Source: Escherichia coli | GTDB taxonomy: Bacteria; Pseudomonadota; Gammaproteobacteria; Enterobacterales; Enterobacteriaceae | Reading direction: 5' to 3' (one strand) | NCBI RefSeq assembly: GCF_002854065.1 | Contig: NZ_CP024147.1 | Length of the DNA: 64,000 nucleotides | Shown here: positions 1 to 64,000 of the stretch, one piece after another | How positions within the stretch are numbered: position 1 is the first letter of the stretch | How the letters are laid out: the number at the start of each line of letters is the position of its first letter | Position numbers and translations under genes: made by a program | The notes under the pieces: generated by a model | Told to the model about the DNA's origin: nothing | Seen by the model: the letters and a program-made list of their open reading frames with translations, nothing else | Database searches by the model: none

Positions 1-659
<659 letters not shown>

Positions 660-660
660 G

Positions 661-1572
<912 letters not shown>

Positions 1573-1685
1573 TTAAATGTCGAGATAACGATCACAAAAC
1601 GACAATATGAAAATTGTTCGAGGAGTGAAAGGCAAAAAAACGGCCTCCCGATAGGGAAGCCGTAGCAAAGTGCGCGTGTTTTTAT

Positions 1686-1719
1686 GCCGGATGCAGCGTA
1701 AACGCCTTATCCGTCCTAC
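1686..1719. repeat. REP (repetitive extragenic palindrome) element in gatY-fbaB intergenic region
   Basis: gccggatgcagcgtaaacgccttatccgtcctac matches the E. coli REP family motif (GCCGGATGCGGCG...CCTTATCCGGCCTAC). Confidence 0.7.
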
Positions 1720-1746
1720 GGGGTGGTGTTGTTCGTATAAGGCGTA

Positions 1747-2799
1747 TCAGGCGATAGTAATTTTGCTATCGAGATAAACGTCCTGCACGGCGTTAATCAG
1801 TTTCACGCCGTCAGCCATCGATTTCTTGAACGCCTTACGTCCAAGAATCAGCCCCATTCCGCCAGCGCGTTTGTTGATAACCGCAGTACGCACTGCATCG
1901 CTGAGGTCAGTTTCACCGCCCGCAGCACCGCCGGAGTTTATCAACCCAGCCCGGCCCATATAGCAGTTAGCTAACTGATAACGCACCAGATCAATCGGGT
2001 TTTCGCTGGTCAATTTGCTGTAAACACGATCGTCGGTGTAACCGTAATTAATCGCTTTATAGCCGCCGTTATTTTCCGCCATTTTTTGTTTGACGATATC
2101 TGCACCTATGGTTGCCGCCAGATGGTTTGCCTGACCGGTCAGGTCGGCGGAAACATGGTAATCAACGCCATCTTTCTTAAAGGCGGAGTTACGCAAATAG
2201 GCCCACAGCACGGTCACCATGCCCAGCTCGTGCGCACGTTCAAAAGCCGCAGAAATTTCTTCAATCTGGCGACGTGACTCTTCCGAGCCAAAATAGATAG
2301 TCGCACCAACCGCCACCGCGCCCATGTTGAAAGCCTGCTCCACGCTGGCATACAGCGTTTGATCGTAGGTATTCGGGTAACTTAGCGTCTCGTTGTGATT
2401 AAGTTTGACGAGAAATGGAATGCGATGCGCATAGCGCCGCGATACCGACGCCAACACGCCGTAAGTTGATGCCACACAGTTACAGCCCGCTTCGATCGCC
2501 AGTTCAACAATGTTTTTCGGGTCAAAGTAGAGCGGGTTAGCAGCAAATGAAGCTCCGGCAGAGTGCTCAACGCCCTGGTCAACCGGCAGAATAGAAAGAT
2601 ATCCTGTGCCAGCCAGACGCCCGGTGTTGTACAACGTCTGCATATTACGTAACACCGCTGGCGGGCGATTATTGTCAATCATTACGCGGTCTACGTAGTC
2701 ATGTCCGGGGAGATAAAGCTGGTCAGAAGGAATTGTCATACAACGGTGCTGTAAAAGGTTGTCGGCGTCTTTGCCAAGCAACTGCGCAATATCTGTCAT
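1747..2799 (-). CDS. fbaB: Fructose-bisphosphate aldolase, class I
   Basis: Translation [19 protein letters not shown]... (350 aa after trimming the 374-aa ORF to the internal Met) recognised as FbaB. Confidence 0.9.
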
Positions 2800-3055
2800 T
2801 ACTATGCTCCCGTAAATTCCGATTGGATATCGGCTATGGATTGTCCTGGCCCGCCTTTTGCGGGCAATCATAATCCTGGTCGTTACGGGCGAGTTTTTCC
2901 ATCTTTTGGATGTTTTTTCAGCGTTTTCTGTTGGCTCGATTCATCAGAAAAAATGTTAGCGCGGTCAAGTTTTCACCGTAAAGGTATTTAAAAGGTATTA
3001 TTAAGTAGTATTGTCATCGCGTACCTTACATTACCTGTCATGAAGGAATTAAAAG

Positions 3056-4333
3056 ATGAAAACAACAGCAAAGCTGTCGTTCATGATGTTTGTTGAATGG
3101 TTTATCTGGGGCGCGTGGTTTGTGCCATTGTGGTTGTGGTTAAGTAAAAGCGGTTTTAGTGCCGGAGAAATTGGCTGGTCGTATGCCTGTACCGCCATTG
3201 CGGCGATCCTGTCGCCAATTCTGGTTGGCTCCATCACTGACCGCTTTTTCTCGGCGCAAAAAGTGCTGGCGGTATTGATGTTCGCAGGCGCGCTGCTGAT
3301 GTATTTCGCTGCGCAACAGACCACTTTTGCCGGGTTCTTTCCGTTACTGCTGGCTTACTCTCTAACCTATATGCCGACCATTGCGCTGACTAACAGCATC
3401 GCTTTTGCCAACGTGCCGGATGTGGAGCGTGATTTCCCGCGCATTCGTGTGATGGGCACTATCGGCTGGATTGCCTCCGGTCTGGCATGTGGTTTCTTGC
3501 CGCAAATACTGGGGTATGCCGATATCTCACCGACTAACATCCCGCTGCTGATTACCGCCGGAAGTTCTGCTCTGCTCGGTGTGTTTGCGTTTTTCCTGCC
3601 CGACACGCCACCAAAAAGCACCGGCAAAATGGATATTAAAGTCATGCTCGGCCTGGATGCGCTGATCCTACTGCGCGATAAAAACTTCCTCGTCTTTTTC
3701 TTCTGTTCATTCCTGTTTGCGATGCCACTGGCGTTCTATTACATCTTTGCCAACGGTTATCTGACCGAAGTCGGCATGAAAAATGCCACCGGCTGGATGA
3801 CGCTCGGCCAGTTCTCTGAAATATTCTTTATGCTGGCATTACCGTTTTTCACTAAACGCTTTGGTATCAAAAAGGTATTATTGCTTGGTCTGGTCACCGC
3901 TGCGATCCGCTATGGCTTCTTTATTTACGGTAGTGCGGATGAATATTTCACCTACGCGTTACTGTTCCTCGGTATTTTGCTTCACGGCGTAAGTTACGAT
4001 TTTTACTACGTTACCGCTTACATCTATGTCGATAAAAAAGCCCCCGTGCATATGCGTACCGCCGCGCAGGGGCTGATCACGCTCTGCTGCCAGGGCTTCG
4101 GCAGTTTGCTCGGCTATCGTCTTGGCGGTGTGATGATGGAAAAGATGTTCGCTTATCAGGAACCGGTAAACGGACTGACTTTCAACTGGTCCGGGATGTG
4201 GACTTTTGGCGCGGTGATGATTGCCATTATCGCCGTGCTGTTCATGATTTTTTTCCGCGAATCCGACAACGAAATTACGGCTATCAAGGTCGATGATCGC
4301 GATATTGCGTTGACACAAGGGGAAGTTAAATGA
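3056..4333 (+). CDS. yegT: Putative nucleoside transporter (MFS, NHS family)
   Basis: 425-aa polytopic membrane ORF, MKTTAKLSFMMFVEWFIWGAWFVPLWLW..., recognised as YegT; position after fbaB. Confidence 0.85.
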   Translation: MKTTAKLSFMMFVEWFIWGAWFVPLWLWLSKSGFSAGEIGWSYACTAIAAILSPILVGSITDRFFSAQKVLAVLMFAGALLMYFAAQQTTFAGFFPLLLAYSLTYMPTIALTNSIAFANVPDVERDFPRIRVMGTIGWIASGLACGFLPQILGYADISPTNIPLLITAGSSALLGVFAFFLPDTPPKSTGKMDIKVMLGLDALILLRDKNFLVFFFCSFLFAMPLAFYYIFANGYLTEVGMKNATGWMTLGQFSEIFFMLALPFFTKRFGIKKVLLLGLVTAAIRYGFFIYGSADEYFTYALLFLGILLHGVSYDFYYVTAYIYVDKKAPVHMRTAAQGLITLCCQGFGSLLGYRLGGVMMEKMFAYQEPVNGLTFNWSGMWTFGAVMIAIIAVLFMIFFRESDNEITAIKVDDRDIALTQGEVK

Positions 4334-5334
4334 AAACAGAACGTATTCTCGGTGCTCTTTATGGGCAGGCGTTAGGGGATGCGATGGGGATGCCCTCCGA
4401 GCTTTGGCCACGCAGCCGCGTTAAAGCACACTTTGGCTGGATTGACCGTTTTCTGCCTGGACCAAAGGAGAATAACGCGGCCTGTTATTTTAACCGCGCC
4501 GAATTCACCGACGATACCTCGATGGCGCTGTGTCTGGCGGATGCGTTGCTGGAACGTAAAGGCAAGATCGATCCGGATCTGATTGGGCGTAATATCCTCG
4601 ACTGGGCGCTGCGTTTCGACGCCTTCAACAAAAACGTGCTAGGTCCGACCTCGAAGATTGCGCTTAACGCCATTCGCGACGGTAAACCCGTTGCTGAACT
4701 GGAAAACAACGGCGTAACCAACGGCGCAGCGATGCGCGTCTCGCCATTAGGTTGTTTGCTTCCGGCGCGCGATGTTGATTCTTTTATTGATGATGTGGCG
4801 CTGGCGTCGAGCCCGACCCATAAATCCGATCTGGCAGTTGCAGGTGCGGTAGTCATCGCATGGGCGATTTCTCGTGCTATTGACGGAGAAAGCTGGTCAG
4901 CGATTGTTGATTCACTGCCTTCAATTGCGCGACATGCCCAGCAAAAACGCACCACCACGTTCAGCGCCTCACTGGCGGCGCGGCTGGAGATTGCGCTGAA
5001 AATTGTGCGCAATGCCGACGGCACCGAATCCGCCAGCGAACAGCTTTACCAGGTCGTTGGCGCAGGTACCAGCACTATTGAGTCCGTTCCGTGCGCCATT
5101 GCGCTGGTTGAACTGGCACAAACCGACCCGAACCGTTGCGCCGTCCTCTGCGCTAACCTTGGCGGCGATACAGACACCATCGGTGCTATGGCGACGGCAA
5201 TCTGCGGCGCGTTGCATGGCATTAACGCTATCGATCCTGCGTTAAAGGCGGAGCTGGATGCGGTAAATCAGCTTGATTTCAACCGCTATGCCACAGCGCT
5301 GGCGAAATATCGTCAACAACGGGAGGCGGTATGA
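4330..5334 (+). CDS. yegU: ADP-ribosylglycohydrolase family protein
   Basis: 334-aa ORF with ADP-ribosylglycohydrolase-like features (LGDAMGMP... and DTDTIGAMA motifs); overlaps yegT stop by 4 nt. Confidence 0.8.
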   Translation: MKTERILGALYGQALGDAMGMPSELWPRSRVKAHFGWIDRFLPGPKENNAACYFNRAEFTDDTSMALCLADALLERKGKIDPDLIGRNILDWALRFDAFNKNVLGPTSKIALNAIRDGKPVAELENNGVTNGAAMRVSPLGCLLPARDVDSFIDDVALASSPTHKSDLAVAGAVVIAWAISRAIDGESWSAIVDSLPSIARHAQQKRTTTFSASLAARLEIALKIVRNADGTESASEQLYQVVGAGTSTIESVPCAIALVELAQTDPNRCAVLCANLGGDTDTIGAMATAICGALHGINAIDPALKAELDAVNQLDFNRYATALAKYRQQREAV

Positions 5335-6296
5335 GCGGCGCTCGATTACACACGCTGCTGCCTGAATTAACCACGCGTCAGTCGGTGATGGTCGTCGGCG
5401 CGGCGGTCATTGACGTGATCGCCGACGCTTATGCCCTCCCCTGGCGTGGGTGCGATATCGAACTGAAACAGCAGAGCGTTAACGTTGGCGGCTGCGCACT
5501 GAATATTGCCGTGGCGTTAAAGCGCCTCGGCATCGAAGCGGGTAATGCCTTGCCGCTCGGTCAGGGGGTATGGGCGGAGATTATTCGCAACCGGATGGCG
5601 AAAGAGGGGTTAATCAGCCTGATCGATAACGCCGAAGGCGATAACGGCTGGTGTCTGGCGCTGGTTGAGCCGGATGGCGAACGTACTTTTATGTCATTCA
5701 GCGGTGTGGAAAATCAGTGGAATCGCCAGTGGCTGGCGCGATTAACCGTTGCGCCTGGCAGCCTGCTCTATTTTTCCGGTTATCAACTGGCCTCGCCCTG
5801 CGGCGAATTGTTAGTGGAATGGCTGGAAGAGCTGCAAGACGTGACGCCGTTTATCGATTTTGGCCCACGTATTGGCGATATCCCGGATGCATTACTGGCG
5901 CGGATCATGGCCTGTCGCCCTTTAGTGTCGCTCAATCGTCAAGAGGCTGAGATTGCCGCCGAACGTTTTGCTTTATCCGCAGAGATAACAACACTTGGCA
6001 AGCAATGGCAGGAGAAATTTGCCGCGCCGTTGATCGTTCGTCTCGATAAAGAGGGTGCATGGTATTTCAGCAACGATGCTTCTGGCTGCATTCCGGCATT
6101 TCCAACGCAAGTTGTCGACACCATTGGGGCGGGCGACAGTCATGCAGGTGGCGTACTTGCCGGGCTGGCCTCTGGTCTGCCACTGGCGGATGCCGTATTA
6201 CTGGGCAATGCAGTGGCGTCGTGGGTTGTCGGGCATCGGGGCGGTGATTGTGCGCCAACGCGCGAGGAACTACTCCTCGCACACAAAAACGTATAG
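5331..6296 (+). CDS. yegV: PfkB-family carbohydrate/nucleoside kinase
   Basis: 321-aa ORF with ribokinase-family C-terminal motif DTIGAGDSHAGG; overlaps yegU stop by 4 nt. Confidence 0.8.
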   Translation: MSGARLHTLLPELTTRQSVMVVGAAVIDVIADAYALPWRGCDIELKQQSVNVGGCALNIAVALKRLGIEAGNALPLGQGVWAEIIRNRMAKEGLISLIDNAEGDNGWCLALVEPDGERTFMSFSGVENQWNRQWLARLTVAPGSLLYFSGYQLASPCGELLVEWLEELQDVTPFIDFGPRIGDIPDALLARIMACRPLVSLNRQEAEIAAERFALSAEITTLGKQWQEKFAAPLIVRLDKEGAWYFSNDASGCIPAFPTQVVDTIGAGDSHAGGVLAGLASGLPLADAVLLGNAVASWVVGHRGGDCAPTREELLLAHKNV

Positions 6297-7016
6297 ATCG
6301 CTGCGACAGTGGCTAATGCTGTACTCAATAGGCCGTTGCTGTTGGTCAAGCGCCACTTGCTTGATCACCAGCACCGGTATTTTGCTATCTAACTGAATAT
6401 GTGACTGAAACTCGGCATCCGGCATCCGGGCGCTAACGCGGGAACGCGTACGTTGTGGGTAAATGTGCTGGCTGCGGAAATAGTCATAAAGTGAAATCCC
6501 GATGGCATCAACATCATGAATTAAATGCGCCGGAACCCACGATTCCTCAATCGATACCGCTTCTTCATCGACATAGCGAATACGCTTAAGCAAAAAGACA
6601 TCACTTCCTGCTTCGACCGCCAGCTGCTGCGCGACTTCTTCGGGACATTTCACGACACGCTTGTTAACCCATAGCGTATCGGGCTTTTTCCCGCGCAATA
6701 CCACCTGCTGAGAAAAACCTCGCGCTTCTTTCAACGAGTATTCGAAGATGTTGTTGATCTGCGTGCCGTAACCGCGCGAACGCGTCACCACGCCCTCTTC
6801 TTCCAGCGCCTGCATCGCCTTGCGCACCGTAATGCGCGAAACGCCGGTTAACTGACTTAAATCACGCTCACCGGGCAAAATATTGCCATGCTCCAGCACC
6901 CCGCTGCGCACGGCATTTTTTACCGTTTCGGCAAACTTAATATAAAGCGGCGTGTTATCCGCCGCTAAAATACGTTCGTTCAGTTGGGCAATCAGCTGGG
7001 TATGCGCTTCTTCCAT
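6270..7016 (-). CDS. yegW: GntR/HutC-family transcriptional regulator
   Basis: 248-aa ORF with N-terminal GntR helix-turn-helix (LPGERDLSQLTGVSRITVRKAMQALEEEGVV) and UTRA-like C-terminal domain. Confidence 0.85.
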   Translation of the reverse strand: MEEAHTQLIAQLNERILAADNTPLYIKFAETVKNAVRSGVLEHGNILPGERDLSQLTGVSRITVRKAMQALEEEGVVTRSRGYGTQINNIFEYSLKEARGFSQQVVLRGKKPDTLWVNKRVVKCPEEVAQQLAVEAGSDVFLLKRIRYVDEEAVSIEESWVPAHLIHDVDAIGISLYDYFRSQHIYPQRTRSRVSARMPDAEFQSHIQLDSKIPVLVIKQVALDQQQRPIEYSISHCRSDLYVFVCEE

Positions 7017-7067
7017 TTGTCTTTTTCCTGCCAGGAAGTCTGGTGGGAGTATATCACTGCTTCTTAT

Positions 7068-7895
7068 TTAAGGCGTTTCTTTAATCCCATCAACGAATCC
7101 CTGCAACTCCTCCACCGTGCCATTAAACACATTAAAATCCACCGGACCATTGATGCCATCTACCTGTCCACGGTCGGAATGCTGCCAGAAGCGCCAGGCC
7201 ATTCCGTCATTGTCCGGACGACGTTGATAATAGTGAGCCACCCACCACGGATATTCATTAAAATAGCCCGCCAGATTCGTGTGATAAAAAACGGCTCCTG
7301 AGTAAATAATCGGCTTTTTTCCCGTGCGTTTTTCTACCATTTTTAGCCACTGACTTACCCGCTTGCGTAATTCTTTTGCCGATAATTTTCCCCGTTCTTC
7401 TACGTCCAGCACGGCAGGGAAATCGCCTTGTGAGAAATCTACCGTTTGCAGAAATAATCGCGCCTGAACCGGTGCTGCTACCGACGGGGAAAAATAATGA
7501 TACGCCCCGCGCAGCAGGCCATTTTCGCGGCTTAGTTGCCAGTTACGCGAAAAATACGGGTCCACCAGCTTTTCGCCTTCCGTCGCCTTAATAAAAGCAA
7601 ACTGTAAGCGGATACCGTTGTCGCGCATTTTTGCCACCCGCTGCCAGTCGATCCGCTCCTGCCAGCGAGAAACATCTATTCCGTGAATGGTGTAACTGGC
7701 AGGAATGCGAATAGCGAAAGATTTAACCGGGCGATAACCGTAGAAATGGATGTAGTCTGTAATCTGAACTGCTGTCGAATAGAAAAAATTCACCGTCTGA
7801 CGCGGATAAATTGCAACGATGGAAATTAGCCCAAGAGCGCATAATAGAGAGGTGAGTTTTTTTCGACTGGTAATTCTTAGCTGCATTGGTTTCAT
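7068..7895 (-). CDS. yegX: Glycoside hydrolase family 25 (lysozyme-like) protein with signal peptide
   Basis: 275-aa ORF; N-terminal hydrophobic segment and GH25-like region (IHGIDVSRWQ...); position matches yegX. Confidence 0.75.
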   Translation of the reverse strand: MKPMQLRITSRKKLTSLLCALGLISIVAIYPRQTVNFFYSTAVQITDYIHFYGYRPVKSFAIRIPASYTIHGIDVSRWQERIDWQRVAKMRDNGIRLQFAFIKATEGEKLVDPYFSRNWQLSRENGLLRGAYHYFSPSVAAPVQARLFLQTVDFSQGDFPAVLDVEERGKLSAKELRKRVSQWLKMVEKRTGKKPIIYSGAVFYHTNLAGYFNEYPWWVAHYYQRRPDNDGMAWRFWQHSDRGQVDGINGPVDFNVFNGTVEELQGFVDGIKETP

Positions 7896-7950
7896 CCCTG
7901 AATGTCAGTGCCAAAGGCTGACAATAACCAAAGCAGCTATAGTACGGTGC

Positions 7951-8751
7951 TCACCACCAGGCGTGGAAGTGGTGAACCGGACCAATACCGTGACCAACTT
8001 CCAGCGTGTCGGCCTGGGCTAATGCTGATGAAAGCCAGCTTTTTGCCTCCTGTACGGTGTCAGCCCAGTTTGTATGGCGCGGGCGTAGTGCAGCCAACGC
8101 CGCAGAGAGCGTACAACCAGTGCCGTGGGTGTTTTTGGTCATAATGCGCGGTGCGGTAAACCGTTGTTCACCCTCGCGGGTAAACAGCCAGTCCGGGCTT
8201 TGCTCATCATCCAGATGACCACCTTTCATTAGCACTGCGCCACAGCCCATCGCCAACAGCGATCGCCCTTGTTCCAGCATTTCCTGTTCGGTGCGCGCGT
8301 GTGGCGCGTCGAGCAAGGCGGCAGCTTCGGGCAAGTTTGGCGTTATTAATGAAACCTGTGGCAATAATCGACTGCGCAGCGTAGCAACCGCCGAAGGTGA
8401 AAGCAGCGGGTCGCCGCTTTTTGCCAGCATAACGGTGTCGAGTACCACGTTTTGGATCTGATAACGTTGCAACCGTTCTGCCACCGCTTCAACAATATCG
8501 GTTTCCGCCAACATACCGATTTTAGTGGTGTCGATTCGCACATCGCTGAACACCGAATCGAGCTGGGCGGCGACAAAATCAGGCTCAATGCGATACACTG
8601 ACTGTACGCCACGGGTATTTTGCGCCACCAGTGCAGTAATAACTGAGCAACCATAAGCGCCAAGTGCCGAGAAGGTTTTAAGATCGGCCTGAATCCCCGC
8701 ACCACCACTCGGATCAGTACCGGCAATCGTCAGAGCGTTAATTCGTTTCAT
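7951..8751 (-). CDS. thiD: Hydroxymethylpyrimidine / phosphomethylpyrimidine kinase
   Basis: 266-aa [37 protein letters not shown]... recognised as ThiD. Confidence 0.9.
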
Positions 8752-9536
8752 GCCTGCACCTCCTGCGTCAATTGCCAGAGCGCATCAAGGAAATGTGGAA
8801 CAAAACTGCCTGGCCCCTCGCTTCTGGCGACTGCGCGTTCTCCGGCTTGTTTCATCCAGTGACAGGCAGATGCGACATTTTCCAGCGTATCGCCTGGTAA
8901 CGCACAGCAGGCAGCGACAACCGCCGATAATGCACAGCCAGTTCCTACCACTTTGGTCATTAACGGATCGCCACCGTGAATACCAATGATACGATGTCCA
9001 TCGGTAACATAATCCATCTCGCCAGTGACCACGACGATTGCGCCAGTTTCCCGTGCCAGTGTTTGTGCAGCGGGTATCGCGTTAGCTGCGGCGTCAGTGG
9101 TATCCACTCCCCGTCCACCATTAGCAATGCCAGCTAATGCCATGATTTCCGAAGCATTACCACGTATCGCTGCCGGTTTAAAAGATAAAAGTTCATGACA
9201 AAAATGGCGGCGATAATCGAGCGCACCAACCGCTACTGGATCAAGCGTCCAGGGTGTTTGAGAGCTTTTTGCTTGCTCAACGGCAGCACGCATCGCCTGA
9301 GCGCGTGGCTGCGTCAGTGTGCCAACGTTAATCAACAAGGCACTGGCGATAGCCGCAAACTGACTGGCCTCTTCGGTTTCGATAACCATCGCTGGCGATG
9401 CACCGAGCGCCAGCAAGGTATTGGCGGTAAAGGTTTGCACCACATCATTGGTCATGCAGTGCACAAGAGGGGAATGTTGGTGAAAAAGGTGTAACGCGTG
9501 CGCAGATTGCGCTGAACCCAGCAGGTCGACTTGCAT
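8748..9536 (-). CDS. thiM: Hydroxyethylthiazole kinase
   Basis: 262-aa [37 protein letters not shown]... recognised as ThiM; 4-nt overlap with thiD. Confidence 0.9.
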
Positions 9537-9544
9537 AGTTTGCT

Positions 9545-9665
9545 CCTGCCATAACGTGAAGAAGCAATGACCTGGTGGTCCGTGACTTCCCTACGCTGGC
9601 ATTATCCAGATCAGGTGATACGGGTATTTCTCAGCCTTCACGCAGAAGGGCACCCCGAGTCGTTT
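9545..9665 (-). promoter_or_regulatory. TPP riboswitch (THI element) in the thiM leader
   Basis: Minus-strand sequence ...ggggtgcccttctgcgtgaaggctgagaaatacccgtatcacctgatctggataatgccagcgtagggaag... immediately upstream of the thiM ATG matches the thiM TPP aptamer as recalled. Confidence 0.85.
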
Positions 9666-9758
9666 GGTTGCGATGATAAATCGCAGAGGAGGATGGTAAT
9701 GTCCAGCGCACGCGTTGTAAACGAGGAAAAACGGCAGTTTTACAATCGCGTTAATAAA

Positions 9759-10031
9759 TTATTTGATATATGAATCCAGCACCTTCAGAACGACATCCAG
9801 ATCTTCTTCACGTTTTAGCTCATCCCCCTGGTGAACGATGTGTTCCGTCAGATGACCTTTAATCACTTCCCGCATCAGACCGTTTACCGCGCCACGGATA
9901 GCAGCAATCTGTTGTAAAACTGCAGCGCATTCGTGCGGCTCGTCGAGCATTTTCTTGAGCGCCACGACCTGGCCCTGAATCTTACTGGCACGCGCTTTCA
10001 GTTTCTGTTTATCACGGATTGTATGAGACAT
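9759..10031 (-). CDS. rcnR: Ni/Co-responsive transcriptional repressor (CsoR/RcnR family)
   Basis: 90-aa [52 protein letters not shown]... recognised as RcnR. Confidence 0.9.
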
Positions 10032-10077
10032 GGCAACACCTGGTTAACAAGAATATGAAAAATCATAGCACTATTAA

Positions 10078-10112
10078 TCTACTGGGGGGTAGTATCAGGT
10101 ACTGGGGGGGAG
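10078..10112. promoter_or_regulatory. Two RcnR operator sites (TACT-G6/7-N-AGTA) in rcnR-rcnA divergent promoter
   Basis: tactggggggtagta at 10078-10092 and tactgggggggagta at 10098-10112; G-tract inverted repeats of the type described for RcnR binding. Confidence 0.75.
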
Positions 10113-10151
10113 TAGAATCAGATTGCCGAATTAATACTAAGAATTATTATC

Positions 10152-10976
10152 ATGACCGAATTTACAACTCTTCTTCAGCAAGGAAACGCCTGGTTCTTCA
10201 TCCCCAGCGCCATCTTACTTGGTGCGCTTCATGGCCTGGAACCAGGGCACTCAAAAACGATGATGGCGGCGTTTATCATCGCCATCAAAGGCACCATTAA
10301 ACAAGCGGTGATGCTCGGACTGGCAGCAACTATTTCGCATACCGCAGTGGTCTGGTTAATTGCCTTTGGCGGGATGGTGATCAGCAAGCGCTTTACTGCT
10401 CAATCAGCAGAACCGTGGCTCCAGCTGATTTCCGCAGTGATCATTATTAGCACCGCGTTCTGGATGTTCTGGCGTACCTGGCGCGGCGAACGCAACTGGC
10501 TGGAGAATATGCACGGGCATGATTATGAGCATCATCATCACGATCACGAACATCACCACGACCATGGACATCATCACCATCACGAACATGGCGAGTATCA
10601 GGATGCCCATGCACGAGCCCATGCCAATGACATTAAACGACGCTTTGATGGTAGAGAGGTCACCAACTGGCAAATTTTGTTATTTGGCTTAACCGGTGGC
10701 CTTATCCCCTGCCCGGCAGCAATTACCGTGCTGTTGATATGCATTCAGTTGAAAGCCCTGACACTGGGCGCAACACTGGTCGTCAGTTTCAGCATTGGCC
10801 TGGCGTTAACGCCTGTCACCGTAGGCGTTGGCGCAGCAATCAGCGTTCAGCAGGTCGCAAAACGCTGGAGCGGATTTAACACTCTCGCTAAACGCGCCCC
10901 CTATTTTTCCAGTCTGTTGATTGGCTTAGTCGGTGTGTATATGGGCGTACATGGCTTCATGGGCATAATGCGATAA
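10152..10976 (+). CDS. rcnA: Nickel/cobalt efflux membrane protein with His-rich loop
   Basis: 274-aa ORF with HGHDYEHHHHDHEHHHDHGHHHHHEHGEY histidine-rich segment and NiCoT-like transmembrane regions. Confidence 0.9.
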   Translation: MTEFTTLLQQGNAWFFIPSAILLGALHGLEPGHSKTMMAAFIIAIKGTIKQAVMLGLAATISHTAVVWLIAFGGMVISKRFTAQSAEPWLQLISAVIIISTAFWMFWRTWRGERNWLENMHGHDYEHHHHDHEHHHDHGHHHHHEHGEYQDAHARAHANDIKRRFDGREVTNWQILLFGLTGGLIPCPAAITVLLICIQLKALTLGATLVVSFSIGLALTPVTVGVGAAISVQQVAKRWSGFNTLAKRAPYFSSLLIGLVGVYMGVHGFMGIMR

Positions 10977-11194
10977 CTCAATCCTTTAGGCTTGCATGTT
11001 ATCTTCAGCCCAGGATGATTCTTAAATCAGCTATTTCCGCTGACTCTCTGCTCGCTAAGGATGCTTTTAGGGCATCCTTTCATTTACACTTTTTACGAAA
11101 TCATGGGATCACTAACAAAATATCGCTTGTCAGTTATATTGTATGGCAGGAAAGATATGCGACTGATATTACAGATCCCCAAAGTGGAGAGTTT

Positions 11195-11533
11195 ATGACC
11201 ATTAAAAATAAGATGTTGCTGGGTGCGCTTTTGCTGGTTACCAGTGCCGCCTGGGCCGCACCAGCCACCGCGGGTTCGACCAATACCTCGGGAATTTCTA
11301 AGTATGAGTTAAGCAGTTTCATTGCTGACTTTAAGCATTTCAAACCAGGCGATACCGTCCCAGAGATGTACCGCACCGATGAGTACAACATTAAGCAGTG
11401 GCAGTTACGTAACCTGCCCGCGCCTGATGCCGGGACGCACTGGACCTATATGGGTGGCGCGTACGTGTTGATCAGCGACACCGACGGTAAAATCATTAAA
11501 GCCTACGACGGTGAGATTTTTTATCATCGCTAA
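11195..11533 (+). CDS. rcnB: Periplasmic Ni/Co homeostasis protein
   Basis: Translation MTIKNKMLLGALLLVTSAAWAAPA... with signal peptide; 112 aa after trimming the 172-aa ORF. Confidence 0.85.
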   Translation: MTIKNKMLLGALLLVTSAAWAAPATAGSTNTSGISKYELSSFIADFKHFKPGDTVPEMYRTDEYNIKQWQLRNLPAPDAGTHWTYMGGAYVLISDTDGKIIKAYDGEIFYHR

Positions 11534-11558
11534 AAAAAGCCCCCTCATCATGAGGGGG
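11532..11558 (-). terminator. Stem-loop with U-run on the minus strand (candidate rho-independent terminator)
   Basis: gccccctcatcatgagggggc hairpin; on the minus strand it is followed by a T7 run. Confidence 0.5.
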
Positions 11559-11614
11559 AAATGCAGACACCTTGTTATTTTTTATTATTAGCCACTTGCT
11601 CGTCTTGCTTGTTA

Positions 11615-11761
11615 TTAGTCGTATTTCACGTTGATTAATGCGGTTGCCTCCAGTGCGCCAGATTTAATTTTATTTGTATCGTAGACGTAGTAACTGGCTG
11701 TTATCGGAATTGAAACCGTTGTATCTGTAAGTTTTGACTTTGCCGCAATTTCTTTTAAATT
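11615..11761 (-). pseudogene. yehA: 3' remnant of a fimbrial-subunit-like gene (yehA position) truncated by IS1
   Basis: Minus-strand frame reads ...NLKEIAAKSKLTDTTVSIPITASYYVYDTNKIKSGALEATALINVKYD* and runs open into the IS1 end at 11764; gene identity inferred from position next to rcnB. Confidence 0.5.
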
Positions 11762-11778
11762 TGGGTAATGACTCCAAC

Positions 11779-12282
11779 TTATTGATAGTGTTTTATGTTC
11801 AGATAATGCCCGATGACTTTGTCATGCAGCTCCACCGATTTTGAGAACGACAGCGACTTCCGTCCCAGCCGTGCCAGGTGCTGCCTCAGATTCAGGTTAT
11901 GCCGCTCAATTCGCTGCGTATATCGCTTGCTGATTACGTGCAGCTTTCCCTTCAGGCGGGATTCATACAGCGGCCAGCCATCCGTCATCCATATCACCAC
12001 GTCAAAGGGTGACAGCAGGCTCATAAGACGCCCCAGCGTCGCCATAGTGCGTTCACCGAATACGTGCGCAACAACCGTCTTCCGGAGCCTGTCATACGCG
12101 TAAAACAGCCAGCGCTGGCGCGATTTAGCCCCGACGTATCCCCACTGTTCGTCCATTTCCGCGCAGACGATGACGTCACTGCCCGGCTGTATGCGCGAGG
12201 TTACCGACTGCGGCCTGAGTTTTTTAAATGGCGGAAAATCGTGTTGAGGCCAACGCCCATAATGCGGGCGGTTGCCCGGCAT
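11779..12282 (-). CDS. insB: IS1 InsB reading frame (transposase made as InsAB' by -1 frameshift)
   Basis: 167-aa ORF ...[54 protein letters not shown]... recognised as InsB; overlaps insA 3' end. Confidence 0.9.
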
Positions 12283-12476
12283 CCAACGCCATTCATGGCC
12301 ATATCAATGATTTTCTGGTGCGTACCGGGTTGAGAAGCGGTGTAAGTGAACTGCAGTTGCCATGTTTTACGGCAGTGAGAGCAGAGATAGCGCTGATGTC
12401 CGGCAGTGCTTTTGCCGTTACGCACCACCCCGTCAGTAGCTGAACAGGAGGGACAGCTGATAGAAACAGAAGCCAC
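12201..12476 (-). CDS. insA: IS1 InsA protein
   Basis: 91-aa [46 protein letters not shown]... recognised as InsA. Confidence 0.95.
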
Positions 12477-12600
12477 TGGAGCACCTCAAAAACACCATCA
12501 TACACTAAATCAGTAAGTTGGCAGCATCACCGACTTTGTAGAGTTTCGGACGAAGGTCCGCAGAATATTCGCAGTATTAAATAAGTGTTCATTAATGCGG

Positions 12601-12642
12601 CAAAAACTAATACACCGCATCAATGTAACATCTCTGCGGTGT
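12601..12642 (-). terminator. Candidate rho-independent terminator downstream of mrp
   Basis: Inverted repeat acaccgca...tgcggtgt; on the minus strand followed by a T-rich run (rc of caaaaactaat). Confidence 0.55.
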
Positions 12643-12672
12643 ATGAAGAATAACCAGAATGGTTAATAGGCG

Positions 12673-13782
12673 TTAGACCGCGCGGAAGGAAATCTCGCCT
12701 GGAATGACTTCACCCTGCCAGTAGAGCTGAGCTGCAACGCGGTCAGCCAGCTGGCGGTAGATAGCGGTAAATTCGCTCTCCGGACGGCTGATAACCGTTG
12801 GCGTGCCTTTATCGAGATCCTCACGTAAGGAGATGTGTAACGGCATCTGCCCCAGCAGCTGTGTGTGGTATTTTTCAGCCAGTTTCTCTGCACCACCGGT
12901 ACCGAAAATCGGTTCATGGTGACCACAGTTACTGCAAATATGCACACTCATGTTCTCGACAATACCAAGCACCGGAACCTCGACTTTCTCGAACATCACA
13001 ATGCCTTTTTTCGCATCGATCAACGCGATGTCCTGCGGGGTGGTGACCACGACTGCACCAGTTACTGGAATGTTTTGCGCCAGCGTCAATTGAATGTCAC
13101 CGGTGCCTGGCGGCATATCAAGCACCAGATAGTCGAGATCCGGCCACAAGGTTTCCTGCAACATCTGCATTAACGCCTTGCTCGCCATCGGTCCACGCCA
13201 CACCATCGCATTGTCGTCAGTGACCAGATAACCAATTGAATTGGTTGCCAGGCCATGAGACATAATCGGTGCCATATGGGTACCGTCCGGCGAAGTTGGA
13301 CGCTGATTTTCTGCGCCCAGCATGGTGGGAATTGATGGGCCGTAGATATCGGCGTCCAGAATGCCGACTTTCGCCCCTTCCGCCGCCAGTGCCAGCGCCA
13401 GGTTTACCGCCGTGGAGGATTTACCCACGCCGCCTTTACCGGAACTGACCGCAATGATGTTCTTCACACCATTAATACCCGGCTGATTCTTCACGCGTTT
13501 TAAGGTGGCGATATTGTGCGACAGTTTCCAGTCGATAGCTTTCGCCCCGGTGATACGCAGCAGTTCGGCGCTACATTGCTCTTTTAACTCTTCAAACGCG
13601 CTATGCCAGACGAATGGCATAACCAGTTCCACATGCAACGTGTCGTCCATCCAGGCGACATGGTGCAACGCTTTCAGCGTGGTGAGGTTATGCTTCAGGG
13701 TTGGGTGCTGAAAATTGGCCAGTGTCCCGGCGACCATTGCGCGCAAGGCTTCTGGTGATTTGGCCTGGGATTGTTCGTTCAT
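12673..13782 (-). CDS. mrp: Fe-S cluster carrier ATPase (Mrp/ApbC/NBP35 family)
   Basis: Translation MNEQSQAKSPEALRAMVAGTLANFQHPTLKHNL... with Walker A GKGGVGKSS; 369 aa after start trimming. Confidence 0.9.
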   Translation of the reverse strand: MNEQSQAKSPEALRAMVAGTLANFQHPTLKHNLTTLKALHHVAWMDDTLHVELVMPFVWHSAFEELKEQCSAELLRITGAKAIDWKLSHNIATLKRVKNQPGINGVKNIIAVSSGKGGVGKSSTAVNLALALAAEGAKVGILDADIYGPSIPTMLGAENQRPTSPDGTHMAPIMSHGLATNSIGYLVTDDNAMVWRGPMASKALMQMLQETLWPDLDYLVLDMPPGTGDIQLTLAQNIPVTGAVVVTTPQDIALIDAKKGIVMFEKVEVPVLGIVENMSVHICSNCGHHEPIFGTGGAEKLAEKYHTQLLGQMPLHISLREDLDKGTPTVISRPESEFTAIYRQLADRVAAQLYWQGEVIPGEISFRAV

Positions 13783-13913
13783 CCCGACTCCTTTTTTGTA
13801 TAGATAAACCATCAGCTGATAGTTTACCTGAAGAATATAGAGAAGTACTTACTTAACATTTTCCCATTTGGTACTATCTAACCCCTTTTCACTATTAAGA
13901 AGTAATGCCTACT

Positions 13914-15947
13914 ATGACTCAAGTCGCGAAGAAAATTCTGGTGACGTGCGCACTGCCGTACGCTAACGGCTCAATCCACCTCGGCCATATGCTGGAGCAC
14001 ATCCAGGCTGATGTCTGGGTCCGTTACCAGCGAATGCGCGGCCACGAGGTCAACTTCATCTGCGCCGACGATGCCCACGGTACACCGATCATGCTGAAAG
14101 CTCAGCAGCTTGGTATCACCCCGGAGCAGATGATTGGCGAAATGAGTCAGGAGCATCAGACTGATTTCGCAGGCTTTAACATCAGCTATGACAACTATCA
14201 CTCGACGCACAGCGAAGAGAACCGCCAGTTGTCAGAACTTATCTACTCTCGCCTGAAAGAGAACGGTTTTATTAAAAACCGCACCATCTCTCAGCTGTAC
14301 GATCCGGAAAAAGGCATGTTCCTGCCGGACCGTTTTGTGAAAGGCACCTGCCCGAAATGTAAATCCCCGGATCAATACGGCGATAACTGCGAAGTCTGCG
14401 GCGCGACCTACAGCCCGACTGAATTGATCGAGCCGAAATCGGTGGTTTCTGGCGCTACGCCGGTAATGCGTGATTCTGAACACTTCTTCTTTGATCTGCC
14501 CTCTTTCAGCGAAATGTTGCAGGCATGGACCCGCAGCGGTGCGTTGCAGGAGCAGGTGGCAAATAAAATGCAGGAGTGGTTTGAATCCGGCCTGCAACAG
14601 TGGGATATCTCCCGCGACGCGCCATACTTTGGTTTTGAAATTCCGAACGCGCCGGGCAAATATTTCTACGTCTGGCTGGACGCACCGATTGGCTACATGG
14701 GTTCTTTCAAGAATCTGTGCGACAAGCGCGGCGACAGCGTAAGCTTCGATGAATACTGGAAGAAAGACTCCACCGCCGAGCTGTACCACTTCATCGGTAA
14801 AGATATTGTTTACTTCCACAGCCTGTTCTGGCCTGCCATGCTGGAAGGCAGCAACTTCCGCAAGCCGACCAACCTGTTTGTTCATGGCTATGTGACGGTG
14901 AACGGCGCAAAGATGTCCAAGTCTCGCGGCACCTTTATTAAAGCCAGCACCTGGCTGAATCATTTTGACGCTGACAGCCTGCGTTACTACTACACTGCGA
15001 AACTCTCTTCGCGCATTGATGATATCGATCTCAACCTGGAGGATTTCGTTCAGCGTGTGAATGCCGATATCGTGAACAAAGTGGTTAACCTGGCCTCTCG
15101 TAATGCGGGCTTTATCAACAAGCGTTTTGACGGCGTGCTGGCAAGCGAACTGGCTGACCCGCAGTTGTACAAAACCTTCACTGATGCCGCTGAAGTGATT
15201 GGTGAAGCGTGGGAAAGCCGCGAATTTGGTAAAGCAGTGCGCGAAATCATGGCGCTGGCTGATCTGGCTAACCGCTATGTCGACGAGCAGGCTCCGTGGG
15301 TGGTGGCAAAACAGGAAGGCCGCGATGCCGACCTGCAGGCAATTTGCTCAATGGGCATAAACCTGTTCCGCGTGCTGATGACTTACCTGAAGCCGGTACT
15401 GCCGAAACTGACCGAGCGCGCAGAAGCATTCCTCAATACAGAACTGACCTGGGATGGTATCCAGCAACCGCTGCTGGGCCACAAAGTGAATCCGTTCAAA
15501 GCGCTGTATAACCGCATCGATATGAAGCAGGTTGAAGCACTGGTGGAAGCATCTAAAGAAGAAGTGAAAGCAGCTGCCGCGCCAGTTACTGGCCCACTGG
15601 CAGATGATCCGATTCAGGAAACCATCACCTTTGACGACTTCGCAAAAGTTGACCTGCGCGTGGCGCTGATCGAAAACGCAGAGTTTGTTGAAGGTTCTGA
15701 CAAACTGCTGCGCCTGACACTGGATCTCGGCGGTGAAAAACGCAATGTCTTCTCCGGTATTCGTTCTGCCTACCCGGATCCGCAGGCACTGATCGGGCGT
15801 CACACCATTATGGTGGCCAACCTGGCGCCACGTAAAATGCGCTTTGGTATCTCCGAAGGCATGGTAATGGCTGCTGGTCCTGGCGGGAAAGATATCTTCC
15901 TGTTAAGCCCGGATGCTGGTGCTAAACCAGGCCATCAGGTGAAATAA
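13914..15947 (+). CDS. metG: Methionyl-tRNA synthetase
   Basis: Translation [38 protein letters not shown]... with HIGH and KMSKS motifs; 677 aa after start trimming. Confidence 0.95.
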
Positions 15948-15956
15948 TCCCCCTTC

Positions 15957-15986
15957 AAGGCGCTGCATCGACAGCGCCTTTTCTTT
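15957..15986 (+). terminator. Rho-independent terminator downstream of metG
   Basis: aaggcgctgcatcgacagcgcctt hairpin followed by ttctttat. Confidence 0.65.
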
Positions 15987-16034
15987 ATAAATTCCTAAAG
16001 TTGTTTTCTTGCGATTTTGGGTAATGACTCCAAC

Positions 16035-16538
16035 TTATTGATAGTGTTTTATGTTCAGATAATGCCCGATGACTTTGTCATGCAGCTCCACCGATTTTGA
16101 GAACGACAGCGACTTCCGTCCCAGCCGTGCCAGGTGCTGCCTCAGATTCAGGTTATGCCGCTCAATTCGCTGCGTATATCGCTTGCTGATTACGTGCAGC
16201 TTTCCCTTCAGGCGGGATTCATACAGCGGCCAGCCATCCGTCATCCATATCACCACGTCAAAGGGTGACAGCAGGCTCATAAGACGCCCCAGCGTCGCCA
16301 TAGTGCGTTCACCGAATACGTGCGCAACAACCGTCTTCCGGAGACTGTCATACGCGTAAAACAGCCAGCGCTGGCGCGATTTAGCCCCGACGTATCCCCA
16401 CTGTTCGTCCATTTCCGCGCAGACGATGACGTCACTGCCCGGCTGTATGCGCGAGGTTACCGACTGCGGCCTGAGTTTTTTAAATGGCGGAAAATCGTGT
16501 TGAGGCCAACGCCCATAATGCGGGCGGTTGCCCGGCAT
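16035..16538 (-). CDS. insB: IS1 InsB reading frame (copy 2)
   Basis: 167-aa ORF identical to copy 1 except one residue (YDSLRK vs YDRLRK). Confidence 0.9.
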
Positions 16539-16732
16539 CCAACGCCATTCATGGCCATATCAATGATTTTCTGGTGCGTACCGGGTTGAGAAGCGGTGTA
16601 AGTGAACTGCAGTTGCCATGTTTTACGGCAGTGAGAGCAGAGATAGCGCTGATGTCCGGCAGTGCTTTTGCCGTTACGCACCACCCCGTCAGTAGCTGAA
16701 CAGGAGGGACAGCTGATAGAAACAGAAGCCAC
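16457..16732 (-). CDS. insA: IS1 InsA protein (copy 2)
   Basis: 91-aa ORF identical in translation to copy 1 InsA. Confidence 0.95.
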
Positions 16733-16787
16733 TGGAGCACCTCAAAAACACCATCATACACTAAATCAGTAAGTTGGCAGCATCACC

Positions 16788-17282
16788 CTGCTGACGTTAT
16801 CCCTTCCGGCATCTGCCTGTTCTCCTTTTGCCGTTGAACGCATGGCGGCGCTTTTGCAACAAACAGACGACCCCGTGAGTCTGGTTTCTGGCTTTGTCAG
16901 CTTTGTAGAGGGGCAATTGACACTGGAACCACGGGTGATGATGACAAAAACCCGTGCCTGGGCGCTGGACGCGGAAACTGCGCCTGTGGCACCGCTACCT
17001 TCTGCCAGCGTTTTGCCTGTGCCGTCTACCGCTCATCAGTTGCTGATGCGCTGCCAGGCGTTACTTATTCAACTGCTCCATAACGGCTGGCGCTATCAGG
17101 AACAGAGCGCTATTAGTCAGGCAGAGTTGCTGGCGAATGACCTCACCGCGGTGGGTTTTTATCGGCTGGCACATGTGTTGGCACAATTTCGTAATACAGA
17201 AAGCGAGGCACGGGTAGAAGCAATGAATAACGGTGTTTTGCTTTGCGAACAATTATTCCCCATGCTTCAGCAACAAGGATGA
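16788..17282 (+). pseudogene. yehQ: 3' fragment of the gene upstream of yehR (yehQ position), truncated at its 5' side by IS1
   Basis: Plus-strand frame is open from the first base after the IS1 end (16788) through ORF 16842..17282; no start context or promoter; identity inferred from position. Confidence 0.45.
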
Positions 17283-17406
17283 AATAGTGCTTTTTACTAA
17301 GAGTTCTACTCCAGTTCCGGACTGCTCACACCACGGTATTAGGCATATCCTATATAGCCCCTGGTGAGAGTCACCAGTTTCTTGATTAAATAAAATGGAG
17401 TTTTAC

Positions 17407-17868
17407 ATGAAGGCTTTCAATAAGCTGTTTTCCCTCGTTGTTGCATCTGTTCTGGTTTTCTCTCTTGCTGGCTGCGGTGACAAAGAAGAATCGAAGAAAT
17501 TCAGCGCCAATCTGAACGGCACTGAAATTGCCATTACCTATGTCTACAAAGGTGACAAAGTGCTTAAGCAATCTTCTGAAACCAAAATTCAATTTGCCTC
17601 CATTGGTGCAACCACCAAAGAAGATGCTGCCAAGACACTTGAGCCGTTAAGCGCCAAATACAAAAACATCGCGGGTGTTGAAGAAAAATTAACCTATACC
17701 GATACCTACGCGCAGGAAAACGTGACTATCGATATGGAAAAAGTGGATTTTAAAGCCCTGCAGGGTATTTCAGGAATCAACGTTTCTGCTGAAGATGCCA
17801 AAAAAGGTATCACTATGGCGCAAATGGAACTGGTGATGAAAGCCGCTGGTTTTAAAGAAGTGAAATAA
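17407..17868 (+). CDS. yehR: Lipoprotein of unknown function (DUF1307 family)
   Basis: Translation MKAFNKLFSLVVASVLVFSLAGCGDKEE... with lipobox LAGC; 153 aa after start trimming. Confidence 0.85.
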   Translation: MKAFNKLFSLVVASVLVFSLAGCGDKEESKKFSANLNGTEIAITYVYKGDKVLKQSSETKIQFASIGATTKEDAAKTLEPLSAKYKNIAGVEEKLTYTDTYAQENVTIDMEKVDFKALQGISGINVSAEDAKKGITMAQMELVMKAAGFKEVK

Positions 17869-17908
17869 TCTGTCGGCGGCCATGTTTCGCATGGCCGCCA
17901 TACCCGTC

Positions 17909-18379
17909 TTAGCTTTTCTTCACATGCTGGCGCGCTGCCAGTCCACGCAGAAAATAACGTAAAAATTGATCGCCGCATTCGCGGAAGTTTTTATGATCCG
18001 GTGCGCGCATCATCGCTGTAATTTCCGGCATCGAAACGCGGAACTGCTGTTCGGTGAGGATAGCCAGAATGTCATCGGTTTTCAGCGAAAACGCGATGCG
18101 TAATTTTTTCAGCACGATGTTGTTATTAATGCGACGTTCCGGCTCCAGTGCCGGAGCAGACTCATCCTTGCCGCGTTTTTCATAAATCAGGCCATTGAGG
18201 AATGACGACAAAACAATGTCCGGACAACGCTGAAAACCCTCTTCGTCTTCTTTACGTAGCCAGACGGCGATCTGTTCCGCGGTGGCTTCGACATTACCCA
18301 GCGCCAGAATACGCACCAGGTCATTATTATTGGCTTTCAAAATGTAGCGCACGCTACGCAGAATATCGTTACTTAGCAT
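17909..18379 (-). CDS. yehS: DUF1456-family protein
   Basis: Translation MLSNDILRSVRYILKANNNDLVRILALGNVEATAEQIAVWLRKEDEEG...; 156 aa after start trimming. Confidence 0.8.
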   Translation of the reverse strand: MLSNDILRSVRYILKANNNDLVRILALGNVEATAEQIAVWLRKEDEEGFQRCPDIVLSSFLNGLIYEKRGKDESAPALEPERRINNNIVLKKLRIAFSLKTDDILAILTEQQFRVSMPEITAMMRAPDHKNFRECGDQFLRYFLRGLAARQHVKKS

Positions 18380-18425
18380 GAGGCCTTCAGGTGTTGATGA
18401 GGCAAAAAGCCATTTTAGCAGTCTT

Positions 18426-19145
18426 TTACAGGCCAATCGCCTCTTTTAAGCTTTTCAGATAACGGCGGCTGACCGGCACGGTTAAGCCATTACGCAAAAT
18501 CAACTCGGCCTGGCCGTTATCTTCCAGACGAATCTCCTGTAAATGCGCGAGGTTAACCAGATACTGACGATGGCAGCGCAGTAGTGGTGTACGACTTTCC
18601 AGGGTACGTAATGTCAATTCGGTAAAGCCCTCTTTCCCTTCGTGGCTGGTAACGTAGACACCGCTCATTCGACTGCTGACAAATGCCACATCTTTCATTT
18701 GCAGCAAATAAATCCGACTATGCCCCGTACAAGGGATAAATTTCAGCGCCTGTTGATTTTCCGGTAACAGCGAAACATCCTGCTTGCTGCGCTCCTGACG
18801 CAATCGCGCCAGCGTTTTCTCCAGCCGCGCTTCATCAATTGGCTTCAGCAGATAATCAAAGGCATGTTCTTCAAAGGCTTTAATAGCGTATTCGTCAAAC
18901 GCAGTGAGAAAAACAATATACGGCCGATGTTCCGGGTCAAGCATCCCCACCATTTCCAGACCACTGATGCGCGGCATCTGGATATCGAGAAACAGCACAT
19001 CCGGGCGCAGTTTATGCACCGCGCCGATCCCTTCCACGGCGTTTGAACACTCTCCAACGATTTCAATATCGCTCTGCTCCTGCAAAAATACACGCAGGTT
19101 CTCCCGTGCTAACGGTTCATCATCGACAATTAAGACTTTAATCAT
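18426..19145 (-). CDS. btsR: LytTR-family two-component response regulator
   Basis: Translation [23 protein letters not shown]... with receiver domain and LytTR DNA-binding domain; 239 aa. Confidence 0.9.
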
Positions 19146-20827
19146 GCCTCGTCCCTCCATGGTAGTCGTAACGTTATTCGGGTGTAACTATCAGGCTCAC
19201 AGGCGACGCTTGTTCCATAGTCATCGCCAAACCGTTCACGTAAACGCTTATCCACCAGATTCATCCCCAGCCCACTGGCATTGGTTACCGGTTGATACAA
19301 ACCGGCATTGTCTTCGATCTCCAGCATCAAATGTTGCCCCTCACGTCGGGCGCTGATTGCCACTCGCCCTGTATCCAGCAGTTGTGATGTCCCATGTTTA
19401 ATGGCGTTTTCCACTATCGGTTGCAGGGTAAACGCGGGCAATTGCTGCTGGGATAATTCTTGCGGAATAGCAATGTTGACCTGCAACCGCGACTGGAAGC
19501 GCGCCTTTTCAATTTGCAGATAAGCGTTCACATGTTCAATTTCGTCGGCGAGAGTAACAAACTCCGAAGGCCGCTTTAAGTTTTTGCGGAAAAAAGTGGA
19601 AAGATACTGCACCAGCTGGCTGGCCTGTTCGCTGTCGCGGCGGATCACCGCTTTAATGGTGTTAAGCGCATTAAACAAAAAATGAGGATTCACCTGGGCG
19701 TGAAGCAGTTTGATTTCTGACTGGGTGAGCATCGCTTTTTGCCGCTCATATTGCCCGGCAAGAATCTGCGCCGAAAGCAGTTGCGCAATCCCCTCGCCCA
19801 GCGTGCGGTTTATTGAACTGAATAAACGGTTTTTGGCTTCATACAATTTGATGGTGCCCATCACCCGCTGATTTTCACCACGCAACGGAATTACCAGCGT
19901 CGACCCCAGTTTGCATTGCGGATGCAAAGAGCAACGATAAGGTACTTCGTTGCCATCAGCGTAGACCACTTCACCGGTTTCAATCGCTTTTAAGGTGTAA
20001 GTCGAAGAAATCGGTTTGCCGGGTAAATGGTGGTCGTCACCAATTCCAGTAAAGGCCAGCAATTTCTCTCGATCGGTAATCGCGACTGCACCAATATCCA
20101 GCTCCTGATACAGCACCTGTGCCACTTTCATGCTGTTCACTTCGTTAAACCCCTGGCGCAAAATGCCTTCCGTCGAGGCTGCCACTTTCAGCGCAGTGGC
20201 AGAAAAAGCCGAAGTGTATTTTTCAAACATCGCGCGTTTATCGAGCAATATACGCATAAACAGCGCCGCGCCGACGGTATTGGTGACCATCATTGGCGCA
20301 GCAATATTACTCACCAGACGCACCGCATCTTCATAAGGTCGGGCGATCGCCAGGATGATCAACATTTGCACCATTTCAGCGACGAACGTGACGGCACCGG
20401 CGGTAATGGGGTTAAAGACTTTATCAGTGCGCCCGCGACGGATCAGGATGCTGTGTACCAGGCCGCCGAGCAATCCTTCAACGATGGTCGAGATCATGCA
20501 ACTTAGCGCGGTCATGCCCCCCATCGAATATCGATGTAACCCGCCGGTCAGGCCAACCAGCCCACCGACGACCGGACCGCCGAGTAAGCCGCCCATTACC
20601 GCGCCTATCGCACGGGTATTGGCAATAGAATCGTCAATGTGCAACCCAAACCAGGTGCCCATGATGCAGAAGATGGAAAAGACGATGTAGCAGAGAAATT
20701 TATGCGGCAGACGAACCGTGACCTGCATTAACGGTATGAATAATGGCGTTTTACTCATTAACCACGCAATGACTAAAAAAACGCACATCTGCTGAAGCAG
20801 CAGCAACACCAGATTAAAATCGTACAT
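19142..20827 (-). CDS. btsS: LytS-family sensor histidine kinase (pyruvate-sensing BtsS/YehU)
   Basis: Translation [30 protein letters not shown]... with 5TM-LytS N-terminus, GAF and His-kinase domains; 561 aa; 4-nt overlap with btsR. Confidence 0.9.
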
Positions 20828-21048
20828 ACCCGCAAACCACACTTCCCTTTAAAACGCGTAACATACATTGCCTGCGTTTAACTTTCTTTGAACTCTTGCA
20901 GAAAAATGAGAATTCGTGAGTACGATCACTCAAAATCGCCTGGCAAAAATAAAATCACCCTATAAATGCACAAAAAACGGGCAAAACTACCTGGTTCGCA
21001 AAACTGCGTCTAAAGTTAAACCGGGACCTCGCGAGCAAGGGTGAGACG

Positions 21049-21780
21049 ATGGCGCTTTACACAATTGGTGAAGTGGCGTTGCTTTGTGATATTAACCCTG
21101 TCACGTTACGCGCGTGGCAGAGGCGTTACGGATTGCTGAAACCGCAACGGACAGACGGCGGTCATCGGCTGTTCAACGATGCCGATATTGACCGGATCCG
21201 CGAGATCAAACGCTGGATCGACAACGGCGTGCAGGTCAGCAAAGTTAAAATGCTGCTCAGTAATGAAAATGTTGATGTGCAGAACGGCTGGCGCGATCAG
21301 CAAGAAACATTACTGACCTACCTGCAAAGCGGCAATCTGCATAGCCTGCGAACGTGGATCAAAGAGCGCGGTCAGGATTACCCCGCCCAGACACTCACCA
21401 CACATCTGTTTATTCCTCTGCGCCGACGGCTTCAGTGCCAACAACCGACTCTCCAGGCGCTGCTGGCGATCCTCGACGGCGTACTGATCAACTACATCGC
21501 CATTTGTCTGGCTTCGGCACGTAAAAAACAGGGTAAAGATGCGCTGGTGGTTGGCTGGAATATTCAGGATACCACCCGTCTGTGGCTGGAGGGCTGGATT
21601 GCCAGTCAACAAGGATGGCGCATTGATGTCCTCGCCCACTCGCTCAATCAACTACGCCCTGAACTGTTCGAAGGCCGTACATTGCTGGTGTGGTGCGGTG
21701 AAAATCGAACCTCCGCCCAACAGCAGCAACTCACCAGTTGGCAGGAACAAGTCCATGATATTTTCCCACTCGGCATTTAA
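21049..21780 (+). CDS. mlrA: MerR-family transcriptional regulator of csgD
   Basis: 243-aa ORF MALYTIGEVALLCDINPVTLRAWQRRYGLLKPQRTDGGHRLFNDADIDRIREIKRWIDNG... with MerR HTH. Confidence 0.9.
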   Translation: MALYTIGEVALLCDINPVTLRAWQRRYGLLKPQRTDGGHRLFNDADIDRIREIKRWIDNGVQVSKVKMLLSNENVDVQNGWRDQQETLLTYLQSGNLHSLRTWIKERGQDYPAQTLTTHLFIPLRRRLQCQQPTLQALLAILDGVLINYIAICLASARKKQGKDALVVGWNIQDTTRLWLEGWIASQQGWRIDVLAHSLNQLRPELFEGRTLLVWCGENRTSAQQQQLTSWQEQVHDIFPLGI

Positions 21781-21839
21781 TGATTCGTTAACAAATGCGC
21801 TTTACTGTACAATCCTTTCGTTAACATAAGGAGTGCATT

Positions 21840-21947
21840 ATGCGCATAGCTAAAATTGGGGTCATCGCCCTGTTCCTGTTTATGGCGTTAGGCGGAATTG
21901 GTGGCGTCATGCTCGCAGGTTATACCTTTATTTTGCGTGCTGGCTAA
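21840..21947 (+). CDS. yohO: Small membrane protein (35 aa)
   Basis: ATG at 21840 preceded by aaggag; translation [35 protein letters not shown] recognised as the small protein YohO; 3' end overlaps the convergent yehW stop. Confidence 0.75.
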
Positions 21948-22659
21948 GCGCCTGCACCAGCCTTTCAAACAGGCGGTCTGCGATGATCGCCGCCAGTGCC
22001 ACCAGTAACGCTCCCTGGATCACATACGCGGTATTAAATCCGCTAAGCCCGATGATGATGGGCGTACCCAGCGTGCTGGCCCCTACCGTTGAGGCGATCG
22101 TCGCCGTACCAATGTTGATAATCACCGAAGTTCGCACGCCCGCCAGAATCACCGGAGCCGCCAGCGGTAGCTCGACCTTACGCAGTCGCTGACCACGACT
22201 CATTCCCATACCCTTCGCAACTTCTGTCACGCTGGCATCAATCGCTCCCAGCCCGGCAAGTGTCGCCTGCAGGACGGGCAGCACGCCGTATAGGATCAAG
22301 GCGATAATCGCTGGTTGCAGACCAAAGCCGATCACCGGAACAGCAATCGCCAGCACCGCAACGGGCGGAAAAGTCTGCCCAACGGCGGCAATAGTTTCCA
22401 CCAGTGGGCGAAATTCCGCGCCCCACGGGCGAGTGACTGCAATTCCGGCACCAGTACCAATGATCACCGCAAACAGACTCGAAATTCCCACCAGCCAGAA
22501 ATGAGCCAGTGCCAGAGCTGCAAAACTTTCTTGCTGATAAACGGGTCGTGGCAGTTGTGGGAACAAGGCAGCAAACAGCGGCTGGCTGTAAGGCAGCCAG
22601 AAAATCAGTGCCGCAAACAAAGCAATGAGCCAGAACAGCGGATCGCGCAACATCTTCAT
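21928..22659 (-). CDS. yehW: ABC transporter permease (glycine betaine/osmoprotectant uptake system)
   Basis: 243-aa polytopic ORF with ABC permease EAA-like loop (...[24 protein letters not shown]...). Confidence 0.85.
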
Positions 22660-22663
22660 ACGC

Positions 22664-23590
22664 TTACGCCTCCACCAGCAGATCCTGAAAATGCAGCGTG
22701 CCGCAAGGCTGGCCCTGCGTGTTCACCACCGGCAGCACCTCGCATCCCCGCGCGACAAACAGAGAGAGCGCATCGCGTAGCGTCATCTCTTCTGCCAGTG
22801 CCTCACCTTCTGCTCGTTCTTCGCGACGCACGTAATCCGCCACACTACGTAACGAAAGCAGGCGCACACCCAGTTCACTACGTCCAAAAAAATGGCGGAC
22901 AAAATCATTCGCCGGACGAGTCAGCATCGTCAGCGGATTGCCCTGCTGCACCACTTCACCGTGATCCATCAATACCAGATGTTCTGCCAGCCGTAGCGCC
23001 TCATCAATATCATGAGTGACCAGCACAATAGTGCGCCCCAGCAAACGGTGAATGCGCGTCATCTCTTGTTGCAACGCGCCGCGCGTTACCGGGTCCAGTG
23101 CGCCAAAAGGTTCATCCATCAGTAAGACTTGCGGATCGGCAGCCAGTGCACGGGCCACTCCCACACGTTGCTGCTGACCACCGGAAAGCTGATGCGGATA
23201 ACGCTCACGCAAATTTGACTCCAGCCCCAGTAGCGCCATTAATTCGTCGATACGATCGTCAATCCGTGCCCGCGACCATTTTTGTAATTGCGGCACGGTA
23301 GCGATGTTTTGCGCCACGCTCCAGTGGGGGAACAGGCCAATAGATTGAATGGCATAGCCCATCCGGCGGCGCAACTCCAGTACTGGCAGCGAGCGAATTT
23401 CTTCTCCGGCAAAGCGGATCTCTCCGCTGTCATGCTCCACCAGGCGGTTAATCATTTTCAGGGTGGTGGATTTACCGGAGCCAGATGTGCCAATCAGCAC
23501 CGAAAAACTCCCTTCCTGAAAATTGAGATTGAGATCGTTAACGGCTTTTTGTGCGCCAAACAGTTTGCTGACATGGCTAAATTCAATCAT
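22664..23590 (-). CDS. yehX: ABC transporter ATP-binding protein
   Basis: 308-aa ORF with Walker [10 protein letters not shown], signature LSGGQQQRV and Walker [12 protein letters not shown]. Confidence 0.9.
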
Positions 23591-24740
23591 TACGTTTCAC
23601 CTTCAACAGTGCGATAAGTAAATCGAACAGCGCATCGATCAGCACCGCCAGAACAATTACCGGGATCACCCCCAGCAACACTAAATCAATGGCGCTGCTT
23701 AGCAGCCCCTGGAAAACCAGCGCACCAAAACCGCCTGCGCCGATTAACGCCGCAATCACCGCCATGCCTACAGTTTGCACCATCACCACCCGCAGGCTGC
23801 GCAGAAATACCGGTAACGCCAGCGGTAACTGAACATGCAGGAATCGCTGCGCCCCGCTCATGCCCATCGCTCTGGCGCTCTCCAGCACATCGCGCGGGAT
23901 CTGGTTCAAGCCGACTACCACGCCACGCACCAGCGGCAGCAAGGCATAGAGCACCAGCGCAATCAGTGCGGGTGTCATTCCGGTTCCTGCTATGCCAAGC
24001 TTCCCCAGCCACGGAAAGGCCGTAACCAGTCCGGCAAGCGGCGCAATCAGCAGGCCAAAGAGCGCCACCGAAGGCACGGTCTGAATGACATTGAGCAGAG
24101 AAAAAATCGCCCCCTGCCGCGCGGTGGAAAAGTAGCACCAGATGCCCAACGGCACACCAATCACTAACGCAGGCAGCACCGCACCAAACAGCAACGTCAG
24201 ATGTTGTGCCAGCGCGTCGTCAAACACATCCTGACGGTTGGCGTATTCTTTCATTAGTGAGAGATCGTTAAGCGTGCCGGAGTACAGCAACCACAGCGGA
24301 ATAATGGCAATCTGCATATGCAACAACCAGCGCCACAGCGGATGCGTGGAGATTCGGCGGATGGCATCGCTACAGGCCAGCAATGCCAGCGCCGCAGCCA
24401 GCCAGAAACCACTGCCGAGGCTGGTACGCGCCAGCGAACTGCCATTTTGCGCCAGTTGGGTCGCCGCCTTTCCAGCTCCCCACACCAGCAATACGAAGAC
24501 GAATTGCGCCAGAATGAGTGCAAAAATGCTGCCTTTTTTAGCGGGAATAAAACAGGCTGTCAGCCAGGCGCAACCAACGCCCACCAGCATCCAGATCGTT
24601 TGCGGCCACAGCTGCCAGAGATGTCGCCCTTCACCCGAGACTAAACGATTAGGCGCGTAGCTGATAAACGGCAGCGCTGCTGCGATTGCCGTCAGCAACA
24701 GCAGCAGCGCCAGAACAGGATTAATACGTAGATAAGTCAC
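23583..24740 (-). CDS. yehY: ABC transporter permease
   Basis: 385-aa polytopic ORF with permease motif (...[24 protein letters not shown]...). Confidence 0.85.
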
Positions 24741-24746
24741 GGGAAA

Positions 24747-25664
24747 TTACTTCGTCCACCCTTTTTGTTTCAGGTAGTCGGCAGCCACTTTTTTGGCATC
24801 CAGTCCTTCCACTGCAATGCTGGCATTCAGTTGCTGCAATGTTTTTGCATCGAGGCTGGCGAAGACTGGCTGTAGCCACTGTGCCATTTGCGGATACTCT
24901 TTCAGCACCGACTCACGCACCACTGGTGCTGGCGCGTAGATAGGTTGCACGCCTTGCGGATCGCTTAAGGTTTGCAGCCCCAGCGCCGCGACTGGACCGT
25001 CAGTGCCGTAAGCCATTGCGGCATTAACGCCAGAAGTTTGCTGGGCAGCGGCTTTAATCGTCACCGCCGTGTCGCCACCAGCCAGTGACAGCAACTGATC
25101 CTGACCGAGCTTAAAGCCATAGGCTTTTTCAAACACGGGTAAGGCATCGGCGCGTTCGATAAACTCTGCCGAGGCTGCCAGTTTGAAGGTGCCGCCCTCT
25201 TTCAGATAACGACTCAGGTCAGCAAGCGAAGTGAGTTTGTTTTTCTCTGCCACATCCTGACGCACGGCGATGGTCCAGGTGTTATTTGCAGGTGCGGGCG
25301 TCAGCCAGATTAACTTGTTTTGCTCTGCATCGAGTTTTTTGACTTTCTCGTAACCTTGCTGCGCGTTTTTCCACGCTGCATCGTTTTCATCTTTAAAGAA
25401 AAACGCGCCATTGCCGGTATATTCCGGATAGATATCCAGTTCACCGGAAGTAATCGCCCCGCGCACCACAGGAGTCGTTCCGAGTTGCACTTTATTGACC
25501 GTCGGTACGCCGTGGCTTTCCAGTACCTGCAAAATGATATTGCCGAGCAGCGCGCCTTCAGTATCGATTTTTGAACCGACTTTAACGGGAGAAGCTGCCT
25601 GTAGCGGCAGGCTCACGGCTGCCAACATAACCAGTGAACCTGCCCAGACCTTTGAGAGTGGCAT
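24747..25664 (-). CDS. osmF: Periplasmic glycine betaine-binding protein
   Basis: 305-aa ORF with signal peptide MPLSKVWAGSLVMLAAVSLPLQAASP; first gene of the osmF-yehYXW operon. Confidence 0.85.
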   Translation of the reverse strand: MPLSKVWAGSLVMLAAVSLPLQAASPVKVGSKIDTEGALLGNIILQVLESHGVPTVNKVQLGTTPVVRGAITSGELDIYPEYTGNGAFFFKDENDAAWKNAQQGYEKVKKLDAEQNKLIWLTPAPANNTWTIAVRQDVAEKNKLTSLADLSRYLKEGGTFKLAASAEFIERADALPVFEKAYGFKLGQDQLLSLAGGDTAVTIKAAAQQTSGVNAAMAYGTDGPVAALGLQTLSDPQGVQPIYAPAPVVRESVLKEYPQMAQWLQPVFASLDAKTLQQLNASIAVEGLDAKKVAADYLKQKGWTK

Positions 25665-25805
25665 GATGCTTTCCTCATTCTTTTACTGTTGTTTTCAGCG
25701 AATTAAGAGAAAAGCATAGTTGATAATGGCGGGGTTAGCCTGAGCGGACGGATTCAGTTGCAGAATCAGATAAATACTTAAGAGGCATATTCGGTCCGGC
25801 GTTTC

Positions 25806-25841
25806 CTGCCGGATGCGGCGCGAGCGCCTTATCCGGCCTAC
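25806..25841. repeat. REP element in osmF-bglX intergenic region
   Basis: cctgccggatgcggcgcgagcgccttatccggcctac matches the REP family motif. Confidence 0.7.
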
Positions 25842-25915
25842 AAAGGGCGAAAATTCAGCAAGTTAAGATATGAACATCAGGCAAAGGGCGCAAACGTCGC
25901 GCCCTTACTAAAGCA

Positions 25916-28213
25916 TTACAGCAACTCAAACTCGCCTTTCTTAACGCGTGCGGAATCAGTGCCGATAAAGACATTGAACTTGCCAGGCTCGGCGTCATAT
26001 TTCATCTGTTGATTCCAGAACTTCAGCGCCTCGATATCAATCGGGAAGCTGACGGTCTGAGTTTCGCCCGGCTTCAGCGTGATTTTCTCAAAGCCTTTAA
26101 GCTGCTTCACCGGACGACTCATGGAAGCCGTCACATCCTGCAAATACATCTGAATCACCGTGGCCCCCTCGCGCTTACCGGTGTTCGTCACCTGCACGCT
26201 GGCGGTCACTTTGCCGTCACGCTTCATGGTCGGCGCAGAAAGTTTCACATCAGAGACGGTGAAAGTGGTATAGCTCAGCCCATAGCCGAACGGATAAAGC
26301 GCCCCGTTAGCTTCATCAAAATAACGCGAAGTGTATTTGTTCGGCTTATCGGCATTATACGGACGCCCGGTATTCAGATGGCTGTAGTACACCGGGATCT
26401 GCCCGACAGAACGCGGAAAGGACATCGGCAGCTTGCCGGACGGGTTGTAATCGCCAAACAATACATCGGCAATCGCATTACCGCCTTCAGTCCCGGCAAA
26501 CCAGGTTTCCAGAATCGCATCAGCTTGCTGATCTTCTTTCACCAGCGCCAGCGGACGCCCGTTCATCAGCACCAGCACCAGCGGTTTGCCGGTGGCTTTC
26601 AGGGCGGCAATCAAATCACGCTGGCTTTGCGGAATAGTGATATCGGTACGGCTGGAGGCTTCGTGCGCCATCCCCTGGGCTTCACCGACCACAGCCACCA
26701 CCACATCAGACTGTTTCGCCGTCTGCACCGCTTCATCAATCATCTCTTGCGGCGAGCGCGGATCGACTTTGACCGCTTCTTCATACTGATTCAGGAAATC
26801 GATAATGCCTTTGTCACTGGTAACGTTCGCCCCTTTGGCATACAGCACTTTACCGTTTTCACCGACGGCATTTTTAATCCCTGTTAGCACAGTAACAGAT
26901 TGATCGGCGACACCGGCTGCGGACCAGCTGCCCATCACGTCACGTTTACTGTCCGCCAGTGGCCCAACCACCGCAATGGTGGCCGATTTTTTCAGCGGTA
27001 ACGTTTCGAGACGGTTTTTCAGCAACACCAGGCTTTCACGCGCCACTTCACGCGCTTCTTTACGGTGCAGGCGGCTTTCGGCATTGGTATCCATCGGGTC
27101 AGACTCTTTCGGACCGAGATGGCTGTATGGGTCGTTAAACAACCCCATATCATATTTAACGTTCAGTACATGGCGGGCAGCATCGTCCAGCTCTGCCATC
27201 GTCACTTTGCCGGATTTGATCAACCCAGGCAGATACTTCGAGTAGTACTCGTCGCTCATGCTCATGTTGATTCCGGATTTCAGCGCCACGCGCACCGCAT
27301 CTTCCGGGTCTGCCGCCGTGCCATGTTTAATCAGTTCTTTGATTGCACCATGATCGGAAACGGTGATGCCTTTAAAGCCCCACTGGTCGCGCAGAACATC
27401 TTTCAGCAGCCAGGAGTCGGAGGTGGCTGGCGTGCCGTTGAGTGAGTTCAGCGCCACCATTACCGCACCGCTGCCTGCGTCCAGCCCCGCTTTGTACGGC
27501 GGCATATAATCATTAAACAGGCGCTGCGGACTCATATCGACGGTGTTGTACTCTTTACCGCCTTCTACCGCACCGTATGCGGCAAAGTGTTTGACGCTGG
27601 TCATCACCGAGTAGCGATCTGCCGGGCTTTTACCCTGCATCGCTTCCACCATGGTTTTACCCATTATTGAGGTGAGATACGTATCTTCGCCAAAACCTTC
27701 GGAAGCACGTCCCCAGCGCGGATCGCGCGAGACATCGACCATCGGTGCCCAGGTCATATTCAGGCCATCATCTGCCGCTTCATAAGCAGAGACACGTCCG
27801 ACCGTTTTCACTGCATCGAGGTTAAAAGACGAGGCCAGACTGAGGCTAATCGGGAACACCGTGCGCTGACCGTGCAGCACGTCGTAAGCAAAGAAAAGAG
27901 GAATTTTCAGGCGGCTTAATTCCATCACCTGATCCTGCATGGCGCGGATATCCTGACGGGTTACGGTGTTGAAAATCGCCCCAACCTGACCGTCTTTGAT
28001 CATCTCGCGGATCGCCTCTTTCGGGTTATCCGGGCCGACGCTGATTAAGCGCAGCTGACCAATTTTCTCATCAACTGTCATTTTCTTAAGCAGTTCGGTG
28101 ACGAACGCATCCCGCGCTTCAGGCGTTAATGGATGGTTACCGAATAAATCATCCGCCAGTGCTGGCTGCAGGGCCAGACTCACCGCGATTCCTACTGAAC
28201 ATAGCCATTTCAT
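25916..28213 (-). CDS. bglX: Periplasmic beta-glucosidase (GH3)
   Basis: Translation MKWLCSVGIAVSLALQPALADDLFGNHPLTPEAR...; 765 aa after trimming the 789-aa ORF. Confidence 0.9.
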   Translation of the reverse strand: MKWLCSVGIAVSLALQPALADDLFGNHPLTPEARDAFVTELLKKMTVDEKIGQLRLISVGPDNPKEAIREMIKDGQVGAIFNTVTRQDIRAMQDQVMELSRLKIPLFFAYDVLHGQRTVFPISLSLASSFNLDAVKTVGRVSAYEAADDGLNMTWAPMVDVSRDPRWGRASEGFGEDTYLTSIMGKTMVEAMQGKSPADRYSVMTSVKHFAAYGAVEGGKEYNTVDMSPQRLFNDYMPPYKAGLDAGSGAVMVALNSLNGTPATSDSWLLKDVLRDQWGFKGITVSDHGAIKELIKHGTAADPEDAVRVALKSGINMSMSDEYYSKYLPGLIKSGKVTMAELDDAARHVLNVKYDMGLFNDPYSHLGPKESDPMDTNAESRLHRKEAREVARESLVLLKNRLETLPLKKSATIAVVGPLADSKRDVMGSWSAAGVADQSVTVLTGIKNAVGENGKVLYAKGANVTSDKGIIDFLNQYEEAVKVDPRSPQEMIDEAVQTAKQSDVVVAVVGEAQGMAHEASSRTDITIPQSQRDLIAALKATGKPLVLVLMNGRPLALVKEDQQADAILETWFAGTEGGNAIADVLFGDYNPSGKLPMSFPRSVGQIPVYYSHLNTGRPYNADKPNKYTSRYFDEANGALYPFGYGLSYTTFTVSDVKLSAPTMKRDGKVTASVQVTNTGKREGATVIQMYLQDVTASMSRPVKQLKGFEKITLKPGETQTVSFPIDIEALKFWNQQMKYDAEPGKFNVFIGTDSARVKKGEFELL

Positions 28214-28408
28214 ATGGATTTTTCTTCCTTTGTTGCCCGACGTGGCAGCGAAAATGGTGCAAAAACCGTAGTTTGCCATAAGCATGATGGAGAGAGAAAA
28301 AGAATGCTCAGTTTATTGTCTGAATTTTCAAAATATTCACTCGCTGAATTGTCATACAAGGCGCTATTCTAGTTTGTGATATTTTTTCGCCACCACAAGG
28401 AGTGGAAA

Positions 28409-30124
28409 ATGTCTTCCATGACAACAACTGATAATAAAGCCTTTTTGAATGAACTTGCCCGTCTGGTCGGTCATTCACACCTGCTCACCGATCCCGCAAA
28501 AACGGCCCGCTATCGCAAGGGCTTCCGTTCTGGTCAGGGCGACGCGCTGGCTGTCGTTTTCCCTGGCTCACTACTGGAATTGTGGCGGGTGCTGAAAGCC
28601 TGCGTCACCGCCGACAAAATTATTCTGATGCAGGCTGCCAATACAGGCCTGACCGAAGGATCGACGCCAAACGGTAACGATTATGATCGCGATATCGTGA
28701 TCATCAGCACCCTGCGTCTCGACAAGCTGCACGTTCTCGGCAAGGGCGAACAGGTGCTGGCCTATCCGGGCACCACGCTTTATTCGCTGGAAAAAGCCCT
28801 CAAACCGCTGGGACGCGAACCGCACTCGGTGATTGGATCATCGTGCATTGGCGCATCGGTTATCGGCGGTATCTGTAATAACTCTGGTGGTTCGCTGGTG
28901 CAGCGTGGCCCGGCGTATACCGAAATGTCGTTATTCGCGCGTATAAATGAAGATGGCAAACTGACGCTGGTGAACCATCTGGGGATTGATCTGGGCGAAA
29001 CGCCGGAGCAGATCCTTAGCAAGCTGGATGACGATCGCATCAAAGATGACGATGTGCGTCACGATGGTCGTCACGCCCACGATTATGACTATGTCCACCG
29101 CGTTCGTGATATTGAAGCCGACACGCCCGCACGTTATAACGCCGATCCGGATCGGTTATTTGAATCTTCTGGTTGCGCCGGGAAGCTGGCCGTCTTTGCA
29201 GTACGTCTTGATACCTTCGAAGCGGAAAAAAATCAGCAGGTGTTTTATATCGGCACCAACCAGCCGGAAGTGCTGACCGAAATCCGCCGTCATATTCTGG
29301 CTAACTTCGAAAATCTGCCGGTTGCCGGGGAATATATGCACCGGGATATCTACGATATTGCGGAAAAATACGGCAAAGACACCTTCCTGATGATTGATAA
29401 GTTAGGCACCGATAAGATGCCGTTCTTCTTTAATCTCAAGGGACGCACCGATGCGATGCTGGAGAAAGTGAAATTCTTCCGTCCGCATTTTACTGACCGT
29501 GCGATGCAAAAATTCGGTCACCTGTTCCCCAGCCATTTACCGCCGCGCATGAAAAAATGGCGCGATAAATACGAGCATCATCTGCTGTTAAAAATGGCGG
29601 GCGATGGCGTGGGCGAAGCCAAATCGTGGCTGGTGGATTATTTCAAACAGGCCGAAGGCGATTTCTTTGTCTGTACGCCGGAGGAAGGCAGCAAAGCGTT
29701 TTTACACCGTTTCGCCGCTGCGGGCGCAGCAATTCGTTATCAGGCGGTGCATTCCGATGAAGTCGAAGACATTCTGGCGCTGGATATCGCTCTGCGGCGT
29801 AACGACACCGAGTGGTATGAGCATTTACCGCCGGAGATCGACAGCCAGCTGGTGCACAAGCTCTATTACGGCCATTTTATGTGCTATGTCTTCCATCAGG
29901 ATTACATCGTTAAAAAAGGCGTGGATGTGCATGCGTTGAAAGAACAGATGCTGGAGCTGCTACAGCAGCGCGGCGCGCAATACCCTGCCGAACATAACGT
30001 CGGTCATTTGTATAAAGCACCGGAGACGTTGCAGAAGTTTTATCGCGAGAACGATCCGACCAACAGTATGAATCCGGGGATCGGTAAAACCAGTAAGCGG
30101 AAAAACTGGCAGGAAGTGGAGTAA
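28409..30124 (+). CDS. dld: FAD-dependent D-lactate dehydrogenase (membrane-associated)
   Basis: Translation MSSMTTTDNKAFLNELARLVGHSHLLTDPAKTARYRKGFRSGQGDALAVVFPGSLLELWR...; 571 aa after start trimming. Confidence 0.9.
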   Translation: MSSMTTTDNKAFLNELARLVGHSHLLTDPAKTARYRKGFRSGQGDALAVVFPGSLLELWRVLKACVTADKIILMQAANTGLTEGSTPNGNDYDRDIVIISTLRLDKLHVLGKGEQVLAYPGTTLYSLEKALKPLGREPHSVIGSSCIGASVIGGICNNSGGSLVQRGPAYTEMSLFARINEDGKLTLVNHLGIDLGETPEQILSKLDDDRIKDDDVRHDGRHAHDYDYVHRVRDIEADTPARYNADPDRLFESSGCAGKLAVFAVRLDTFEAEKNQQVFYIGTNQPEVLTEIRRHILANFENLPVAGEYMHRDIYDIAEKYGKDTFLMIDKLGTDKMPFFFNLKGRTDAMLEKVKFFRPHFTDRAMQKFGHLFPSHLPPRMKKWRDKYEHHLLLKMAGDGVGEAKSWLVDYFKQAEGDFFVCTPEEGSKAFLHRFAAAGAAIRYQAVHSDEVEDILALDIALRRNDTEWYEHLPPEIDSQLVHKLYYGHFMCYVFHQDYIVKKGVDVHALKEQMLELLQQRGAQYPAEHNVGHLYKAPETLQKFYRENDPTNSMNPGIGKTSKRKNWQEVE

Positions 30125-30160
30125 AAATTACGGATGGCAGAGTATCGCCATCCGTAATTC
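30124..30160. terminator. Bidirectional stem-loop between convergent dld and pbpG
   Basis: ttacggatggcagagtatcgccatccgtaa inverted repeat flanked by A-run upstream. Confidence 0.55.
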
Positions 30161-30162
30161 AC

Positions 30163-31095
30163 TTAATCGTTCTGTGCCGTCTGCCCCGCCGCCGCCATTT
30201 GGGCGGCTTTTTGTTTTTTATAGCTCAACGCTGCTGCCGGAACAGGCATCACTTTACCGGTTTCAATCCAGGTTCGCAGGCGGCTGGCATCGGCAAAATG
30301 GGTATATTTGCCAAACGCATCCATCACTACCAGCGCCACCGGTTTATTATTGATAACCGTACGCATCACCAGACAATGGCCCGCCGCATTGGTAAAGCCG
30401 GTTTTGGTTAGCTGGATATTCCAGTTATCGCGATACACCAGATGATTAGTATTGCGGAACGGCAGCGTATACGTCGGGTTAGAGAAGGTTGCCATATCTT
30501 CCCGGGTGGTACTTAACTGCCCGATCAACGGATATTGTTTGCTGGCAATGAGCAGTTTGGTTAAGTCACGGGCGGTTGAAACGTTATGCACCGACAATCC
30601 GGTCGGTTCAACAAAGCGCGTGTTGTTCATTCCGAGCGATTTCGCTTTCGCATTCATCGCCTTAATAAAGGCTTTGTAACCACCGGGATAATGGTGCGCA
30701 AGGCTTGCCGCCGCGCGGTTTTCTGAAGACATCAACGCCAGCAACAGCATATCTTTACGGCTGATTTCGCTGTTCAGTCGTACGCGCGAATAGACCCCTT
30801 TCATCTCCGGCGTCTGGCTGATATCCACTTTTAGTTTTTCATCCAGCGGCAGTCGTGCATCCAGCACGACCATCGCAGTCATTAATTTGCTGATAGACGC
30901 AATCGGACGCACCAGATCCGGGTGGTTCGAATAGATCACTTTGTTGGTATTCAGATCAACAATCATCGCGCTACCGGAGGCAATTTCCGGTTGTGAAGCG
31001 GTGGTAGCGGCTGCCGTTTTCGCAACGGCCTGCGGTGCAAAAGGCACAGCCAGCATCAGGGTCAGGCTAAATAAAGAAACTCGAAATTTCGGCAT
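30163..31095 (-). CDS. pbpG: D-alanyl-D-alanine endopeptidase (PBP7)
   Basis: Translation [11 protein letters not shown]... with SISK active-site motif ([11 protein letters not shown]); 310 aa after start trimming. Confidence 0.9.
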
Positions 31096-31268
31096 GATGA
31101 GCATTCAGATAGTGGTTCACGCGCACGGGTTGCGCACCGCCGGAGTAAGGATTTACTGAGGCTAGCGACGCCATCATAACGAGCAAAAAGTGCGATCGTC
31201 AAAGGAGAATCGTGAGGAAATGCTGCATTGCTGACATTTACGCCAGCAATGCAACGTCAAAGAACTTT

Positions 31269-31856
31269 CTAGAACAAACGATAACCGTAGCCCCATAGTA
31301 TAACGGTAAGGGCGAGCAGCACTTCCAGTACCAGCACGCCAATCGCCAGCGTCGAACTGGAGAAGCTAAGGCCTTCCTCTTTGTTGATATTCAGGAAGCT
31401 CGGAATACCAAGGTAAAGCAGGTAACCGGTGTAAAACAGTGCCACCGTGCCGACCAGCGCACACAACCAGACCAGCGGATAAAGCGCCACCAGACCGCTT
31501 AAAAACAGCGGAGTTGCAACGTAGCCCGCGAAGACCATGCAGTGCGCAAGTGACGGACGCTGCGGGTAATTGCGCGCCATCCACCAGATGACCCGCCCCA
31601 TCACCGCAACCCCAGCCAGCATAACGCCGTAAAACAAGACAGCCAGCGCCAGTCCGGTAAACCAGGATAACTTCAGGATAGTGCCATCGCCAAAATTCCA
31701 GCCAATCTGTGTAGTGCCAATGAAGGCGCAAATCACCGGAATCGCCGCCATCAGCAAAACGTGGTGGGTGTAATGGTGAGAAATCGTTTCGTTTTCGCGA
31801 TTAATCACCTGCATTTCACGATCGGGATGGGAAAACAGTCCCCAGACATGGCTCAT
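31269..31856 (-). CDS. yohC: Inner membrane protein (Yip1 family)
   Basis: Translation MSHVWGLFSHPDREMQVINRENETISHHY...; 195 aa, multiple TM segments. Confidence 0.8.
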   Translation of the reverse strand: MSHVWGLFSHPDREMQVINRENETISHHYTHHVLLMAAIPVICAFIGTTQIGWNFGDGTILKLSWFTGLALAVLFYGVMLAGVAVMGRVIWWMARNYPQRPSLAHCMVFAGYVATPLFLSGLVALYPLVWLCALVGTVALFYTGYLLYLGIPSFLNINKEEGLSFSSSTLAIGVLVLEVLLALTVILWGYGYRLF

Positions 31857-32025
31857 ACCGCCCCCTTGTTGTGAGTTCATGAACCTGACAGTTCAAGTAT
31901 AAGTCAGCTTGTGATTATTTTTTGTTCGCCCATGTAATTTGCACCGTCTGATGTACGTCCTTTTTCAGCGTGAATGATTCACAGGGTGTATGCTTACAGG
32001 CAACCAAAGGGAGACAGACTGGCCT

Positions 32026-32604
32026 ATGGATCTCAATACACTCATCTCACAATATGGTTATGCCGCGCTGGTGATCGGTAGCCTGGCGGAAGGTGAAACC
32101 GTGACTTTGCTGGGAGGCGTTGCGGCGCATCAGGGGCTATTAAAGTTCCCGCTGGTGGTACTTTCTGTGGCGCTTGGCGGCATGATTGGCGACCAGGTGC
32201 TTTATCTGTGCGGGCGGCGGTTTGGCGGCAAGCTGTTACGCCGTTTCTCGAAACATCAGGATAAAATTGAGCGGGCGCAGAAACTTATCCAACGCCATCC
32301 GTATCTGTTTGTCATTGGTACGCGCTTTATGTATGGCTTTCGGGTGATTGGCCCGACGCTGATTGGTGCCAGCCAGCTGCCGCCGAAAATCTTTCTGCCG
32401 CTTAATATTCTCGGCGCATTTGCCTGGGCGTTGATTTTTACCACTATCGGTTACGCTGGTGGTCAGGTGATTGCGCCGTGGTTGCACAATCTCGATCAGC
32501 ATTTGAAGCACTGGGTCTGGTTGATTCTGGTCGTGGTTCTGGTGGTAGGCGTGCGCTGGTGGCTGAAACGACGCGGGAAGAAAAAGCCGGATAATCAGGC
32601 GTAA
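32026..32604 (+). CDS. yohD: DedA-family inner membrane protein
   Basis: Translation MDLNTLISQYGYAALVIGSLAEGETVTLLGG...; 192 aa. Confidence 0.8.
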   Translation: MDLNTLISQYGYAALVIGSLAEGETVTLLGGVAAHQGLLKFPLVVLSVALGGMIGDQVLYLCGRRFGGKLLRRFSKHQDKIERAQKLIQRHPYLFVIGTRFMYGFRVIGPTLIGASQLPPKIFLPLNILGAFAWALIFTTIGYAGGQVIAPWLHNLDQHLKHWVWLILVVVLVVGVRWWLKRRGKKKPDNQA

Positions 32605-32611
32605 AACCATT

Positions 32612-32693
32612 GCCCTGGATAAGGCGTTCGCGCCGCATCCGACATCCGGGGCACCATGCCTGATGCGACGCTTGTGCGTCTTATCATGCCTAC
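32612..32693. repeat. BIME-like pair of REP elements in yohD-yohF intergenic region
   Basis: ggataaggcgttcgcgccgcatccgaca and gcctgatgcgacgcttgtgcgtcttatcatgcctac are REP-family palindromes in opposite orientation. Confidence 0.65.
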
Positions 32694-32733
32694 CAAAATT
32701 TTACCCATTGAAATAACCACGCACCTCACTGCG

Positions 32734-33495
32734 CTATTCTGGGTTGAACTGCGGATTCGCCAACATAAAGCCGCCATCCACTATCAACGACTGCCCGGTG
32801 GTGTAATTTGCGCCCTCTGAGCACAGCCACGCTACCAGGCTGGCAATCTCATGCGTTGCGCCAAAACGCCGCAGAGGAATCGAAGGCTCCGCGTCGGGCT
32901 TCACGTCGCTGTCATCCATGCCATTCATTGGCGTGGCGATCGCCCCAGGCGCGACTGCGTTCACCAAAATCTTATGCCTGACCAGCTCCAGCGCCATCGC
33001 TTTGGTTAACCCACCGAGCGCATGTTTAGCGGCTGTGTAGGCGCTGGCATCCGGCAGCGGCGTATGTTCATGTACCGACGTAATGTTGATGATGCGACCG
33101 CCCTGCCCTTGTTTCACCATCTGGCGGGCCGCAATTTGTGAGCATAAAAATGCACCATCGACATCAACGGTAAAAATCTTGCGCCACTCATCGAAAGCCA
33201 TATCAAGAAACGGCGCTTTGGTCATTGCGCCCGCATTATTCACCAGCACATCAATACGCCCCAGCCGTTGAATGAGTTTCTCCAGCGCCTGCGCACCTTC
33301 TGGCAGTTTACCGAGATCCAGCTGCACAATCTCCGCACGTACGCCGTGGCTAACTACCTCACGCGCGGTATCTTTTGCCCCTTCTTCATCTGAGTGCCAG
33401 GTAATGCCAATATCAAACCCTTGCTGCGCCAGTAATAACGCGCACTCTTTGCCGATCCCCGAATCGGAGGCGGTAATAATCGCTACCTGTGCCAT
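32734..33495 (-). CDS. yohF: Short-chain dehydrogenase/reductase
   Basis: Translation MAQVAIITASDSGIGKECALLLAQQGFDIGITW... with SDR Rossmann motif and YxxxK; 253 aa. Confidence 0.85.
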   Translation of the reverse strand: MAQVAIITASDSGIGKECALLLAQQGFDIGITWHSDEEGAKDTAREVVSHGVRAEIVQLDLGKLPEGAQALEKLIQRLGRIDVLVNNAGAMTKAPFLDMAFDEWRKIFTVDVDGAFLCSQIAARQMVKQGQGGRIINITSVHEHTPLPDASAYTAAKHALGGLTKAMALELVRHKILVNAVAPGAIATPMNGMDDSDVKPDAEPSIPLRRFGATHEIASLVAWLCSEGANYTTGQSLIVDGGFMLANPQFNPE

Positions 33496-33547
33496 CGAGT
33501 TCTCCACTTAACGCTGAATAAACGTTAAGTATAGAAGTCACATATCA

Positions 33548-34984
33548 TCAGCGTTTGTAACCCCCGCCCAACGCACCAGTGAGTTGAATGGAGGCATCCA
33601 GCCACTGCCCTTGCAATAACAGGCCATTGGCCCGCTCACGCAGCGCGGGGATTCTGGCTTCGCTGACGCGGGAACCAGCAATGATGCCCGCGTTAAAGCG
33701 GGCCTGCGCAAGACCTACCACACGCAAGGCATCGCGCTCAATTTGCGCCTGATGCTGGTTTTTCTCCGCCAGTGTCTGAACCTGACTGGCTGCCCGCGCC
33801 ACGTCATTCACCGCTTCAACCACCGCTTTGTTGTAGCTGGCGATAGACAAGTTGCTTTCGGCTTTTGCGATATCGAGGTTGGCGTTAAGACGACCACTAT
33901 CGAAAATGGGTAGCGTCAGGCCTGCCGTAACGCCCATTTGCTGCGCGGAATGACGGAACAGATCGCTTAAGTGCAACGCATCCTGTTGCAGGAAGGCCAT
34001 CAGGTTGATGTCAGGATAAAATGCCGCTTTTGCCGCATCAATGGTGCTTAGCGATGACTCAACGTACCAGTGCGCCGCCTGCAAATCTGCCCGCCGGGCC
34101 AGTAAGGAGTACCCCAGTTCATCAGGAAGCTGGCTTGCCACTTTCGGCAACGCGACCGGTTTAAGCTTCAATGACTTTGTCTGGTGATTTGTAAGTGCGC
34201 TTAACCGTGCCTCAATAATTTTCATTTTCCCCGCGACATCGTTGAGCTGCTGCCGGGTTTTGCTGGCATTAATATCGGTTTCCACACCTTCAACTGAAGA
34301 AGTAATCCCGTTCTGATATAGCTGACGATCGGTCGCGATAATGGTGTTCTGCTCTTTTTCTATTTGCTGCAAGACCGTGTTTAACGCCGCCTGGGTTTGC
34401 CACTCCCAGTACAGGCGGGCTACGCTGCCAGCCAGCAATTGGCGGGTTTGCTCGCGTTCCGCCGCCCGTGCTTTAACCGTACCCAGGCGGGCAGTAACCT
34501 CCGCCCGATTCTTTCCCCAGATATCGAGATGCCAGCCCGCCGTTAAGCCAAAAGTTCCGTTGGTGTACCACGGACCGGTCGTACCTGCGGCCGGATCGTT
34601 CAGAGCAAACGGCCCCATTAGCCCTTCTGCCGACATTTTTTGCCGCTCCATATCCGCAGAAAAGTCGATCTGCGGACCATCCTGAGTGGCAATTGCCTTC
34701 GCCTGGGCTTCAGCTAGCTGAATGCGCTGTTCAGCCACCTGCATATCCGGTGCGTTCTGTAGTGCATTGTTAATTAATGAAGTGAGTTGATTATCGTGAT
34801 ACTCCAGCCACCATTGGCTGTCTGGCCAACCATTTTTCAGCGCCGTGGGTAATGCGGTGTCAACTTGTGCAGCGGGCGTTTGCTGGCTTAACGCCTGGCG
34901 GGTTTCATGCATAGGCGCACACCCGGTCAGCATCAGTAACAGCGGAAAACAGGCGATGGCTGGATAAAAGGAATCACGATTCAT
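33548..34984 (-). CDS. mdtQ: Outer-membrane efflux lipoprotein (NodT/OMF family); reading frame intact here
   Basis: Translation MNRDSFYPAIACFPLLLMLTGCAPMH... (lipobox LTGC); single uninterrupted 478-codon frame after start trimming. Confidence 0.8.
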   Translation of the reverse strand: MNRDSFYPAIACFPLLLMLTGCAPMHETRQALSQQTPAAQVDTALPTALKNGWPDSQWWLEYHDNQLTSLINNALQNAPDMQVAEQRIQLAEAQAKAIATQDGPQIDFSADMERQKMSAEGLMGPFALNDPAAGTTGPWYTNGTFGLTAGWHLDIWGKNRAEVTARLGTVKARAAEREQTRQLLAGSVARLYWEWQTQAALNTVLQQIEKEQNTIIATDRQLYQNGITSSVEGVETDINASKTRQQLNDVAGKMKIIEARLSALTNHQTKSLKLKPVALPKVASQLPDELGYSLLARRADLQAAHWYVESSLSTIDAAKAAFYPDINLMAFLQQDALHLSDLFRHSAQQMGVTAGLTLPIFDSGRLNANLDIAKAESNLSIASYNKAVVEAVNDVARAASQVQTLAEKNQHQAQIERDALRVVGLAQARFNAGIIAGSRVSEARIPALRERANGLLLQGQWLDASIQLTGALGGGYKR

Positions 34985-35207
34985 GGGGGAATAATCAGGT
35001 AAGAAAAGGTGCGCGGAGATTACCGTGTGTTGCGATATATTTTTTAGTTTCGCGTGGCAATACATCAGTAGCAATAAAACGACATATCCAGAAAAATATA
35101 CACTAAGTGAATGATATCTTCCGATTTATCTTAATCGTTTATGGATAACGGCAAAGGGCTTCGTTTTTTCCTATACTTATTCAGCACTCACAAATAAAGG
35201 AACGCCA

Positions 35208-35291
35208 ATGAAAATTATACTCTGGGCTGTATTGATTATTTTCCTGATTGGGCTACTGGTGGTGACTGGCGTATTTAAGATGATATTTTAA
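35208..35291 (+). CDS. yohP: Small membrane protein (27 aa)
   Basis: ATG at 35208 preceded by aaagg; translation MKIILWAVLIIFLIGLLVVTGVFKMIF* recognised as YohP. Confidence 0.75.
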   Translation: MKIILWAVLIIFLIGLLVVTGVFKMIF

Positions 35292-35359
35292 AAATCAGAT
35301 ATGACATATAAGTTGTCAGGTCAGGAACTAGATATTTTGTGTACTTGATTTGCAAACAG

Positions 35360-35620
35360 CTCCGGTGTTGGTGGCGTCAAAATCGCTGAAGCGTTCCCCG
35401 AAGGCCGGGGCAGCCCACATGGATGTGGGCTGAGGGCGCGTCTTACAAGGACGTTTCCTCGCGCCCGACCCGGTAGCCGAAGGGGATAAGCTGAAGGTAC
35501 CGCGCAGCGGCGATTTTGTTCGCCAGAGCCCGGGGGTGCAGGGGGAGGAGGCGATTGTCCTCCCCCTGCGCGCTCCTTGCGCCAGTGGCAATATGTGGCT
35601 TAGCTCATGAAAGGAGCGCA
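35360..35620. other. GC-rich, hairpin-rich intergenic element of unassigned function between yohP and dusC
   Basis: Perfect inverted repeats cagcccacat/atgtgggctg (35411-35432), gcagggggagga/tcctccccctgc (35538-35569) and gcgctcctt/aaggagcgc (35570-35578 / 35611-35619); composition unlike flanking DNA. Confidence 0.4.
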
Positions 35621-35678
35621 ACAAGATGATGAAGCTGAATAAGCGATTCATTGTCTCTGATAAACTGCGATTCCACTA

Positions 35679-36629
35679 TTATCGCAGCTTATCGATATCA
35701 ATTGCCTGAATAGCCCTTGCAATATCATGGGAATTATTCAACACCCGAACATGCTGAAATAATTCCGTTGCTTCATCGTATTCTTTACGCAAATAACCCA
35801 ACCACTGTTTAATCCGCGCTACGTGATATAACCCGGTATCGCCCTGCTTTTCCAGACGGGTATATTTTTGCAGCAAAGCAACCACCTCCGGCCACGGCAT
35901 TCGCGGTTCGTTATATTTTACCACCCGGCTCAGGTTGGGAATATTGAGCGCCCCGCGACCAATCATCACTGCGTCGCAGCCGCTGATCGCCATGCATTGT
36001 TGCGCACTCTGCCAGTCCCAGATTTCACCGTTGGCAATCACCGGAATATTCAGCCGCTGGCGAATATCGCCAATCGCCTGCCAGTCAATATGCTCCGCGC
36101 GGTAACCCTGCTCTTTTGTCCGCCCATGCACCACCAGCTCCGTAGCGCCAGCCTGTTGAACCGCATCGGCGATTTCAAATTTCTTCTCACCGCTGTCCCA
36201 GCCCAGACGCACTTTCACGCTGACGGGCAAATGCGCCGGTACAGCTTCACGCATCGCTTTTGCCCCCTGGTAGATGAGTTCAGGATCTTTGAGTAACGTC
36301 GCGCCGCCGCCGCTACCGTTAACCGTTTTTGACGGGCAGCCGCAATTGAGATCCACGCCCCAGGAACCTAACTCCACCGCACGGGCGGCGTTCTCTGCCA
36401 ACCATTGCGGGAACTGGCCTAACAACTGCACGCGCACCAGCGTACCGGATGGTGTCCGGCTGGCGTTTTGTAGCTCAGGGCAAATGCGATGAAAGACTTT
36501 TACCGGCAGCAGTTGATCCACCACGCGGACGAACTCGGAGATGCACAGATCGTAGTCGTTAACTTCGGTCAGCAATTCACGCACCAGAGAGTCAAGCACT
36601 CCCTCCATCGGTGCCAGTAACACACGCAT
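35679..36629 (-). CDS. dusC: tRNA-dihydrouridine synthase C
   Basis: Translation [37 protein letters not shown]...; start trimmed from the 338-aa ORF. Confidence 0.9.
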
Positions 36630-36831
36630 ATCATCACCCGCAAAAAAATGAGGCGCTATGTTAGCGCCTATGGTCAGCGGATTAAAGGTCTGCAAAGAGG
36701 GATTGCTGCAAACTGCAATCCCTCTCTATGCTTGATGTATGCCTGAGTTCGCTGCTCATTGCGTAATACCGGGGAGCGAAAAAATAAGCGCTGATTTCTT
36801 AATGTGATCGGTAGCACGTTTTACGAATTAA

Positions 36832-37958
<1,127 letters not shown>

Positions 37959-37959
37959 A

Positions 37960-38035
37960 ATTTGCGATGCGTCGCGCATTTTTGATGTGAGTTTCACGCG
38001 TTGCATAATTAATGAGATTCAGATCACATATAAAG
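37960..38035 (+). promoter_or_regulatory. cdd promoter region with tandem CRP sites (CytR-regulated)
   Basis: tgcgatgcgtcgcgca (37963-37978) and tgagattcagatcaca (38013-38028) resemble the CRP-2 and CRP-1 sites of the cdd promoter as recalled. Confidence 0.6.
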
Positions 38036-38087
38036 CCATAACGGGTTCGTAAACTGTTATCACATTACATGATTATGAGGCAACGCC

Positions 38088-40083
<1,996 letters not shown>

Positions 40084-40276
40084 TATTTTCTCTTTTCTGT
40101 TAATTATTGAGAATAATTATTACTTCACTCAATAAGCTGCGGATATAACATTCTGAACCGCAGCTATTTGTGAATCCTTTCACAGTTTAAATTTCCCCAC
40201 GCGCATAGCCTTAATATCAGCACGCAATATTTATTTAGCGTTCGCCTTAATTACTCATAGCATTAAGGAAGATCAC

Positions 40277-41515
40277 ATGTCGCAACAAAATTATCTGGAT
40301 GAACTCACTCCGGCTTTTACGCCGTTACTGGCGATTAAAGAAGCCTCTCGCTGTTTATTATGTCACGACGCTCCCTGTAGTCAGGCTTGCCCGGCACAGA
40401 CCGATCCGGGGAAATTTATTCGCTCAATCTACTTTCGTAATTTTAAAGGCGCTGCCGAGACAATTCGCGAAAATAATGCCCTCGGTGCCGTTTGTGCCAG
40501 AGTGTGCCCGACGGAGAAATTATGCCAAAGCGGTTGTACCCGTGCCGGTGTTGATGCTCCCATTGATATCGGCCGCTTACAGCGTTTTGTTACTGATTTT
40601 GAACAACAAACCGGGATGGAAATTTATCAGCCCGGTACTAAAACGCTCGGCAAAGTCGCGATTATTGGCGCAGGTCCTGCCGGATTGCAGGCCAGTGTGA
40701 CACTGACAAACCAGGGTTATGACGTCACGATTTATGAGAAAGAAGCGCACCCCGGTGGCTGGTTGCGTAACGGTATTCCGCAATTCCGGTTACCGCAATC
40801 AGTGCTGGATGCAGAGATCGCCCGTATTGAAAAAATGGGCGTGACCATTAAGTGCAATAACGAAATCGGTAAAACACTCACCCTGGAGCAACTGAAAGCG
40901 GAAAACCGCGCGGTACTGGTCACCGTGGGGTTATCAAGCGGTTCCGGGCTACCGCTGTTTGAGCATAGCGACGTTGAGATTGCCGTCGACTTCCTGCAAC
41001 GCGCACGACAGGCGCAAGGCGATATCAGCATTCCACAAAGCGCATTAATTATCGGCGGCGGTGATGTCGCGATGGACGTAGCCAGCACGCTGAAAGTTCT
41101 CGGCTGTCAGGCGGTAACTTGCGTAGCGCGTGAAGAGTTAGATGAGTTTCCGGCAAGCGAAAAAGAGTTTGCCTGCGCCCGGGAGCTGGGCGTTTCGATC
41201 ATCGATGGATTCACGCCAGTAGCCGTGGAAGGCAATAAAGTCACGTTTAAGCATGTACGGTTATCGGGCGAAGTGACGATGGTGGCAGATAAAATTATTC
41301 TCGCCGTCGGTCAGCATGCCAGACTGGATGCCTTTGCGGAGTTAGAGCCGCAGCGTAACACCATCAAAACACAAAATTATCAGACCCGCGATCCGCAAGT
41401 CTTTGCTGCTGGCGATATTGTTGAGGGTGACAAAACCGTGGTCTATGCCGTGAAAACCGGGAAAGAAGCCGCCGAGGCGATTCATTACTATTTAGAGGGA
41501 GCTTGCTCATGTTAA
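40277..41515 (+). CDS. preT: NAD-dependent dihydropyrimidine dehydrogenase subunit PreT
   Basis: 412-aa ORF with Fe-S Cys cluster near N-terminus and FAD/NAD Rossmann motif [11 protein letters not shown]. Confidence 0.9.
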
Positions 41516-42744
41516 CGAAAGATCTTTCGATTACTTTTTGCGGCGTGAAGTTTCCCAACCCGTTCTGCCTCTCTTCTTCGCCGGTAGGCAACTGCTATGA
41601 GATGTGTGCCAAAGCCTACGACACAGGTTGGGGCGGTGTGGTGTTTAAAACGATCGGCTTTTTTATCGCCAACGAAGTCTCGCCGCGTTTTGATCATCTG
41701 GTGAAAGAAGATACCGGTTTTATCGGCTTCAAAAATATGGAGCAGATTGCTGAACATCCGTTGGAAGAGAATCTGGCCGCCCTGCGTCGGCTGAAGGAAG
41801 ATTATCCGGACAAAGTATTGATCGCTTCGATCATGGGGGAAAATGAGCAGCAATGGGAGGAGCTGGCGCGCCTGGTGCAAGAAGCTGGCGCGGATATGAT
41901 CGAGTGTAACTTCTCCTGTCCGCAAATGACTTCTCATGCGATGGGTAGCGATGTCGGGCAAAGCCCGGAGCTGGTAGAAAAATATTGTCGGGCAGTGAAA
42001 TGGGGTTCCACGCTGCCAATGCTGGCGAAGATGACGCCGAATATCGGTGATATGTGCGAAGTGGCGCTGGCGGCGAAGCGCGGCGGCGCAGATGGCATTG
42101 CGGCGATTAACACCGTTAAATCCATCACCAATATCGATCTTAATCAGAAAATCGGTATGCCGATCGTTAACGGAAAATCGAGTATTTCCGGATATTCCGG
42201 TAAAGCGGTAAAACCGATCGCCCTGCGCTTCATTCAGCAAATGCGCACCCATCCAGAACTGCGCGATTTCCCAATCAGCGGTATCGGCGGCATTGAAACC
42301 TGGGAGGATGCGGCGGAGTTTTTATTGCTCGGCGCAGCAACGTTACAGGTCACCACCGGCATTATGCAGTACGGCTATCGCATCGTAGAAGATATGGCGA
42401 GCGGGTTATCGCATTATCTCGCCGATCAGGGATTTGATTCGTTGCAGGAGATGGTAGGTCTGGCGAATAACAATATTGTCCCGGCGGAAGATTTAGACCG
42501 CAGTTATATTGTCTATCCCCGTATCAATCTTGATAAATGTGTTGGCTGTGGACGCTGTTATATTTCCTGTTACGACGGCGGTCACCAGGCGATGGAATGG
42601 AGCGAGAAAACCCGCACACCGCATTGTAATACCGAGAAATGTGTGGGTTGTCTGCTTTGTGGTCACGTCTGCCCGGTGGGTTGTATTGAGCTCGGGGAAG
42701 TGAAGTTTAAGAAGGGAGAGAAAGAACACCCGGTAACGTTGTAA
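41509..42744 (+). CDS. preA: NAD-dependent dihydropyrimidine dehydrogenase subunit PreA
   Basis: Translation [28 protein letters not shown]... (dihydroorotate-DH-like fold) with C-terminal 4Fe-4S ferredoxin motifs CVGCGRC and CVGCLLC; overlaps preT. Confidence 0.9.
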
Positions 42745-42751
42745 AACCAGA

Positions 42752-42802
42752 GACGCATCCGGCATTTGGCACCGATTGCCGGATGCAGCGCATCCGGCAA
42801 TA
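42752..42802. repeat. REP elements between preA and mglC
   Basis: gacgcatccggcatttggcaccgattgccggatgcagcgcatccggcaata contains REP-type palindromes. Confidence 0.65.
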
Positions 42803-42814
42803 TCCGCAATCACA

Positions 42815-43825
42815 TCACTTCTTACGCGCGTATTTCAGTGAATCCAGCGCTACGGCGAAGATAATAATCGCCCCTTTGATGATGTACTGCCAGTATGGGT
42901 TTACGCCGATATACGTCAGGCCATAGTTGATGACGGTAAAAATAATTACCCCGGTCACCACGCCAATCACCGTCCCCACACCGCCGCTGAACGATACACC
43001 GCCTACCACGCACGCCGCGATAGCATCCAGTTCATACATAAAGCCGAGGTTGTTGGTGGCAGAGCCGATACGTCCGGCTTCTAACATCCCGCCGAAGGCA
43101 TAGAACACACCAGACAACGCGTAGATCATCAGCAGGTTCAGGCCGACGTTGACACCAGATACTTTTGCCGCTTCCGGGTTACCGCCAATGGCAAAAATGT
43201 TCTTACCGAAGCGGGTTTTGTTCCACAACACCCAGACGAACGCCACCGCAATCAACGCGTAGAAGGTGATGTAAGAGAGACGGAAACTCCCCAGTGCGAC
43301 AAAGCCCTGAGCAAAGGTAGAGAAGCCACTGTCAAAACCAGAAATTGGCGACGCCCCGACAAAGTCGTAATAGAGCGAGTTGATGCCATAGACGATGATC
43401 ATCGTGCCGAGCGTGGTAATGAACGGCGTCACGTTGAGATAAGCGATAATCAGACCGTTGATCAAACCGATCACCGCACCAATGGCACAGACAATCAGAA
43501 TAACCAGCGCAATCGGCATCGTCGCCATTTCCGGGAACACTTTGTTGGCGTTATCCATGGACTGCAATAATGTCGCTGCCACCACTGCCGCCAGCCCTAC
43601 TTGACGCCCCGCAGAAAGGTCGGTCCCCTGGGTGACAATTAACCCTGCCACACCGAGCGCGATAATAATACGCACCGATGACTGGGTGAGAATATTACTT
43701 AAGTTCAACAGAGTTAAAAATGTTGGGTCCTGGAAAATAATAATCGCCAGCAAAACTAAAAGAACGACGTAAATACCGCCCTCTTTCAGGTAAGTAAGAA
43801 AACTTTTCTTATTTAACGCACTCAT
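42815..43825 (-). CDS. mglC: Galactose/methyl-galactoside ABC transporter permease
   Basis: 336-aa polytopic ORF MSALNKKSFLTYLKEGGIYVVLLVLLAIIIF... Confidence 0.9.
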   Translation of the reverse strand: MSALNKKSFLTYLKEGGIYVVLLVLLAIIIFQDPTFLTLLNLSNILTQSSVRIIIALGVAGLIVTQGTDLSAGRQVGLAAVVAATLLQSMDNANKVFPEMATMPIALVILIVCAIGAVIGLINGLIIAYLNVTPFITTLGTMIIVYGINSLYYDFVGASPISGFDSGFSTFAQGFVALGSFRLSYITFYALIAVAFVWVLWNKTRFGKNIFAIGGNPEAAKVSGVNVGLNLLMIYALSGVFYAFGGMLEAGRIGSATNNLGFMYELDAIAACVVGGVSFSGGVGTVIGVVTGVIIFTVINYGLTYIGVNPYWQYIIKGAIIIFAVALDSLKYARKK

Positions 43826-43840
43826 GGGAAGCCCCTAATC

Positions 43841-45361
43841 TTAAAGGTGCAAAGACGCAAGACGCAGAATTTCGTTTTGCGTTGTTGTTTTTGTGTCGAC
43901 AATTCCGGAAACGAGACCGTTGCTCATGACCAGAATACGGTCTGTTATCCCTAACAACTCAGGCATTTCAGAGGAGATAATAATAATCCCTTTGCCTTTC
44001 TTCGCCAGTTCGGCAATTAACTGATAGATCTCAAACTTCGCCCCGACATCAATACCGCGCGTCGGTTCATCGAGCATTAATATTTCCGGTTGCGTTAGTA
44101 GCCAGCGCCCAATAATCACCTTTTGCTGATTACCACCTGAGAGCGAACCAATTTGCGTCCGATGCCCCGGTGTTTTTACCCGCATCGAATCAATCACCCA
44201 CTGGGTATCGCTTTTCATCCGCGAGTTATCCAGTAAACCAACTTTATTTTTGTAGTTGCGAATATTGGAAATTAACGAGTTAAAACCGATATCCAGATAG
44301 GCATAAATTCCCGTTGAGCGGCGCTCCTCAGTTACCAGAGCAAATCCGTGGTTTATGGCTTCATTGGCATTATGGTTATTGATCTTTTTGCCGTGCAACG
44401 TAATGGTGCCAGCCGATTTCTCGCGAATACCAAATAACGTCTCAACAATATCGGTACGTTTCGCCCCCACCAGCCCGGCAATACCGAGGATCTCCCCTTT
44501 ATGCAGATCAAACGAGACATCACGGATCGACGGCTGGCGCAGTGACGTCAGGTTACGCACCTCGAGGATGACTTCGCCCGGCTTGTTTTCTTTGTCAGGG
44601 AAACGCTGGTTAAGAGAACGCCCAACCATCATGGCGATAATCTTGTCCATCGTCAGCCCTGCCAGCGGTTCGGTGGCGATCCACTGACCGTCGCGCAATA
44701 CGGTAACTTCATCACATAACTGGAAGATTTCTTCCATTTTATGCGAGATATAAACAATACCGCAGCCGCGCTCTTTTAATTTACGAATAATAGTGAACAG
44801 ATGATTGACCTCTTTTTCGGTTAACGAAGAAGTCGGTTCATCCATAATCACAATTTTCGCGTTATAGGAAAACGCTTTGGCGATTTCGATCATCTGCATT
44901 TGCGAAACAGATAATGTGCCGACGCGCGCACGCGGATCGATATCAATATCCAGTTCATCAAAAATCGCTTTGGTTTCGCGGTACATTTTGTCCTGATCGA
45001 CAAACATGCCTTTGGTGGGGTATCGCCCAAGCCACATGTTGTCCATCACCGAACGTTGTAATACCAGGTTTAACTCCTGGTGTACCATCGAAATACCATT
45101 TTCCAGTGCTTCTTTGGCCGAATGGAAATCGATCTCTTTACCCTGGAATAAAATGGTGCCGGAGTCTTTTTGATAAATTCCAAACAGGCATTTTAATAAT
45201 GTTGATTTTCCTGCGCCGTTTTCCCCCATTAATGCATGGATAGAATGTGGCCGGACTTTTAAATTAACGTTATCAAGTGCCTTAACACCAGGAAAAGACT
45301 TGTTGATACCGCTCATTTCCAACAAGTATTCCCCGGAAGACGGAGTCGTTGAGCTGACCAT
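43841..45361 (-). CDS. mglA: Galactose/methyl-galactoside ABC transporter ATP-binding protein
   Basis: 506-aa ORF with duplicated ABC ATPase domains (GENGAGKST Walker A and signature motifs). Confidence 0.9.
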
Positions 45362-45421
45362 ATAATTTTACCTTGTTGGCCATACAATAAGGGCGCAGTA
45401 ATAGACTGCGCCCAATCAGTC

Positions 45422-46420
45422 TTATTTCTTGCTGAATTCAGCCAGGTTGTCTTTATCTACGCCAACATAAGGTACGCGGACCACTTTGTTGTCGATTTTC
45501 CAGTTGGTGCCATCAGCCGCACCTTTACCATCGGCCAGGTTTTTCGCCAGATCAAAGGTCGCTTTCGCCTGGTTGTTAGCATCGTTCAGTACGGTGCCCG
45601 CCAGTGCACCGGATTTCACCAGCGCCAGCGCTTCTGGCAGAGCATCGACGCCAAACACCGGAATGCTGGACTTGTTGTGTGCTTTCAGCGCTTCAACCGC
45701 GCCCATTGCCATCGCATCGTTGTTGGCGATAACCACTTCGATTTTGTTGGCGTTCGGGCCAGACAGCCAGGCGTCCATCTTATCTTTCGCCTGAGCGGTA
45801 TCCCACATAGCGGTATCTAACTGTAACTGTTCAGTTTTGATGCCTTTATCGTTCAATTCTTTAATCACGTAAGTGGTACGTGCTTCTGCATCCGGATGAC
45901 CCGGTTCACCTTTCAGCAGTACGAACTGAATCTGACCGTCTTTGTTCAGATCCCAACCCTGATTCGCCGCCCAGTGTTTAGCAATCAAATCGCCCTGAAT
46001 AATGCCGGACTCTTTGGAGTCAGTGCCAACGTAGTAGGCTTTGTCGTAGCTATCCAGCGCCTTACGAGACGGTTCTTTGTTGAAGAAAACCACCGGCACA
46101 TTTTGCCCACGCGCTTTCTCAATCACCGTACCCGCAGCTGCCGGGTCAACCAGGTTGATTGCCAGTGCCTTCACCCCTTTCGCCAGCAATACGTCGATCT
46201 GATCGTTCTGCTTGGACTGGTCATTCTGTGAATCATTCATCAGCAGCTGAACATCTGGCGCGGCTTTCGCATCTTGCTCAATAGCCTTGCGCACTACAGA
46301 CATAAAGTTATCGTCGTACTTATAGATTGTTACACCAATGCGAGTATCAGCAGCGTGTGCAGCGGCACCGAATAACATGCTGGCCATCACAGCAGACAGG
46401 GTTAACACCTTTTTATTCAT
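45422..46420 (-). CDS. mglB: Periplasmic D-galactose/D-glucose-binding protein
   Basis: 332-aa ORF with signal peptide [30 protein letters not shown]... Confidence 0.9.
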
Positions 46421-46670
46421 GGTATCTCCGGTTTTTCTTATGCAGTGTAGTGCTTGAGATAAATGCTCGGCGGGGCAGTAGAGTTAATGAAGTGTTACTG
46501 AACGCCGAAGCTCACTTTTTAAAATTCGTTCTTCCATGCCCGGTAACGCTCCAGAAAACGGCTTTAATTGTTGTTATGACGCTATTACCTCGGTGAAAGT
46601 GATTATTCACTGTTACATACGGGTTACAACGTTAAAACGGTGCGATCATAGCTATCACATTGTTAAGATA

Positions 46671-46688
46671 CTGTGAAATCACTCACAG
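46671..46688. promoter_or_regulatory. CRP-consensus palindrome in the galS-mglB intergenic region
   Basis: tgtgaaatcactcaca = TGTGA-N6-TCACA, a perfect match to the CRP half-sites. Confidence 0.55.
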
Positions 46689-46699
46689 ATTGAAAGCGG

Positions 46700-47740
46700 T
46701 TACATCGCCTGATTTGTTGAGTTAGTGATCGCCGCCGCATTCTGGCGTGTTGCGACAGAATGGCGACGCACTAACGTCGGCATAAAACAGTGGCTGGCAC
46801 GAGGATCAATATTGCCTGCTGCCCCCTGCAAGGCCAGTTCGGTGGCTAATTTCGCCATTGAAGCAATGGGATAACGCACGGTCGTTAATTGCGGGTCGGT
46901 GTAACGGGCGATGGGAATATCATCGAAACCGATGATTGAGAGATGTAACGGAATCGCAATGCCATTATCTTTTAATGCTGTCAGTGCGCCAGCGGCCATA
47001 TTGTCGTTATAAGCAAATACAGCGGTAAGTTGTAGATTGCGCCCCAGCAGTTCAACCATCGCCGCCTCACCGCCCGGCATGTCCGGCGTGCCAGTGCCAA
47101 TCCAGCTTTCCGGCGGAATAATATCCTGCTCTTTCAACGCACTCATCCAACCTGCTTTACGCATGGCGTCATCTTCAATGCCGTGGCTGGAAGAAAGATA
47201 ACCAATACGTTGATGACCGTTATTCAGCAACATGCGCGTCGCCATTCGGGCACCGCTGAGATTATCCAGGCAAACGCAACGATGGGCGTACCCCGGCACA
47301 ACGCGGTTGATTAACACCATACCGGGAATGTTATCCATAAATTGCGCCAGTTCATCGTCACTCAATGCTTTTGAATGAACAATCAACGCATTACAACGCT
47401 GGCGAATTAACACCTCAATGGCGTGACGCTCTTTTTCCGCTTCATGATAGCTATTGCCGATTAGCACGTATTTCTGATGCTGCTGAGCGACCAGATCCAC
47501 CGCTTTTACCAGCGCGCCGAAAAACGCATCAGAAACGTCCATCACCACCACGCCAATGGTGTCGCTAACCTGAGTTGCCAGCGCCTGGGCATTGGCGTTT
47601 GGCCGATAATCCAGCTCACTCACGGCTTTCATTACTGCTTCACGCGTATCGGCACTGACCAGCGTGCTGTTATTGAGCACCCGGGAAACCGTTGCCACAG
47701 AGACGCCAGCCTGACGCGCTACATCACGAATGGTGATCAT
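46700..47740 (-). CDS. galS: LacI/GalR-family repressor (mgl/gal isorepressor)
   Basis: Translation [40 protein letters not shown]...; 346 aa after start trimming. Confidence 0.9.
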
Positions 47741-47881
47741 ATTCACTACCTGTTATGAGATTGCAGTAAATGACTGCTTGCTGGCGGCTATTTTGTCAGC
47801 ACTGAATACAGGACTTCGTGAATCGAGTCACAGCAATGGAAACGGTTACAGCCGTTTTGTTAACGAATGTGATCCAGATCG

Positions 47882-49039
47882 TTATCTTGATGTTTTAGAT
47901 ATTGCCGGTCCGGCAGCACGCAAAGTTAACTGACGCCAGAGCCATTCCACCGGCCCCTGGCGGAAGTAACGCAGCCAGATAACAGAGAAGAGGATATTCG
48001 CCAGCCATACCGGAATAACAAACGCCAGCAGCTCCAGGCGGTCAAAATGCATAAACAAACCGAGGTGGTAAAAAAGCGTGGTACAAATCAGCGTTTGCAA
48101 TAGATAGTTGGTCAGCGCCATCCGTCCGACGCAGGCGATCGCAAGCACCAGCTTAAAGCGGCTCAATTGCGGCCAGAAGCCATAAAACAGCGACGCATAG
48201 CCAATCGCCTGAAACGGCGCACTCAGTTCCCGCGGCATTTGAAGTAAGAAGGCACACCAGCGATACGCCCAGTCCAGCTGCCATTGCAGGGCGATGGCAG
48301 GAAGGTTAATGGTCACCCCAATCGCCACCAGCACAAAACCAGTACGACGATAGTGACGTAAGCTGAACTGCCCTTTCAGCCAGCCGCTGCGTATCAGCGC
48401 CGCACCAATGAGCATCATCCCTGCCAGTTGCCAGCCATACTGTGCGCCCAGTGCCAGTAAACTGTTGCCAACACCATCGGCACGATTACTGATCGCTTCA
48501 ACGCCGCCGTGAAGCTTCCAGTATTTTTCATACAAAATAGCCGATGCATCCGGCGTCCAGGCGCGGCTGGTCTGGCTGTCGGAAATCAACCCCAATAACA
48601 GCAAAACGCCAAGCCCCACCAGATAAAGCATGACGCCGGTATTAAACAGGCTTTTTACCGATGGCGCATCGCGCACCAGCCGCCAGCAGATTAAGCCCAC
48701 CAGCCCGTAAGCCAGCAGAATATCGCCGTCCCAGAACAATAAACCGTGAATAAAGCCCAGCAAGACTAACAGCGTTAAACGCGACTGGATCCAGCGTCTG
48801 CCACGGGGCAGCAACATTTGCAGGCCAGCACCAAACAGCAGCGCAAAAAGCGTGAGGAATTTCACCTGGCCGATGAGATCGAGAAATGCCCAGGTCCATG
48901 CATCCTGCGGCGTAATAGCGCCGTACCAGGCGGGATTAAGATAAGCCGCCTTTGGTAGCCCAAAGGCGCTGATGTTTAATAGCAGGATCCCCAGAATGGC
49001 GACGCCGCGAACAAAATCGAGCGTGACGTTGCGCTCCAT
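47882..49039 (-). CDS. yeiB: DUF418-family inner membrane protein
   Basis: 385-aa polytopic ORF MERNVTLDFVRGVAILGILLLNISAFGLPKAAYL... Confidence 0.8.
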   Translation of the reverse strand: MERNVTLDFVRGVAILGILLLNISAFGLPKAAYLNPAWYGAITPQDAWTWAFLDLIGQVKFLTLFALLFGAGLQMLLPRGRRWIQSRLTLLVLLGFIHGLLFWDGDILLAYGLVGLICWRLVRDAPSVKSLFNTGVMLYLVGLGVLLLLGLISDSQTSRAWTPDASAILYEKYWKLHGGVEAISNRADGVGNSLLALGAQYGWQLAGMMLIGAALIRSGWLKGQFSLRHYRRTGFVLVAIGVTINLPAIALQWQLDWAYRWCAFLLQMPRELSAPFQAIGYASLFYGFWPQLSRFKLVLAIACVGRMALTNYLLQTLICTTLFYHLGLFMHFDRLELLAFVIPVWLANILFSVIWLRYFRQGPVEWLWRQLTLRAAGPAISKTSR

Positions 49040-49055
49040 GGTTCCTGCCTTTTAA

Positions 49056-49724
49056 TCAGTTGTGATGACGCACAGCGCGCAGAAACTCGTGGCGCGTATT
49101 CTGACTGGATTTGAACAATCCACCAAGAGAGGTCGTTGTCGTGGCACTGGTTGCATCGCGGATGCCACGCGCCTTCACGCAGTAATGCACCGCGTCGATA
49201 GAGACAGCCACGTTATTGGTGCCCAGCAGCGTTTGTAGCGCAATAAGAATTTGCTGCGTCAGACGTTCCTGCACCTGCGGACGCTGGGCAAAGAACTGCA
49301 CGATACGGTTAATTTTTGACAGACCGATCACCGAATCTTTCGGGATATAAGCCACCGTCGCTTTGCCATCGATGGTAACAAAATGGTGTTCACAGGTACT
49401 GGTCAGAGTGATATCGCGCACGGTGACCATTTCATCGACCTTCATTTTGTTTTCAATGAGGGTGATTTTCGGGAAGTTGGCGTAATCCAGACCGGAGAAA
49501 ATTTCATCGACATACATTTTAGCGATGCGATGCGGCGTTTCCATCAAACTGTCATCAGCCAGGTCGAGATTCAGCAGCTGCATAATTTCGGTCATATGAC
49601 CAGCAATAAGGCTTTTGCGCGTTTCGTTATCCATTTCATGCACGGGCGGGCGCAGCGGTGTTTCCAGTCCTCGCGCAACTAACGCTTCATGAACCAGGGC
49701 CGCTTCTTTACTGAGTGATGGCAT
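49056..49724 (-). CDS. folE: GTP cyclohydrolase I
   Basis: 222-aa [54 protein letters not shown]... recognised as FolE. Confidence 0.95.
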
Positions 49725-49948
49725 TTATGATTTCTCCTGCAGGTGTGACGCCTCCGCCCTGCGTGGGGGCAAAGTTATTAAGCTGATTTACAGCCTGATT
49801 ATTGTGCGTGAGGCGGCGCACATAATCCAGTATTCACAGCGATAATTATTGTAATTGCCGCTGCCTTTCATCAGCAGATGTTAAAACATCGTTATGCAAA
49901 TACGGAAGTGAAAGTTACTCACTGCACATTGAATAAACGGTATGATGA

Positions 49949-50818
<870 letters not shown>

Positions 50819-50849
50819 AAGTCCGCCCGGTTCGCCGGGCATCTTCTCA

Positions 50850-52829
50850 TCAGAAGCGATAATCCACTGCCATAAAGTAACGACGTCCGTCTTCGTTATA
50901 GCTGTAGTCGTCACGACTGAGATCCTTGTCGCCAAGGTTCAGCACGCCTGCGCGCAGTTTGACGTCTTTAGTCACCTGCCAGGCCGCGCCGGTATTCCAG
51001 ATGGTATAACCGCCCGGTGTTTTAGCCGTCGCGCTGTCGGCTCGTTTCTGCCCGGTATAGTGACCAGAAACATAGAATGACCAGTCTTCCAGCGCCAGCG
51101 GTTTCCAGTCCAGCGTACCGTTAGCGGTATGGAACGGCAGATCGGATAGCGGTTTGTTTTCGCCGTTGCTGACATCACGACCATCGTTGTAGGTGTAGTT
51201 GAGTGACAGTTTCCATTCATCGTTGAACGGAATTTTCAGCTCGGTTTCCACGCCCTGAATACGTGCTTTGTTAACGTTGTAGTAGCTAAATACCGGCACA
51301 CCGTTCGCTGTAAAACCAACAAAGTTTTGGTAGCCCGGTGCAGCATTGACGTCAGACGTACGGCTGATGCTGATACGATCTTTCACATCGTTACGGAAAA
51401 CGGTAACGCTGGATTCAACCCCTTCCAGCCAGCCTTCTTCACCCATGTAGTAAAGCCCCAGCTCCCAACTTTCGCTGGTTTCTGGTTTCAGATCCGGGCT
51501 ACCCACAATCTTACATGCGCCACGGCAGGAATTGCTCGTCCAGTCAGGGCTAAGTTGCAACAGAGAAGGTGCTTTAAATGCCGTCGCCCAGCCCCCTTTC
51601 ACCGTTACGGTGTCGGTGGCGTTATAAACCAGGTAGGCACGCGGACTCCAGTGTTCACCGTAGGTTTCATGATCGTCCATACGCACGCCGGTCGTCAGCG
51701 CCAGCGGCTCGAAGATCCGCCATTCATCTTCCACAAACAGCGCGTACTGGCTGGCAGACGTTTTGGAGCTGGTTCCCCCGGTCAGGTTCACCGCATCGCT
51801 AAGTTTGTCGTAACGCCATTCACCGCCAACCGTGAGAAACTGATTAATCGCCGTCAGCGGCAACGTGTATTTGCCGTCGACCGTATTGCTTTCGGAAGTT
51901 ATCGGGCTGCTGTTGCCAGGGTTTTTGTTCTCGACTTTCTCACCGTAGTATTTCAGTTCGCTGGTGCCGTAATCCCAACGCCCATTATGGCTGACGGAGT
52001 AGTTCTGGCGTTCCAGGCGGTTTTTGTCCAGCGAGTCGGAATCACGATCCTGACGGTCGAAACCGTATCCGGCAGTAAAATCGTGATTTTGATTCGGTGT
52101 CCAGGCAAATTCGACATTGCCGTCGCGGCTGGAGAATCCTTCAATACGCGGCGTTTCTCCGGTATCGGTGGTCGTTGAGTTTTGCGGGTCATCCTTTTCA
52201 CGTTTTGCCAGGCTGCCGTAAGCTTTCATTCCCAGCACACCATCAATTAATGGTCCACTGGTAAAGAACTGACCGTTATAGGTATCACCGCGATCGCGAT
52301 GTTCCTGAATGGTGGTATCGACGGTAACGGTACTCGACCATTTCTGACCGATTTTTTTGGTGATGATATTCACTACACCGCCGAGCGCATCGGAACCGTA
52401 CAGCGACGACATCGGGCCACGGACCACTTCAATACGTTCGATGGAATCGACCGGGATCCAGTTCAGATCGAAATCATTGTGGCGGAAGACGGCATTGCGG
52501 GAGTTAACGCGTTTACCGTCGACAAGAATCAGGGTGTAGCTGCTGTCCAGACCACGAATACTAACGCCCTTACGGTTATCCCCTTCGTTCGTCAGTTGTA
52601 CGCCAGGCACTTCTTTGAGGACATCCTTCAGATTCTGTACCGGTTTTCGCTGCAGGTCTTCCTGGGTAATGACGCTGATACTGGCGGGTGCATCTTTAAG
52701 GTTTTGTTCAACGGAAGATGCAGTGACAACCATCGTTTCGCCATCATCATCGACCGCTAACACAGGCCATGCACAAGAAATAGCGGACAAACACAGCCCG
52801 ACCCGTACGAAAGGGTTCAACCTAAACAT
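50850..52829 (-). CDS. cirA: TonB-dependent catecholate siderophore / colicin Ia-Ib receptor
   Basis: 659-aa [41 protein letters not shown]... with TonB box and C-terminal aromatic residue (..VDYRF). Confidence 0.9.
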
Positions 52830-52994
52830 TCCATATCTCCATGAGGTAACTACGAAAATAAAATGGGTTATCGCTCACATCTTCTTCACGTCCCCTTGCG
52901 TACGGCAGCATCGCGGTGGACTTATTTGTATGCAGGTGATCACCCCAGCAAGCCGGACCAGCCTCTGATTTGTCAGCCTTTTTTGATTGCGGCG

Positions 52995-53024
52995 TAACGA
53001 TAATGCAAACAATAACAATTATCA
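52995..53024 (-). promoter_or_regulatory. Fur box in the cirA promoter region
   Basis: Reverse complement tgataattgttattgtttgcattatcgtta resembles the Fur consensus GATAATGATAATCATTATC and the cirA operator as recalled. Confidence 0.6.
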
Positions 53025-53075
53025 ATCCAAATGTTAAATTTTATATCCGCATGATTTGTCAGGGAAATGGAATTG

Positions 53076-53102
53076 AAAAAGCCCTCTCGGTTGAGAGGGC
53101 TT
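53076..53102 (-). terminator. Rho-independent terminator downstream of lysP
   Basis: agccctctcggttgagagggct hairpin; on the minus strand it is followed by ttttt. Confidence 0.7.
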
Positions 53103-53120
53103 AGCAAGGAAGGGAGAAAC

Positions 53121-54590
53121 TTATTTCTTATCGTTCTGCGGGAACTTCATTTCGCTGTAGCGTACGAAGTGGGTTCCTTTAATCAGCTTGTAGCCGAACC
53201 AAATAATCAGGAACAGCGGGATACCAATATACGTTGCCGCTACGCCGCCCCAGTCAATGGTATCTTTCAGGAATGCTTCGTAGTTCTGGCCCAAAGTGAT
53301 AATCAGACACAGAATGAATGCGAAGATCGGACCCAGTGGGAAGAAACCTGAACGGTACGGCAGATCGTTAATGTCGTGTCCCTGCAATACGTAACCGCGA
53401 CGGAAGCGATAGTGGCTAATGGCAATCCCCAGCCAGGCGATAAAACCGGTCATCCCGGAGGTGTTCAGCAGCCACAGGTATACCGTCTGGTTGCCAAACA
53501 TGGAGGTCAGGAAGCACAGACCGGCAATCGCCGTCGTCGCATACAGCGCATTACGCGGCACGCCACCACGCGACAGTTTAGCGAAAATGCGCGGCGCTTT
53601 ACCGTCACACGCCAGGGTGTACAGCATACGAGTAGACGCATACATACCGGAGTTACCCGCTGACAGCACCGCCGTCAGAATAACTGCGTTCATCACCGCC
53701 GCCGCAGAGAGCAGACCCGCGTGCTGGAACACCAGGGTGAACGGACTAACGCTGATGTCTTTAACATCGTTACGCAGCAGGCTCGGATCGGTGTACGGAA
53801 TAATCAGGCTGATAATCAGGATCGCGAACACATAGAACAACAGGATTCGCCAGAACACCTGACGTACCGCGCGTGGAATGTTTTTCGCCGGATCTTCGGA
53901 CTCGCCTGCAGCAATACCGATCAGCTCGGTTCCCTGGAAAGAGAAGCCGACAATCATAGCTACGCCGATCATCGCCGCAAAACCACCAGCAAACGGCGCT
54001 TCGCCGATTGTCCAGTTGCTCCAGCCCGCAGGCTGCGCGCCTTTGAAGATACCGATAATCATCAGCACGCCAACGATGATAAAGACAATAACTGTCGTGA
54101 CTTTGATCAGTGAGAACCAGTATTCCGCTTCACCAAAGCCGCGAACAGAGATGTAGTTCAGCAGGAAGATAACGCCGAGGAACAACGCACTCCAGATCCA
54201 GCCCGGTGTATCCGGGAACCACCAGCTCATGACCAGCTGAGCTGCAACCAGATCAACGGCAATAGTCACCGCCCAGTTGTACCAGTAGTTCCAGCCCAGC
54301 GCGAAGCCAAAGCCCTCTTCAACATAGTTCTGACCGTAAGTGGCAAACGAACCGGAAACCGGCATATATGCAGCCAGTTCACCGAGACTGGTCATCAGGA
54401 AGTAAACCATCAGGCCAATCAGCATATACGAGAGCAATGCCCCGCCCGGACCTGCCTGAGAAATCGTTGCGCCAGAGGCAACAAAAAGACCTGTACCGAT
54501 GGAACCGCCAATGGCAATCATCGTCAGGTGACGCGCCTTTAATTCACGGCGTAAGCCCGGCGCTTCTGTGGTTTTAGTTTCGGAAACCAT
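53121..54590 (-). CDS. lysP: Lysine-specific permease (APC family)
   Basis: 489-aa ORF MVSETKTTEAPGLRRELKARHLTMIAIGGSIGTGLFVASGA... Confidence 0.95.
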   Translation of the reverse strand: MVSETKTTEAPGLRRELKARHLTMIAIGGSIGTGLFVASGATISQAGPGGALLSYMLIGLMVYFLMTSLGELAAYMPVSGSFATYGQNYVEEGFGFALGWNYWYNWAVTIAVDLVAAQLVMSWWFPDTPGWIWSALFLGVIFLLNYISVRGFGEAEYWFSLIKVTTVIVFIIVGVLMIIGIFKGAQPAGWSNWTIGEAPFAGGFAAMIGVAMIVGFSFQGTELIGIAAGESEDPAKNIPRAVRQVFWRILLFYVFAILIISLIIPYTDPSLLRNDVKDISVSPFTLVFQHAGLLSAAAVMNAVILTAVLSAGNSGMYASTRMLYTLACDGKAPRIFAKLSRGGVPRNALYATTAIAGLCFLTSMFGNQTVYLWLLNTSGMTGFIAWLGIAISHYRFRRGYVLQGHDINDLPYRSGFFPLGPIFAFILCLIITLGQNYEAFLKDTIDWGGVAATYIGIPLFLIIWFGYKLIKGTHFVRYSEMKFPQNDKK

Positions 54591-54794
54591 ACAAAAATGC
54601 TATCCATCTAAAAAATGAGGCGCGATTGTAGCAGACGATTGGCAATCCTTCCGGCAGAAATACACGGTTATAAGACACCTTCATGATCGCCCAGGGATTA
54701 TAAGTAAAGCAGCCAATCTCTTTTCTGGCGAATGCATGCTGAAGGCGCTGCGTCACGAAATCGACACAGCACCAGCATGTTCTTGTACAGCAAC

Positions 54795-55676
54795 TTAACG
54801 CGGCACATTTGCGGGATCGCAATAGTCCAGAAAGCGCCGTAGCGCGTTGGAAAGGTGTTTTTGCCGATGATGTATACGCCACAACGTACGCATCAGGCGC
54901 GGCAGAGGGACCGCAACTTCACTTAATGTGCCTGCCTGCAATTGGTCTTCAATCACCCGTCGCGACAGGCAACTAATTCCCAACCCATGACGCACCGCAT
55001 GTTTGATTGCCTCGGAGTTACCTAATTCCATCGCCATCTCAAACTTCGGTAAATGTGACAGCAACAGATAATCGACAATCTCCCGCGTGCCGGAACCGCG
55101 TTCACGCAGGATCCACGGCGCAGCGGCCAGCTGTTCTAAGGTGACCGGACCACGGGCCAACGGCGAAGTCGGCGCGGCGAAAACCACCAGCTCGTCTTCC
55201 AGCCACGGTTCAGAAATGATTTCAGTGCTGTGGCACGGTCCTTCAATAAAGCCAATATCAACGCGGAAATCCAGCACCGCTTGCATCACGTCCTGGCTGT
55301 TCCCAACGCTAAGTTCAATCGGCAACTGTGGATAATCATGGCGATAACGGGCGATAACTGCAGGCAGAATGTAGTTACCGATGGTACTACTGGCATAGAT
55401 ACGAATCGCGCCGTTGTCTTCGCGAAACAGTTGTTCGATTTCAACCGCCTGTTCAAGCAATGCCAACGCACGCGGATAGAGCAGCCGCCCGTGTTCATTA
55501 ACAACCAGTCTTTTCCCCACGCGATCAAACAGTTGCACGCCAAGCTGCCCTTCCAGGTCGGTCAAGGCTGCGCTCACTGCTGATTGCGACAACGCCAGCA
55601 TCACCGACGCCTGGGTGGTTGATCCACTTTTCAATACTTCTGCAAAAACTTCCAACTGCCGGAGGGTGATGTGCAT
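54795..55676 (-). CDS. yeiE: LysR-family transcriptional regulator
   Basis: 293-aa [45 protein letters not shown]... with LysR HTH; divergent from yeiH. Confidence 0.85.
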
Positions 55677-55774
55677 AGTCGCTTACCACTTATAAAGATT
55701 AATTATAAATATATAATCAATTTTATTTTTAAACCAGTTAGTCGTAACCTTATGCCCGGTTAAAGGAGAGGGTT

Positions 55775-56824
55775 ATGACGAATATCACCTTACAGAAACA
55801 ACATCGTACACTGTGGCATTTTATTCCGGGGTTAGCCCTGAGTGCAGTTATCACCGGGGTCGCCCTGTGGGGTGGTTCCATTCCCGCGGTTGCGGGTGCC
55901 GGGTTTAGTGCCCTCACCCTCGCAATCTTGTTGGGGATGGTTTTAGGCAACACCATCTATCCGCACATCTGGAAAAGCTGTGACGGTGGTGTGCTGTTTG
56001 CCAAGCAATATTTATTACGTCTGGGTATCATTCTTTATGGCTTCCGTCTGACGTTCTCGCAAATTGCCGATGTCGGTATCAGTGGGATCATCATTGACGT
56101 GTTGACGCTGTCCAGTACCTTCCTGCTGGCTTGCTTCCTGGGGCAGAAAGTGTTTGGTCTGGATAAGCACACCAGCTGGTTGATCGGTGCCGGTAGCAGT
56201 ATCTGTGGTGCTGCCGCGGTACTGGCGACTGAGCCGGTAGTGAAAGCGGAAGCCAGTAAAGTAACCGTGGCTGTTGCAACCGTTGTTATCTTCGGGACCG
56301 TCGCGATTTTCCTCTACCCGGCGATATATCCGCTGATGTCTCAATGGTTTAGTCCGGAAACTTTCGGTATCTACATTGGTTCTACTGTGCACGAAGTGGC
56401 GCAGGTGGTGGCGGCAGGTCATGCCATCAGCCCGGATGCGGAAAACGCAGCAGTTATTTCCAAAATGCTGCGCGTGATGATGCTGGCTCCGTTCCTCATC
56501 CTGCTGGCGGCGCGTGTTAAACAGCTGTCTGGGGCGAACAGCGGCGAGAAAAGCAAAATCACTATTCCGTGGTTTGCTATCTTGTTCATCGTAGTTGCCA
56601 TCTTTAACTCGTTCCACCTGTTACCGCAGAGCGTGGTGAACATGCTGGTAACGCTGGATACCTTCCTGCTGGCAATGGCGATGGCGGCGCTGGGTCTGAC
56701 CACTCACGTCAGCGCGCTGAAAAAAGCTGGGGCGAAACCTCTGCTGATGGCACTGGTACTGTTTGCCTGGCTGATTGTTGGTGGTGGTGCGATTAACTAT
56801 GTGATTCAAAGCGTCATCGCATAA
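55775..56824 (+). CDS. yeiH: UPF0324-family inner membrane protein
   Basis: 349-aa polytopic [36 protein letters not shown]... Confidence 0.85.
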
Positions 56825-56897
56825 ACCACTACATCTTGCTCCTGTTAACCCGCTATCATTACCGTTTTCCTCCAGCGGGTTTAACAGGAGTCCTCGC

Positions 56898-57755
56898 ATG
56901 AAATACATTGGAGCGCACGTTAGTGCTGCTGGCGGTCTGGCAAATGCCGCAATTCGCGCCGCCGAAATCGACGCAACCGCGTTTGCCTTGTTCACCAAAA
57001 ACCAACGTCAGTGGCGTGCCGCACCGCTCACGACGCAAACCATCGATGAATTCAAAGCCGCCTGTGAAAAATATCACTACACATCGGCGCAAATTCTTCC
57101 CCACGACAGTTATCTGATTAACCTCGGACATCCGGTCACTGAAGCTCTGGAAAAATCGCGCGATGCCTTTATAGATGAAATGCAGCGTTGCGAACAGTTG
57201 GGGCTTTCTTTGCTCAACTTCCACCCTGGCAGCCATCTGATGCAGATTTCAGAAGAGGATTGCCTTGCGCGTATTGCCGAATCCATCAACATTGCGCTGG
57301 ATAAAACTCAAGGTGTGACAGCGGTGATAGAAAACACCGCCGGTCAGGGCAGTAACTTAGGGTTTAAATTCGAACATCTCGCGGCGATTATCGACGGCGT
57401 GGAAGATAAATCCCGCGTCGGCGTCTGCATTGATACCTGCCATGCTTTCGCTGCCGGGTATGATTTGCGTACTCCAGCCGAATGCGAGAAAACATTCGCG
57501 GATTTTGCCCGTACTGTCGGCTTTAAATATCTGCGCGGGATGCACCTTAACGATGCGAAAAGCACCTTTGGCAGCCGCGTTGACCGCCATCATAGCCTCG
57601 GTGAAGGCAATATCGGTCATGATGCGTTCCGCTGGATCATGCAGGACGACCGTTTCGACGGCATTCCGCTGATCCTTGAAACCATCAACCCGGATATCTG
57701 GGCAGAAGAGATCGCCTGGCTGAAAGCGCAACAAACTGAAAAAGCGGTAGCCTGA
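56898..57755 (+). CDS. nfo: Endonuclease IV (AP endonuclease)
   Basis: 285-aa [42 protein letters not shown]... recognised as Nfo. Confidence 0.95.
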
Positions 57756-57757
57756 AG

Positions 57758-58846
57758 ATGAATAACCGGGAAAAGGAGATCCTTGCAATTTTACGGCGTA
57801 ACCCGCTGATTCAGCAGAACGAAATTGCGGACATGCTGCAAATCAGCCGTTCGCGCGTTGCGGCGCATATTATGGATTTAATGCGCAAAGGCCGGATTAA
57901 AGGCAAAGGTTACATTCTCACCGAGCAGGAATACTGCGTAGTGGTGGGGACAATCAATATGGATATTCGCGGGATGGCGGATATCCGTTACCCGCAATCG
58001 GCTTCTCATCCCGGTACAATTCATTGCTCAGCGGGCGGCGTGGGACGCAACATCGCCCACAATCTGGCGCTGTTAGGCCGTGACGTCCATTTGCTTTCAG
58101 TGATTGGCGATGACTTTTATGGCGAAATGCTCCTGGAAGAAACGCGCCGCGCCGGCGTGAATGTCTCCGGCTGCGTTCGTTTACATGGTCAAAGCACATC
58201 GACGTATCTGGCAATTGCCAATCGAGACGATGAAACCGTGCTGGCGATTAACGATACCCATCTGCTGGAACAGTTGACACCGCAACTACTGAACGGGTCG
58301 CGCGATTTACTTCGTCATGCGGGCGTGGTACTGGCTGATTGCAACCTGACAGCCGAGGCGCTGGAATGGGTCTTTACCCTCGCTGGTGAGATCCCGGTGT
58401 TTGTCGATACCGTTTCAGAATTCAAAGCGGGCAAAATCAAACACTGGCTGGCGCATATTCACACCCTGAAACCCACTTTACCGGAGCTGGAAATTTTATG
58501 GGGACAGGCGATCACCAGCGATGCTGACCGTAATGCTGCAGTGAATGCGTTGCATCAGCAAGGTGTTCAGCAACTGTTTGTTTATTTGCCCGATGAGTCA
58601 GTTTATTGCAGCGAAAAGGATGGAGAACAATTTTTGCTGACCGCACCAGCGCATACGACAGTAGACAGTTTTGGTGCTGACGATGGTTTTATGGCGGGCC
58701 TGGTGTATAGCTTTCTGGAAGGAAGCAGTTTCCTTGATAGCGCCCGTTTTGCGATGGCCTGCGCGGCAATTTCGCGCGCCAGCGGCAGCTTAAACAACCC
58801 TACCCTGTCTGCCGATAACGCGCTTTCATTAGTGTCAATGGTGTAA
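57758..58846 (+). CDS. yeiI: Uncharacterised PfkB-family kinase with N-terminal helix-turn-helix domain
   Basis: 362-aa ORF; N-terminus MNNREKEILAILRRNPLIQQNEIADMLQISRSRVAAHIMDLMRKG looks HTH-like; remainder ribokinase-like with DxxGAGD-type motif (FGADDGF). Confidence 0.8.
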   Translation: MNNREKEILAILRRNPLIQQNEIADMLQISRSRVAAHIMDLMRKGRIKGKGYILTEQEYCVVVGTINMDIRGMADIRYPQSASHPGTIHCSAGGVGRNIAHNLALLGRDVHLLSVIGDDFYGEMLLEETRRAGVNVSGCVRLHGQSTSTYLAIANRDDETVLAINDTHLLEQLTPQLLNGSRDLLRHAGVVLADCNLTAEALEWVFTLAGEIPVFVDTVSEFKAGKIKHWLAHIHTLKPTLPELEILWGQAITSDADRNAAVNALHQQGVQQLFVYLPDESVYCSEKDGEQFLLTAPAHTTVDSFGADDGFMAGLVYSFLEGSSFLDSARFAMACAAISRASGSLNNPTLSADNALSLVSMV

Positions 58847-58901
58847 CAATGTTGCCGGATTCGACGCTTGACCGCATCTTATCCGGCTCATAAATCGCAC
58901 A

Positions 58902-60152
58902 CTACGCTAAACCAATAAAGAACCCGGCAATGGTGGCACTCATCAGATTAGAAAGTGTCGCCGCCGCCAGCGCGCGTAAACCAAGCTGGGCGATTTCCGG
59001 CGCACGGTGTGGCGCAACCGCAGAAAACGCCCCCACCACCACCCCGATAGAACCAAAGTTAGCGAAACCGCACAACGCGAAGGAAATAATCGCCACGGTT
59101 TTTGCATCGAGAGTGCCAGCTGTTTGCAGATAGGGTGAGAAATTGAGATAAGCGACAAATTCATTTATTGCCAGTTTCTGTCCAATCAAACTCCCGGCAA
59201 GATTCGCATCAGTCCAGTCAACACCCATTACCCACGCCAGTGGGGCCAGCAGGTAACCTAAAATGGACTCCAGCGAGGCATGTTCAAAACCAAACCAGCC
59301 GCCAACGCCGCCGATAATACCGTTAATTAACGCAATGATGGCAACAAATGCCATCACCACTGTTGCCACACCCGCAGCGATTTTCAGCCCGGTCATCGCC
59401 CCTGTCGCGGCGGCTTCAATAATGCTTTTTGGCGGTGTTTCGGTGAAAGAGAGGTTATTAAAAGAAACCTGCGAAGATTCCGTAGCCGGGCTTAGCATGC
59501 GGGCAAACAAGATCCCGCCGGGGATCGCCATTAACGATGCCGCCAGCAAATATTCCACAGGCACGCCCAGTGCGGCGTAACCAATCATCGTCGAACCAGC
59601 AATTGAGGCCATGCCACTACAAATCGCTGTAAATAACTCATTGCGATTCAGCCGATCGATAAAGGGTTTGACGATTGCCGGAATTTCGTTTTGCCCGAGG
59701 AAAATGGTAGTGACCGCGACGAATGACTCGATCTTGCTGATATTTAACGCTTTCTGGAAGATACCGCCGAGAATGCGAATTAAGATCCCCATCACACCGA
59801 TGTAATAGAGAATACTCACCAGCGCGGTGACGAAGATAATTGCCGGTAACACCCTGAAACCAAAGATAAATCCTGCGCCATCAAACAGCGTGTCCATTTT
59901 CGGCCCGACCAGCGAACCGAAGATAAATGCGCTACCTGCATCGCTGTACGCCATCACTTTATGCACGCCAAAAGCGACTTTTTCAGCGACCCAACGCCCT
60001 GGCGGTAACCAAAGCATAATCCCGCCAATCACAACCTGTAACACTAACGCCGCGCCAACGGTACGCAGGCTGATCTTCTTCTTGTTTACTGACAGTAAAA
60101 ACGCAATCGTCAGCAATACCACCATTCCCAGAACACTTCTCATGACATCCAT
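58902..60152 (-). CDS. nupX: NupC-family concentrative nucleoside transporter
   Basis: 416-aa polytopic ORF MDVMRSVLGMVVLLTIAFLLSVNKKKISLRTVGAAL...; paralogue of psuT in this window. Confidence 0.9.
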   Translation of the reverse strand: MDVMRSVLGMVVLLTIAFLLSVNKKKISLRTVGAALVLQVVIGGIMLWLPPGRWVAEKVAFGVHKVMAYSDAGSAFIFGSLVGPKMDTLFDGAGFIFGFRVLPAIIFVTALVSILYYIGVMGILIRILGGIFQKALNISKIESFVAVTTIFLGQNEIPAIVKPFIDRLNRNELFTAICSGMASIAGSTMIGYAALGVPVEYLLAASLMAIPGGILFARMLSPATESSQVSFNNLSFTETPPKSIIEAAATGAMTGLKIAAGVATVVMAFVAIIALINGIIGGVGGWFGFEHASLESILGYLLAPLAWVMGVDWTDANLAGSLIGQKLAINEFVAYLNFSPYLQTAGTLDAKTVAIISFALCGFANFGSIGVVVGAFSAVAPHRAPEIAQLGLRALAAATLSNLMSATIAGFFIGLA

Positions 60153-60251
60153 AGTTATTATCTCTTCATGTCATATTGGGCGACGGCTTTCTGCCCCTCA
60201 GAAATAGCCGGGCCTGCATCTTGCGATACTGACCCGGCTTGTTATCAACAC

Positions 60252-61193
60252 TTAATGGGTTTTGATGTAGCCGCGCACGCACTCTTCGACTAAGCCCCAG
60301 AACCAGTCGGTATCAATAGTGATGCCGACTTTGGTATTAGCGGGCTTGCCAAGAACGCCCAGCTCGTCGCAGATGGTACGCCCATAGCAAGGGCCACTGT
60401 TGACGTCCACTTCGACGTACATCTCCTGGGTTTTAATGCCATCAGGGTTAATCAGATAACCGATGCAGGTGGCGTCGTGCACCGGGCCGCCAGCCAGCCC
60501 GTAGTTTTCGAACTGGGTTTTGAGAGTGAAGTTCATGATGTCGCTGAACAGTTCTCCGGCAGGGCCGCCTGCCCTTTCCATCCGAGCAATCACATCCGGG
60601 GTGCAAACGGTCTGGTTGGTGAGATCGAGGCCCATCATTACTAATGGAACGCCGGAGGTGAACACCACACGCGCCGCTTCCGGGTCAGCAAAGATGTTGA
60701 ACTCGGCAGATGGGGTGAAGTTGCCAGTACCGTAAGCGCCGCCCATTAGCACAATTTCACGGATTTTCGGCAGGATTGCGGGTTGCATACGCATTGCCAC
60801 CGCGATATTTGACAACGGACCAACCGGCACCAGAGTGATATCGCCATCGCTTGCCATCAGGGTATCAATGATGTATTTCACCGCGTGGGTACTTTCTGCC
60901 TGGCGGGTCAGCGGCTCGAATACCGGGCCATCCAGTCCGGTTTCACCGTGAATATTATCGGCAACGATTTGTTGACGCATAATGGGTTGCGGCATCCCCG
61001 CATAAACCGGAACATTAATCTCCAGTTTCTGGCAAACATTCAGGCCATTAATTAATGTTTTATCAAGCGTCTGATTACCCGCAACAATGGTGATACCTAA
61101 TAAATCAATCGCCGGATGTTTCGCCGCCATCATTATAGCAATAGCATCATCATGACCCGGATCACAATCCAGAATAATTTTTCTCTTTTCCAT
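60252..61193 (-). CDS. rihB: Pyrimidine-specific ribonucleoside hydrolase
   Basis: 313-aa [26 protein letters not shown]... with the nucleoside hydrolase DxDxxxDD motif. Confidence 0.9.
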
Positions 61194-61361
61194 TGTTTAT
61201 TTCCTCTGTTTCCAGTTGCGTTATTTTTTCTACAGCAAAGAAATTTCGATCGGGCCGATGATTGAATCTTAACAACAGCGTACGTATGCTAAATATGAGA
61301 AATCTCATAGCGGATAAACATCGTGAAAGAAATCCACAATAATGATCTTAAGCTGCAATTG

Positions 61362-62021
61362 ATGAGTGAATCCGCGTTTAAGGATTGCTTTTTAACGGAT
61401 GTTTCAGCCGATACGCGGCTGTTTCATTTTTTAGCGCGTGACTACATTGTGCAGGAAGGGCAACAGCCGTCCTGGCTGTTTTACCTGACGCGAGGCCGCG
61501 CCAGGCTTTACGCCACGCTAGCTAATGGTCGCGTGTCGCTGATCGATTTCTTTGCCGCCCCCTGTTTTATTGGCGAGATTGAGTTAATCGATAAAGACCA
61601 TGAACCACGTGCAGTACAGGCGATTGAAGAGTGTTGGTACCTTGCGCTCCCTATGAAACATTACCGTCCGCTGTTATTAAACGATACCCTATTTTTACGA
61701 AAGCTCTGCGTTTCTTTAAGCCATAAAAATTATCGCAATATTGTTTCTTTAACTCAGAATCAATCATTTCCGTTAGTGAACCGCCTGGCAGCTTTTATAT
61801 TACTCTCGCAGGAAGGTGATCTTTATCACGAAAAACATACCCAGGCAGCAGAGTATTTAGGCGTTTCTTATCGACATCTTTTATATGTTCTCGCGCAATT
61901 CATTCACGACGGTTTATTAATTAAAAGCAAGAAAGGGTATCTCATTAAAAACAGAAAGCAGTTGTCAGGACTGGCGCTGGAGATGGACCCGGAGAATAAA
62001 TTCTCCGGGATGATGCAGTAA
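61362..62021 (+). CDS. yeiL: CRP/FNR-family transcriptional regulator
   Basis: Translation [33 protein letters not shown]...; 219 aa after start trimming; C-terminal HTH. Confidence 0.85.
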
Positions 62022-62039
62022 AAATTATTTGCAATAGCG

Positions 62040-62085
62040 CGATTGCCGGATGCAACGCTTAATAAGCGAGTACATCCGGCAATGA
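62040..62085. repeat. REP-like palindrome between yeiL and psuT
   Basis: gcgattgccggatgcaacgcttaataagcgagtacatccggcaatg contains inverted ccggatg / catccgg arms. Confidence 0.55.
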
Positions 62086-62088
62086 AAC

Positions 62089-63339
62089 TCAAGCTAAACC
62101 AATAAAGAACCCGGCAATGGTCGCGCTCATCAGGTTGGAAAGCGTTGCTGCTGCCAGCGCCCGTAAACCAAGCTGGGCGATTTCCGGAGCACGTTTTGGC
62201 GAAATAGCCGAAAATGCCCCAACGACAACACCGATAGAACCAAAGTTAGCAAAACCACAAAGCGCAAAGGAGATAATCGCAATGGTTTTCACTTCCAGCG
62301 TGCCGCCCGTTTGCAGGTATGGGGAGAAACTCAGGTAAGCGACGAATTCGTTAATCGCCAGTTTCTGCCCAATCAGGCTACCCGCAAGGTTGGCATCACT
62401 CCAGTCCACACCCATGATCCACGCCAGCGGTGCCAGCACATAGCCAAAAATACTTTCCAGAGAAGCATTGGCGAAGCCAAACCAGCCGCCAATTCCGCCG
62501 ATAATGCCATTGATCAGCGCAATAATTGCCACAAATGCCATTACCACCGTCGCCACACCAGCGGCGATTTTCAGCCCGGTCATCGCACCGCTCGCCGCCG
62601 CTTCGATAAAGCTTTTTGGCGGCGTTTCGCTGAACGACAGATTTTCAAATGTGACCTGCGAAGGCTCGGTTGCCGGGCTAAGAATACGTGCAAACAAAAT
62701 CCCGCCAGGGATCGCCATCAGCGATGCCGCTAACAGGTAGTCAATTGGTACGCCCATTCCGGCATAACCAATCATCATCGAACCCGCAATGGACGCCATC
62801 CCGCTACAAATTGCGGTAAACAACTCGTTGCGATTCATGCGATCGATAAACGGTTTAACGATCGCCGGGATCTCATTTTGCCCGAGGAAAATAGTGGTAA
62901 CCGCAACAAAAGATTCGATTTTGCTGATGTTGAGGGCTTTCTGGAAAATGCTACCAAGGATGCGAATCAGCAGCCCCATCACGCCAATGTAGTACAGCAG
63001 ACTAATGAGCGCAGTGACGAAGATAATCGCCGGGAGTACGCGAAAGGCGAAGATAAAACCCGCACCGTCAAAGAGGACATCCATTTTCGGCCCGACCAGC
63101 GAACCAAAAATGAAGGCGCTACCGGCATCACTGTAAGACATCACTTTATGAACGCCTAATGCCGCCTGTTCTACAGCCCACTTTCCCGGCGGAAAATAGA
63201 GCATGATGCCACCAATAGCAATTTGCAGCAGTAGTGCGGCTCCAACCGTACGCAAACTGATGCTCTTTTTATTCACTGACAACAGAAATGCTATTGCCAG
63301 TAACACCACCATCCCCACAACACTTCTCATTATGTCCAT
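62089..63339 (-). CDS. psuT: NupC-family pseudouridine/nucleoside transporter
   Basis: 416-aa polytopic ORF MDIMRSVVGMVVLLAIAFLLSVNKKSISLRTVGAALLLQIA...; immediately upstream of psuG. Confidence 0.9.
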   Translation of the reverse strand: MDIMRSVVGMVVLLAIAFLLSVNKKSISLRTVGAALLLQIAIGGIMLYFPPGKWAVEQAALGVHKVMSYSDAGSAFIFGSLVGPKMDVLFDGAGFIFAFRVLPAIIFVTALISLLYYIGVMGLLIRILGSIFQKALNISKIESFVAVTTIFLGQNEIPAIVKPFIDRMNRNELFTAICSGMASIAGSMMIGYAGMGVPIDYLLAASLMAIPGGILFARILSPATEPSQVTFENLSFSETPPKSFIEAAASGAMTGLKIAAGVATVVMAFVAIIALINGIIGGIGGWFGFANASLESIFGYVLAPLAWIMGVDWSDANLAGSLIGQKLAINEFVAYLSFSPYLQTGGTLEVKTIAIISFALCGFANFGSIGVVVGAFSAISPKRAPEIAQLGLRALAAATLSNLMSATIAGFFIGLA

Positions 63340-63432
63340 AATGATTTTCCCTTCATGCCAGTAAACCCGGCGTCAGCGCCAGGTTTTGGTATGTTTGATG
63401 AGTACGGGCGACGGCTTTCTGCCCGTCAGAAA

Positions 63433-64000
63433 TTAACCCGCGAGACGCTGGTATTCTTTGGCAATTTCACTCGCCAGAATGGCGTTGTTGAACACCAGTT
63501 GGATGTTGGATTTCAGGCTGTCACCGCCGGTCAGTTCAGCAACGCGCGCCAGCAGGAATGGCGTACTTTCTTTACCAATAACACCCTGCGCTTCAGCTTC
63601 AGCTACCGCCTGATCGATCGCCGCATTGATAGTGTGTTCCGGCATCGCAAACTGTTCCGGGATCGGGTTCGCTACCACGAGGCCACCGTTCAGCCCGCTT
63701 TGCCATTTCACCGCCATTGCACGGGCAATTTCGCTGGCGCTGTCGAGACGAATGCTGACGTCAAACGGGCTGGTGCGGCAGAAAAACGCAGGCAGCGCTT
63801 TAGTCTGATAGCCAATTAACGGCACACCGAAGGTTTCTAAATACTCAGTGGTTAATCCTAAATCGAGAATAGATTTCGCCCCGGCACAAACAACGGTGAC
63901 ATTAGTATTTGCCAGTTCTTGCAAATCGGCAGAAATATCGAAGGTATGTTCCGCCCCGCGATGCACACCACCAATTCCCCCGGTGGCAAATACTTTAATT
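63433..64000 (-). CDS. psuG: Pseudouridine-5'-phosphate glycosidase, 3' part only (gene continues beyond window end)
   Basis: Minus-strand frame open to the window end; C-terminal translation ...IGKESTPFLLARVAELTGGDSLKSNIQLVFNNAILASEIAKEYQRLAG recognised as PsuG/YeiN. Confidence 0.85.
   Translation of the reverse strand, partial: IKVFATGGIGGVHRGAEHTFDISADLQELANTNVTVVCAGAKSILDLGLTTEYLETFGVPLIGYQTKALPAFFCRTSPFDVSIRLDSASEIARAMAVKWQSGLNGGLVVANPIPEQFAMPEHTINAAIDQAVAEAEAQGVIGKESTPFLLARVAELTGGDSLKSNIQLVFNNAILASEIAKEYQRLAG

Follow-up and report, generated by a model that had tools for sequence, protein, structure and literature searches.

A candidate repressor-controlled riboside uptake and catabolism module encoded by yegTUV and yegW in Escherichia coli

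The yegTUV genes of Escherichia coli and the repressor gene yegW may form a self-contained, repressor-controlled module for the uptake and catabolism (or salvage) of a non-canonical riboside in which the kinase acts before the hydrolase, and we give this reading an even chance. In the proposed pathway the riboside would be imported by YegT, an NHS-type proton symporter, and phosphorylated at its ribose 5'-OH by the PfkB kinase YegV. YegU, with its ARH fold and two-metal centre, would then cut the glycosidic bond of the 5-phosphoribosyl compound to give ribose-5-phosphate and the free aglycone. YegW would hold the operon off through tandem GGTAT repeats over the promoter and a weaker copy inside yegT, and its release would be caused by a phosphate-bearing ligand, most plausibly a phosphorylated pathway intermediate. 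We infer the order of the enzyme steps, the identity of the operator, the nature of the effector and the class of the substrate. The locus itself is already known, as the named yegTUV operon with a published repressor, YegW (GgaR).

The window analysed is a stretch of 64,000 nucleotides (64 kb) of E. coli DNA in which the gene order is fbaB, yegT-yegU-yegV, yegW-yegX and thiD. The five genes are as follows.

3056..4333, plus strand: yegT (PF03825, TIGR00889)
4330..5334, plus strand: yegU (PF03747)
5331..6296, plus strand: yegV (PF00294)
6270..7016, minus strand: yegW (ggaR), with GntR and UTRA domains
7068..7895, minus strand: yegX (PF01183, GH25); the RefSeq start is at 7886, 9 nt later

All five ORFs agree with those annotated by RefSeq on an E. 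coli chromosome that is 100% identical, and the five-gene locus is annotated gene content and no chance pattern. The yegT/yegU and yegU/yegV junctions are both ATGA start/stop overlaps, preceded by the Shine-Dalgarno-like runs AGGGGA and GGGAGG, and the convergent yegV and yegW overlap by 27 nt. The gene identities, translational coupling and convergent layout described in an earlier note on this DNA were borne out by the ORF positions, RefSeq, the ATGA overlaps and the family matches. That note's observation of the locus is confirmed and its interpretation is partly supported; its account missed the 2024 regulator paper with the ADP-glucose/glycogen claim and the 2025 YegT structure. The locus belongs to the core genome of E. 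coli, as 5420 of the 5426 complete genomes contain a match to at least 80% of the query.

Across the Enterobacterales, yegT, yegU and yegV occur in the same order in 75 of the 80 loci, and the loci missing a gene are cut by the contig or locus end. The yegW gene is convergent to yegV in 76/80 loci, and the remaining four are cut off before it by the end of the contig or of the stored stretch. Pectobacterium and a metagenomic relative (L100) have the four-gene module without fbaB or thiD, and therefore the four genes travel together. Their conservation as a unit that moves across the Enterobacterales is a new observation. The same cannot be said of yegX, which had been grouped with the unit but is present in only three of the 80 loci, all Escherichia (L002-L004), between yegW and thiD; in every other genus among the 80 loci yegW abuts thiD or other cargo is found there. 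Within E. coli, yegX is present in 5423/5426 genomes. Its product is matched by PF01183 (E = 3.6e-54), its nearest phage relatives are GH25 endolysins with 35-41% identity, and in its N-terminus RKK is followed by a hydrophobic stretch of 17 residues (LTSLLCALGLISIVAIY) that is a candidate cleaved signal or membrane anchor. The GC content of yegX is 0.47-0.49 vs 0.55-0.59 for yegU/yegV, and the published data report no YegW binding near it. The yegX gene is a predicted GH25 muramidase-like gene and an unrelated, Escherichia-only insertion outside the yegTUV-yegW module.

[quoted passage not shown] It shares the family, the 12-TM fold and the TM10 GxxxD protonation motif with the E. coli NHS symporters NupG and XapB; the residues in question, in the numbering of the structure paper, are G311xxxD315, E255 and K267. 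Its identity to NupG is only ~27%, however, and the residues with which NupG contacts uridine (Phe143, Tyr318, Phe322 and Asn228) are not conserved. Unlike NupG/XapB, YegT has no detected binding or transport of canonical nucleosides: U, A, C and G were not bound in ITC (PMC11979927), and gemcitabine, xanthosine, uridine and cytidine were not transported in an assay set that did not include pseudouridine (PMC11241209). Inactive protein could be the source of these negative assays. The statement that the substrate is not established stands, with canonical nucleosides excluded for YegT by these two studies.

YegV is matched by PF00294 (E = 8.3e-57) and is far under the cut-off of all NCBIfam equivalogs (82 bits vs 300 for ribokinase). 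It is 31-44% identical to the PfkB partners of YegU homologues (E = 1e-47 to 1e-80) and 26% identical to E. coli RbsK (E = 1e-13). YegV keeps D28, G53-G54, N58 and GAGD269, and RbsK residues N14, K43 and E143 are replaced by V26, C55 and A154. The Asp that binds the ribose 2',3'-diol, the GG dipeptide and the catalytic GAGD are found in YegV and in 14/14 partner kinases, and Asn46 in most of them. Lys43 is found in neither YegV nor any of the 14 partner kinases, the Asn14 position is always hydrophobic, and Glu143 is retained in three of the 14. In human ribokinase the equivalent of a Lys43 substitution, K54A, inactivates the enzyme (PMC12621476). Because Lys43 and Glu143 are absent and the ribose-diol and catalytic residues are kept, YegV looks like a predicted riboside 5'-kinase rather than a ribokinase. 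The residue argument would rule out a canonical ribokinase only and falls short of proving the use of an intact riboside.

YegU is matched by PF03747 (E = 1.8e-66) and keeps the full ARH metal and catalytic set, with ARH3 Glu41, Thr76-Asp77-Asp78 and Asp314/Asp316/Thr317 corresponding to E24, T60-D61-D62 and D280/D282/T283. The AlphaFold2 model of YegU (pLDDT 97.6) is structurally closest to the uncharacterised MJ1187 (TM-score 0.82 query-normalised, 0.90 target-normalised), which is also the best sequence match (E = 2.5e-29). YegU is a predicted ARH-fold (ADP-ribosylglycohydrolase family) metal-dependent ribosyl hydrolase. To our knowledge, hydrolysis of a small 5-phosphoribosyl metabolite has so far been shown for no ARH-family enzyme. 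DraG, ARH1, ARH3, Tri1 and MJ1187 share the fold, the binuclear-metal residues and the catalytic Glu with YegU, but YegU is under every curated equivalog cut-off, including DraG (80 vs 337 bits) and Tri1 (69 vs 490 bits). The adenine clamp of ARH3 is also absent, as the stacking residues Phe143 and Tyr149 have Asn and Val as their counterparts in YegU. With this and the nucleoside-/nucleobase-type partner transporters described below, the earlier suggestion of an 'ADP-ribose-type' substrate is not supported. All characterised ARH substrates have a 5''-phosphorylated ribose in common (PMC7050489). The order of import, deglycosylation and phosphorylation first suggested for the locus is probably reversed in its last two steps, given that YegV lacks the free-ribose specificity residues and that ARH enzymes act on 5-phosphorylated ribose.

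Among distant YegU relatives the pairing or fusion of hydrolase and kinase is obligate, which is also new here. Nine of ten long relatives are ARH and PfkB fusions, in both domain orders, and a PfkB gene directly adjoins all eight stand-alone distant homologues examined. A transporter is present in the cluster in 8/10 distant contexts, of the NHS family once and of the NCS1 family (nucleobase/nucleoside-type) seven times; the latter is a non-orthologous replacement. PNP_UDP_1 nucleoside phosphorylase genes are neighbours of distant homologues twice, and the contexts otherwise vary, with purine/allantoin genes, an isochorismatase-type amidase and DeoC. These contexts point to different aglycones, and therefore the specificity in E. 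coli need not match.

YegW has GntR and UTRA domains (HutC type), and NagR/YvoA is its closest solved relative. The NagR phosphate ligands T90, R133, R135, S165, I166 and Y167 correspond to YegW S102, R145, R147, S175, L176 and Y177, and all six phosphate-coordinating positions are kept in YegW and in the GntR regulators beside two distant modules, although these residues may be a general trait of the HutC family. ChIP-chip, EMSA, Northern and RT-qPCR data have been published for YegW (PMC10819704). It was determined there that the yegT region is the sole target by ChIP-chip (single-target repressor) and that a single 3.3-kb yegTUV mRNA is repressed ~30-fold, so that the GntR-type control suggested in the earlier note is now experimental fact. 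YegW was bound in vitro by a 190-bp fragment, and it was released from the fbaB-yegT spacer in EMSA by ADP-glucose (10-100 uM) and not by ADP or glucose; there are also a weaker-binding fragment (yegT nt 571-869) and a second ChIP peak (PMC10819704). The following candidate elements were found in these regions.

2972..3001, plus strand: promoter-like site for yegTUV, TTCACC-18 nt-TATTAT, from a consensus scan alone
2980..3001: candidate primary YegW operator O1, AAAGGTATTt-AAAAGGTATTAT, a GGTAT-N6-GGTAT tandem direct repeat in an 11-bp register
3007..3025: downstream half-sites (A/G)GTA ... GTACC, from the conserved GGTA and gcGTACc columns of the spacer alignment
3860..3882: candidate auxiliary YegW operator O2 in the yegT ORF, TTTGGTATCAAAAAGGTATTATT, matching O1 at 18/23 positions

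The promoter-like site is ~55 nt upstream of the yegT ATG, within both the most conserved block of the spacer (79 Enterobacterales sequences) and the 190-bp fragment. It is the only such site before yegT, and O1 overlaps its -35/-10 spacer and -10 hexamer. The O1 repeat is nearly invariant in the 79 orthologous spacers, with two exact AAAGGTATT copies in 70 of them. Only three exact copies are found in the window and the third is O2, at nt 805-827 of the yegT ORF, within the weaker-binding fragment and the second ChIP peak; this 9-mer is kept exactly in 38/79 orthologues, although the codons that it overlaps, KRFGIKKVLL, are themselves conserved. The window contains two GGTAT-N6-GGTAT sites vs 0.04 expected, one per published YegW-binding fragment, and the same 11-bp tandem layout is found upstream of distant modules (AAAGGTATTATAAAGGTTAT in L100 and AACTGGACTTAAACTGGATTTAT in L081). 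From this distribution we infer that the GGTAT repeats are a candidate YegW-binding motif. As a direct repeat, this motif departs from the inverted repeats that GntR dimers usually bind. The half-sites at 3007..3025, which in Citrobacter are a perfect GGTAC-N9-GTACC inverted repeat, may extend the operator.

The genes would fit equally well a pathway in which YegT imports a riboside or ADP-ribosyl-type compound, YegU frees ribose and YegV phosphorylates the ribose or the released moiety, but we consider this order unlikely. In its favour, ribokinases are the top hits to YegV in NCBIfam and the PDB, and human ribokinase E154A, the equivalent of a Glu143 substitution, keeps ~58% activity (PMC12621476). 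Against it, the score of YegV is well under the ribokinase cut-off, and YegV and its partner kinases are missing Lys43, a residue that ribokinases conserve strictly and that the human enzyme cannot do without. In Bacteroides, ribose-utilisation loci do encode ribokinases together with nucleoside hydrolases or members of the ARH family (bioRxiv 10.1101/574913). These Bacteroidetes rus loci resemble yegTUV in having a ribokinase-type kinase, a transporter, a local regulator and nucleoside-cleaving enzymes (ARH-family in some species), but they are variable SusC/D-type PULs that are induced by free ribose and encode bona fide ribokinases, whereas the yegTUV operon is compact, has three genes and encodes a kinase that does not resemble ribokinases. 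Cleavage before phosphorylation is further opposed by the presence of RbsK in E. coli, by the phosphorylated ribose of the known ARH substrates (PMC7050489) and by the YegW phosphate-binding site, which fits a phosphorylated inducer made before cleavage.

Saito et al. (2024) proposed that yegTUV acts on ADP-glucose or feeds glycogen synthesis and that YegW senses ADP-glucose to set glucose storage. Besides the release of YegW by ADP-glucose, this is favoured by a ~3-fold, YegW-dependent increase of yegTUV mRNA in 1% vs 0.25% glucose, by a 2-3-fold rise in glycogen upon deletion of yegW, and by the yegV deletion being among the low-glycogen mutants of an earlier screen (PMC10819704). The riboside model leaves unexplained the phenotypes of the yegW deletion, which include weaker growth in glucose minimal medium besides the extra glycogen, and the ADP-glucose effect, though ADP-glucose may mimic the phosphorylated ligand of YegW in vitro. 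The glycogen model is nevertheless quite improbable in our view. No enzyme activity on ADP-glucose was shown, PMC10819704 reports no epistasis test that combines yegW and yegTUV deletions, and ADP-ribose and nucleotides were untried as effectors. A dedicated importer is hard to square with the sensing of an internal precursor, glg genes are absent from the 10 distant contexts and the 80 enterobacterial loci, and the partners of YegU/YegV across bacteria are instead nucleobase/nucleoside-type transporters, nucleoside phosphorylases and purine/amide-catabolic genes. It is hardly credible that YegU is a regulatory de-ADP-ribosylase of protein or nucleic acid in the style of DraG, ARH1/3 or Tri1, with the transporter and kinase linkage incidental or related to conflict/defence. 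The ARH family membership, fold and intact catalytic centre would allow this, but the DraG and Tri1 scores and the missing ARH3 clamp speak against it, the locus has no ADP-ribosyltransferase gene and none of the five proteins is a PADLOC defence hit. DraG-type enzymes belong to a transferase/hydrolase regulatory pair, whereas yegU shows translational coupling with transporter and kinase genes, and its homologues are repeatedly fused to the kinase.

The riboside model with the kinase acting first has two close parallels in E. coli. In pseudouridine catabolism, psuT (yeiM), psuK (yeiC) and psuG (yeiN) encode a nucleoside-family transporter, a PfkB kinase that acts on O5' of the intact riboside, and an enzyme that cleaves the 5'-monophosphate to ribose-5-phosphate and base. 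The logic of transporter, PfkB kinase and glycosidic-bond enzyme is shared with yegTUV, and Lys43 and Glu143 are absent from the pockets of both pseudouridine kinase and YegV. [quoted passage not shown] For fructoselysine, frlABCD and the HutC-type FrlR provide an importer, a PfkB kinase for the intact glycated compound, a deglycase for the phosphorylated intermediate and a local repressor that senses a pathway compound. Importer, PfkB kinase, cleavage after phosphorylation and a local GntR/HutC repressor would all recur in yegTUV-yegW, but the frl substrate is an Amadori hexose adduct and its deglycase is of the SIS family, whereas a riboside is proposed here, and the FrlD model gives YegV 42 bits (cut-off 247). 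By analogy with psuKG and frl, import followed by 5'-phosphorylation and phosphoribosyl hydrolysis would be the best model for the yegTUV-yegW module.

Within positions 1-11000 of the window the gene order is gatY-fbaB / yegT-yegU-yegV / yegW-yegX / thiD-thiM / rcnR-rcnA. Positions 2900-8000 match strain CUWW06 with 100% identity. Of 5426 complete E. coli genomes, 5420 contain a match to this segment with coverage of 80% or more. The five yeg genes are present in RefSeq at identical coordinates, the sole difference being the start of yegX (7886 versus 7895, 9 nt later). The yegT/yegU and yegU/yegV junctions are ATGA start/stop overlaps with Shine-Dalgarno-like runs just 5' of them, and yegV and yegW are convergent with 3' ends overlapping by 27 nt (6270-6296). 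Upstream of yegT, a mechanical ORF list extends fbaB to an ATG at 2871; the spacer between fbaB and yegT is 256 nt and not 184 nt because the RefSeq start of fbaB is at 2799 (350 aa). An importer, a PfkB kinase, a bond-cleaving enzyme and a local repressor are all encoded together at the locus. The yegV/yegW overlap has been described as an 'excludon' candidate with RNA-seq support (PMC12288877). Speculatively, read-through from derepressed yegTUV would run antisense into yegW and reinforce induction.

The gene content claimed in the earlier note was accurate, as the family assignments by profile search are unambiguous and the RefSeq genes lie at matching coordinates. Its translational coupling and convergent layout were borne out by the ATGA overlaps and the yegV/yegW arrangement, and the GntR-type control that it anticipated has been published for YegW (PMC10819704). 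The note also regarded the substrate as not established, in agreement with the full-text literature, where no paper was found that assigns a substrate to YegU, YegV or the pair formed by the ADP-ribosylglycohydrolase (ARH) and PfkB families. Searches by gene names and b-numbers returned only negative transport data and pseudogene reports beyond that. The locus is already annotated and partly characterised in E. coli and is not new, and the regulatory half of the note had been published before. Although yegT, yegU and yegV are core genes of the species, they count among the genes of E. coli K-12 that are still uncharacterised.

[quoted passage not shown] Its sequence is identical to that of PDB 8ZOJ and contains G311-V-S-Y-D315, the GxxxD protonation motif of TM10, together with E255. 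A recent study by Xiao et al. (2025; PMC11979927; PDB 8ZOJ) solved the YegT structure, a 12-TM MFS fold, and determined that the uridine-contacting residues of NupG are not conserved in YegT and that no ITC binding signal was obtained with uridine, adenosine, cytidine or guanosine. Uptake assays with YegT detected no transport of gemcitabine, xanthosine, uridine or cytidine (PMC11241209). In Salmonella Typhi, yegT is among the genes reported to accumulate truncation mutations (PMC9241588), which fits a gut-nutrient function that is dispensable in a host-restricted pathogen.

YegV belongs to the PfkB/ribokinase-like superfamily (PF00294, E = 8.3e-57) and is given as an uncharacterised sugar kinase in a 2025 preprint. 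It does not qualify as a ribokinase sensu stricto (RbsK, EC 2.7.1.15), as it falls below the ribokinase equivalog cut-off (TIGR02152, 82 bits versus 299.65). D28, G53-G54, N58 and G266-A-G-D269 of YegV align with D16, G41-G42, N46 and D255 of RbsK, and the features kept include the Asp for the ribose 2',3'-diol (D28), the GG dipeptide and the catalytic GAGD269 anion-hole motif. In the same alignment N14, K43 and E143 of E. coli ribokinase are replaced by V26, C55 and A154. None of the 14 partner kinases has Lys43, and each carries a hydrophobic residue at the Asn14 position. Ribokinases show strict conservation of Lys43 and Glu143, which fill the space that the base takes up in pseudouridine kinase and adenosine kinase (PMC7797080), and a human ribokinase mutant at the Lys43 equivalent is inactive (PMC12621476). 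Because Asn14, Lys43 and Glu143 are all replaced and Lys43 is strictly conserved in ribokinases, YegV looks like a kinase that acts on an intact riboside.

YegU is a member of the ARH family (PF03747, E = 1.8e-66), a fold that to our knowledge is so far known only for the reversal of ADP-ribosylation. Its AlphaFold2 model has a pLDDT of 97.6, and the top 50 PDB matches listed by Foldseek are all ARH-family or ARH-related proteins, including MJ1187, Thermus 2CWC, ARH3, DraG and Tri1. The best structural match among those listed is MJ1187, a protein of unknown function; the PDB matches confirm the ARH fold but include no closely related structure with a ligand from which the substrate could be read. 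YegU scores below the equivalog cut-offs for DraG (TIGR02662, 79.7 bits versus 337) and Tri1 (NF041672, 68.7 bits versus 490). [quoted passage not shown] In 40 YegU homologues D61 and D282 never vary, and conservation of T60, D62, D280 and T283 is 90% or higher. Phe143 and Tyr149 of ARH3 are Asn and Val in YegU and Ser148 falls in a gap; the missing clamp does not settle adenosine recognition, since adenosine coordination 'differs greatly' among ARH classes (PMC7050489). The characterised ARH substrates all contain a 5''-phosphorylated, alpha-linked ribose (PMC7050489).

Conservation was examined in 80 loci from Enterobacterales genomes. The yegT-U-V order is kept in 75 of these and yegW is convergent to yegV in 76, and where one of the four genes is missing, the end of the contig or of the locus cuts the stretch short. 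In Pectobacterium and in a metagenomic locus (L100; YegU 72% identity) the four genes are found in other neighbourhoods without fbaB or thiD, and therefore they move as a unit. The hits of a homologous-protein search were all orthologues with 82% identity or more and revealed no new gene context. A representative search of 1.84 billion proteins gave 237 YegU relatives at E <=1e-30, and 13 of the best 150 of these 237 are ~600-760 residues long. Nine of the ten long relatives that were scanned are ARH and PfkB fusions, four of them PfkB-ARH and five ARH-PfkB; since both domain orders are found, the fusion arose more than once. A PfkB gene is directly adjacent in all eight of the stand-alone YegU homologues examined (40-72% identity). 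We regard hydrolase and kinase as an obligate pair. YegV shares 31-44% identity with the partner kinases versus 26% with E. coli ribokinase.

A transporter is encoded in the cluster in 8 of 10 contexts, an NHS protein in the closest relative only and an NCS1 permease in seven. The NCS1 permeases are of the nucleobase/nucleoside type and belong to an uncharacterised subgroup, and as substitutes for NHS they represent non-orthologous replacement. Three contexts include GntR/UTRA regulators, and nucleoside phosphorylase genes are neighbours in two. The other neighbours differ among the distant loci. In one (L096, 86-4172) an isochorismatase-family amidase gene is translationally coupled between the NCS1 permease and an ARH-PfkB fusion, a second (L087, 1337-15029) carries a purine/allantoin-type cluster (glyoxylate carboligase, glycerate kinase, OTCase, amidohydrolase) with PNP, and a third (L094, 1989-11875) encodes an ECF transporter, an alkaline-phosphatase-superfamily protein and DeoC. 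These different putative aglycone-handling neighbours suggest that the YegU/YegV pair diversified to different ribosides. The naming of a single aglycone from the neighbouring genes was rejected, as these three contexts disagree.

Rfam scans of window positions 1-12000 and of six distant loci detected no riboswitch before any ARH/PfkB operon. The matches found were the thiM TPP riboswitch, a TPP riboswitch before a separate tenA, a guanidine-I riboswitch on an unrelated unit, and tRNAs.

9571-9667, minus strand: TPP riboswitch (RF00059) upstream of thiM, 71.2 bits versus a gathering score of 54.3

The thiM element is the expected leader of the thiMD operon, which adjoins yegX. A link to thiamine, prompted by the adjoining thiMD and by tenA in the distant locus L090, was rejected because the thi genes have riboswitch-controlled units of their own and because the modules of Pectobacterium and L100 have no thi neighbours. 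The idea of a cobamide or alpha-ribazole substrate is pure speculation, and no cob genes were found in any context examined.

YegX belongs to the GH25 family (PF01183, E = 3.6e-54), has a hydrophobic segment at its N-terminus and contains GIDVS (residue 72) and LDVEE (residue 163), which we take to be the GH25 catalytic Asp and Asp-x-Glu motifs. The gene is core within E. coli (5423/5426 genomes), and among the 80 loci only the three from Escherichia (L002-L004, from two E. coli and one E. whittamii) contain it. Citrobacter, Salmonella, Enterobacter, Raoultella and Buttiauxella, among others, lack yegX at this place and have yegW ~40-170 bp from thiD. The GC content of yegX is lower than that of yegU and yegV, and YegX resembles phage GH25 endolysins with 35-41% identity. 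From its restriction to Escherichia loci, its lower GC and its likeness to phage endolysins, yegX is an Escherichia-specific insertion and lies outside the yegTUV-yegW unit. The earlier note had included it in the locus, a placement that does not stand: yegX is not co-conserved with yegTUV-yegW across the 80 loci, and ChIP-chip detected no YegW site there (PMC10819704).

The yegW-thiD junction is a variable insertion point with different cargo by lineage, and its spans in the window and in four of the fetched loci are as follows.

Window, 7017-7950: yegW-thiD junction
Locus L001, 6844-12789: yegW-thiD junction
Locus L005, 2912-6735: yegW-thiD junction
Locus L008, 10793-11503: yegW-thiD junction
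Locus L019, 10758-14942: yegW-thiD junction

The cargo is yegX in E. coli and E. whittamii, several large unannotated ORFs (~207, 448, 887 and 433 aa) in Escherichia sp. MOD1-EC7003 and E. albertii, one ORF of ~200-236 aa in Superficieibacter, and a LysR-like gene with ORFs of 594 aa and 447 aa in Pseudocitrobacter.

YegW is a regulator of the GntR/HutC type with an N-terminal PF00392 domain (E = 3.1e-16) and a C-terminal UTRA domain (PF07702, E = 2.3e-36), and its closest solved structure is NagR/YvoA. Thr90, Arg133, Arg135 and Ser165-Ile166-Tyr167 of NagR correspond to S102, R145, R147, S175, L176 and Y177 of YegW, so that all six phosphate-site positions with which NagR grips GlcNAc-6-P appear to be retained. 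The GntR genes beside three distant modules (L081, L083, L094) have a matching phosphate-site pattern at the sequence level. A study by Saito et al. (2024; PMC10819704), in which YegW is named GgaR, determined by ChIP-chip that the protein binds one chromosomal region only. In vitro YegW shifts two fragments; one is the 190 bp that precede yegT, and the other, bound less strongly, spans nt 571-869 of the yegT ORF. The single 3.3-kb yegTUV transcript is repressed ~30-fold by YegW (PMC10819704). In EMSA, ADP-glucose at 10-100 uM frees YegW from DNA, and ADP and glucose do not; the loss of yegW increases glycogen 2-3-fold (PMC10819704). No binding motif was defined and no double mutant was reported in that study (PMC10819704).

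Inspection of the spacer sequence gave a candidate operator (O1), which overlaps the only promoter-like site upstream of yegT.

2980-3001, fbaB-yegT spacer: candidate operator O1, AAAGGTATTtAAAAGGTATTAT
2972-3001, plus strand: promoter-like site TTCACC-18-TATTAT

The O1 block is almost invariant in 79 orthologous spacers. The exact 9-mer AAAGGTATT has 3 copies in the 64-kb window versus 0.46 expected, and GGTAT-N6-GGTAT occurs there exactly twice (2983-2998 and 3863-3878) versus 0.04 expected. The second occurrence corresponds to nt 808-823 of the yegT ORF and falls within both the weaker-binding fragment and the second ChIP peak of PMC10819704. A tandem layout in the same 11-bp register is also found upstream of more distant modules. 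We propose GGTAT-N6-GGTAT as a candidate YegW operator. If YegW occupied O1 it would block the promoter, in agreement with its repressing effect. As sites for GntR dimers, direct repeats are uncommon.

The spacer also contains an imperfect inverted repeat, TTTTCTGTTG/CATCAGAAAA, at 2924-2951, with a core (gcTGgc.cg.ttca) that is kept across genera; it resembles a Cra (FruR) box and may control fbaB rather than yegT. On the sense strand of yegW, ~50 nt inside the CDS, there is a terminator-like GC-rich hairpin with a T-rich tail (6946-6966, minus strand), a pattern match of a kind whose regional total is no more than the chance expectation.

The nucleoside-type transporters, the phosphorylase neighbours and the negative data with canonical nucleosides point to a riboside that is nucleoside-like yet non-canonical. 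We infer a route in which such a riboside would be imported, phosphorylated at the 5' position before cleavage, and then hydrolysed to ribose-5-phosphate and an aglycone, with YegW induced by the phosphorylated intermediate or by a look-alike such as ADP-glucose, and we place about even confidence in it. The broader reading, uptake and catabolism of a non-canonical riboside whatever the order of the steps, is probable. The proposed logic, kinase before cleavage, would be common to the psuT-psuK-psuG and frlABCD-frlR systems of E. coli. More tentatively, and with somewhat less than even confidence, YegV and YegU would be the E. coli members of a widespread pair, often fused, in which a riboside 5'-kinase works with an ARH-fold 5-phosphoribosyl hydrolase to catabolise or salvage a non-canonical riboside by a new route, the published effects of ADP-glucose and on glycogen being secondary. 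An alpha-linked riboside is a candidate substrate because all known ARH substrates are alpha-linked. Other candidates are a pyridinium-type riboside (nicotinamide or nicotinate riboside), in which case YegU would be an NMN-type nucleosidase, and a modified-RNA nucleoside.

The earlier note had ordered the route as import, deglycosylation and phosphorylation. The set of genes for these steps is present, but the YegV residue patterns argue for placing the kinase before the hydrolase. Together with the phosphate-dependent chemistry of the ARH family, the loss of Lys43 from YegV makes a hydrolase-first order unlikely. Saito et al. connected the locus with ADP-glucose and glycogen, and their account is genuinely backed by experiment as to effector and phenotype (PMC10819704); however, no enzymology or epistasis test stands behind it and no glg genes were found in any context examined, and we consider it rather improbable. 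A role in protein de-ADP-ribosylation or defence would agree with family membership, but YegU scores under both the DraG and Tri1 cut-offs, the locus encodes no transferase and fusions of the hydrolase with a kinase recur. A defence or toxin-antitoxin reading was rejected on the lack of PADLOC matches, and we regard both de-ADP-ribosylation and defence as very improbable.

What is added here to the published account is that yegX is removed from the unit and that conservation of the hydrolase-kinase-transporter module extends far outside E. coli; in addition, the kinase is argued from residue patterns to act before the hydrolase and a specific operator is proposed. The yegTUV-yegW locus becomes a well-defined and sharply testable problem of gene function. 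If the proposed model is true, the ARH family would have a metabolic role in bacteria, its first on a small molecule, and the hydrolase-kinase pair that recurs in several bacterial lineages would be assigned a function. The model would also identify a nutrient or salvage substrate, taken up by enteric bacteria and other than a standard nucleoside, and the published glycogen account of GgaR would need reinterpretation.

Follow-up and report, generated by a model that had tools for sequence, protein, structure and literature searches.

The window analyzed here, a 64,000-nucleotide stretch of Escherichia coli DNA (contig NZ_CP024147.1, RefSeq assembly GCF_002854065.1), carries a thiamine pyrophosphate (TPP) riboswitch in the leader of thiM and a pair of RcnR operators between the divergent genes rcnR and rcnA (Table 1). 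Genes at the locus are ordered yegW, yegX, thiD, thiM (minus strand), rcnR (minus strand), rcnA, and rcnB (both plus strand). Over positions 9400 to 10300 (901 bases), the window is 100% identical to E. coli K-12 MG1655, with no mismatch, and megablast detected this region in 5424 of 5426 complete E. coli genomes. Where RefSeq genomes of E. coli are 100% identical over the stretch, PGAP annotates the riboswitch, rcnR, rcnA, and thiM there, and the 97 nt identical to our aptamer carry the label "TPP riboswitch." ThiM shows zero amino acid differences from its K-12 counterpart and rcnR is identical to that of K-12; the sole amino acid change among thiM, rcnR, rcnA, and rcnB is Leu221Pro in a predicted membrane segment of RcnA (codon 221, positions 10812 to 10814). 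The host is nevertheless not K-12, from which it is separated by 44 SNPs in 6300 to 11600 and by a different structure beyond rcnB. There, an IS1 copy (11668 to 12530; transposase ORFs at 11779 to 12476) replaces most of yehA-yehE between rcnB and mrp/apbC, at the position where K-12 has the full yehABCDE fimbrial cluster. The exact IS1 junction was found at 100% identity in 2 of the 5426 complete genomes.

Table 1. Genes, regulatory elements, and candidate sites at the thiMD-rcnR-rcnAB locus (window coordinates)
Feature	Position	Strand	Basis
thiD, next after thiM	7951-8751	-	ORF list
thiM, hydroxyethylthiazole kinase, first gene of thiMD	8748-9536	-	ORF list; TIGR00694, 341 bits
thiM start codon	9536-9534	-	
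Shine-Dalgarno (SD) sequence AGGAG of thiM	9547-9543	-	
Anti-SD UUGCUUCUUCA	9567-9557	-	
thiM expression platform	9534-9570	-	Constrained folding
TPP (THI-box) riboswitch aptamer, thiM leader	9571-9667	-	Rfam RF00059
Island-junction segment of the aptamer (P4/P5 region), empty in the window	9589-9616	-	Junctions in other genomes
Sigma-70-like site, candidate thiM promoter (TTTACA, 17-nt spacer, TACCAT)	9693-9721	-	Consensus scan only, 9/12 matches
rcnR, Ni(II)/Co(II)-responsive repressor, CsoR/RcnR family	9759-10031	-	NF011613 equivalog, 197 bits (cutoff, 138)
TGCTATGAT, candidate extended -10 of rcnR, 9 bp from operator 1	10062-10070	-	Conservation
RcnR operator site 1, TACT-G6-T-AGTA, TACTGGGGGGTAGTA	10080-10094	+	Exact motif
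RcnR operator site 2, TACT-G6-G-AGTA (G7 run), TACTGGGGGGGAGTA	10100-10114	+	Exact motif
TAGAAT, candidate rcnA -10 hexamer, overlapping the 3' arm of operator 2	10113-10118	+	Conservation
rcnA, Ni/Co efflux protein with His-rich loop	10152-10976	+	NF007454, 556 bits
rcnB, after rcnA	11195-11533	+	

A gathering-threshold Rfam scan of the whole 64 kb returned two hits. The first, in the thiM leader, matches RF00059 over the complete model (positions 1 to 105 of 105) with 71.2 bits against a gathering score of 54.3 and an E value of 5e-12. The aptamer core is complete, including the CUGAGA junction, the ACCUGAUCUGGAUAAUGCCAGCG sensor helices, and the P1 to P5 pairings, all aligned at a posterior probability near 1; 21 of 23 model pairs are canonical, and the optional P3a hairpin of RF00059 is absent, as it is in K-12 thiM. 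The thiM ATG (9536) follows 35 nt past the aptamer end on the same strand. By score, core, leader position, and expression platform, this minus-strand element is a TPP riboswitch. The sequence-only reading of this DNA had placed a THI-box aptamer in the thiM leader at 9545 to 9665 and had named an Rfam scan as the refuting test; the scan detected a TPP aptamer and the claim stands. That interval covers the aptamer and most of the expression platform, and the strand, which had gone unstated, is minus. Aptamer scores of 70 to 74 bits were obtained for seven collected thiM leaders (Escherichia and one Erwinia metagenome-assembled genome [MAG]). In a covariation count over these leaders, 94% of cells were paired and 2 pairs changed on both sides, which 40 of 500 shuffles equaled or bettered; since the seven sequences are nearly invariant, this count says nothing either way. 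Binding of TPP by the element and the resulting repression of thiM would be as published for the identical K-12 sequence.

The second Rfam hit was a Peptidase-S11 RNA (RF03039) on the minus strand at 31100 to 31180 (72.8 bits; threshold, 34.8). Its immediate downstream neighbor, whose start it slightly overlaps, is a D-alanyl-D-alanine endopeptidase gene of the pbpG type (NF008668, 599 bits; ORF 30163 to 31104).

Because rcnR and thiMD share a strand and no convincing terminator separates them, some read-through from rcnR into thiMD could occur. A promoter and terminator scan detected no intrinsic terminator in the thiM leader or elsewhere in 9400 to 10300. Likewise, the search between the rcnR stop codon (9759) and the thiM leader (9686 to 9765, minus strand) yielded a single hairpin at about 9714 to 9752, which is weak (-13.2 kcal/mol, z score of -1.5) and has no U-tract. 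This hairpin is an imperfect one of 12 bp, contains the candidate -35 of thiM, and is not significantly stable. Ni/Co-induced transcription of rcnR might by this route enter the thiM leader and tie metal stress to thiamine salvage. We consider such coupling of the two switches very unlikely. Among loci with at least 1.4 kb of flanking sequence, thiM lies beyond rcnR in 4 of 55 (Escherichia and one Erwinia MAG); foreign DNA of 2 to 12 kb stands between the two genes in about 13% of E. coli genomes; a promoter-like site is found just upstream of the thiM leader; and the riboswitch would still control any transcript that reads through. If that promoter-like site is the thiM promoter, it would set the transcript start near 9685, and the minus-strand thiMD mRNA would begin with the aptamer (9667 to 9571).

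To follow the expression platform, the leader (9685 to 9505) was folded twice, once unconstrained and once with the Rfam aptamer pairs enforced. In the free fold, 9566 to 9547, which includes the CUUCUUC anti-SD, paired with the 3' half of the aptamer (9601 to 9583), and about half of AGGAG was unpaired. With the aptamer enforced, 9567 to 9557 paired with 9551 to 9540, and the in silico probability that the SD is unpaired fell from 0.54 to 0.01. Numbering from the published SD at nt 126 to 129 puts the folded segments at nt 71 to 86 and nt 108 to 125. Chemical probing of the K-12 RNA found nt 71 to 86 paired with nt 108 to 125 in the TPP-free state and the SD sequestered once TPP was bound (PMC1920254), and our predicted alternative pairings coincide with that probing-based model. 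In the absence of TPP, then, the 3' half of the aptamer would hold the anti-SD, leaving the SD free and thiM translated. On TPP binding, the aptamer would close and release the anti-SD, which would pair with the SD region and block initiation. Published work describes thiM as such a translational switch, with Rho-dependent mRNA loss as a secondary effect (PMC11487190), and by extension reduced translation would here lower the mRNA level secondarily, via Rho.

Many TPP riboswitches of Firmicutes act as transcription attenuators. Together with the lowering of thiM mRNA by TPP when the reporter fusion includes at least 34 codons (PMC11487190), this might suggest a mainly attenuating element built on an intrinsic terminator in place of a translational switch. 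However, the segment from aptamer to thiM has no terminator-like hairpin with a U-tract, anti-SD/SD pairing follows aptamer closure both in silico and in the probing experiments, and the drop in mRNA has been ascribed to Rho acting once translation is blocked (PMC11487190). These observations make attenuation as the main mode very improbable and favor translational control. The E. coli thiC and tbpA riboswitches share the aptamer class of thiM, and all repress translation initiation on TPP; they differ in that thiC has its Rho site within the riboswitch, whereas the effect on mRNA level at thiM depends on about 34 codons of the coding region (PMC11487190).

On the other side of rcnR, the motif TACT-G6-N-AGTA occurs as two exact copies, the only matches on either strand of the 64 kb. 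No match arose in 100 dinucleotide-preserving shuffles, meaning that none is expected by chance, and with up to two mismatches tolerated the window still yielded just the two operators. Their centers are 20 bp apart, and the pair is 48 bp away from the start codon of rcnR and 37 bp away from that of rcnA. In each site, inverted TACT/AGTA arms enclose one uninterrupted G/C tract, as in the published type 1 CsoR/RcnR site. The RcnR encoded alongside has His3, Cys35, His60, and His64, which reportedly make up the metal-site fingerprint of RcnR (Iwig et al. 2008). By motif, tandem location between divergent genes, and an adjacent cognate repressor, the pair at 10080 to 10114 is an RcnR operator. 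The motif and its function are attributed to Iwig and Chivers (2009) in PMC3902906, PMC7055735, and PMC7105576; the apo-RcnR footprint and its release by Ni(II) or Co(II), as cited there, were published for the identical K-12 sequence and would be expected to hold here.

Tandem TACT-G6/7-N-AGTA operators at the divergent rcnR-rcnA promoter had also been recognized in the sequence-only reading, a claim that the two exact copies bear out. The end coordinate given there, 10112, reaches operator 2 but cuts off its last 2 bp (true end, 10114). The description of the two switches as back-to-back is loose: synteny alone makes them neighbors, and the 412 bp that separate them take in all of rcnR. The same reading had called both elements well described and had listed them as internal positive controls, a label that was appropriate; both are identical to the K-12 originals.

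The specificity of the operator pair was assessed by scanning one genome per bacterial species for the pattern TACTGGGGGGNAGTA, 0 to 30 nt, TACTGGGGGG. It found 85 loci, which belong to Enterobacterales, Vibrio, Shewanella, and Chromobacterium. Every one of them has the motif beside a divergent rcnR homologue (58 to 100% identity), beside an rcnA homologue, or between the two, and the strand rich in G is always on the rcnA side. Both genes can be seen at 73 loci. Since the set was chosen by the motif itself, these counts speak to the specificity of the motif for rcnR-rcnA and not to its prevalence among rcnR loci. Positions left free in the pattern are also conserved: all 85 species have T as the N of site 1, and 77 of the 85 end site 2 with GAGTA. 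The inter-operator spacer, which takes 40 different sequences, is 5 bp long at 67 loci and 6 bp long at 17. Fixed arms around a drifting spacer of 5 to 6 bp look like a protein-binding pair with fixed helical phasing. That the G-runs are instead chance homopolymers, G-quadruplex DNA, or slippage-prone phase-variation tracts, for which the differing length of the site 2 run between species might speak (G6 in 4 loci, G7 in 77, and G8 in 2), has next to no probability when both runs bear exact palindromic arms with a chance expectation of zero, two G-runs make an intramolecular quadruplex impossible, the arrangement beside rcnR is kept in 85 of 85 species while the spacer has 40 variants, and the site is base-identical to K-12. 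The four loci with G6 at operator 2 lack the N position, and Vibrio diabolicus has three tandem sites, of which the middle one is G5.

Candidate promoters were located by conservation across 61 aligned complete rcnR-rcnA intergenic regions. The element TAnnnT, made up of the last TA of site 2 and the next four bases, is present in 61 of 61, at 27 to 36 nt before the rcnA start codon (33 nt here). On the rcnR strand, TGnTAnnnT is present in 55 of 61, at a distance from operator 1 of 9 nt (30 loci) or 26 to 27 nt (21 loci). We infer from this conservation that TAGAAT is the rcnA -10 and TGCTATGAT the rcnR extended -10. A generic promoter scan missed both elements, and two of its three hits are incompatible with the gene starts and were not adopted: one falls within the coding region of rcnR, and the other predicts a transcript beginning past the rcnA ATG.

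Since the operators overlap the likely rcnA -10 and abut the likely rcnR extended -10, RcnR would be expected to repress both divergent promoters. Metal-free RcnR tetramers would bind both sites, covering the rcnA -10 from site 2 and the -35 zones of both promoters from site 1. Binding of Ni(II) or Co(II) to RcnR would bring about its release and switch on the RcnAB efflux system together with rcnR itself. According to the title of a 2011 study by Blaha et al., RcnR reportedly represses both genes through a shared operator, and the proposed coverage of both promoters fits that title claim.

In several other E. coli strains, IS elements part rcnA from its operators. An O121 strain carries IS1 after rcnA codon 3 (equivalent to window positions 10154 to 10162) with a 9-bp duplication, GACCGAATT. 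In strain ET979, a copy of IS1 sits immediately next to the annotated start of rcnA, and in ETEC4085 an IS5-family element lies between operator 2 and the rcnA start codon (about 10137 to 10143 in window coordinates).

Comparison with known systems places both elements among those already known. The K-12 thiM TPP riboswitch, reportedly the subject of Winkler et al. 2002, is the same element, with leader bases, aptamer, and anti-SD/SD pairings alike; the difference lies in the host strain, with its 44 SNPs and the IS1-associated yehA-yehE deletion nearby. The rcnR-rcnA tandem operator of K-12 likewise has an identical intergenic region, two sites with centers 20 bp apart, and divergent genes; the operator is unchanged, and RcnA carries L221P here. 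Type 2 operators, exemplified by Streptomyces lividans CsoR, have in common with the sites here the repressor family, G/C-tract pseudopalindromes, and AT-rich (A)GTA dyads (PMC3902906). They differ in having two short G/C tracts, about 11 bp between dyads, and two bound tetramers (PMC3902906), in contrast to the single unbroken G6-7 tract, about 7 bp between arms, and one tetramer reported per site for the type found here. K-12 is the strain in which the thiM riboswitch (PMC1920254) and the RcnR operators (Iwig and Chivers 2009, as cited in PMC3902906, PMC7055735, and PMC7105576) were studied. We regard it as nearly certain that the locus holds two independent, already characterized E. coli sensors side by side, a TPP switch and an RcnR double operator. 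Because both are base-identical to K-12, the original finding is correct but ordinary.

Beyond this conserved arrangement, the stretch from the thiM leader to rcnR is not contiguous in 697 of 5424 E. coli genomes (about 13%), and 308 extra partial copies were detected. In several strains, islands of 5 to 12 kb encoding a tyrosine integrase lie inside the TPP aptamer and bring an aptamer 5' part of their own, so that two aptamers flank the island. The junctions, marked here by a slash, are GCGTAG/TCTGGC and GCGTAGGG/GGCCAAAA (E. coli ECL27977, 1916D18, and 503440). Strain 503440, with the latter junction, has a 7.7-kb island between two TPP riboswitches detected by both Rfam and PGAP. Read from the rcnR side, its order is rcnR, the native thiM promoter, an aptamer (61.3 bits), a 66-nt gap, a gene for a 435-amino-acid tyrosine integrase, HNH, HTH, and resolvase genes, an HTH_73 gene, a second aptamer (71.2 bits), and thiM; about 84 bp of the copy on the island match the native aptamer. 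A related element is present as about 12 kb in 1916D18 and as a degenerate 5.4-kb remnant in ECL27977. The 1916D18 integrase is 67% identical to that of 503440; further products of the element in that strain are a capsid protein and an AAA nuclease. In the aptamer copy of the 1916D18/ECL27977 element, the P3 loop differs and a C has been changed to T, so that the crossover must lie within 9616 to 9591; the hybrid riboswitch scores 75 bits. In ET979 (73.6 bits), P3 takes a third form that still pairs. P3 variants of the hybrid aptamers in island-bearing strains include a TTAAA loop and CCCCAUC. O157:H7 and O55:H7 have a 2.2-kb remnant with no integrase.

Integrase homologues with 78 to 83% identity were found in Enterobacter, Cronobacter, Citrobacter, and Klebsiella, and the same junction lies upstream of homologues in four genera. 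At all five loci checked (two Enterobacter contexts, Cronobacter, Klebsiella, and E. coli), the integrase gene is preceded on its own strand by an above-threshold TPP aptamer (57 to 63 bits), with 68 nt between the aptamer end and the gene. The hairpin after the junction shows a compensatory A-T to G-C change in Klebsiella. Island cargo includes AIPR, SIR2-like, and HigB-like genes. From these junctions it appears likely that the P4/P5 segment of the aptamer (9589 to 9616) is the attB of a clade of tyrosine integrases on small defense-type or satellite-like islands of Enterobacteriaceae, and that each island brings its own aptamer 5' part, with a divergent but still paired P3, to rebuild before thiM a TPP riboswitch that scores as full length. 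Integration would leave the native promoter and aptamer before the integrase gene, and since the islands carry an aptamer 5' part, it would at the same time restore the riboswitch before thiM. Use of the aptamer as attB, much as tRNA genes are used, is the simplest reading of these junctions. Like islands at tRNA and tmRNA genes, the thiM-aptamer islands would use a structured-RNA-encoding sequence as attB and have the integrase gene beside one junction, and function would be restored because the island carries a copy of the displaced part. They would differ in targeting the leader of an mRNA, at its riboswitch aptamer, and in that the 5' part and promoter are replaced, whereas tRNA and tmRNA islands replace a 3' end.

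Searches for a phage or satellite source of the islands were negative: tblastn of the integrase against 50,697 phage records returned nothing, island-end DNA matched phages only through IS4 fragments, and the attL junction was absent from IMG/VR. A literature search pairing thiM or TPP riboswitch with attB, integrase, or island returned no work describing a riboswitch as an attachment site. TPP control of the island integrase was considered and set aside: in three leaders, the SD of the integrase gene is predicted to be sequestered with or without the aptamer enforced, so a TPP switch acting on the integrase is not supported.

As originally submitted, the finding serves as a positive control, indicating that a reader of raw sequence can recognize a THI-box and RcnR G-tract operators; the follow-up fixes the strand and exact coordinates of both. 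In the comparison across species, the operator geometry (fixed arms and a spacer of 5 to 6 bp with free sequence) holds over Enterobacterales, Vibrio, Shewanella, and Chromobacterium, and the conserved -10-like elements would place the operators on both promoters. If the attachment site reading of the thiM aptamer is true, the rule that structured RNA genes serve as attB, drawn from tRNA and tmRNA genes, would come to include riboswitches. The break in thiM-rcnR synteny seen in roughly one E. coli genome out of eight, O157:H7 among them, would then be explained, and the islands would offer natural riboswitch chimeras in which to study which parts of the aptamer tolerate replacement.

Follow-up and report, generated by a model that had tools for sequence, protein, structure and literature searches.

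A tract of alternating histidine and acidic codons inside rcnA, the gene for a nickel and cobalt exporter of Escherichia coli, raises the question of whether it is a repeat that changes in length between strains, and if so, which alleles change, by what means, and with what consequence for the protein. The DNA that we analysed, called the window throughout, is a single stretch of 64,000 nucleotides that carries one rcnA allele. A preliminary description of it had proposed that the interval 10500–10625 encodes a His-rich loop of RcnA through a CAY/GAY codon repeat, that such tracts are prone to slippage, and that loop length and metal-binding capacity may therefore differ between strains; an invariant tract length among sequenced strains was named there as the finding that would count against the idea.

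The gene is identified by its product. The rcnA coding sequence (10152–10976, + strand) specifies a NicO-family nickel/cobalt efflux protein of 274 aa, as established from the ORF list, Pfam, NCBIfam and RefSeq. The translated ORF matched the Pfam NicO family (PF03824) over residues 13–273 with an E-value of 5.3e-70 and 236.4 bits (cut-off 27.7), and matched the NCBIfam nickel/cobalt efflux transporter model NF007454 / PRK10019 over its full length with 555.8 bits (cut-off 195); RefSeq annotates rcnA in 5,365 E. coli genomes. The genomic context is that expected for the family, with rcnR divergent from rcnA and rcnB downstream. The Ni/Co-responsive repressor gene rcnR (9759–10031, − strand) was recognized by Pfam PF02583, by the NCBIfam RcnR equivalog (197 bits, cut-off 138) and by the RefSeq annotation of strain 100416, while rcnB (11195–11533, + strand), whose product is a periplasmic accessory to the efflux system, was recognized by Pfam PF11776 (E = 7e-19) and RefSeq annotation. 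Two TACT-G6-N-AGTA motifs, near-identical to one another and of the form TACTGGGGGG(T/G)AGTA, were read from the sequence between rcnR and rcnA at 10080–10094 and 10100–10114, 20 bp apart and with no strand assigned. These G-tract motifs are candidate matches to the RcnR operator consensus (Iwig & Chivers 2009), a feature already known and unremarkable. The window protein is the nickel/cobalt exporter RcnA of E. coli; according to a citing paper, nickel/cobalt efflux or resistance was attributed to the K-12 protein by Rodrigue et al. 2005.

The window RcnA differs from K-12 RcnA solely by L221P. Codon 221 (nt 10813, C in the window versus T) specifies Pro in the window (LALTPVTVG versus LALTLVTVG), in a position that falls within a predicted transmembrane segment; Leu is present there in K-12 and in all seven other full-length alleles that were fetched. 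The only 100% rcnA match in the spread sample was that of strain 100416 (Gambia, stool), which shows 1 mismatch to the window over 5.8 kb. The L221P variant looks rare, and a Pro residue within a helix could impair the exporter. Other features of the neighborhood were recorded alongside. Downstream, an IS1B element (11779–12476, − strand) adjoins a 153-bp yehA remnant (11615–11767) and is followed by apbC/mrp; at the corresponding point K-12 possesses intact yehA and yehB after rcnB, and the yeh fimbrial operon appears to have been deleted beside IS1 in the window. Upstream of thiM lies a putative TPP riboswitch at approximately 9571–9667 (− strand), with coordinates transferred from a near-identical RefSeq record.

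Codon view and alignment delimit the His-rich loop to 28 codons (10512–10595, + strand) between the WLENM and YQDAH motifs. The 75-nt string highlighted in the preliminary description (10518–10592, + strand, inside its 10500–10625 interval) was read directly and is in frame in rcnA. The loop corresponds to RcnA residues 121–148 and reads HGHDYEHHHHDHEHHHDHGHHHHHEHGE. With 17 His (10 CAT and 7 CAC codons), 3 Asp and 4 Glu in 28 residues, and with the protein identified by Pfam and NCBIfam, the assignment of this tract to a His/Asp/Glu loop of RcnA is confirmed. His accounts for 2.4% of residues outside the loop, and the binomial probability of encountering at least 17 His in 28 residues is ~6e-21.

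We then asked how repetitive the tract is at the nucleotide level. TRF and a repeat search located a degenerate 18-bp periodic core, built on a 6-codon HHxDHE-like unit, at 10533–10589 (+ strand), for which TRF reported a period of 18, 3.2 copies and 76% matches. The longest perfect 6-bp-periodic run extended over 13 nt, equivalent to 2.2 units, and the longest 3-bp run over 11 nt (CATCATCATCA). A codon-shuffle control returned z = 1.8 (p = 0.057) at lag 6 and z = 1.7 (p = 0.064) at lag 18 for the window tract; at lag 6, the same control returned z = 3.5 for an O157 allele and z = 4.1 for an HE allele, the two types being described below. By the perfect-run scan and the codon-shuffle test, a pure tandem array is absent from the window allele. 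The window tract is highly non-random in composition and marginally repetitive in codon order; it is simple-sequence-like, and no true microsatellite. Its repeat-like look is mostly due to composition, because a two-codon amino acid makes up 60% of the tract, and what is left of the 6-codon HHxDHE unit is a faint remnant. Three additional ORFs that overlap the tract (10404–10673, − strand; 10447–10614, − strand; 10519–10692, + strand) were dismissed as incidental to the repetitive codons.

Strain-to-strain variation was queried in 5,426 complete E. coli genomes, in 5,365 of which rcnA was found. In a sample drawn at even spacing from the ranking of these 5,365 genomes, rcnA was 825 bp long in 52 rows, and seven rows furnished other lengths (804, 810, 840, 846, 849, 852 and 858 bp). 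The seven length variants and K-12 were fetched first, and 17 loop alleles were read overall: the window, K-12 and 15 fetched alleles. Protein and codon alignments of the 17 placed all indels within the His loop and all at multiples of 3, so that length changes among E. coli strains were observed in no other part of rcnA. In complete genomes, the alleles that were read span 792–882 bp, with loops of 17–47 residues that contain 10–25 His; their ORFs are intact, and no frameshifted rcnA allele was encountered among the sequences read. Loop length is thus polymorphic between strains, as had been anticipated. Among non-redundant RcnA proteins, 41 distinct loops were present in the 116 that were anchored out of the best 120, with lengths up to 54 aa and up to 32 His. 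In three of these proteins (P0048, P0076 and P0041) the loop, of 45–54 aa with as many as 32 His, contains a tandem duplication of 12 or 18 residues, which shows that it expands also by units larger than the 6-bp step of the typing marker discussed below. The window allele and an allele longer by 15 nt possess three and four copies, respectively, of an 18-bp unit, so that repeat units of several sizes take part in loop change.

The alleles are divided into three families, the sizes of which are estimates obtained from BLAST identity bands and evenly spaced 60-row samples of loop queries run at a strict E-value. The window/K-12-type arrangement matched 4,890 genomes. An identical span was present in 56 of 60 evenly spaced rows at 96.6–100% identity (up to 3.4% point divergence), and the last rows of the sample comprised relatives longer by 6, 15 and 24 nt and one partial match; the window loop length is carried by ~85% of rcnA-bearing complete E. 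coli genomes. The K-12-type allele of the window behaves as length-stable across most of the species. Rare length variants of this type do exist, in that a form with an additional His-His occurs in the non-redundant proteins P0022 and P0026. Synthetic queries with one CAT added to or removed from the (CAT)3 run found no variant in a near-identical background. The ordinary allele (98.5%) topped the ranking by coverage × identity in these searches, the one record at ≥99% in each was read as a partial match, and the result covers the near-identical background, while more divergent backgrounds may hold variants.

The second family is of the O157:H7 type, in which the loop is encoded by a pure (GACCAC)n array with n = 4–11 in about 325 genomes. 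Sampled spans ranged from 219 to 261 nt in 6-nt steps with a mode at n = 6, and were distributed over n = 4 (6 rows), 5 (4), 6 (24), 7 (12), 8 (5), 9 (2), 10 (1) and 11 (1); n = 4, 5, 6, 7 and 11 were confirmed by sequence reading. The flanks of these alleles are identical, and the alleles differ solely by whole GACCAC units. One of the 325 matches comes from a record that bears a plasmid label; the replicon may have been mislabelled or misassembled. The third family, termed HE-type, carries a pure (CACGAG)n array with n = 2–7 and a mode of 4 in about 150 genomes, with n = 2, 4, 5 and 7 confirmed by sequence reading. Length variation is concentrated in these two pure-hexanucleotide families, and a tract that had to be invariant for the original proposal to fall varies in unit number from 4 to 11 within the O157:H7 lineage alone.

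The same tract is in routine use under another name. The PulseNet primers for the MLVA marker VNTR-19, printed in PMC8461963 together with a published amplicon range of 283–357 bp, anneal on either side of it in the window, the forward primer at 10434–10469 (+ strand, 1 mismatch in the window allele) and the reverse primer at 10687–10715 (− strand, 3 mismatches), with a predicted amplicon of 282 bp; on O157 alleles the two primers have 0 and 1 mismatch and yield amplicons of 303–315 bp. VNTR-19 is equivalent to O157-19 (Keys et al. 2005) and TR7 (Noller et al. 2003) (PMC3768571), and O157:H7 clade medians at this marker are 5–7 repeats (PMC10062581). The rcnA His-loop tract is the MLVA marker VNTR-19/O157-19/TR7: the chromosomal locus is the same, the primers bracket the tract, and the 6-bp unit of the marker changes in frame. 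The polymorphism that is typed, however, is the O157-type pure (GACCAC)n array, and the K-12-type allele of the window is without such an array. Polymorphism of the rcnA loop is thus already known and established as a strain-typing marker, and a specialist will find nothing surprising in it. We found no E. coli paper that names rcnA or yohM for the VNTR, the literature matches being Salmonella and Klebsiella papers. PulseNet types O157:H7 at eight MLVA loci, of which the tract is one, and STTR5, its counterpart in Salmonella, is in routine surveillance use; the E. coli typing literature that we found gives VNTR-19 only by number, and the link to RcnA connects the marker with a feature of a protein for which a phenotype is plausible.

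The typing data also bear on whether the polymorphism could be an artefact of sequencing or assembly in a low-complexity region, given that repeats are notorious for assembly errors and that some of the records are long-read assemblies. We regard this as scarcely credible. Every difference amounts to a whole number of 6-bp units or to a multiple of 3 bp and leaves the frame intact, and the arrays, at 68 nt or less, are much shorter than a read. PCR fragment sizing in MLVA, with its 283–357 bp amplicons (PMC8461963), reveals the polymorphism independently of assembly, and the published clade medians of 5–7 repeats (PMC10062581) match the sampled mode of 6–7.

Overall, the best explanation, to which we assign a probability of roughly 0.9, is that the RcnA His loop varies in frame by the gain and loss of repeat units, with mutability set by repeat purity. 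The tract encodes the central His-rich loop that joins the N- and C-terminal transmembrane halves of RcnA, an RcnR-regulated Ni(II)/Co(II) efflux protein, and the loop is composed across the species of CAY (His) codons alternating with GAY/GAR (Asp/Glu) codons. Repeat units are gained or lost in frame, in steps of 6 bp (a His-Asp or His-Glu dipeptide), 18 bp, 36 bp or 54 bp, and a change in copy number causes no frameshift, the unit being two codons long. Slipped-strand mispairing or unequal recombination is the most likely mechanism, and we infer slippage from the graded single-unit series, the identical flanks and the near-clonal nature of the O157:H7 lineage, together with published passage experiments in which TR7 gained and lost whole units at 1.3e-4 per generation (PMC3777172). 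The purity of the repeat would determine how changeable an allele is: the (GACCAC)n and (CACGAG)n alleles act as true VNTRs, and the K-12-type allele, in which CAT and CAC are mixed and Gly, Tyr and Glu codons break up the repeat, has been length-stable across most of the species. The idea of a slippage-prone tract suits the pure-array sister alleles much better than the window allele, the length of which was unchanged in 56 of 56 sampled genomes of its arrangement. That a single species harbors both a stable interrupted form and a mutable pure-array form offers a clean natural illustration that purity governs instability.

A different history could be read from the same alleles, in which most of the difference in loop length stems from alleles that diverged long ago and were shuffled between lineages by homologous recombination, and the tract is not intrinsically unstable. 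The three families are distinguished by substitutions within and beside the loop in addition to length, identity between families is just 91–94% over rcnA, and the commonest arrangement is length-invariant in a sample drawn from thousands of genomes, all of which would be expected from such a history; the differences between families may indeed reflect old divergence or recombination instead of recent slippage. Within families the record is of another kind. The O157-type series from n = 4 to n = 11 progresses by whole GACCAC units between identical flanks, the CACGAG series from n = 2 to n = 7 does likewise, and recombination would be unable to yield series so graded in a near-clonal lineage. 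Single-unit changes of TR7 arise at the rate cited above in serial passage (PMC3777172), and published MLVA outbreak data point to many independent copy-number changes between sister strains. As an account of the loop-length differences in general, old divergence is therefore rather unlikely, and unit gain and loss governed by purity is the reading that we retain.

Given an in-frame polymorphism of a metal-exporter loop, we were curious to know where the loop resides and whether its length could matter. In RcnA, the segment WRTWRGER precedes the loop and KRRFDGR follows it, with hydrophobic segments on both sides. The loop probably faces the cytoplasm, because Arg/Lys-rich segments border it; a cytoplasmic loop has been predicted by others too (PMC11247825), who describe the role of the loop, whether in the transport path or as a chelator or store, as unsettled. 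Judging by His counts of 10–25, metal-binding capacity may vary with loop length, in keeping with the original suggestion. A literature search did not find a study that links STTR5 or loop length to cobalt or nickel handling.

One functional proposal is that loop length is an adaptive tuning knob for metal buffering or transport, with selection holding the copy number suited to each niche. Several observations are compatible with it: the His content ranges 2.5-fold, from 10 to 25, in complete genomes; STTR5 alleles drift toward mid-range both in surveillance and in vitro, for which the authors suggest a preserved YohM function (PMC5183578); the RcnA loop is greatly expanded in cable bacteria (PMC11247825); and HD arrays occupy the equivalent loop in distant taxa. 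Against this, length-dependent mutation alone also predicts a mid-range bias, a single loop length prevails in ~85% of rcnA-bearing complete E. coli genomes of diverse host and source, which speaks against niche-specific tuning in this species, and the literature search found no phenotype data; we consider an adaptive tuning knob quite unlikely. The most ambitious version, in which the His count of the loop would quantitatively set Ni/Co export or buffering, the arrays would serve as a reversible heritable knob, and the switch to pure arrays would represent evolved evolvability, strikes us as very doubtful. Were the tuning reading true, the passage from an interrupted to a pure array in O157:H7, in the HE lineage and in Salmonella would not be a neutral accident.

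The distribution of similar arrays outside E. coli was explored by scanning one genome per species for (GACCAC)4, which returned at least 120 loci in many phyla, mostly in unrelated His/Asp-rich genes. Among the matches listed, four (GACCAC)n arrays are situated in the loops of RcnA homologues with both protein halves matched: those of Citrobacter (L024, 85% identical), Thiolinea (L084), a Beijerinckiaceae MAG (L089) and L110. A Streptomyces array (L019) has a weak N-terminal match to RcnA only, and no Salmonella locus was present among the matches listed. HD arrays in the RcnA loop, to judge by these homologues, occur across the family, and would reflect either repeated origin or long retention of a mutable array.

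A close known system outside E. coli is the Salmonella MLVA locus STTR5, which lies in yohM (the equivalent of rcnA), has the unit CACGAC, and is described as located "between two domains" (PMC5183578; PMC1781188). According to these papers, STTR5 and the E. coli O157 allele are alike in the orthologous gene, the inter-domain His-rich loop and the CACGAC/GACCAC unit; positional orthology rests on the papers and on the sequence of the Citrobacter homologue. The Salmonella arrays are longer, with a median of 10 and up to 26 units, and are dominant in the species, whereas in E. coli only minority lineages carry the pure array. In Klebsiella pneumoniae, MLVA locus 27 lies within RcnA and consists of 0–19 copies of a 6-bp repeat (PMC3948817); it and the E. 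coli tract are both hexanucleotide VNTRs inside the RcnA gene, while the Klebsiella unit, given as CATGGT, is different. The RcnA of cable bacteria possesses a greatly expanded His-rich loop of 100–123 aa with 33–53 His (PMC11247825). Family and central loop are the same as in E. coli, the difference residing mainly in length and His count; the cable-bacteria loop is a fixed, lineage-wide expansion observed between distant taxa, whereas that of E. coli is a copy-number polymorphism within a species. Phase-variable contingency loci likewise have a simple-sequence repeat in a coding region that changes by slippage. We considered this class for rcnA and rejected it, as every observed length change keeps the reading frame; in contrast to contingency loci, the 6-bp unit of the E. 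coli rcnA repeat alters the length of the protein and does not switch its expression.

Follow-up and report, generated by a model that had tools for sequence, protein, structure and literature searches.

The yehA locus and its neighbourhood

The window analysed here is a stretch of 64,000 nucleotides of Escherichia coli DNA (contig NZ_CP024147.1, assembly GCF_002854065.1). In the part of it considered below, the genes follow one another in the order thiM, rcnR, rcnA, rcnB, a short remnant of the fimbrial gene yehA (the stub), a complete IS1 element, apbC (mrp) and metG. The corresponding locus is intact in strain WCHEC020031 (L001), where rcnB converges with yehA and the latter is followed, in the same orientation, by yehB (usher), yehC (chaperone), yehD (fimbrial protein), yehE and apbC, beyond which metG is found in the opposite orientation. 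The gene yehA is the last of a minus-strand operon, yehD-yehC-yehB-yehA, in which it encodes a tip or adhesin-like subunit and yehD the major subunit; this operon is the orthologue of the Salmonella stc operon. Features of the region, in window coordinates, are listed below.

11195-11533, plus strand: rcnB, with its stop codon at 11531-11533
11530-11558, minus strand: intrinsic-terminator-like element of yehA; stem-loop at 11558-11540 (CCCCCTCATGATGAGGGGG), then C and a seven-U run at 11539-11532
11559-11614, minus strand: yehA 3' untranslated spacer between stop codon and terminator, 56 nt, collinear with intact loci
11615-11763, minus strand: yehA pseudogene remnant; the stop codon at 11615-11617, preceded by the 48 codons of YehA residues 297-344 and by 2 nt of codon 296
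11764-12531, minus strand: complete IS1, 768 bp, IS1B-type, recognized by its inverted repeats, insA/insB' and the A6C motif
about 11764-11786, minus strand: IRR, from alignment of the inverted repeats
11779-12282, minus strand: insB' frame (NF033558 match)
12201-12476, minus strand: insA (NF033558 match)
12219-12225, minus strand: A6C frameshift motif TTTAAAAAAC, from the sequence
about 12509-12531, minus strand: IRL, from alignment of the inverted repeats
12532-12672, minus strand: retained yehE-apbC spacer, 141 bp, equal to L001 14754-14894 and starting exactly at the IS1 target GACTTTGTA
12673-13782, minus strand: apbC (mrp)
13905-15947, plus strand: metG

Identity of the yehA remnant

The minus-strand frame ending with the stop codon at 11615-11617 comprises 48 codons, translated from the window as NLKEIAAKSKLTDTTVSIPITASYYVYDTNKIKSGALEATALINVKYD*. 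The stub as a whole (11615-11763) corresponds to the final 149 nt of yehA, that is, to residues 297-344 of the 344-aa YehA, and does not differ at any of the 149 positions (100% identity) from the intact yehA of NZ_CP033401. The 364-bp stretch that runs from the 3' part of rcnB to the end of the stub is matched in 5,358 of the 5,426 complete E. coli genomes, with the annotation 'yehA: putative fimbrial-like adhesin protein'. Judged from these comparisons, the likeness to yehA is no chance resemblance.

At the protein level, the stub alone was recognized by the Pfam profile PF00419 ('Fimbrial') with 29.1 bits (cut-off 25.6 bits; E = 1.4e-6), aligning to profile positions 109-151 of 151, while the full-length protein reaches 82.4 bits across residues 184-344. 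The intact YehA allele also matches the NCBIfam equivalog NF011788 (YehA) with 680.6 bits against a cut-off of 395; the 48-aa stub is too short to be scored against that cut-off, and its orthology to YehA rests on the 149/149 nucleotide identity. A first-pass annotation of the window, made from its letters, had described the stub as the truncated 3' end of a fimbrial gene and had held that this reading would fall if the peptide resembled neither YehA nor any other fimbrial protein. Both the nucleotide identity and the PF00419 match bear the description out.

On its rcnB side the stub is collinear with 5,316 genomes at a query coverage of at least 80%, and the convergent position of rcnB is kept; on the other side, where yehB would lie, IS1 is found instead. 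Compared with intact yehA (b2108) in its yehDCBA operon, the stub thus shares the last 149 nt, the position next to rcnB, the 3' spacer and the terminator, but it has lost the promoter, the start codon, the signal peptide as well as the N-terminal and pilin domains, and its partners yehB, yehC and yehD are no longer there. A complete YehA reading frame with start codon and signal peptide is not present, residues 1-296 having been lost, and the stub has neither a start codon nor a ribosome-binding context. It is a pseudogene and not a functional member of the family. It belongs annotated as such, and RefSeq already does so: in strains 100416 and CUWW06 the stub is recorded as 'fimbrial protein, incomplete; missing N-terminus'. 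The G+C content of yehA is 38%, compared with 53-54% for apbC and metG.

The IS1 element at the junction

An IS1 element is expected to be about 768 bp long and to end in imperfect terminal inverted repeats of about 23 bp (GGTGATGCTGCCAACTTACTGAT / GGTAATGACTCCAACTTATTGAT). The element abutting the stub begins with GGTAATGACTCCAACTTATTGATAG at 11764, and its far end is the reverse complement of GGTGATGCTGCCAACTTACTGAT; the two ends agree at 18 of the first 23 positions. Its insA and insB' frames are matched by the NCBIfam model NF033558 (transpos_IS1) with 143.8 and 90 bits, and in the identical genomes RefSeq annotates an 'IS1B family transposase, programmed frameshift'. Since the end at 11764 is distal to insA, the end that adjoins the stub is the right one (IRR), as the first-pass annotation had proposed, and it belongs to a complete 768-bp element. 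Transcription of the transposase is directed towards the yehA remnant.

Extent of the deletion

Alignment with the intact locus delimits the loss precisely. Positions 9000-11763 of the window are collinear with L001 6601-9364, and collinearity resumes at window position 12531/12532, corresponding to L001 14753/14754. Relative to L001 the window lacks 5,389 bp, consisting of 886 nt of yehA, the complete genes yehB, yehC, yehD and yehE, and the 121 bp that precede the start codon of yehE, so that the outer end of IS1 is joined to DNA which in intact genomes lies 121 bp upstream of yehE. Neither the deleted 5,389 bp nor Yeh proteins beyond the stub were found anywhere in the window. The WCHEC020031 locus therefore shows what the first-pass annotation had presumed, namely that the rest of the gene and the chaperone-usher operon to which it belonged have gone, both from the locus and from the window as a whole; the loss is, however, larger than had been supposed, as it also takes in yehE and the 121 bp upstream.

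The element is not flanked by a 9-bp target-site duplication (CTTTTAAATTTG, IS1, GACTTTGTAGAG). The bases that abut it, ...TAAATTTG on one side and GACTTTGTA... on the other, are unrelated, with nothing of the 8-9 bp duplication expected of IS1. The junctions are therefore those of a deletion or of a recombination event and not of a simple insertion; the missing duplication does not exclude the identification of the element as IS1.

Retained terminator-like hairpin and flanking spacers

The 3' side of yehA has been preserved beyond the stop codon. A hairpin 56 nt past the latter, present in both the minimum free energy and the centroid folds, has a stem of 8 pairs, 6 of them G-C, and is followed by the tail CTTTTTTTAG in a minus-strand scan, which gives it the G+C-rich stem and the U-run of an intrinsic terminator. 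The U-run overlaps the stop codon of rcnB, being the complement of an A-run. Read on the plus strand, the hairpin precedes AAATGCAG, so that a good terminator would be formed only in the yehA direction. Thus, the hairpin and U-run that had been reported as retained at 11532-11558 are indeed in place, with an 8-pair stem and seven U on the minus strand. Form and position make it plausible that the hairpin acts as a terminator; the terminator scan of 11000-12800, which returned 1 site where 2.3 were expected from shuffled sequence, is by itself statistically uncompelling. A scan of 11000-13000 against Rfam at a permissive E-value yielded no known RNA family, the sole match being a sub-threshold one to Hrs1 over the terminator hairpin (23.6 bits; threshold 56.4).

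IS1-driven transcription of downstream DNA has been reported (PMC8764528). If it occurs here, read-through from the transposase gene would traverse the stub and end at the retained yehA terminator, a stop that would protect the convergent rcnB against antisense transcription. A promoter-like site on the plus strand across the junction (11734-11761; 9 of 12 positions) was dismissed, given that 3 such sites were observed where 2.0 were expected.

The spacer retained on the apbC side is likewise structured. The minus strand of 12532-12680 folds with -38.8 kcal/mol (z = -3.6 relative to shuffled sequence); it contains a CGGAC-GAAG-GTCCG hairpin at 12548-12561 and a long hairpin at about 12590-12640 that is followed by a U-rich stretch. 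These hairpins, located 3' of the apbC stop codon, probably represent the terminator region of apbC. No Rfam match was obtained for the hairpin region 12532-12680.

Distribution among E. coli genomes

In order to describe the distribution of the deletion, queries spanning the two junctions were compared with 5,426 complete E. coli genomes. Both junctions were found in two of them only, those of strain 100416, isolated from human stool in the Gambia and 100% identical to the window, and strain CUWW06, isolated from wastewater in Thailand. DNA of yehC-yehD is present in 5,320 of the 5,426 genomes. In a survey of chaperone-usher fimbriae, Yeh was described as core-associated, intact in 92% of the strains, and cryptic but functional, its Salmonella counterpart being Stc (Wurpel et al. 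2013, PMC3559732). The lineage of 100416 and CUWW06 would accordingly be unable to make fimbriae that about 98% of complete E. coli genomes encode. Our literature search found no published description of this particular deletion.

The closest relative in terms of backbone is strain SY3626, which is 99.8% identical over 24 kb (window 17000-41000) and has an intact yehABCDE cluster. Around rcnA-yehA and apbC-metG its identity to the window is 94.7-98.4%, a drop that suggests a recombination mosaic. Considered as a proxy for the ancestor from which the yeh genes were recently lost, SY3626 provides weak evidence, being mosaic around yeh itself.

Other IS1 events at the yeh locus

IS1 has entered this locus on other occasions. 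Insertions in the 3' half of yehA in the same orientation occur at no fewer than seven other sites, within about 540 bp of the window junction, in about 80 of the 5,426 complete genomes; measured from that junction into the gene, they lie at 56, 66, 82, 219, 234, 376/377 and 387 bp. Strain L73 (L004), the one example inspected, carries a simple insertion in yehA with yehB in place. IS1 within yehA has also been mentioned for ST131 (PMC8764528). The window shares with these insertions the gene and the element, and with those in the approximately 80 genomes also the orientation; however, they split yehA and leave yehB-yehE where they were, whereas the window has lost the upstream operon entirely.

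Two further strains bear on the apbC side of the deletion. In strain VL7S7 an IS1A in the opposite orientation (L005 7256-8023) is flanked by a 9-bp duplication of GACTTTGTA, equal to window positions 12532-12540; the strain keeps the whole yehABCDE cluster, although its yehA contains an internal stop and is recorded as a pseudogene. This insertion is independent of the IS1 in the window, the same target having been hit twice in unrelated lineages. In strain LR-24 (NZ_AP027494) an IS1X2 (L008 5098-5865) bounds a deletion of 1,941 bp that comprises most of yehC, yehD, yehE and 167 bp upstream. That element sits 95 bp from the stop codon of apbC, which is 46 bp nearer to this gene than the IS1 in the window, and yehB of LR-24 has an internal stop. 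LR-24 and the window both have an IS1 next to the 3' end of apbC, a deletion reaching into the yeh operon and a fimbrial stub annotated as 'missing N-terminus'; the IS1 variant and its orientation differ, and the inner end in LR-24 lies in yehC, giving a loss of 1.9 kb as compared with 5.4 kb here. The LR-24 deletion is independent of the event in the window.

Among the matches listed, an IS1A lies inside yehE, which encodes a DUF2574 family protein, or next to it in all of the laboratory derivatives of E. coli B (including BL21, REL606 and C41/C43) and in E. coli C. This element lies within a few hundred bp of the right junction of the window and represents a separate event.

Origin of the deletion

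Taken together, the data make it very probable that the stub is the non-functional remnant of yehA left behind when 5,389 bp were deleted in an IS1-associated event, which removed yehA codons 1-295, yehB-yehE and the 121 bp upstream of yehE. IS1 is able to generate adjacent deletions by intramolecular replicative transposition. In the scheme that we favour, the first step would have been the insertion of an IS1 into the yehE-apbC spacer, at the 9-bp target GACTTTGTA; the IRR of this element would then have attacked a site in the AT-rich 3' part of yehA by intramolecular replicative transposition, and the intervening DNA would have been excised, leaving one IS1 and no target duplication. The locus shares all of the features of such adjacent deletions, namely a single intact IS1 at the junction, no 9-bp duplication and a new junction in AT-rich DNA, and there is no structural difference from them; in addition, one of the junctions coincides with a proven IS1 target, and the mechanism proposed is deduced from this structure. 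Because the duplication in VL7S7 marks the same boundary, the right junction of the window looks like the junction of the original insertion, at a preferred target. Insertion followed by adjacent deletion is the most economical path and most likely the one taken, and the order of the two events is presumed accordingly. The expected intermediate, an IS1 in the window orientation at GACTTTGTA next to an intact yeh operon, was not detected by junction-spanning queries among the 5,426 complete genomes; apart from the carriers of the deletion, VL7S7 alone has an IS1 at this target, in the opposite orientation.

The same end state would be reached by RecA-dependent homologous recombination if one IS1 had entered yehA at nt 886/887 and a second, in direct orientation, the yehE-apbC spacer; this would account for the missing duplication equally well. 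Precursors of both types exist: in about 80 genomes the 3' half of yehA contains an IS1 oriented as in the window, and about 80 have one in or near yehE or in the yehE-apbC spacer. The lineage is also rich in IS1, with at least 40 IS1-matching pieces per record in both carriers, and the window itself has a second copy 3.5 kb away. This route, however, would take two independent insertions and a recombination, compared with one insertion and one transposition for an adjacent deletion, and among the 5,426 complete genomes there is none in which an IS1 occupies precisely the yehA junction while the remainder of yehA is kept. Moreover, LR-24 shares the anchor near apbC but has another inner end point, which is explained more simply by adjacent deletions of variable length. 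We therefore regard recombination between two copies as possible but rather unlikely.

That the junctions result from reads collapsed across IS1 copies during assembly, the yeh operon being really present, might be imagined, given that IS1 is highly repeated in the genome and a nearly identical copy lies 3.5 kb away, but it is most improbable: two complete assemblies, of strains from different continents, show exactly the same two junctions, none of the 5.4-kb segment was found in the window, and LR-24 has a comparable, independent deletion.

The idea that the stub is still expressed, to give either a short functional peptide or a fusion of IS1 and YehA, deserves practically no credence. The stub frame does remain open for 21 codons inside IS1, and IS1 transcription is directed towards it, but those 21 codons include no start codon and in the stub itself ATG, GTG or TTG occurs in frame only once, as a GTG in position 45 of the 48 codons, four codons ahead of the stop, in agreement with the first-pass annotation, according to which the frame runs into the IS1 repeat at 11764 without a start codon. 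The insB stop at 11779 is in another frame (offset 2 mod 3), and the ORF list of the window has no entry of at least 30 aa in the stub frame. A fusion protein is excluded by the different frames and the lack of a start codon, and for the same reasons the stub is in all likelihood untranslated. In chaperone-usher systems, a fragment of an Ig-like pilin that lacks a signal peptide cannot be exported or assembled, and this would hold for the 48 residues encoded here.

Recurrence of IS1 events at yeh

Every component of the locus is ordinary and of a textbook type, and public records already annotate it in this way; in that sense it is known. The locus provides a clean worked example of IS1-driven reductive evolution. 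The same 9-bp target was hit independently in two lineages, at least eight IS1 sites fall in the 3' half of yehA, all of the E. coli B and C laboratory strains listed have an IS1 inside yehE or close to it, and deletions anchored by IS1 have arisen independently at least twice, with different lengths. For these reasons yeh might be a true hot spot of convergent IS1-driven inactivation, reflecting selection against a costly cryptic fimbria beyond the preference of IS1 for AT-rich targets, a reading that we consider doubtful and put forward tentatively. MG1655 has 12 chaperone-usher operons, yehABCD among them, and growth is reported to improve when any one of them is deleted (PMC8174762). Were the locus such a hot spot, the limits of the deletions would be set on one side by apbC and metG, which are essential, and on the other by the yehA terminator, through its shielding of rcnB. 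Recurrent IS1 events at yeh may be relevant to the choice of targets by insertion sequences or to the fitness cost of cryptic fimbriae.

Other IS1 copies in the vicinity

The second IS1 copy of the window (16020-16787) has the same orientation as the first, differs from it by 1 nt and is located 72 bp past the metG stop codon. It is likewise devoid of a target-site duplication (GCGATTTTG / CTGCTGACG), and its far side adjoins a yehQ (SWIM zinc-finger) gene without the N-terminus. Approximately 8-10 kb are missing at this position in comparison with other strains, including molR/yehH-I, yehK, yehL, yehM, yehP and the 5' part of yehQ. The apbC-metG segment thus lies between two IS1 copies in direct orientation, and a deletion adjoins each of them on the side facing away from the segment.

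In SY3626 (L007), IS1 copies were found at 9576-10273 and 22131-22828, one truncating a molR-like WGR-domain gene beside metG and the other overlapping the 3' end of rcnR; in the same strain yehM is split by IS421.

Follow-up and report, generated by a model that had tools for sequence, protein, structure and literature searches.

IS1 is an element of about 768 bp whose terminal inverted repeats, about 23 bp long, are imperfect (GGTGATGCTGCCAACTTACTGAT and GGTAATGACTCCAACTTATTGAT). Its two frames, insA and insB', are joined by a programmed -1 frameshift at a run of A residues. Simple insertion of IS1 is marked by a direct target duplication of 9 bp (8-10 bp). The duplication marks the insertion event and not the element: its absence counts against simple insertion, not against IS1 identity. 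The classical description of IS1 adjacent deletion concerns the gal region of E. coli K-12, beside an IS1. Direct IS1 copies also flank other DNA, as in Tn9 (IS1-cat-IS1) and in the IS1-flanked argF segment of K-12, which we take to be the one sometimes called Tn2901. In a long-term evolution experiment, none of the IS-associated deletions had a duplication, and their origin was traced to a prior insertion and a subsequent adjacent deletion (14 of 14 cases were resolved in this way; PMC11708052). When IS1 was activated experimentally, an IS was associated with 358 of 363 deletions, and all deletions spared the essential genes (PMC12065110).

Here we describe an E. coli locus at which two IS1 copies bracket apbC (mrp) and metG and the genes normally found on both sides are gone. 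The window, that is, the whole stretch of DNA analysed, is 64 kb long. An earlier note on this DNA had described the two copies as direct repeats with intact ends, and this is borne out: each is 768 bp long, and the two point the same way. Copy 1 occupies positions 11764-12531 on the minus strand, is of the IS1B/C type and matches NF033558 (IS1 family transposase); its insA is at 12201-12476 and its insB at 11779-12282. Copy 2 occupies 16020-16787, also on the minus strand. Each has its GGTAATGAC (IRR) end at left and its GGTGATGCTGCC (IRL) end, in reverse complement, at right; the minus strand encodes the transposase. insA, insB and the TTTAAAAAAC frameshift motif (IS position 304) are intact in both copies; InsA is 91 aa, the insB frame is 167 aa, and NF033558 matches both. 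Identical copies in two related genomes, CUWW06 and 100416, carry a programmed frameshift in the RefSeq annotation. By length, canonical ends and frameshifted insA/insB', both copies are members of the IS1 family. They differ at one position from IS1B/IS1C of K-12, and copy 1 differs at 8 positions from IS1A. The single substitution between the copies, which the earlier note had also seen, is at IS position 325 (C at 12088, A at 16344) and replaces Arg by Ser at InsB residue 65 (R65S) in copy 2. The A at 16344 is private to copy 2 of the window, CUWW06 and 100416 having C there. It coincides with the IS1A variant.

The bracketed genes are intact. apbC (12673-13782, minus strand, 369 aa) matches NF008669 over its full length (1-369 of 369, 777.8 bits), and its stop codon is 141 nt from the end of copy 1. 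metG, encoding methionine-tRNA ligase (13914-15947, plus strand, 677 aa), matches NF001100 with 1018.9 bits (cutoff 587), and its stop codon is 72 nt from the start of copy 2. A terminator-like hairpin of metG (15957-15980, plus strand), consisting of a nine-pair stem followed by a T-run, is intact inside the unit, and copy 2 is inserted 39 nt past its stem. The unit IS1-apbC-metG-IS1 measures 5,024 bp.

On each outer side lies a truncated reading frame, as the earlier note had pointed out. To the left is the 3' remnant of yehA, a fimbrial adhesin gene (11615-11763, minus strand), which consists of the last 48 codons plus stop and is cut at the IS1 end. It is collinear with 4381-4529 of K-12 L005, and the 48 codons (11618-11761), when translated, match NF011788 at positions 297-344 of 344. 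To the right is the 3' remnant of yehQ, a SWIM zinc-finger protein gene (16788-17282, plus strand), comprising the last 495 nt after an in-frame cut behind nt 1506; it is 100% collinear with ES6 L007 from position 20001. In CUWW06 and 100416 the yehA remnant is annotated as a partial fimbrial protein and the yehQ remnant as partial. The first 41 nt after the copy 2 junction have 13 mismatches to K-12. A further rearrangement was considered and rejected, the stretch being a yehQ allele that is 100% common to ES6, 6EVA, G3/10 and ECONIH4.

The loss of yeh genes noted earlier could be sized by alignment to intact loci. The left deletion removes 5,389 bp (most of yehA and all of yehB-E), and the right one about 14.2 kb (yehF/H through the first 1,506 nt of yehQ), so that yehB-E and yehF/H-yehP are missing from the window relative to K-12. 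At copy 1 the left flank stops at 4529 and the right flank restarts at 9919 of K-12 L005; the copy 2 junctions are at 13406 and 27607 of K-12, or 5802 and 20001 of ES6 L007. All four junctions are exact to the base with zero extra bases (against K-12, NT1F34, a7 and ES6), and each deletion endpoint is exactly an IS1 end, with the IS retained. The lost genes are near-universal in complete E. coli genomes, yehB being found in 97% and yehM in 98%; the two queries are negative in about 2-3% of genomes.

The IS1 copies lack the mark of simple insertion. Copy 1 is flanked by TTAAATTTG on the left and GACTTTGTA on the right, and copy 2 by GCGATTTTG and CTGCTGACG; an 8- or 9-bp target duplication was sought at each copy and none was found, nor do the flanks match across copies, in agreement with the earlier note. 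As a positive control, strain L73 has a simple IS1 insertion in yehA, and there the same script recovered a 9-bp duplication, GCCATTATC. Judged by these flanks, neither copy is a simple insertion. A caution is that absence of a target duplication is common for chromosomal IS1 copies: IS1A, IS1B and IS1C of K-12 likewise have none, and every deletion-adjacent copy examined is without one. Two short similarities were dismissed as coincidence. TTTG, common to the left of both copies, is not placed like a duplication; the 7-mer GACTTTG, 23 nt left of copy 1 and recurring at its right flank, is also in the wrong position, and K-12 has GACTTCG.

Among 5,426 complete E. coli genomes, all four junctions occur together in only two, CUWW06 (Thailand) and 100416 (Gambia). 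These are clone-mates of the window strain, which differs from each at about 3 x 10^-4 per site. The arrangement is inherited in three isolates of a natural clone from at least two continents, and could be used as a marker for this clone. An exact-match metagenome scan for the junction between IS1 and the position 72 bp after metG gave 0 matches. IS copies are a classic source of mis-assembly, and the base that differs between the copies, being the IS1A variant, could be polishing cross-talk. A mis-join at IS1 repeats that simulates the deletions has nevertheless a negligible probability, given identical junctions in the window and in two independent complete assemblies from different continents, and the absence of the deleted genes from the 64-kb window. 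The E. coli B or K-12 background that the earlier note had implied is wrong. The strain is neither and belongs to the CUWW06/100416 clone; E. coli B is rejected as the source since it carries IS1 inside yehE with different flanks. The closest relative outside the clone is SY3626, 99.9% identical over 24 kb downstream; its yeh region is another allele mosaic (94.7-98.8% identical) with different IS elements and is uninformative on ancestry.

The locus probably arose by two separate deletions associated with IS1, to the left and to the right of apbC-metG, each by insertion followed by transposase-mediated adjacent deletion. In the first step, an IS1B-type copy would insert at an AT-rich site and generate a 9-bp duplication; copy 1 would first have entered yehA in its 3' part, and copy 2 the DNA 72 bp past the metG stop. 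In the second step, IS1 transposase would link the element's IRL end to another site, on the same chromosome and further to the right. This intramolecular transposition (adjacent deletion) would remove the intervening DNA and one copy of the duplication, leaving IS1 with one old and one new flank. IS1-apbC-metG-IS1 would be the by-product of two deletions, not a transposon that arrived as a unit. We infer in what order the events took place, which junction came first, and that transposase acted and not RecA. The IRR-side sites are 33% and 37% GC and the IRL-side sites 45% and 53%; the AT-richness of the former is a weak argument, since targets of intramolecular transposition show this preference too. 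The expected precursor, a simple insertion flanked by a 9-bp duplication, was found at none of the four sites in the 5,426 genomes, and the proposed first step is thus not observed; nor did these genomes include a close relative in an intermediate state.

The earlier note had read the missing duplications as the signature of adjacent deletion rather than simple insertion. The deletion edges, exactly at IS1 ends, fit this reading; the missing duplication alone, however, cannot separate adjacent deletion from IS1 x IS1 recombination, the products being identical. Each present element might come from RecA-dependent homologous recombination between two direct IS1 copies. The parents would be duplication-bearing insertions at the yehA site and downstream of apbC for copy 1, and at the site 72 bp after metG and in yehQ for copy 2; a crossover would delete the interval and leave one hybrid IS1, with the left flank of one parent and the right flank of the other. 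This yields exactly the structure seen, the lineage is rich in IS1 (at least 40 IS1 matches per chromosome), several copies are often found together in the yeh region, as in strain a7, and absent duplications are a recognised result of IS x IS recombination (PMC11708052). It requires, however, four insertions instead of two and the correct relative orientation, and none of the four duplication-bearing junctions it predicts is found in the 5,426 genomes. We regard it as possible but rather unlikely.

For copy 1, the data favour neither mechanism; only the evidence on copy 2 leans to adjacent deletion. In strain GDSC2227PM, the metG-side IS1 junction is the same to the base (72 bp after metG) and the IS1 has the same orientation, but its IRL end adjoins yehL, whereas that of copy 2 adjoins yehQ. 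The strain is unrelated (its apbC-metG is only 98.3% identical to that of the window), and its IS1 is of the IS1A type, 7-8 positions off the copy in the window. Adjacent deletion is favoured for copy 2 because GDSC2227PM shares the metG-side junction but not the far endpoint: adjacent deletion is expected to keep one junction and to vary the other. Recombination would need, in GDSC2227PM, another coincident pair of insertions sharing the metG-side base. One fixed junction with differing far ends is found for copy 2 only, as a parallel across unrelated strains and not as a series within a lineage, and the parallel could equally be read as the site 72 bp after metG being preferred for a deletion end, not for the original insertion. 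A one-step alternative is that IS1 entered a break while an unrelated deletion was being resolved, and the duplication was never made. Such break capture was raised for IS5 and IS481 (PMC11708052) and would account for the lack of a duplication-bearing precursor. It is, however, undocumented for IS1, all 14 cases of the long-term experiment were insertions followed by adjacent deletion (PMC11708052), and it leaves unexplained the same junction base and the same IS1 end in two unrelated strains; we consider it very improbable.

IS1 copies without duplications, together with yeh deletions, are also present in a7, NT1F34, 6EVA, SY3626, BLR(DE3) and EC21Z-063, and in eleven genomes an IS1 lies no more than about 620 nt past metG. 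Loss of yeh genes beside metG is a recurrent form of IS1 erosion, and it halts before essential metG. Several IS1 copies in the yeh region of one strain are frequent; a7 has three within 10 kb. About 27 genomes gave a 155-nt match to an IS1 downstream of gss, 36 nt of it in the flank; this was rejected as chance similarity of AT-rich flanks, the ungapped identity of the two flanks being only 17 of 36 bases. It is conceivable, if doubtful, that the site 72 bp after metG is a true IS1 hot spot hit independently by different isoforms, with the essential gene as a hard stop that channels convergent yeh loss; the sets lost would then be the near-universal Yeh fimbrial operon and the yehF-Q (WGR/DUF4132-MoxR-VWA-SWIM) cluster. 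If this were true, the unit would be protected from collapse, collapse being lethal, and could act as a cassette by which an essential gene is mobilised, perhaps the way in which apbC-metG came onto pECOH89-type plasmids.

The composite-transposon-like look of native core DNA, remarked on earlier, is real, but IS1-apbC-metG-IS1 only resembles a composite transposon. That an active transposon or an imported segment inserted as a unit and replaced resident genes is suggested by the Tn9-like layout of two direct IS1 copies with intact ends around a cargo, by the ability of IS1 pairs to mobilise native DNA (a 41-kb yohK-yehB segment in the laboratory; PMC12065110), and by the presence of an apbC-metG pair on about 200 plasmids. 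The idea is effectively refuted. apbC-metG lies at its native locus and in its native orientation between rcnB and yehR, and the sequences just outside the unit are what is left of genes usually found further out. No target duplication surrounds the whole unit, the outer flanks TTAAATTTG and CTGCTGACG being unmatched. Identity of the plasmid-borne pairs is only 80-92%, and a search for IS1 ends within 6 kb of them found none. Nothing points to apbC-metG having been amplified or mobilised: the unit is single-copy in both complete clone-mates, and its junctions occur at this locus only.

metG is known to be essential in K-12. Recombination between the direct IS1 copies would delete it, and further deletion from copy 2 toward metG would have 72 bp to spare; the arrangement would be stable in the clone because of this lethal collapse and this margin. 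On this view IS1 erodes expendable DNA to the left and right of an essential gene and leaves a direct-repeat IS1 pair that is unable to collapse, the essential gene setting the limit of IS-driven genome reduction. The mechanism is not new. The locus is a clean natural example of known IS1 behaviour, an ordinary and well-understood form of genome erosion.

As in the IS1 adjacent deletions described earlier (gal; PMC11708052), the IS is kept, the deletion starts at the IS end and the duplication is lost; one junction is fixed and the far endpoint varies, as between the window and GDSC2227PM. Unlike in those cases, we infer the mechanism with no precursor observed, and two events bracket a retained gene pair. 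Tn9 similarly has two full-length, potentially active direct IS1 copies, here flanking a 3.5-kb cargo, but the cargo of the window is native core DNA at its native site, and the unit has no surrounding duplication, second copy or sign of movement. The IS1B-argF-IS1C segment of K-12 also consists of chromosomal metabolic genes between direct IS1 copies that both lack 9-bp duplications. It lies, however, in the CP4-6 prophage region and is dispensable, and deletion by IS1 x IS1 recombination is viable there for this reason, whereas the cargo of the window includes essential metG. Laboratory genome reduction by IS1 used an engineered hyperactive element, in contrast to the natural clone described here; in both, deletions begin at IS1 ends and stop before essential genes, and IS1 pairs around native DNA arise spontaneously in the laboratory as well, including around the yehB-yohK interval (PMC12065110).

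Two 768-bp copies of IS1 lie in the same orientation at 11764-12531 (copy 1) and 16020-16787 (copy 2) and flank apbC (mrp) and metG. Each has GGTAATGAC as its left end and the reverse complement of GGTGATGCTGCC as its right end. In each, the insA and insB frames are complete and fit NF033558, a model of the IS1 transposase, and the frameshift motif TTTAAAAAAC is present. Both are of the IS1B/C type (one difference from K-12 IS1B and IS1C, eight from IS1A). Coordinates and alignment bear out the earlier note that a single substitution separates the copies: C at 12088 versus A at 16344, the latter giving an R65S change in InsB. Copy 1 is flanked by the 9-mers TTAAATTTG and GACTTTGTA, and copy 2 by GCGATTTTG and CTGCTGACG. 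A search for a 9-bp target duplication at both copies found none: as had been claimed, no flank equals another, within or across copies. The missing duplication is not a failure of the method, since the same script detects the 9-bp duplication in strain L73, where yehA carries a simple IS1 insertion. The genes between the copies are intact: apbC encodes 369 aa (NF008669, 777.8 bits) and metG 677 aa (NF001100, 1018.9 bits). The IS1 ends lie 141 nt from the apbC stop and 72 nt from the metG stop, and a terminator-like hairpin of metG (15957-15980) is kept.

The outer flanks have lost the neighboring yeh genes, as the earlier note stated with reference to K-12, and alignment now places both intervals. 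On the left, identity with the K-12 MG1655 locus (L005) stops at 4529 within yehA and picks up again at 9919, between yehE and apbC, a loss of 5,389 bp that takes most of yehA and all of yehB, C, D, and E. At copy 2, it stops at 13406 and resumes at 27607, so that ~14.2 kb is gone: yehF, yehH, yehI, yehK, yehL, yehM, yehP, and yehQ up to nt 1,506. Against strain ES6, where the locus is intact, this deletion is 14,198 bp (L007 5803-20000), in frame. The truncated ORFs noticed at the outer side of each copy are the last 48 codons and stop of yehA (positions 297-344 of 344 in NF011788) and the final 495 nt of yehQ. Each of the four junctions is exact, without filler bases. Immediately to the right of copy 2, a 41-nt stretch (16788-16828) has 13 mismatches to K-12 and NT1F34, followed by ~98% identity. 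ES6 is identical to the window over this stretch, and the same allele occurs in the intact yehQ of 6EVA, G3/10, and ECONIH4, which rules out an extra rearrangement; the stretch is a recombination-mosaic yehQ allele.

The four junctions occur together in just two of 5,426 complete E. coli genomes: CUWW06, from wastewater in Thailand, and 100416, from human stool in Gambia. The window differs from them at ~3 x 10^-4 per site (7 differences in 22 kb; 12 and one indel in 40.5 kb). Given this divergence and the shared junctions, the window is therefore a third isolate of one clone, and its structure is inherited and does not stem from misassembly. It comes from neither K-12, where the yeh genes lost here are present, nor E. 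coli B, which has a different arrangement with an IS1 within yehE. IS position 325 of copy 2 is C in both relatives, so the clone's ancestor had two identical copies. The private A of the window at 16344 is the IS1A base at that position; copy 2 of 100416 has a private G to A change at position 468, also to the IS1A base. These two changes point to gene conversion over short tracts, with IS1A-type copies elsewhere in the genome as donors, or to cross-talk between repeats during polishing; random mutation is less likely as the source of both. Farther along, mdtQ (~34463) has an open frame in the window and a 1-nt deletion in CUWW06, where it is annotated as frameshifted; the deletion is either genuine or a homopolymer error of that assembly. 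A repeat finder also returned an 82%-identical direct repeat (58906-59205 and 62093-62392), which corresponds to the nucleoside transporter paralogues nupX and psuT.

Every deletion endpoint is an IS1 end, which ties the deletions to IS1. The earlier note took the lost duplications as the signature of adjacent deletion. The deletions do abut IS1 ends; homologous recombination between two inserted IS1 copies would, however, leave the same product, and the two routes are inseparable from the final sequence. We consider transposase-mediated adjacent deletion the probable route. IS1 would have undergone simple insertion at the yehA site and 72 nt past the metG stop, and intramolecular transposition from the IRL (right) end of each copy would then have deleted rightward. 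The sites on the IRR (left) side are AT-rich (33% and 37% GC), compared with 45% and 53% GC on the IRL side, a contrast that fits this order of events weakly.

A further comparison comes from GDSC2227PM, an unrelated strain whose apbC-metG segment is 98.3% identical to that of the window and which keeps yehA-E. Its IS1 (L008 9040/9041) joins the same base past metG as in the window (16019/16020), and is oriented alike, and its far end lies at yehL; this copy is of the IS1A type and differs from the window IS1 at 7-8 positions. The site 72 nt past metG thus looks like one that IS1 has used repeatedly. A fixed junction with varying far endpoints is the pattern of adjacent deletion, and for copy 2 the evidence leans toward that route. 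Two insertions followed by recombination, which predict the same final product, are less likely. A one-step break-capture event has been proposed for other IS families (PMC11708052) and is very improbable here. None of the 5,426 complete genomes has a duplication-bearing precursor at any of the four predicted junctions. The closest genome that does not belong to the clone is SY3626, whose yeh region is another mosaic of alleles and says nothing on ancestry.

IS1 copies without duplications also occur at yeh deletions in a7 (three copies), NT1F34, 6EVA, SY3626, BLR(DE3), and EC21Z-063. In the last (L018 2769-3536), an IS1 that is ~8% divergent (64 differences) links a site ~220 nt past metG to the final 84 nt of yehQ, so that the entire yehF-Q cluster has been lost convergently; four more genomes match over the same span, by sequence match only. 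IS1 lies within ~620 nt downstream of metG in 11 genomes, and within ~620 nt of the other two junction sites in some 76-85. Nearly all other E. coli genomes keep the genes lost here (5,330 of 5,426 genomes match a yehM query and 5,282 a yehB query). The yehF-Q cluster encodes MoxR-type ATPase, VWA, and SWIM proteins and has been struck repeatedly by IS1, IS4, IS5, and IS3. Its WGR/DUF4132 paralogues between metG and yehK number five gene segments in 6EVA (L006 6133-21120), versus two to three in K-12 (L005 13475-20912) and ES6. Published work agrees. Of the 14 IS-associated deletions in the long-term evolution experiment, none had duplications, and each arose by insertion followed by adjacent deletion (PMC11708052). 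When IS1 was activated experimentally, IS elements were associated with 358 of 363 deletions, no essential gene was removed, simple insertions made up only 366 of the 902 insertions, and IS1 pairs moved native DNA such as a 41-kb yohK-yehB segment (PMC12065110). IS1 erosion at this locus is recurrent and ordinary; the instance is new, the process well known.

About 200 non-mobilizable plasmids of E. coli also carry an apbC-metG pair, arranged divergently as at 12532-16019 and 80-92% identical to the window in nucleotide sequence; among the best 15 of these ~200, those at 92% are ~110 kb in size. On pECOH89 (NC_023916.1, L010 5994-9285), which we take to be an SSU5/pHCM2-like phage-plasmid, the pair is surrounded by hypothetical genes of phage-like character, and no IS1 end lies within 6 kb. 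Our search found no paper linking these plasmids to metG. The plasmid-borne pair is mildly notable, as is the junction that GDSC2227PM shares with the window to the base, although that strain is unrelated and carries another IS1 isoform.

The earlier note called the IS1-apbC-metG-IS1 unit composite-transposon-like with native cargo. The outline, which it shares with Tn9, and the native core DNA hold. That the unit is a transposon that moved is contradicted by its native locus and orientation, its unmatched outer flanks, and its single copy in the clone-mates (apbC-metG is single-copy in both CUWW06 and 100416). Amplification or mobilization is possible in principle, but these genomes show no sign of either. 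As metG is essential in K-12, recombination between the two copies would be lethal; that three isolates from different places have kept the pair fits this constraint. The locus thus illustrates IS1-associated deletion limited by an essential gene. In K-12 MG1655 itself, none of IS1A, IS1B, and IS1C has a 9-bp duplication (L014 797-1564; L015 2164-2931 and 13635-14402), and IS1B and IS1C form a native direct-repeat pair around argF, much as the pair described here does around apbC-metG.

Follow-up and report, generated by a model that had tools for sequence, protein, structure and literature searches.

At position 16,788 of a 64,000-nucleotide stretch of Escherichia coli DNA (contig NZ_CP024147.1; the whole stretch is called the window here), a plus-strand reading frame opens with the first nucleotide after an IS1 element and runs to a stop codon at 17282. 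This raises the questions of which gene the frame belongs to, how it came to abut an insertion sequence, and whether it is expressed. The explanation that accounts for the locus as a whole, and that is held with high confidence, is that the frame is a non-functional remnant of yehQ made by IS1, which was left when about 14.2 kb were lost, likely by an adjacent deletion, and which is expected to be silent.

The plus-strand frame at 16788-17282 translates into 164 sense codons followed by a stop. Together with the exact ends of the IS1 element, this agrees with the original prediction of a frame that is open from the first nucleotide after the left inverted repeat (IRL) of IS1 to the stop at 17282. 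The predicted 165 codons to the stop were also correct, but the accompanying length of 165 aa was not, as the translation has 164 aa. The frame remains open for another 15 nt upstream, inside IS1, where an in-frame TAA is located at 16770-16772, and the first ATG, GTG or TTG within the remnant frame is the ATG at 16842. Using BLASTP, the remnant aligned to residues 503-614 of K-12 YehQ with 93% identity over 112 aa (E 3e-70) and, over its whole length, to the 666-aa YehQ of strain 2012EL-2448 (residues 503-666, 98% identity, E 5e-114). Both the suggested alignment to the K-12 protein and the full-length comparison therefore point to yehQ, as had been proposed, and no other gene was matched. 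At the nucleotide level, all 495 nt of the remnant match the 3' end of the intact yehQ of strain ECONIH4 with 100% identity.

The remnant (yehQ', 16788..17282, plus strand) comprises codons 503-666 and the stop codon of the 666-aa SWIM zinc-finger protein YehQ, whose N-terminus is missing. The break between IS1 and yehQ lies exactly between codons 502 and 503, with the remnant beginning at yehQ nt 1507, and for this reason the frame looks open from its first nucleotide; the position of the break at a codon boundary is a coincidence. As in strains with an intact yehQ, 124 nt separate the stop at 17282 from the yehR ATG at 17407, and the downstream synteny continues with yehR, yehS, btsR and btsS. 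With YehQ (b2122 in E. coli), the remnant shares the identity of 98% and the native position upstream of yehR. In contrast to it, only the last 25% of the gene is kept, and the start, the SWIM domain and the neighbours yehL, yehM and yehP are deleted. In the undeleted arrangement, the adjacent genes yehL (MoxR-type AAA+ ATPase), yehM (DUF5682), yehP (VWA) and yehQ lie on the same strand, with yehQ as the last one.

With uniform codon use, an open frame of 164 codons would arise by chance with a probability of about 4e-4, but chance is not really at issue since the 495 nt are identical to the intact ECONIH4 gene. The idea that the frame is a chance ORF, or that the IS1 junction is an assembly artefact, was refuted and is given practically no credence. 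It conflicts with the identity of 98-100% to yehQ and with the recurrence of the same junction in two independently assembled complete genomes, CUWW06 from Thailand and 100416 from The Gambia.

Sequence searches of the remnant returned no Pfam or NCBIfam domain, and a PDB sequence search with the fragment and with full-length YehQ returned no related solved structure. The sole domain match of the full-length protein is SWIM (PF04434) at aa 56-88, which is in the deleted part. Since the remnant has no SWIM domain and starts at codon 503, it is considered a pseudogene fragment and not a functional member of the YehQ family. In both carriers, CUWW06 and 100416, PGAP annotates it as a partial pseudogene ('incomplete; missing N-terminus'), and in this sense the remnant is already known, as an annotated partial pseudogene in two public genomes (RefSeq). 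The complete nucleotide identity to the intact ECONIH4 allele means that there has been no decay since the truncation.

The comparison with K-12 covers only 112 residues, about two thirds of the fragment, because the K-12 gene stops at codon 615. This stop is due to a private GAG to TAG change (equivalent to window position 17127), which leaves a product of 614 aa compared to 666 aa elsewhere. The last 52 residues of the remnant can therefore be compared with non-K-12 alleles only, and K-12 yehQ is, like the remnant, a defective allele. Allelic variation was also seen at the 5' end of the remnant, where the first 41 nt or so (16788-16830) show 11 differences from the K-12 and the SY3626/GDSC2227PM alleles and match the 2012EL-2448 and ECONIH4-type alleles. 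SY3626 is 99.8% identical to the window downstream of yehR, yet at the yehQ remnant it shows 39 differences over about 633 aligned positions. These allele comparisons suggest that yehQ may be a recombination mosaic.

The IS1 element next to the remnant, copy 2 in the window (16020..16787, minus strand), is an IS1B-like element of 768 bp with exact terminal repeats at both ends and intact insA/insB' genes in the frameshift arrangement; it is annotated by PGAP as an IS1B family transposase. It begins 72 nt after the metG stop codon, with the right inverted repeat (IRR) at its left end and the IRL (16765-16787) at its right end. The IRL directly abuts 16788 because insA/insB' are on the minus strand and the IRL is next to insA. 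Copy 2 is not flanked by a 9-bp target-site duplication, its flanks being GCGATTTTG and CTGCTGACG. The other element, copy 1 (11764-12531, minus strand), is joined to a remnant of yehA; it also has 768 bp and two exact terminal repeats, and no 9-bp target-site duplication was found between its flanks TTAAATTTG and GACTTTGTA. Both copies are in direct orientation and differ by 1 nt. At this position, 16344, copy 2 of the window has a private A, which turns residue 65 of InsB' from Arg to Ser; copy 1 has a C here, as does copy 2 in both CUWW06 and 100416.

A colinear comparison with K-12 MG1655 (locus L003) shows what is missing at the two elements. Window positions 9000-11763 correspond to K-12 positions 1766-4529, ending with the last 149 nt of yehA; positions 12532-16019 correspond to 9918-13406, with apbC, metG and the 72 nt that follow the stop codon of metG; and the window from 16788 onward corresponds to K-12 from 27607 onward, that is, yehQ from nt 1507. 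At copy 2, about 14.2 kb are absent compared to K-12, comprising yehF, yehH, yehI, yehK, yehL, yehM, yehP and codons 1-502 of yehQ. At copy 1, 5,388 bp are absent, comprising the 5' part of yehA, yehB, yehC, yehD and yehE. The yehA remnant (11615..11763, minus strand; K-12 L003 4381-4529) consists of the last 149 nt of this fimbrial adhesin gene and appears in the PGAP annotation as 'fimbrial protein, missing N-terminus'. The genes apbC (mrp; 12673..13782, minus strand) and metG (methionine-tRNA ligase; 13914..15947, plus strand) are kept between the two IS1 copies, and the deletions end just 3' of them, at 142 nt past apbC and 72 nt past metG. The original prediction had taken the yehA and yehQ remnants as the bounds of a single deletion. 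This part has to be replaced by two separate deletions with apbC and metG kept in between, and the yehQ remnant fixes the right-hand boundary of the second deletion, the one of about 14.2 kb, only.

In about 85-93 complete E. coli genomes, two-piece matches placed an IS1 no more than a few hundred bp away from the same yehA and yehE positions, which makes the yeh fimbrial operon a recurrent IS1 target, too. As in a Tn9-type composite, two direct and near-identical IS1 copies surround apbC-metG (11764-16787, 5,024 bp). Unlike the cargo of such a composite, these genes have their native chromosomal location, and no duplication is shared between the outer flanks TTAAATTTG and CTGCTGACG. A Tn9-like transposon IS1-apbC-metG-IS1 was rejected based on this native context and the missing outer duplication, and the unit looks like a by-product of the two flanking deletions. 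Recombination between the two IS1 copies would delete metG.

For the origin of the larger deletion, an adjacent deletion by IS1 is the favoured route, with moderate confidence. An IS1 resident 72 nt downstream of metG would have attacked, with its IRL end, a nearby target in yehQ on the same molecule by intramolecular replicative transposition. The intervening 14.2 kb or so would have been lost with the IS1 staying in place, and a target-site duplication would be absent. We infer this step from the signature at the locus, in which an intact IS1 is kept, the deletion is one-sided and colinear, and the direct repeats are lost. PMC9330008, citing Turlan & Chandler 1995, presents adjacent deletions with loss of the direct repeats as typical of IS1 and Tn9, and a general description of deletions by intramolecular replicative transposition is given in PMC11708052. 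The same analysis did find duplications at simple IS1 insertions that served as controls, namely CTACTCCAG in 2012EL-2448 and CAGATCTT in SY3626. With IS1 adjacent deletions, the window shares a complete 768-bp IS1 at a novel joint, the one-sided colinear loss and the lack of 9-bp repeats; in contrast, its presumed precursor insertion was found in 0 of 5426 complete genomes.

The precursor search was based on two synthetic junctions, one with IS1 between codons 502 and 503 of yehQ and one with IS1 72 nt past metG with yehF kept. Among the 5426 complete genomes, neither the simple insertion in yehQ at codon 502/503 nor the insertion at metG+72 with yehF retained was found in any. The order of events given above is therefore inferred. 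It also means that RecA-dependent homologous recombination between two direct IS1 copies, one at metG+72 and one at codon 502/503 of yehQ, remains a live rival, which would have excised the 14.2 kb together with one IS1. This route, too, would leave one intact IS1 whose flanks do not match and carry no duplication, and material for it is plentiful, with at least 40 IS1-matching places per genome in CUWW06 and 100416 and frequent IS1 insertions around the locus. Nevertheless, it is considered rather doubtful. The reciprocal junction between the 5' part of yehQ and IS1 occurs in no complete genome, and the sole two matches that reach 80% coverage are artefacts joined from two pieces, with the IS1 located between yehQ and yehR. 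The simple insertion at metG+72 was likewise present in no genome, and strain GDSC2227PM would need another pre-existing IS1 in yehL.

In GDSC2227PM, an IS1 is found at the identical left joint (metG+72) and its right end joins nt 8 of yehL. This fits an IS1 that is anchored, or has repeatedly inserted, past the metG terminator and that gives rise to rightward deletions of varied length. The GDSC2227PM element differs from copy 2 at 8 positions. Because of these mismatches, the shared left joint could reflect an insertion hot spot and not common ancestry. The metG side is not a universal anchor either, since other lineages have different left junctions.

The junction between IS1 and yehQ' was detected in 2 of the 5426 complete E. 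coli genomes, CUWW06 from wastewater in Thailand and 100416 from stool in The Gambia. Both are colinear with the window, with 5-7 mismatches over 13.5-16.2 kb, and both also carry IS1 copy 1 with the yehA stub. Due to this colinearity, the few mismatches and the presence of both IS1 joints in all of them, the window strain, CUWW06 and 100416 are regarded as one clone. The junction event is real and inherited. The gene itself is found in about 98% of the complete genomes: of 5426 genomes, 5323 contain the 5' 1506 nt of yehQ at a coverage of at least 80%, and 5340 contain the 3' 495 nt at the same coverage. As yehQ is nearly universal, its loss is rare and lineage-specific.

SY3626, which is 99.8% identical over 24.7 kb, is the closest relative that lacks the joint. 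Its yehQ is intact, yehM contains an IS421, yehF is truncated by an IS1, and yehH, yehI and yehK are not annotated. The yehF-yehQ island is decaying in several ways. SY3626 also has a simple IS1 insertion in rcnR, with the duplication CAGATCTT. Another simple insertion was found in the yehQ-yehR intergenic region of 2012EL-2448 (locus L002, 9528-10295), with the 9-bp duplication CTACTCCAG, and insertions of this type, 24-32 nt downstream of the yehQ stop, occur in roughly 49 complete genomes. The 49 records that matched the junction at 92% coverage were rejected as further carriers; in them, the simple IS1 insertion between yehQ and yehR had been merged by piece-joining.

Whether the remnant is expressed depends on signals at the junction and upstream of it. 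A standard scan of 15850-17950 found no sigma-70-like promoter on the plus strand, in line with the description of the fragment as promoterless. The sole site in this range is a promoter-like site in the IRL of IS1 on the minus strand (16753..16780, CTGCCA-16-TATGAT), which points toward insA and away from yehQ'. The fragment had also been described as having no start context of its own, and this was corroborated at the ATG at 16842: there is no Shine-Dalgarno pairing and no usable ribosome-binding site, the duplex energy with the anti-Shine-Dalgarno sequence being 0 over the 20 nt upstream. This ATG, which corresponds to Met521 of YehQ, starts the longest ORF with a canonical start codon in the remnant (16842..17282, plus strand, 146 aa, including the MAALLQQTDDPVSLVSGFVSFVEGQLTLEPR region). 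Upstream, the metG gene is followed by a terminator-like hairpin (15957..15980, plus strand) of 9 bp, 6 of them G-C, and a T-rich tract, which would be expected to block most read-through toward IS1 and yehQ'.

The reading in which the remnant is nevertheless expressed, either from a fusion promoter or by read-through, as an active C-terminal peptide of 146 aa, or in which the IS1 end drives yehR, is judged highly improbable. There is precedent for such promoters. According to Table 1 of PMC9330008, which cites Prentki et al. 1986, IS1 insertions can create functional fusion promoters, and the examples named there are blaTEM-1, blaTEM-6 and acrEF. The junction shares with them an outward -35-like hexamer in the IS1 end, TTGGCA at 16774-16779 in the IRL, which matches TTGACA at 5 of 6 positions and lies 8 nt from the end of IS1. 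In a relaxed scan, this hexamer was combined after 18 nt with TATCCC in yehQ' to give a weak candidate IS1/flank fusion promoter (16774..16803, plus strand, TTGGCA-18-TATCCC). In contrast to the documented cases, the flanking yehQ sequence does not provide an acceptable, correctly spaced -10 element: TATCCC, the best partner, agrees with the consensus at 3 of 6 positions, without the conserved T at position 6, and the candidate fails the standard criteria. A fusion promoter at this junction would accordingly be a poor one. The undecayed reading frame could also be taken as a sign of use. However, the lack of decay is attributed to the recent origin of the truncation, as there are 5-7 SNPs per 13-16 kb among the carriers. 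The missing Shine-Dalgarno pairing at 16842, the loss of the SWIM domain and of the adjacent yehL, yehM and yehP, and the treatment of the remnant as a pseudogene by PGAP all argue against an active product.

Silence is thus the expected state, since the start codon, the ribosome-binding site, the promoter of the presumed operon, the SWIM domain and the adjacent genes yehL, yehM and yehP have been lost. Judging from its sequence context, the remnant would either not be expressed or, at best, be carried along by stray transcription. For genome annotation, this is a reminder not to call the 146-aa ORF at 16842-17282 as a gene.

The downstream lipoprotein gene yehR (17407..17868, plus strand) is intact and has its native upstream intergenic region of 124 nt. 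The sequence upstream of yehR is identical to that of CUWW06 and has two intergenic differences compared to K-12. As this native sequence is kept, yehR is probably unaffected by the deletion. Between the yehQ stop and the yehR start, there is a terminator-like hairpin of 7 bp with a T-run (17361..17377, plus strand), which is unchanged compared to K-12 and precedes the yehR start codon by only about 30 nt. The hairpin either ends the yehQ transcript, leaving scant room for a yehR promoter, or sits in the 5' leader of yehR. Neither the standard nor the relaxed scan located a yehR promoter, and no Rfam family was found in 15800-17900. Elsewhere in the window, two Rfam matches exceeded the gathering score, one to a TPP riboswitch that precedes thiM (9571-9667, minus strand) and one to a Peptidase-S11 RNA motif (31100-31180, minus strand), both of which are expected features of this chromosomal region. 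A direct repeat at 58906-59205 and 62093-62392, 82% identical, represents the paralogous nucleoside transporter genes nupX and psuT.

Deletions with an IS1 at the joint are not restricted to this clone, and the interval from metG to yehR shows at least five different IS1 deletion joints in different lineages. In the E308 group, with nine complete genomes, the left joint is at yehF nt 80 and the right joint at yehQ nt 1916, leaving a yehQ stub of 85 nt. In NT1F34, the deletion extends from yehF nt 487 to yehL nt 742, and in AR_0369 from yehF nt 135 to yehI nt 2624. The IS1 joints of the E308 group, NT1F34 and AR_0369 are all without a target duplication and are independent of the deletion in the window. 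The E308-type remnant resembles the one in the window in being a promoterless 3' stub of yehQ upstream of yehR with the same IS1 orientation, but it differs in its IS1 isoform, which is 91.5% identical, in the left joint inside yehF, and in the 85 nt of yehQ remaining. Throughout the examined loci, which are a small sample, every single-IS1 deletion in metG-yehR has the same IS1 orientation, with the IRL toward yehR. The IS1 isoforms at these same-orientation joints differ, with identities of 91.5-99.6%, and AR_0369 has a second IS1 in the opposite orientation. Both apbC and metG were kept in every locus examined.

The proteins encoded by the yehF-yehQ island have WGR, DUF4132, MoxR AAA+, DUF5682, VWA and SWIM content. 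A PADLOC search of YehF, YehI, YehL, YehM, YehP and YehQ matched no known anti-phage defence family, and the deleted island can therefore not be assigned to a described defence system. Literature searches on yehQ, on yehL/yehM/yehP and on yehR returned mostly unrelated text matches, with no functional or promoter data found. That the repeated erosion by IS1 reflects selection for the loss of yehF-yehQ in some lineages, as opposed to neutral IS1 activity, is considered unlikely. If it were true, the yehQ stub would be the trace of an adaptive gene loss.

If anything at the locus is of some interest, it is the recurrent erosion by IS1 on both sides of apbC-metG. The yehQ remnant itself is an ordinary scar by which a 14.2-kb loss associated with IS1 in one E. 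coli clone is dated and delimited, and its joint with IS1 provides a clone-specific junction marker. Beyond this clone, it is one data point for a near-universal yehF-yehQ island that is recurrently eroded by IS1.

Follow-up and report, generated by a model that had tools for sequence, protein, structure and literature searches.

The DNA ahead of yehR in Escherichia coli contains, as a native and conserved part of it, a perfect 7-3-7 inverted repeat (CTGGTGA-GAG-TCACCAG; positions 17361..17377, + strand, of the window, i.e., of the whole 64-kb stretch analyzed here), which is predicted to form an RNA hairpin. We tentatively read this palindrome from its sequence as a small RNA stem-loop that would form close to or directly at the start of the yehR message, an assignment to which we give somewhat less than an even chance. 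The stem-loop, with a 7-bp stem, a GAG loop and a predicted energy of about -9 kcal/mol, would form no more than a few nucleotides from the mRNA 5' end, and its most likely role would be to make this end less accessible to RppH and RNase E. Thereby, the weakly transcribed yehR message would be stabilized. In yehQ read-through transcripts, the hairpin together with its U-rich tail could additionally act as a weak terminator. The gene yehR (17407..17868, +) encodes an uncharacterized DUF1307 lipoprotein of 153 aa (WP_001295429.1, PF06998) with hardly any expression under laboratory conditions; the stakes are modest and the results leave the current understanding of bacterial gene control unchallenged. 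The conserved promoter region and the hairpin offer a defined target for work on yehR with reporters and with mapping of the 5' end.

The palindrome and its position relative to IS1

It was noted earlier that a perfect inverted repeat ctggtga-gag-tcaccag lies about 30 bp upstream of the yehR start codon, between an IS1-truncated gene and yehR, and direct reading of the sequence confirms all of this. The 5' arm ctggtga covers positions 17361-17367, the loop gag 17368-17370 and the 3' arm tcaccag 17371-17377; the arms are not extendable as C17360 would face T17378. The last base of the palindrome is located 30 nt before the yehR ATG (17407), with 29 nt in between, and the 3' remnant of yehQ ends at 17282. 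Eight perfect 7-3-7 palindromes are present in the 64-kb window vs. 4.2 +/- 1.7 expected from first-order Markov simulations. With eight observed and about four expected per window the palindrome at 17361-17377 is by itself unremarkable, and as it is not rare by chance its significance must rest on conservation and on context. A second copy with two or fewer mismatches is found nowhere else in the window. Matches with three mismatches are in excess in the window, which probably reflects that CTGGTG and CACCAG are common hexamers in E. coli coding sequences. The palindrome occurs at a median of one place per genome, i.e., it does not behave as a repeat of the REP/BIME type, and the covariance models of Rfam 15 returned chance-level matches alone (E >= 0.8), none of which overlaps the palindrome.

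In the window, metG (13905-15947) is followed by IS1 (16020..16787, -, 768 bp), by the yehQ 3' remnant (16788..17282, +), which encodes the end of a SWIM zinc-finger protein cut by IS1, by yehR and then by yehS, btsR and btsS on the minus strand. IS1 stands in place of 14.2 kb of the K-12 MG1655 chromosome (2196406-2210607, corresponding to 4407-18607 of the K-12 locus L001), and the K-12 genes missing under it are yehF, yehH, yehI, yehK, yehL, yehM, yehP and the 5' part or most of yehQ. As no target duplication flanks the element, the arrangement is attributed to an IS1-mediated adjacent deletion. The native yehQ-yehR spacer of 125 bp is complete in the window and the end of IS1 is 573 bp away from the palindrome. 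It had been suggested that IS1 replaces the native upstream context, so that yehR may depend on whatever promoter overlaps the palindrome. This is unsupported, since the entire spacer is native, including a conserved upstream box and a -10-like hexamer, and the palindrome is the same in some 93% of the complete E. coli genomes lacking this IS1 junction. K-12 MG1655, which carries no IS1 at this site, has the identical palindrome, the sole nearby difference being TTC for TTT just 3' of it. The 14-kb IS1-mediated deletion left the own control region of yehR untouched.

The same arrangement is present in strain CUWW06, which is the only 100% match over 17150-17550 among the matches listed, and in E. 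coli E69 metG is also followed by a short yehQ remnant. In E. coli ET650 (NZ_CP100936.1, L040 1430-1560) an independent IS1 directly abuts the palindrome (...GGAGTCACTACC|CCTGGTGAGAGTCACCAG) and the associated deletion removes the 3' part of yehF, everything up to and including yehQ, and the whole yehR box and -10 region; judged from its sequence, ET650 represents a natural promoter-less yehR allele that retains the hairpin. The yehQ gene of K-12 contains a premature TAG (L001 about 18943-18945) where the window has GAG (17130-17135), and therefore the annotated K-12 yehQ ends 280 bp from yehR instead of 125 bp.

Conservation of the stem and recurrence of the pairing

The palindrome was found as a single copy in at least 5053 of 5426 complete E. 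coli genomes (about 93%), counted by exact words of at least 28 nt from a 30-mer spanning the -10-like region and the palindrome. An alignment of eight Escherichia sequences, from E. coli, K-12, E. albertii, E. whittamii and cryptic-clade strains, shows no variation in any of the 14 stem columns, in a spacer with 27% variable columns (hypergeometric P = 0.0085, and 0.0026 if the block with the ribosome-binding site is left out). This conservation of the stem columns places the palindrome above chance. The loop center changes from A to C in E. albertii (GAG to GCG) and both flanks of the palindrome vary across Escherichia. As the stem is invariant in the alignable Escherichia sequences, there is no strict column-wise covariation. 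Natural variants of the stem were nevertheless encountered: the allele of E. coli N96, CTGGTG-TGGT-CACCAG, is one base shorter and has lost the innermost pair in favor of a tetraloop, and its predicted energy is -8.8 kcal/mol vs. -9.3 kcal/mol for the common form. One assembly carries a CCGGTGA arm that weakens the stem to -5.6 kcal/mol and that is possibly a sequencing error. E. fergusonii has at the same position an unrelated 13-bp hairpin, GCGCC-A-CTGGCA ... TGCCAG-GGCGC, with -22.9 kcal/mol and z = -4.5 (0/200 shuffles).

The yehR loci of Escherichia species, Citrobacter, Salmonella, Superficieibacter, Phytobacter and others were compared. Among the genera sampled, Escherichia alone carries the yehF-yehQ island between metG and yehR, in the other genera metG with its own strong terminator is located directly 5' of yehR, and the order yehR-yehS-btsR-btsS is kept in all of them. 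A CTGG or CTGA is found 8-9 nt past a TATYCT hexamer in most lineages, with CTGC, TTGC or CAGG in three species. In about six of nine independent lineages the arm led by CTGG has a perfect complement of 4-7 nt within 45 nt (Fisher combined P = 2.6e-4, with one P per independent lineage, corrected for choosing the best species within the lineage). The distance from CTGG to this complement ranges from 6 to 24 nt among lineages, with values of 6, 7, 8, 9, 21, and 22 for CTGG to CCAG. Examples are CTGGTAT-AC-ATACCAG in Citrobacter HRGM66, CTGGCAT-ATGCCAG in Enterobacteriaceae MGYG110, CTGG-N21-CCAG in C. portucalensis and C. youngae, and CTGG-N21-CCAG plus an inner stem in Citrobacter Res13. The hairpin is weak or absent in Salmonella, Citrobacter FP75 and On2M, C. 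braakii and C. werkmanii (z about 0) and likewise weak or absent in Superficieibacter. The MAFFT alignment of these short hairpins was not used for column-wise pair counts because of misplaced gaps. Different lineages would repeatedly have evolved a downstream complement to a fixed 5' CTGG sequence.

Some further features of these loci were observed. The yehR leaders of several non-Escherichia loci (L016-L018, L041, L042, L010-L012) contain another small hairpin, whose loop is U-rich, e.g., GTGC-ATTATTTTTCG-GCAC, followed by a U-run and situated just 5' of the conserved block ATAAAATGGAG; this second hairpin is absent in E. coli. Salmonella enterica encodes a second DUF1307 paralogue directly 3' of yehR (L035 3131-3661) and in one Enterobacteriaceae contig a DUF1307 paralogue is located directly 5' of yehR (L042 1569-2027).

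The putative promoter and the folding of the leader

The presumed promoter or activator region of yehR is marked by a conserved box, CTACTCCAGTTCCGGACTGCTCA (17308..17328, +), which reads ACTCCATTTYCGGACTGCTNA in other genera and has the consensus ACTCCATTTYCGGACTGCTCA; no transcription factor or sigma factor could be matched to this box. These 21 nt are common to Escherichia, Citrobacter, Salmonella and Superficieibacter (L008-L015, L019-L021, L035, L037, L038), they are kept whether yehQ, as in Escherichia, or metG, as in the other genera, lies upstream, and they end 17 nt 5' of a -10-like hexamer. This hexamer, TATCCT (17346..17351, +), was identified in an anchored comparison and is TATYCT in nearly all orthologues. 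Both elements are native and conserved and would constitute the yehR promoter region. If TATYCT serves as -10 element, yehR transcription would start at about 17357-17363, i.e., where the 5' arm of the palindrome begins or immediately ahead of it. As the CTGG that opens this arm follows the hexamer by 8-9 nt, where transcription should begin, we infer that the yehR mRNA begins with the hairpin or close to it. A start at 17357-17358 would leave 3-4 unpaired bases before the stem, which is borderline for a protection of the 5' end. In a scan for sigma-70 consensus promoters, none was placed on the -10-like hexamer in the four loci of E. coli, E. fergusonii, C. portucalensis and Citro_Res13, the last of which gave one unrelated match, and the -10 assignment therefore derives from conservation.

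A yehR transcription start has no entry in Kim (2012), Ettwiller (2016), Sastry (2019), or Canals (2019), and yehR was at array background under standard conditions (Cho, 2014). The full-text literature contains almost nothing on yehR regulation beyond a remark that yehR is up-regulated in a cya mutant (PMC4512719) and a sigma-32 ChIP signal at yehR (Wade, 2006) that was not reproduced (PMC2996942). Several other assignments were considered and rejected. A promoter for a leaderless mRNA that uses TAAAAT (17391-17396) is disfavored by a good GGAG Shine-Dalgarno sequence 6 nt before the ATG and by an unconserved -35 position, and an in-frame ATG upstream (17395), considered as the true yehR start, is separated from the annotated ATG by a stop codon in Salmonella and in MGYG110. 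In a comparison of consensus sequences by eye, none of sigma-32, sigma-E, sigma-54, the RcsB box, the BaeR box, the BtsR/YpdB LytTR repeats, CRP and LexA fits both sequence and spacing.

Folded alone, the hairpin has a predicted energy of -8.3 kcal/mol (z = -2.5), and of -9.3 kcal/mol in its local context. The hairpin ends 20 nt 5' of the Shine-Dalgarno sequence GGAG (17397-17400) and thus leaves the ribosome site unmasked. This Shine-Dalgarno sequence and the yehR ATG are part of the block ATAAAATGGAGTTTTACATG (17390..17409, +), which is invariant in Escherichia and nearly so in the other genera, where the YehR proteins are 65-75% identical; judged from the sequences, its conservation exceeds what a Shine-Dalgarno sequence alone needs. 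The asymmetry of G-U versus C-A, taken as indicator of the strand that folds, gave a mixed and uninformative outcome. The hairpin does not appear in the minimum free energy fold of the full spacer, the form contained in read-through RNA. The segment CTCACACCA of the presumed -35 region (17325-17333) has eight of nine positions complementary to TGGTGAGAG (17362-17370), comprising 5' arm and loop, and this pairing replaces the palindrome hairpin in the full-spacer fold. CTCACACCA could compete with the hairpin solely in yehQ read-through transcripts.

A further-reaching interpretation, which we consider quite improbable, is that the hairpin is one part of a conserved cis-regulatory yehR leader in Escherichia, Citrobacter, Salmonella and relatives, and that stem and U-tract form a regulated promoter-proximal attenuator rather than a passive stabilizer. 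Such a leader would be composed of the ACTCCATTTYCGGACTGCTCA box, the non-consensus -10 element, the start-proximal stem, the U-rich stretch and the ATAAAATGGAGTTTTACATG block; the 3' arm of the stem would have been re-invented repeatedly, and stem and U-tract would answer to some factor.

Alternative explanations and comparison with known systems

The hairpin is followed by a U-rich tail, TTTCTTGATT (17378..17387, +; TTCCTTGATT in the K-12 allele), which was matched in a scan for terminator-like sites, and the two might be a weak Rho-independent terminator or insulator that stops yehLMPQ read-through into yehR or that acts as a leader attenuator on the transcripts of yehR itself. No terminator-like site other than palindrome plus TTTCTTGATT was found from the yehQ stop (17282) up to yehR, the stem of 7 bp with four G-C pairs and a GAG loop lies within the range of terminator stem-loops (about 5-14 bp), and U-rich tails also follow the strong hairpins in E. 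fergusonii and in Citrobacter Res13. Moreover, the co-directional yehF-yehQ island 5' of yehR is confined to Escherichia, with the strongly terminated metG in the other genera, and it is in Escherichia that the neatest hairpin with U-rich tail was found. We regard this explanation as unlikely, as the stem is short for a terminator (7 bp, -8 to -9 kcal/mol) and the tail is interrupted and polymorphic, being UUUCUUGA in about 46% of the genomes, which are identical to the window over 17358-17409, while the K-12-type UUCCUUGA is apparently the commonest alternative. Among the matches listed, the remaining ~54% apparently have mostly this K-12-type TTC tail. The window tail UUUCUUGA passes a lenient 5-of-8 rule, whereas the TTC tail UUCCUUGA, tested on the carrier strain Esch_MOD1, fails it. 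In the Term-seq tables no + strand 3' end is listed at the site, although low expression could hide one, and the only 3' end near yehR belongs to the yehS terminator at 2211688(-) (Adams, 2021; PMC7815308). CTGG-anchored hairpins also occur in genera without a read-through problem, in which metG has its own terminator. Because the hairpin is located 3' of the presumed yehR promoter, a terminator would also attenuate yehR itself.

It had been suggested that the palindrome could be a transcription-factor site, or an RNA hairpin if it falls within the 5' UTR. An RNA hairpin fits better than a transcription-factor site, as the spacing of the arms varies between lineages and in E. coli N96 while the pairing is kept; the position in the UTR would follow from the putative promoter. 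That a dimeric repressor uses the palindrome as DNA operator over the yehR transcription start is considered very improbable. The perfect dyad with its 7-bp half-sites would be centered around the predicted +1, its arms are invariant in Escherichia, where only the central base varies, and yehR is reported to be up-regulated in a cya mutant (PMC4512719). However, the CTGG-CCAG spacing takes values of 6, 7, 8, 9, 21, or 22 nt depending on the lineage and is shifted by 1 bp in E. coli N96, which would be incompatible with a dimer of fixed geometry but is compatible with a folded single strand. The half-sites GGTGA/TCACC appear similar to CRP half-sites, but the 3-bp spacer of the palindrome does not match the 6 bp that separate the two halves of a CRP site. 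Genomes carry the element as a single copy, without a second copy of up to two mismatches in the 64-kb window, and we know of no factor that matches the palindrome as operator. A further point against it is that reproduction of the sigma-32 ChIP signal at yehR failed (PMC2996942). It is somewhat doubtful, yet quite conceivable, that the palindrome arose by chance, has no function of its own and is conserved owing to close relatedness and to overlapping constraints on the promoter and the initial transcribed sequence. In its favor, about four such palindromes are expected per 64 kb with eight seen, conservation was shown in one genus alone at a P of about 0.01, several genera have no hairpin, and the window is enriched in near-matches, CTGGTG and CACCAG being frequent hexamers in E. 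coli. Different hairpins built on the same CTGG in independent lineages and the folding energy preserved in natural variants speak against it.

The putative yehR leader hairpin is an ordinary kind of feature whose function is uncharacterized. It resembles intrinsic terminators in its G+C-containing stem, in the U-rich run on its 3' side and in its location 79 nt past a co-directional stop codon, and it differs from these in its weak stem, its interrupted and polymorphic U-tract and the absent Term-seq 3' end. With operators at +1 it shares perfect dyad symmetry at the predicted start and invariant arms in Escherichia, whereas its half-site spacing is not conserved and further copies are not found in the 64-kb window. 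In E. coli, stem-loops at the very 5' end of the mRNA, of the type present in the ompA 5' UTR, protect mRNAs from RppH and from 5'-end-dependent RNase E. In contrast to these, the stem ahead of yehR has only 7 bp, its position relative to the 5' end derives from the putative promoter with 3-4 unpaired nucleotides possibly preceding the stem, and the hairpin is absent in several related genera. In analogy to the ompA-type structures, the yehR hairpin is short and stable, it is predicted to lie few nucleotides from the transcript start and well 5' of the ribosome-binding site, and its pairing would be kept while the partner arm and the loop differ between lineages.
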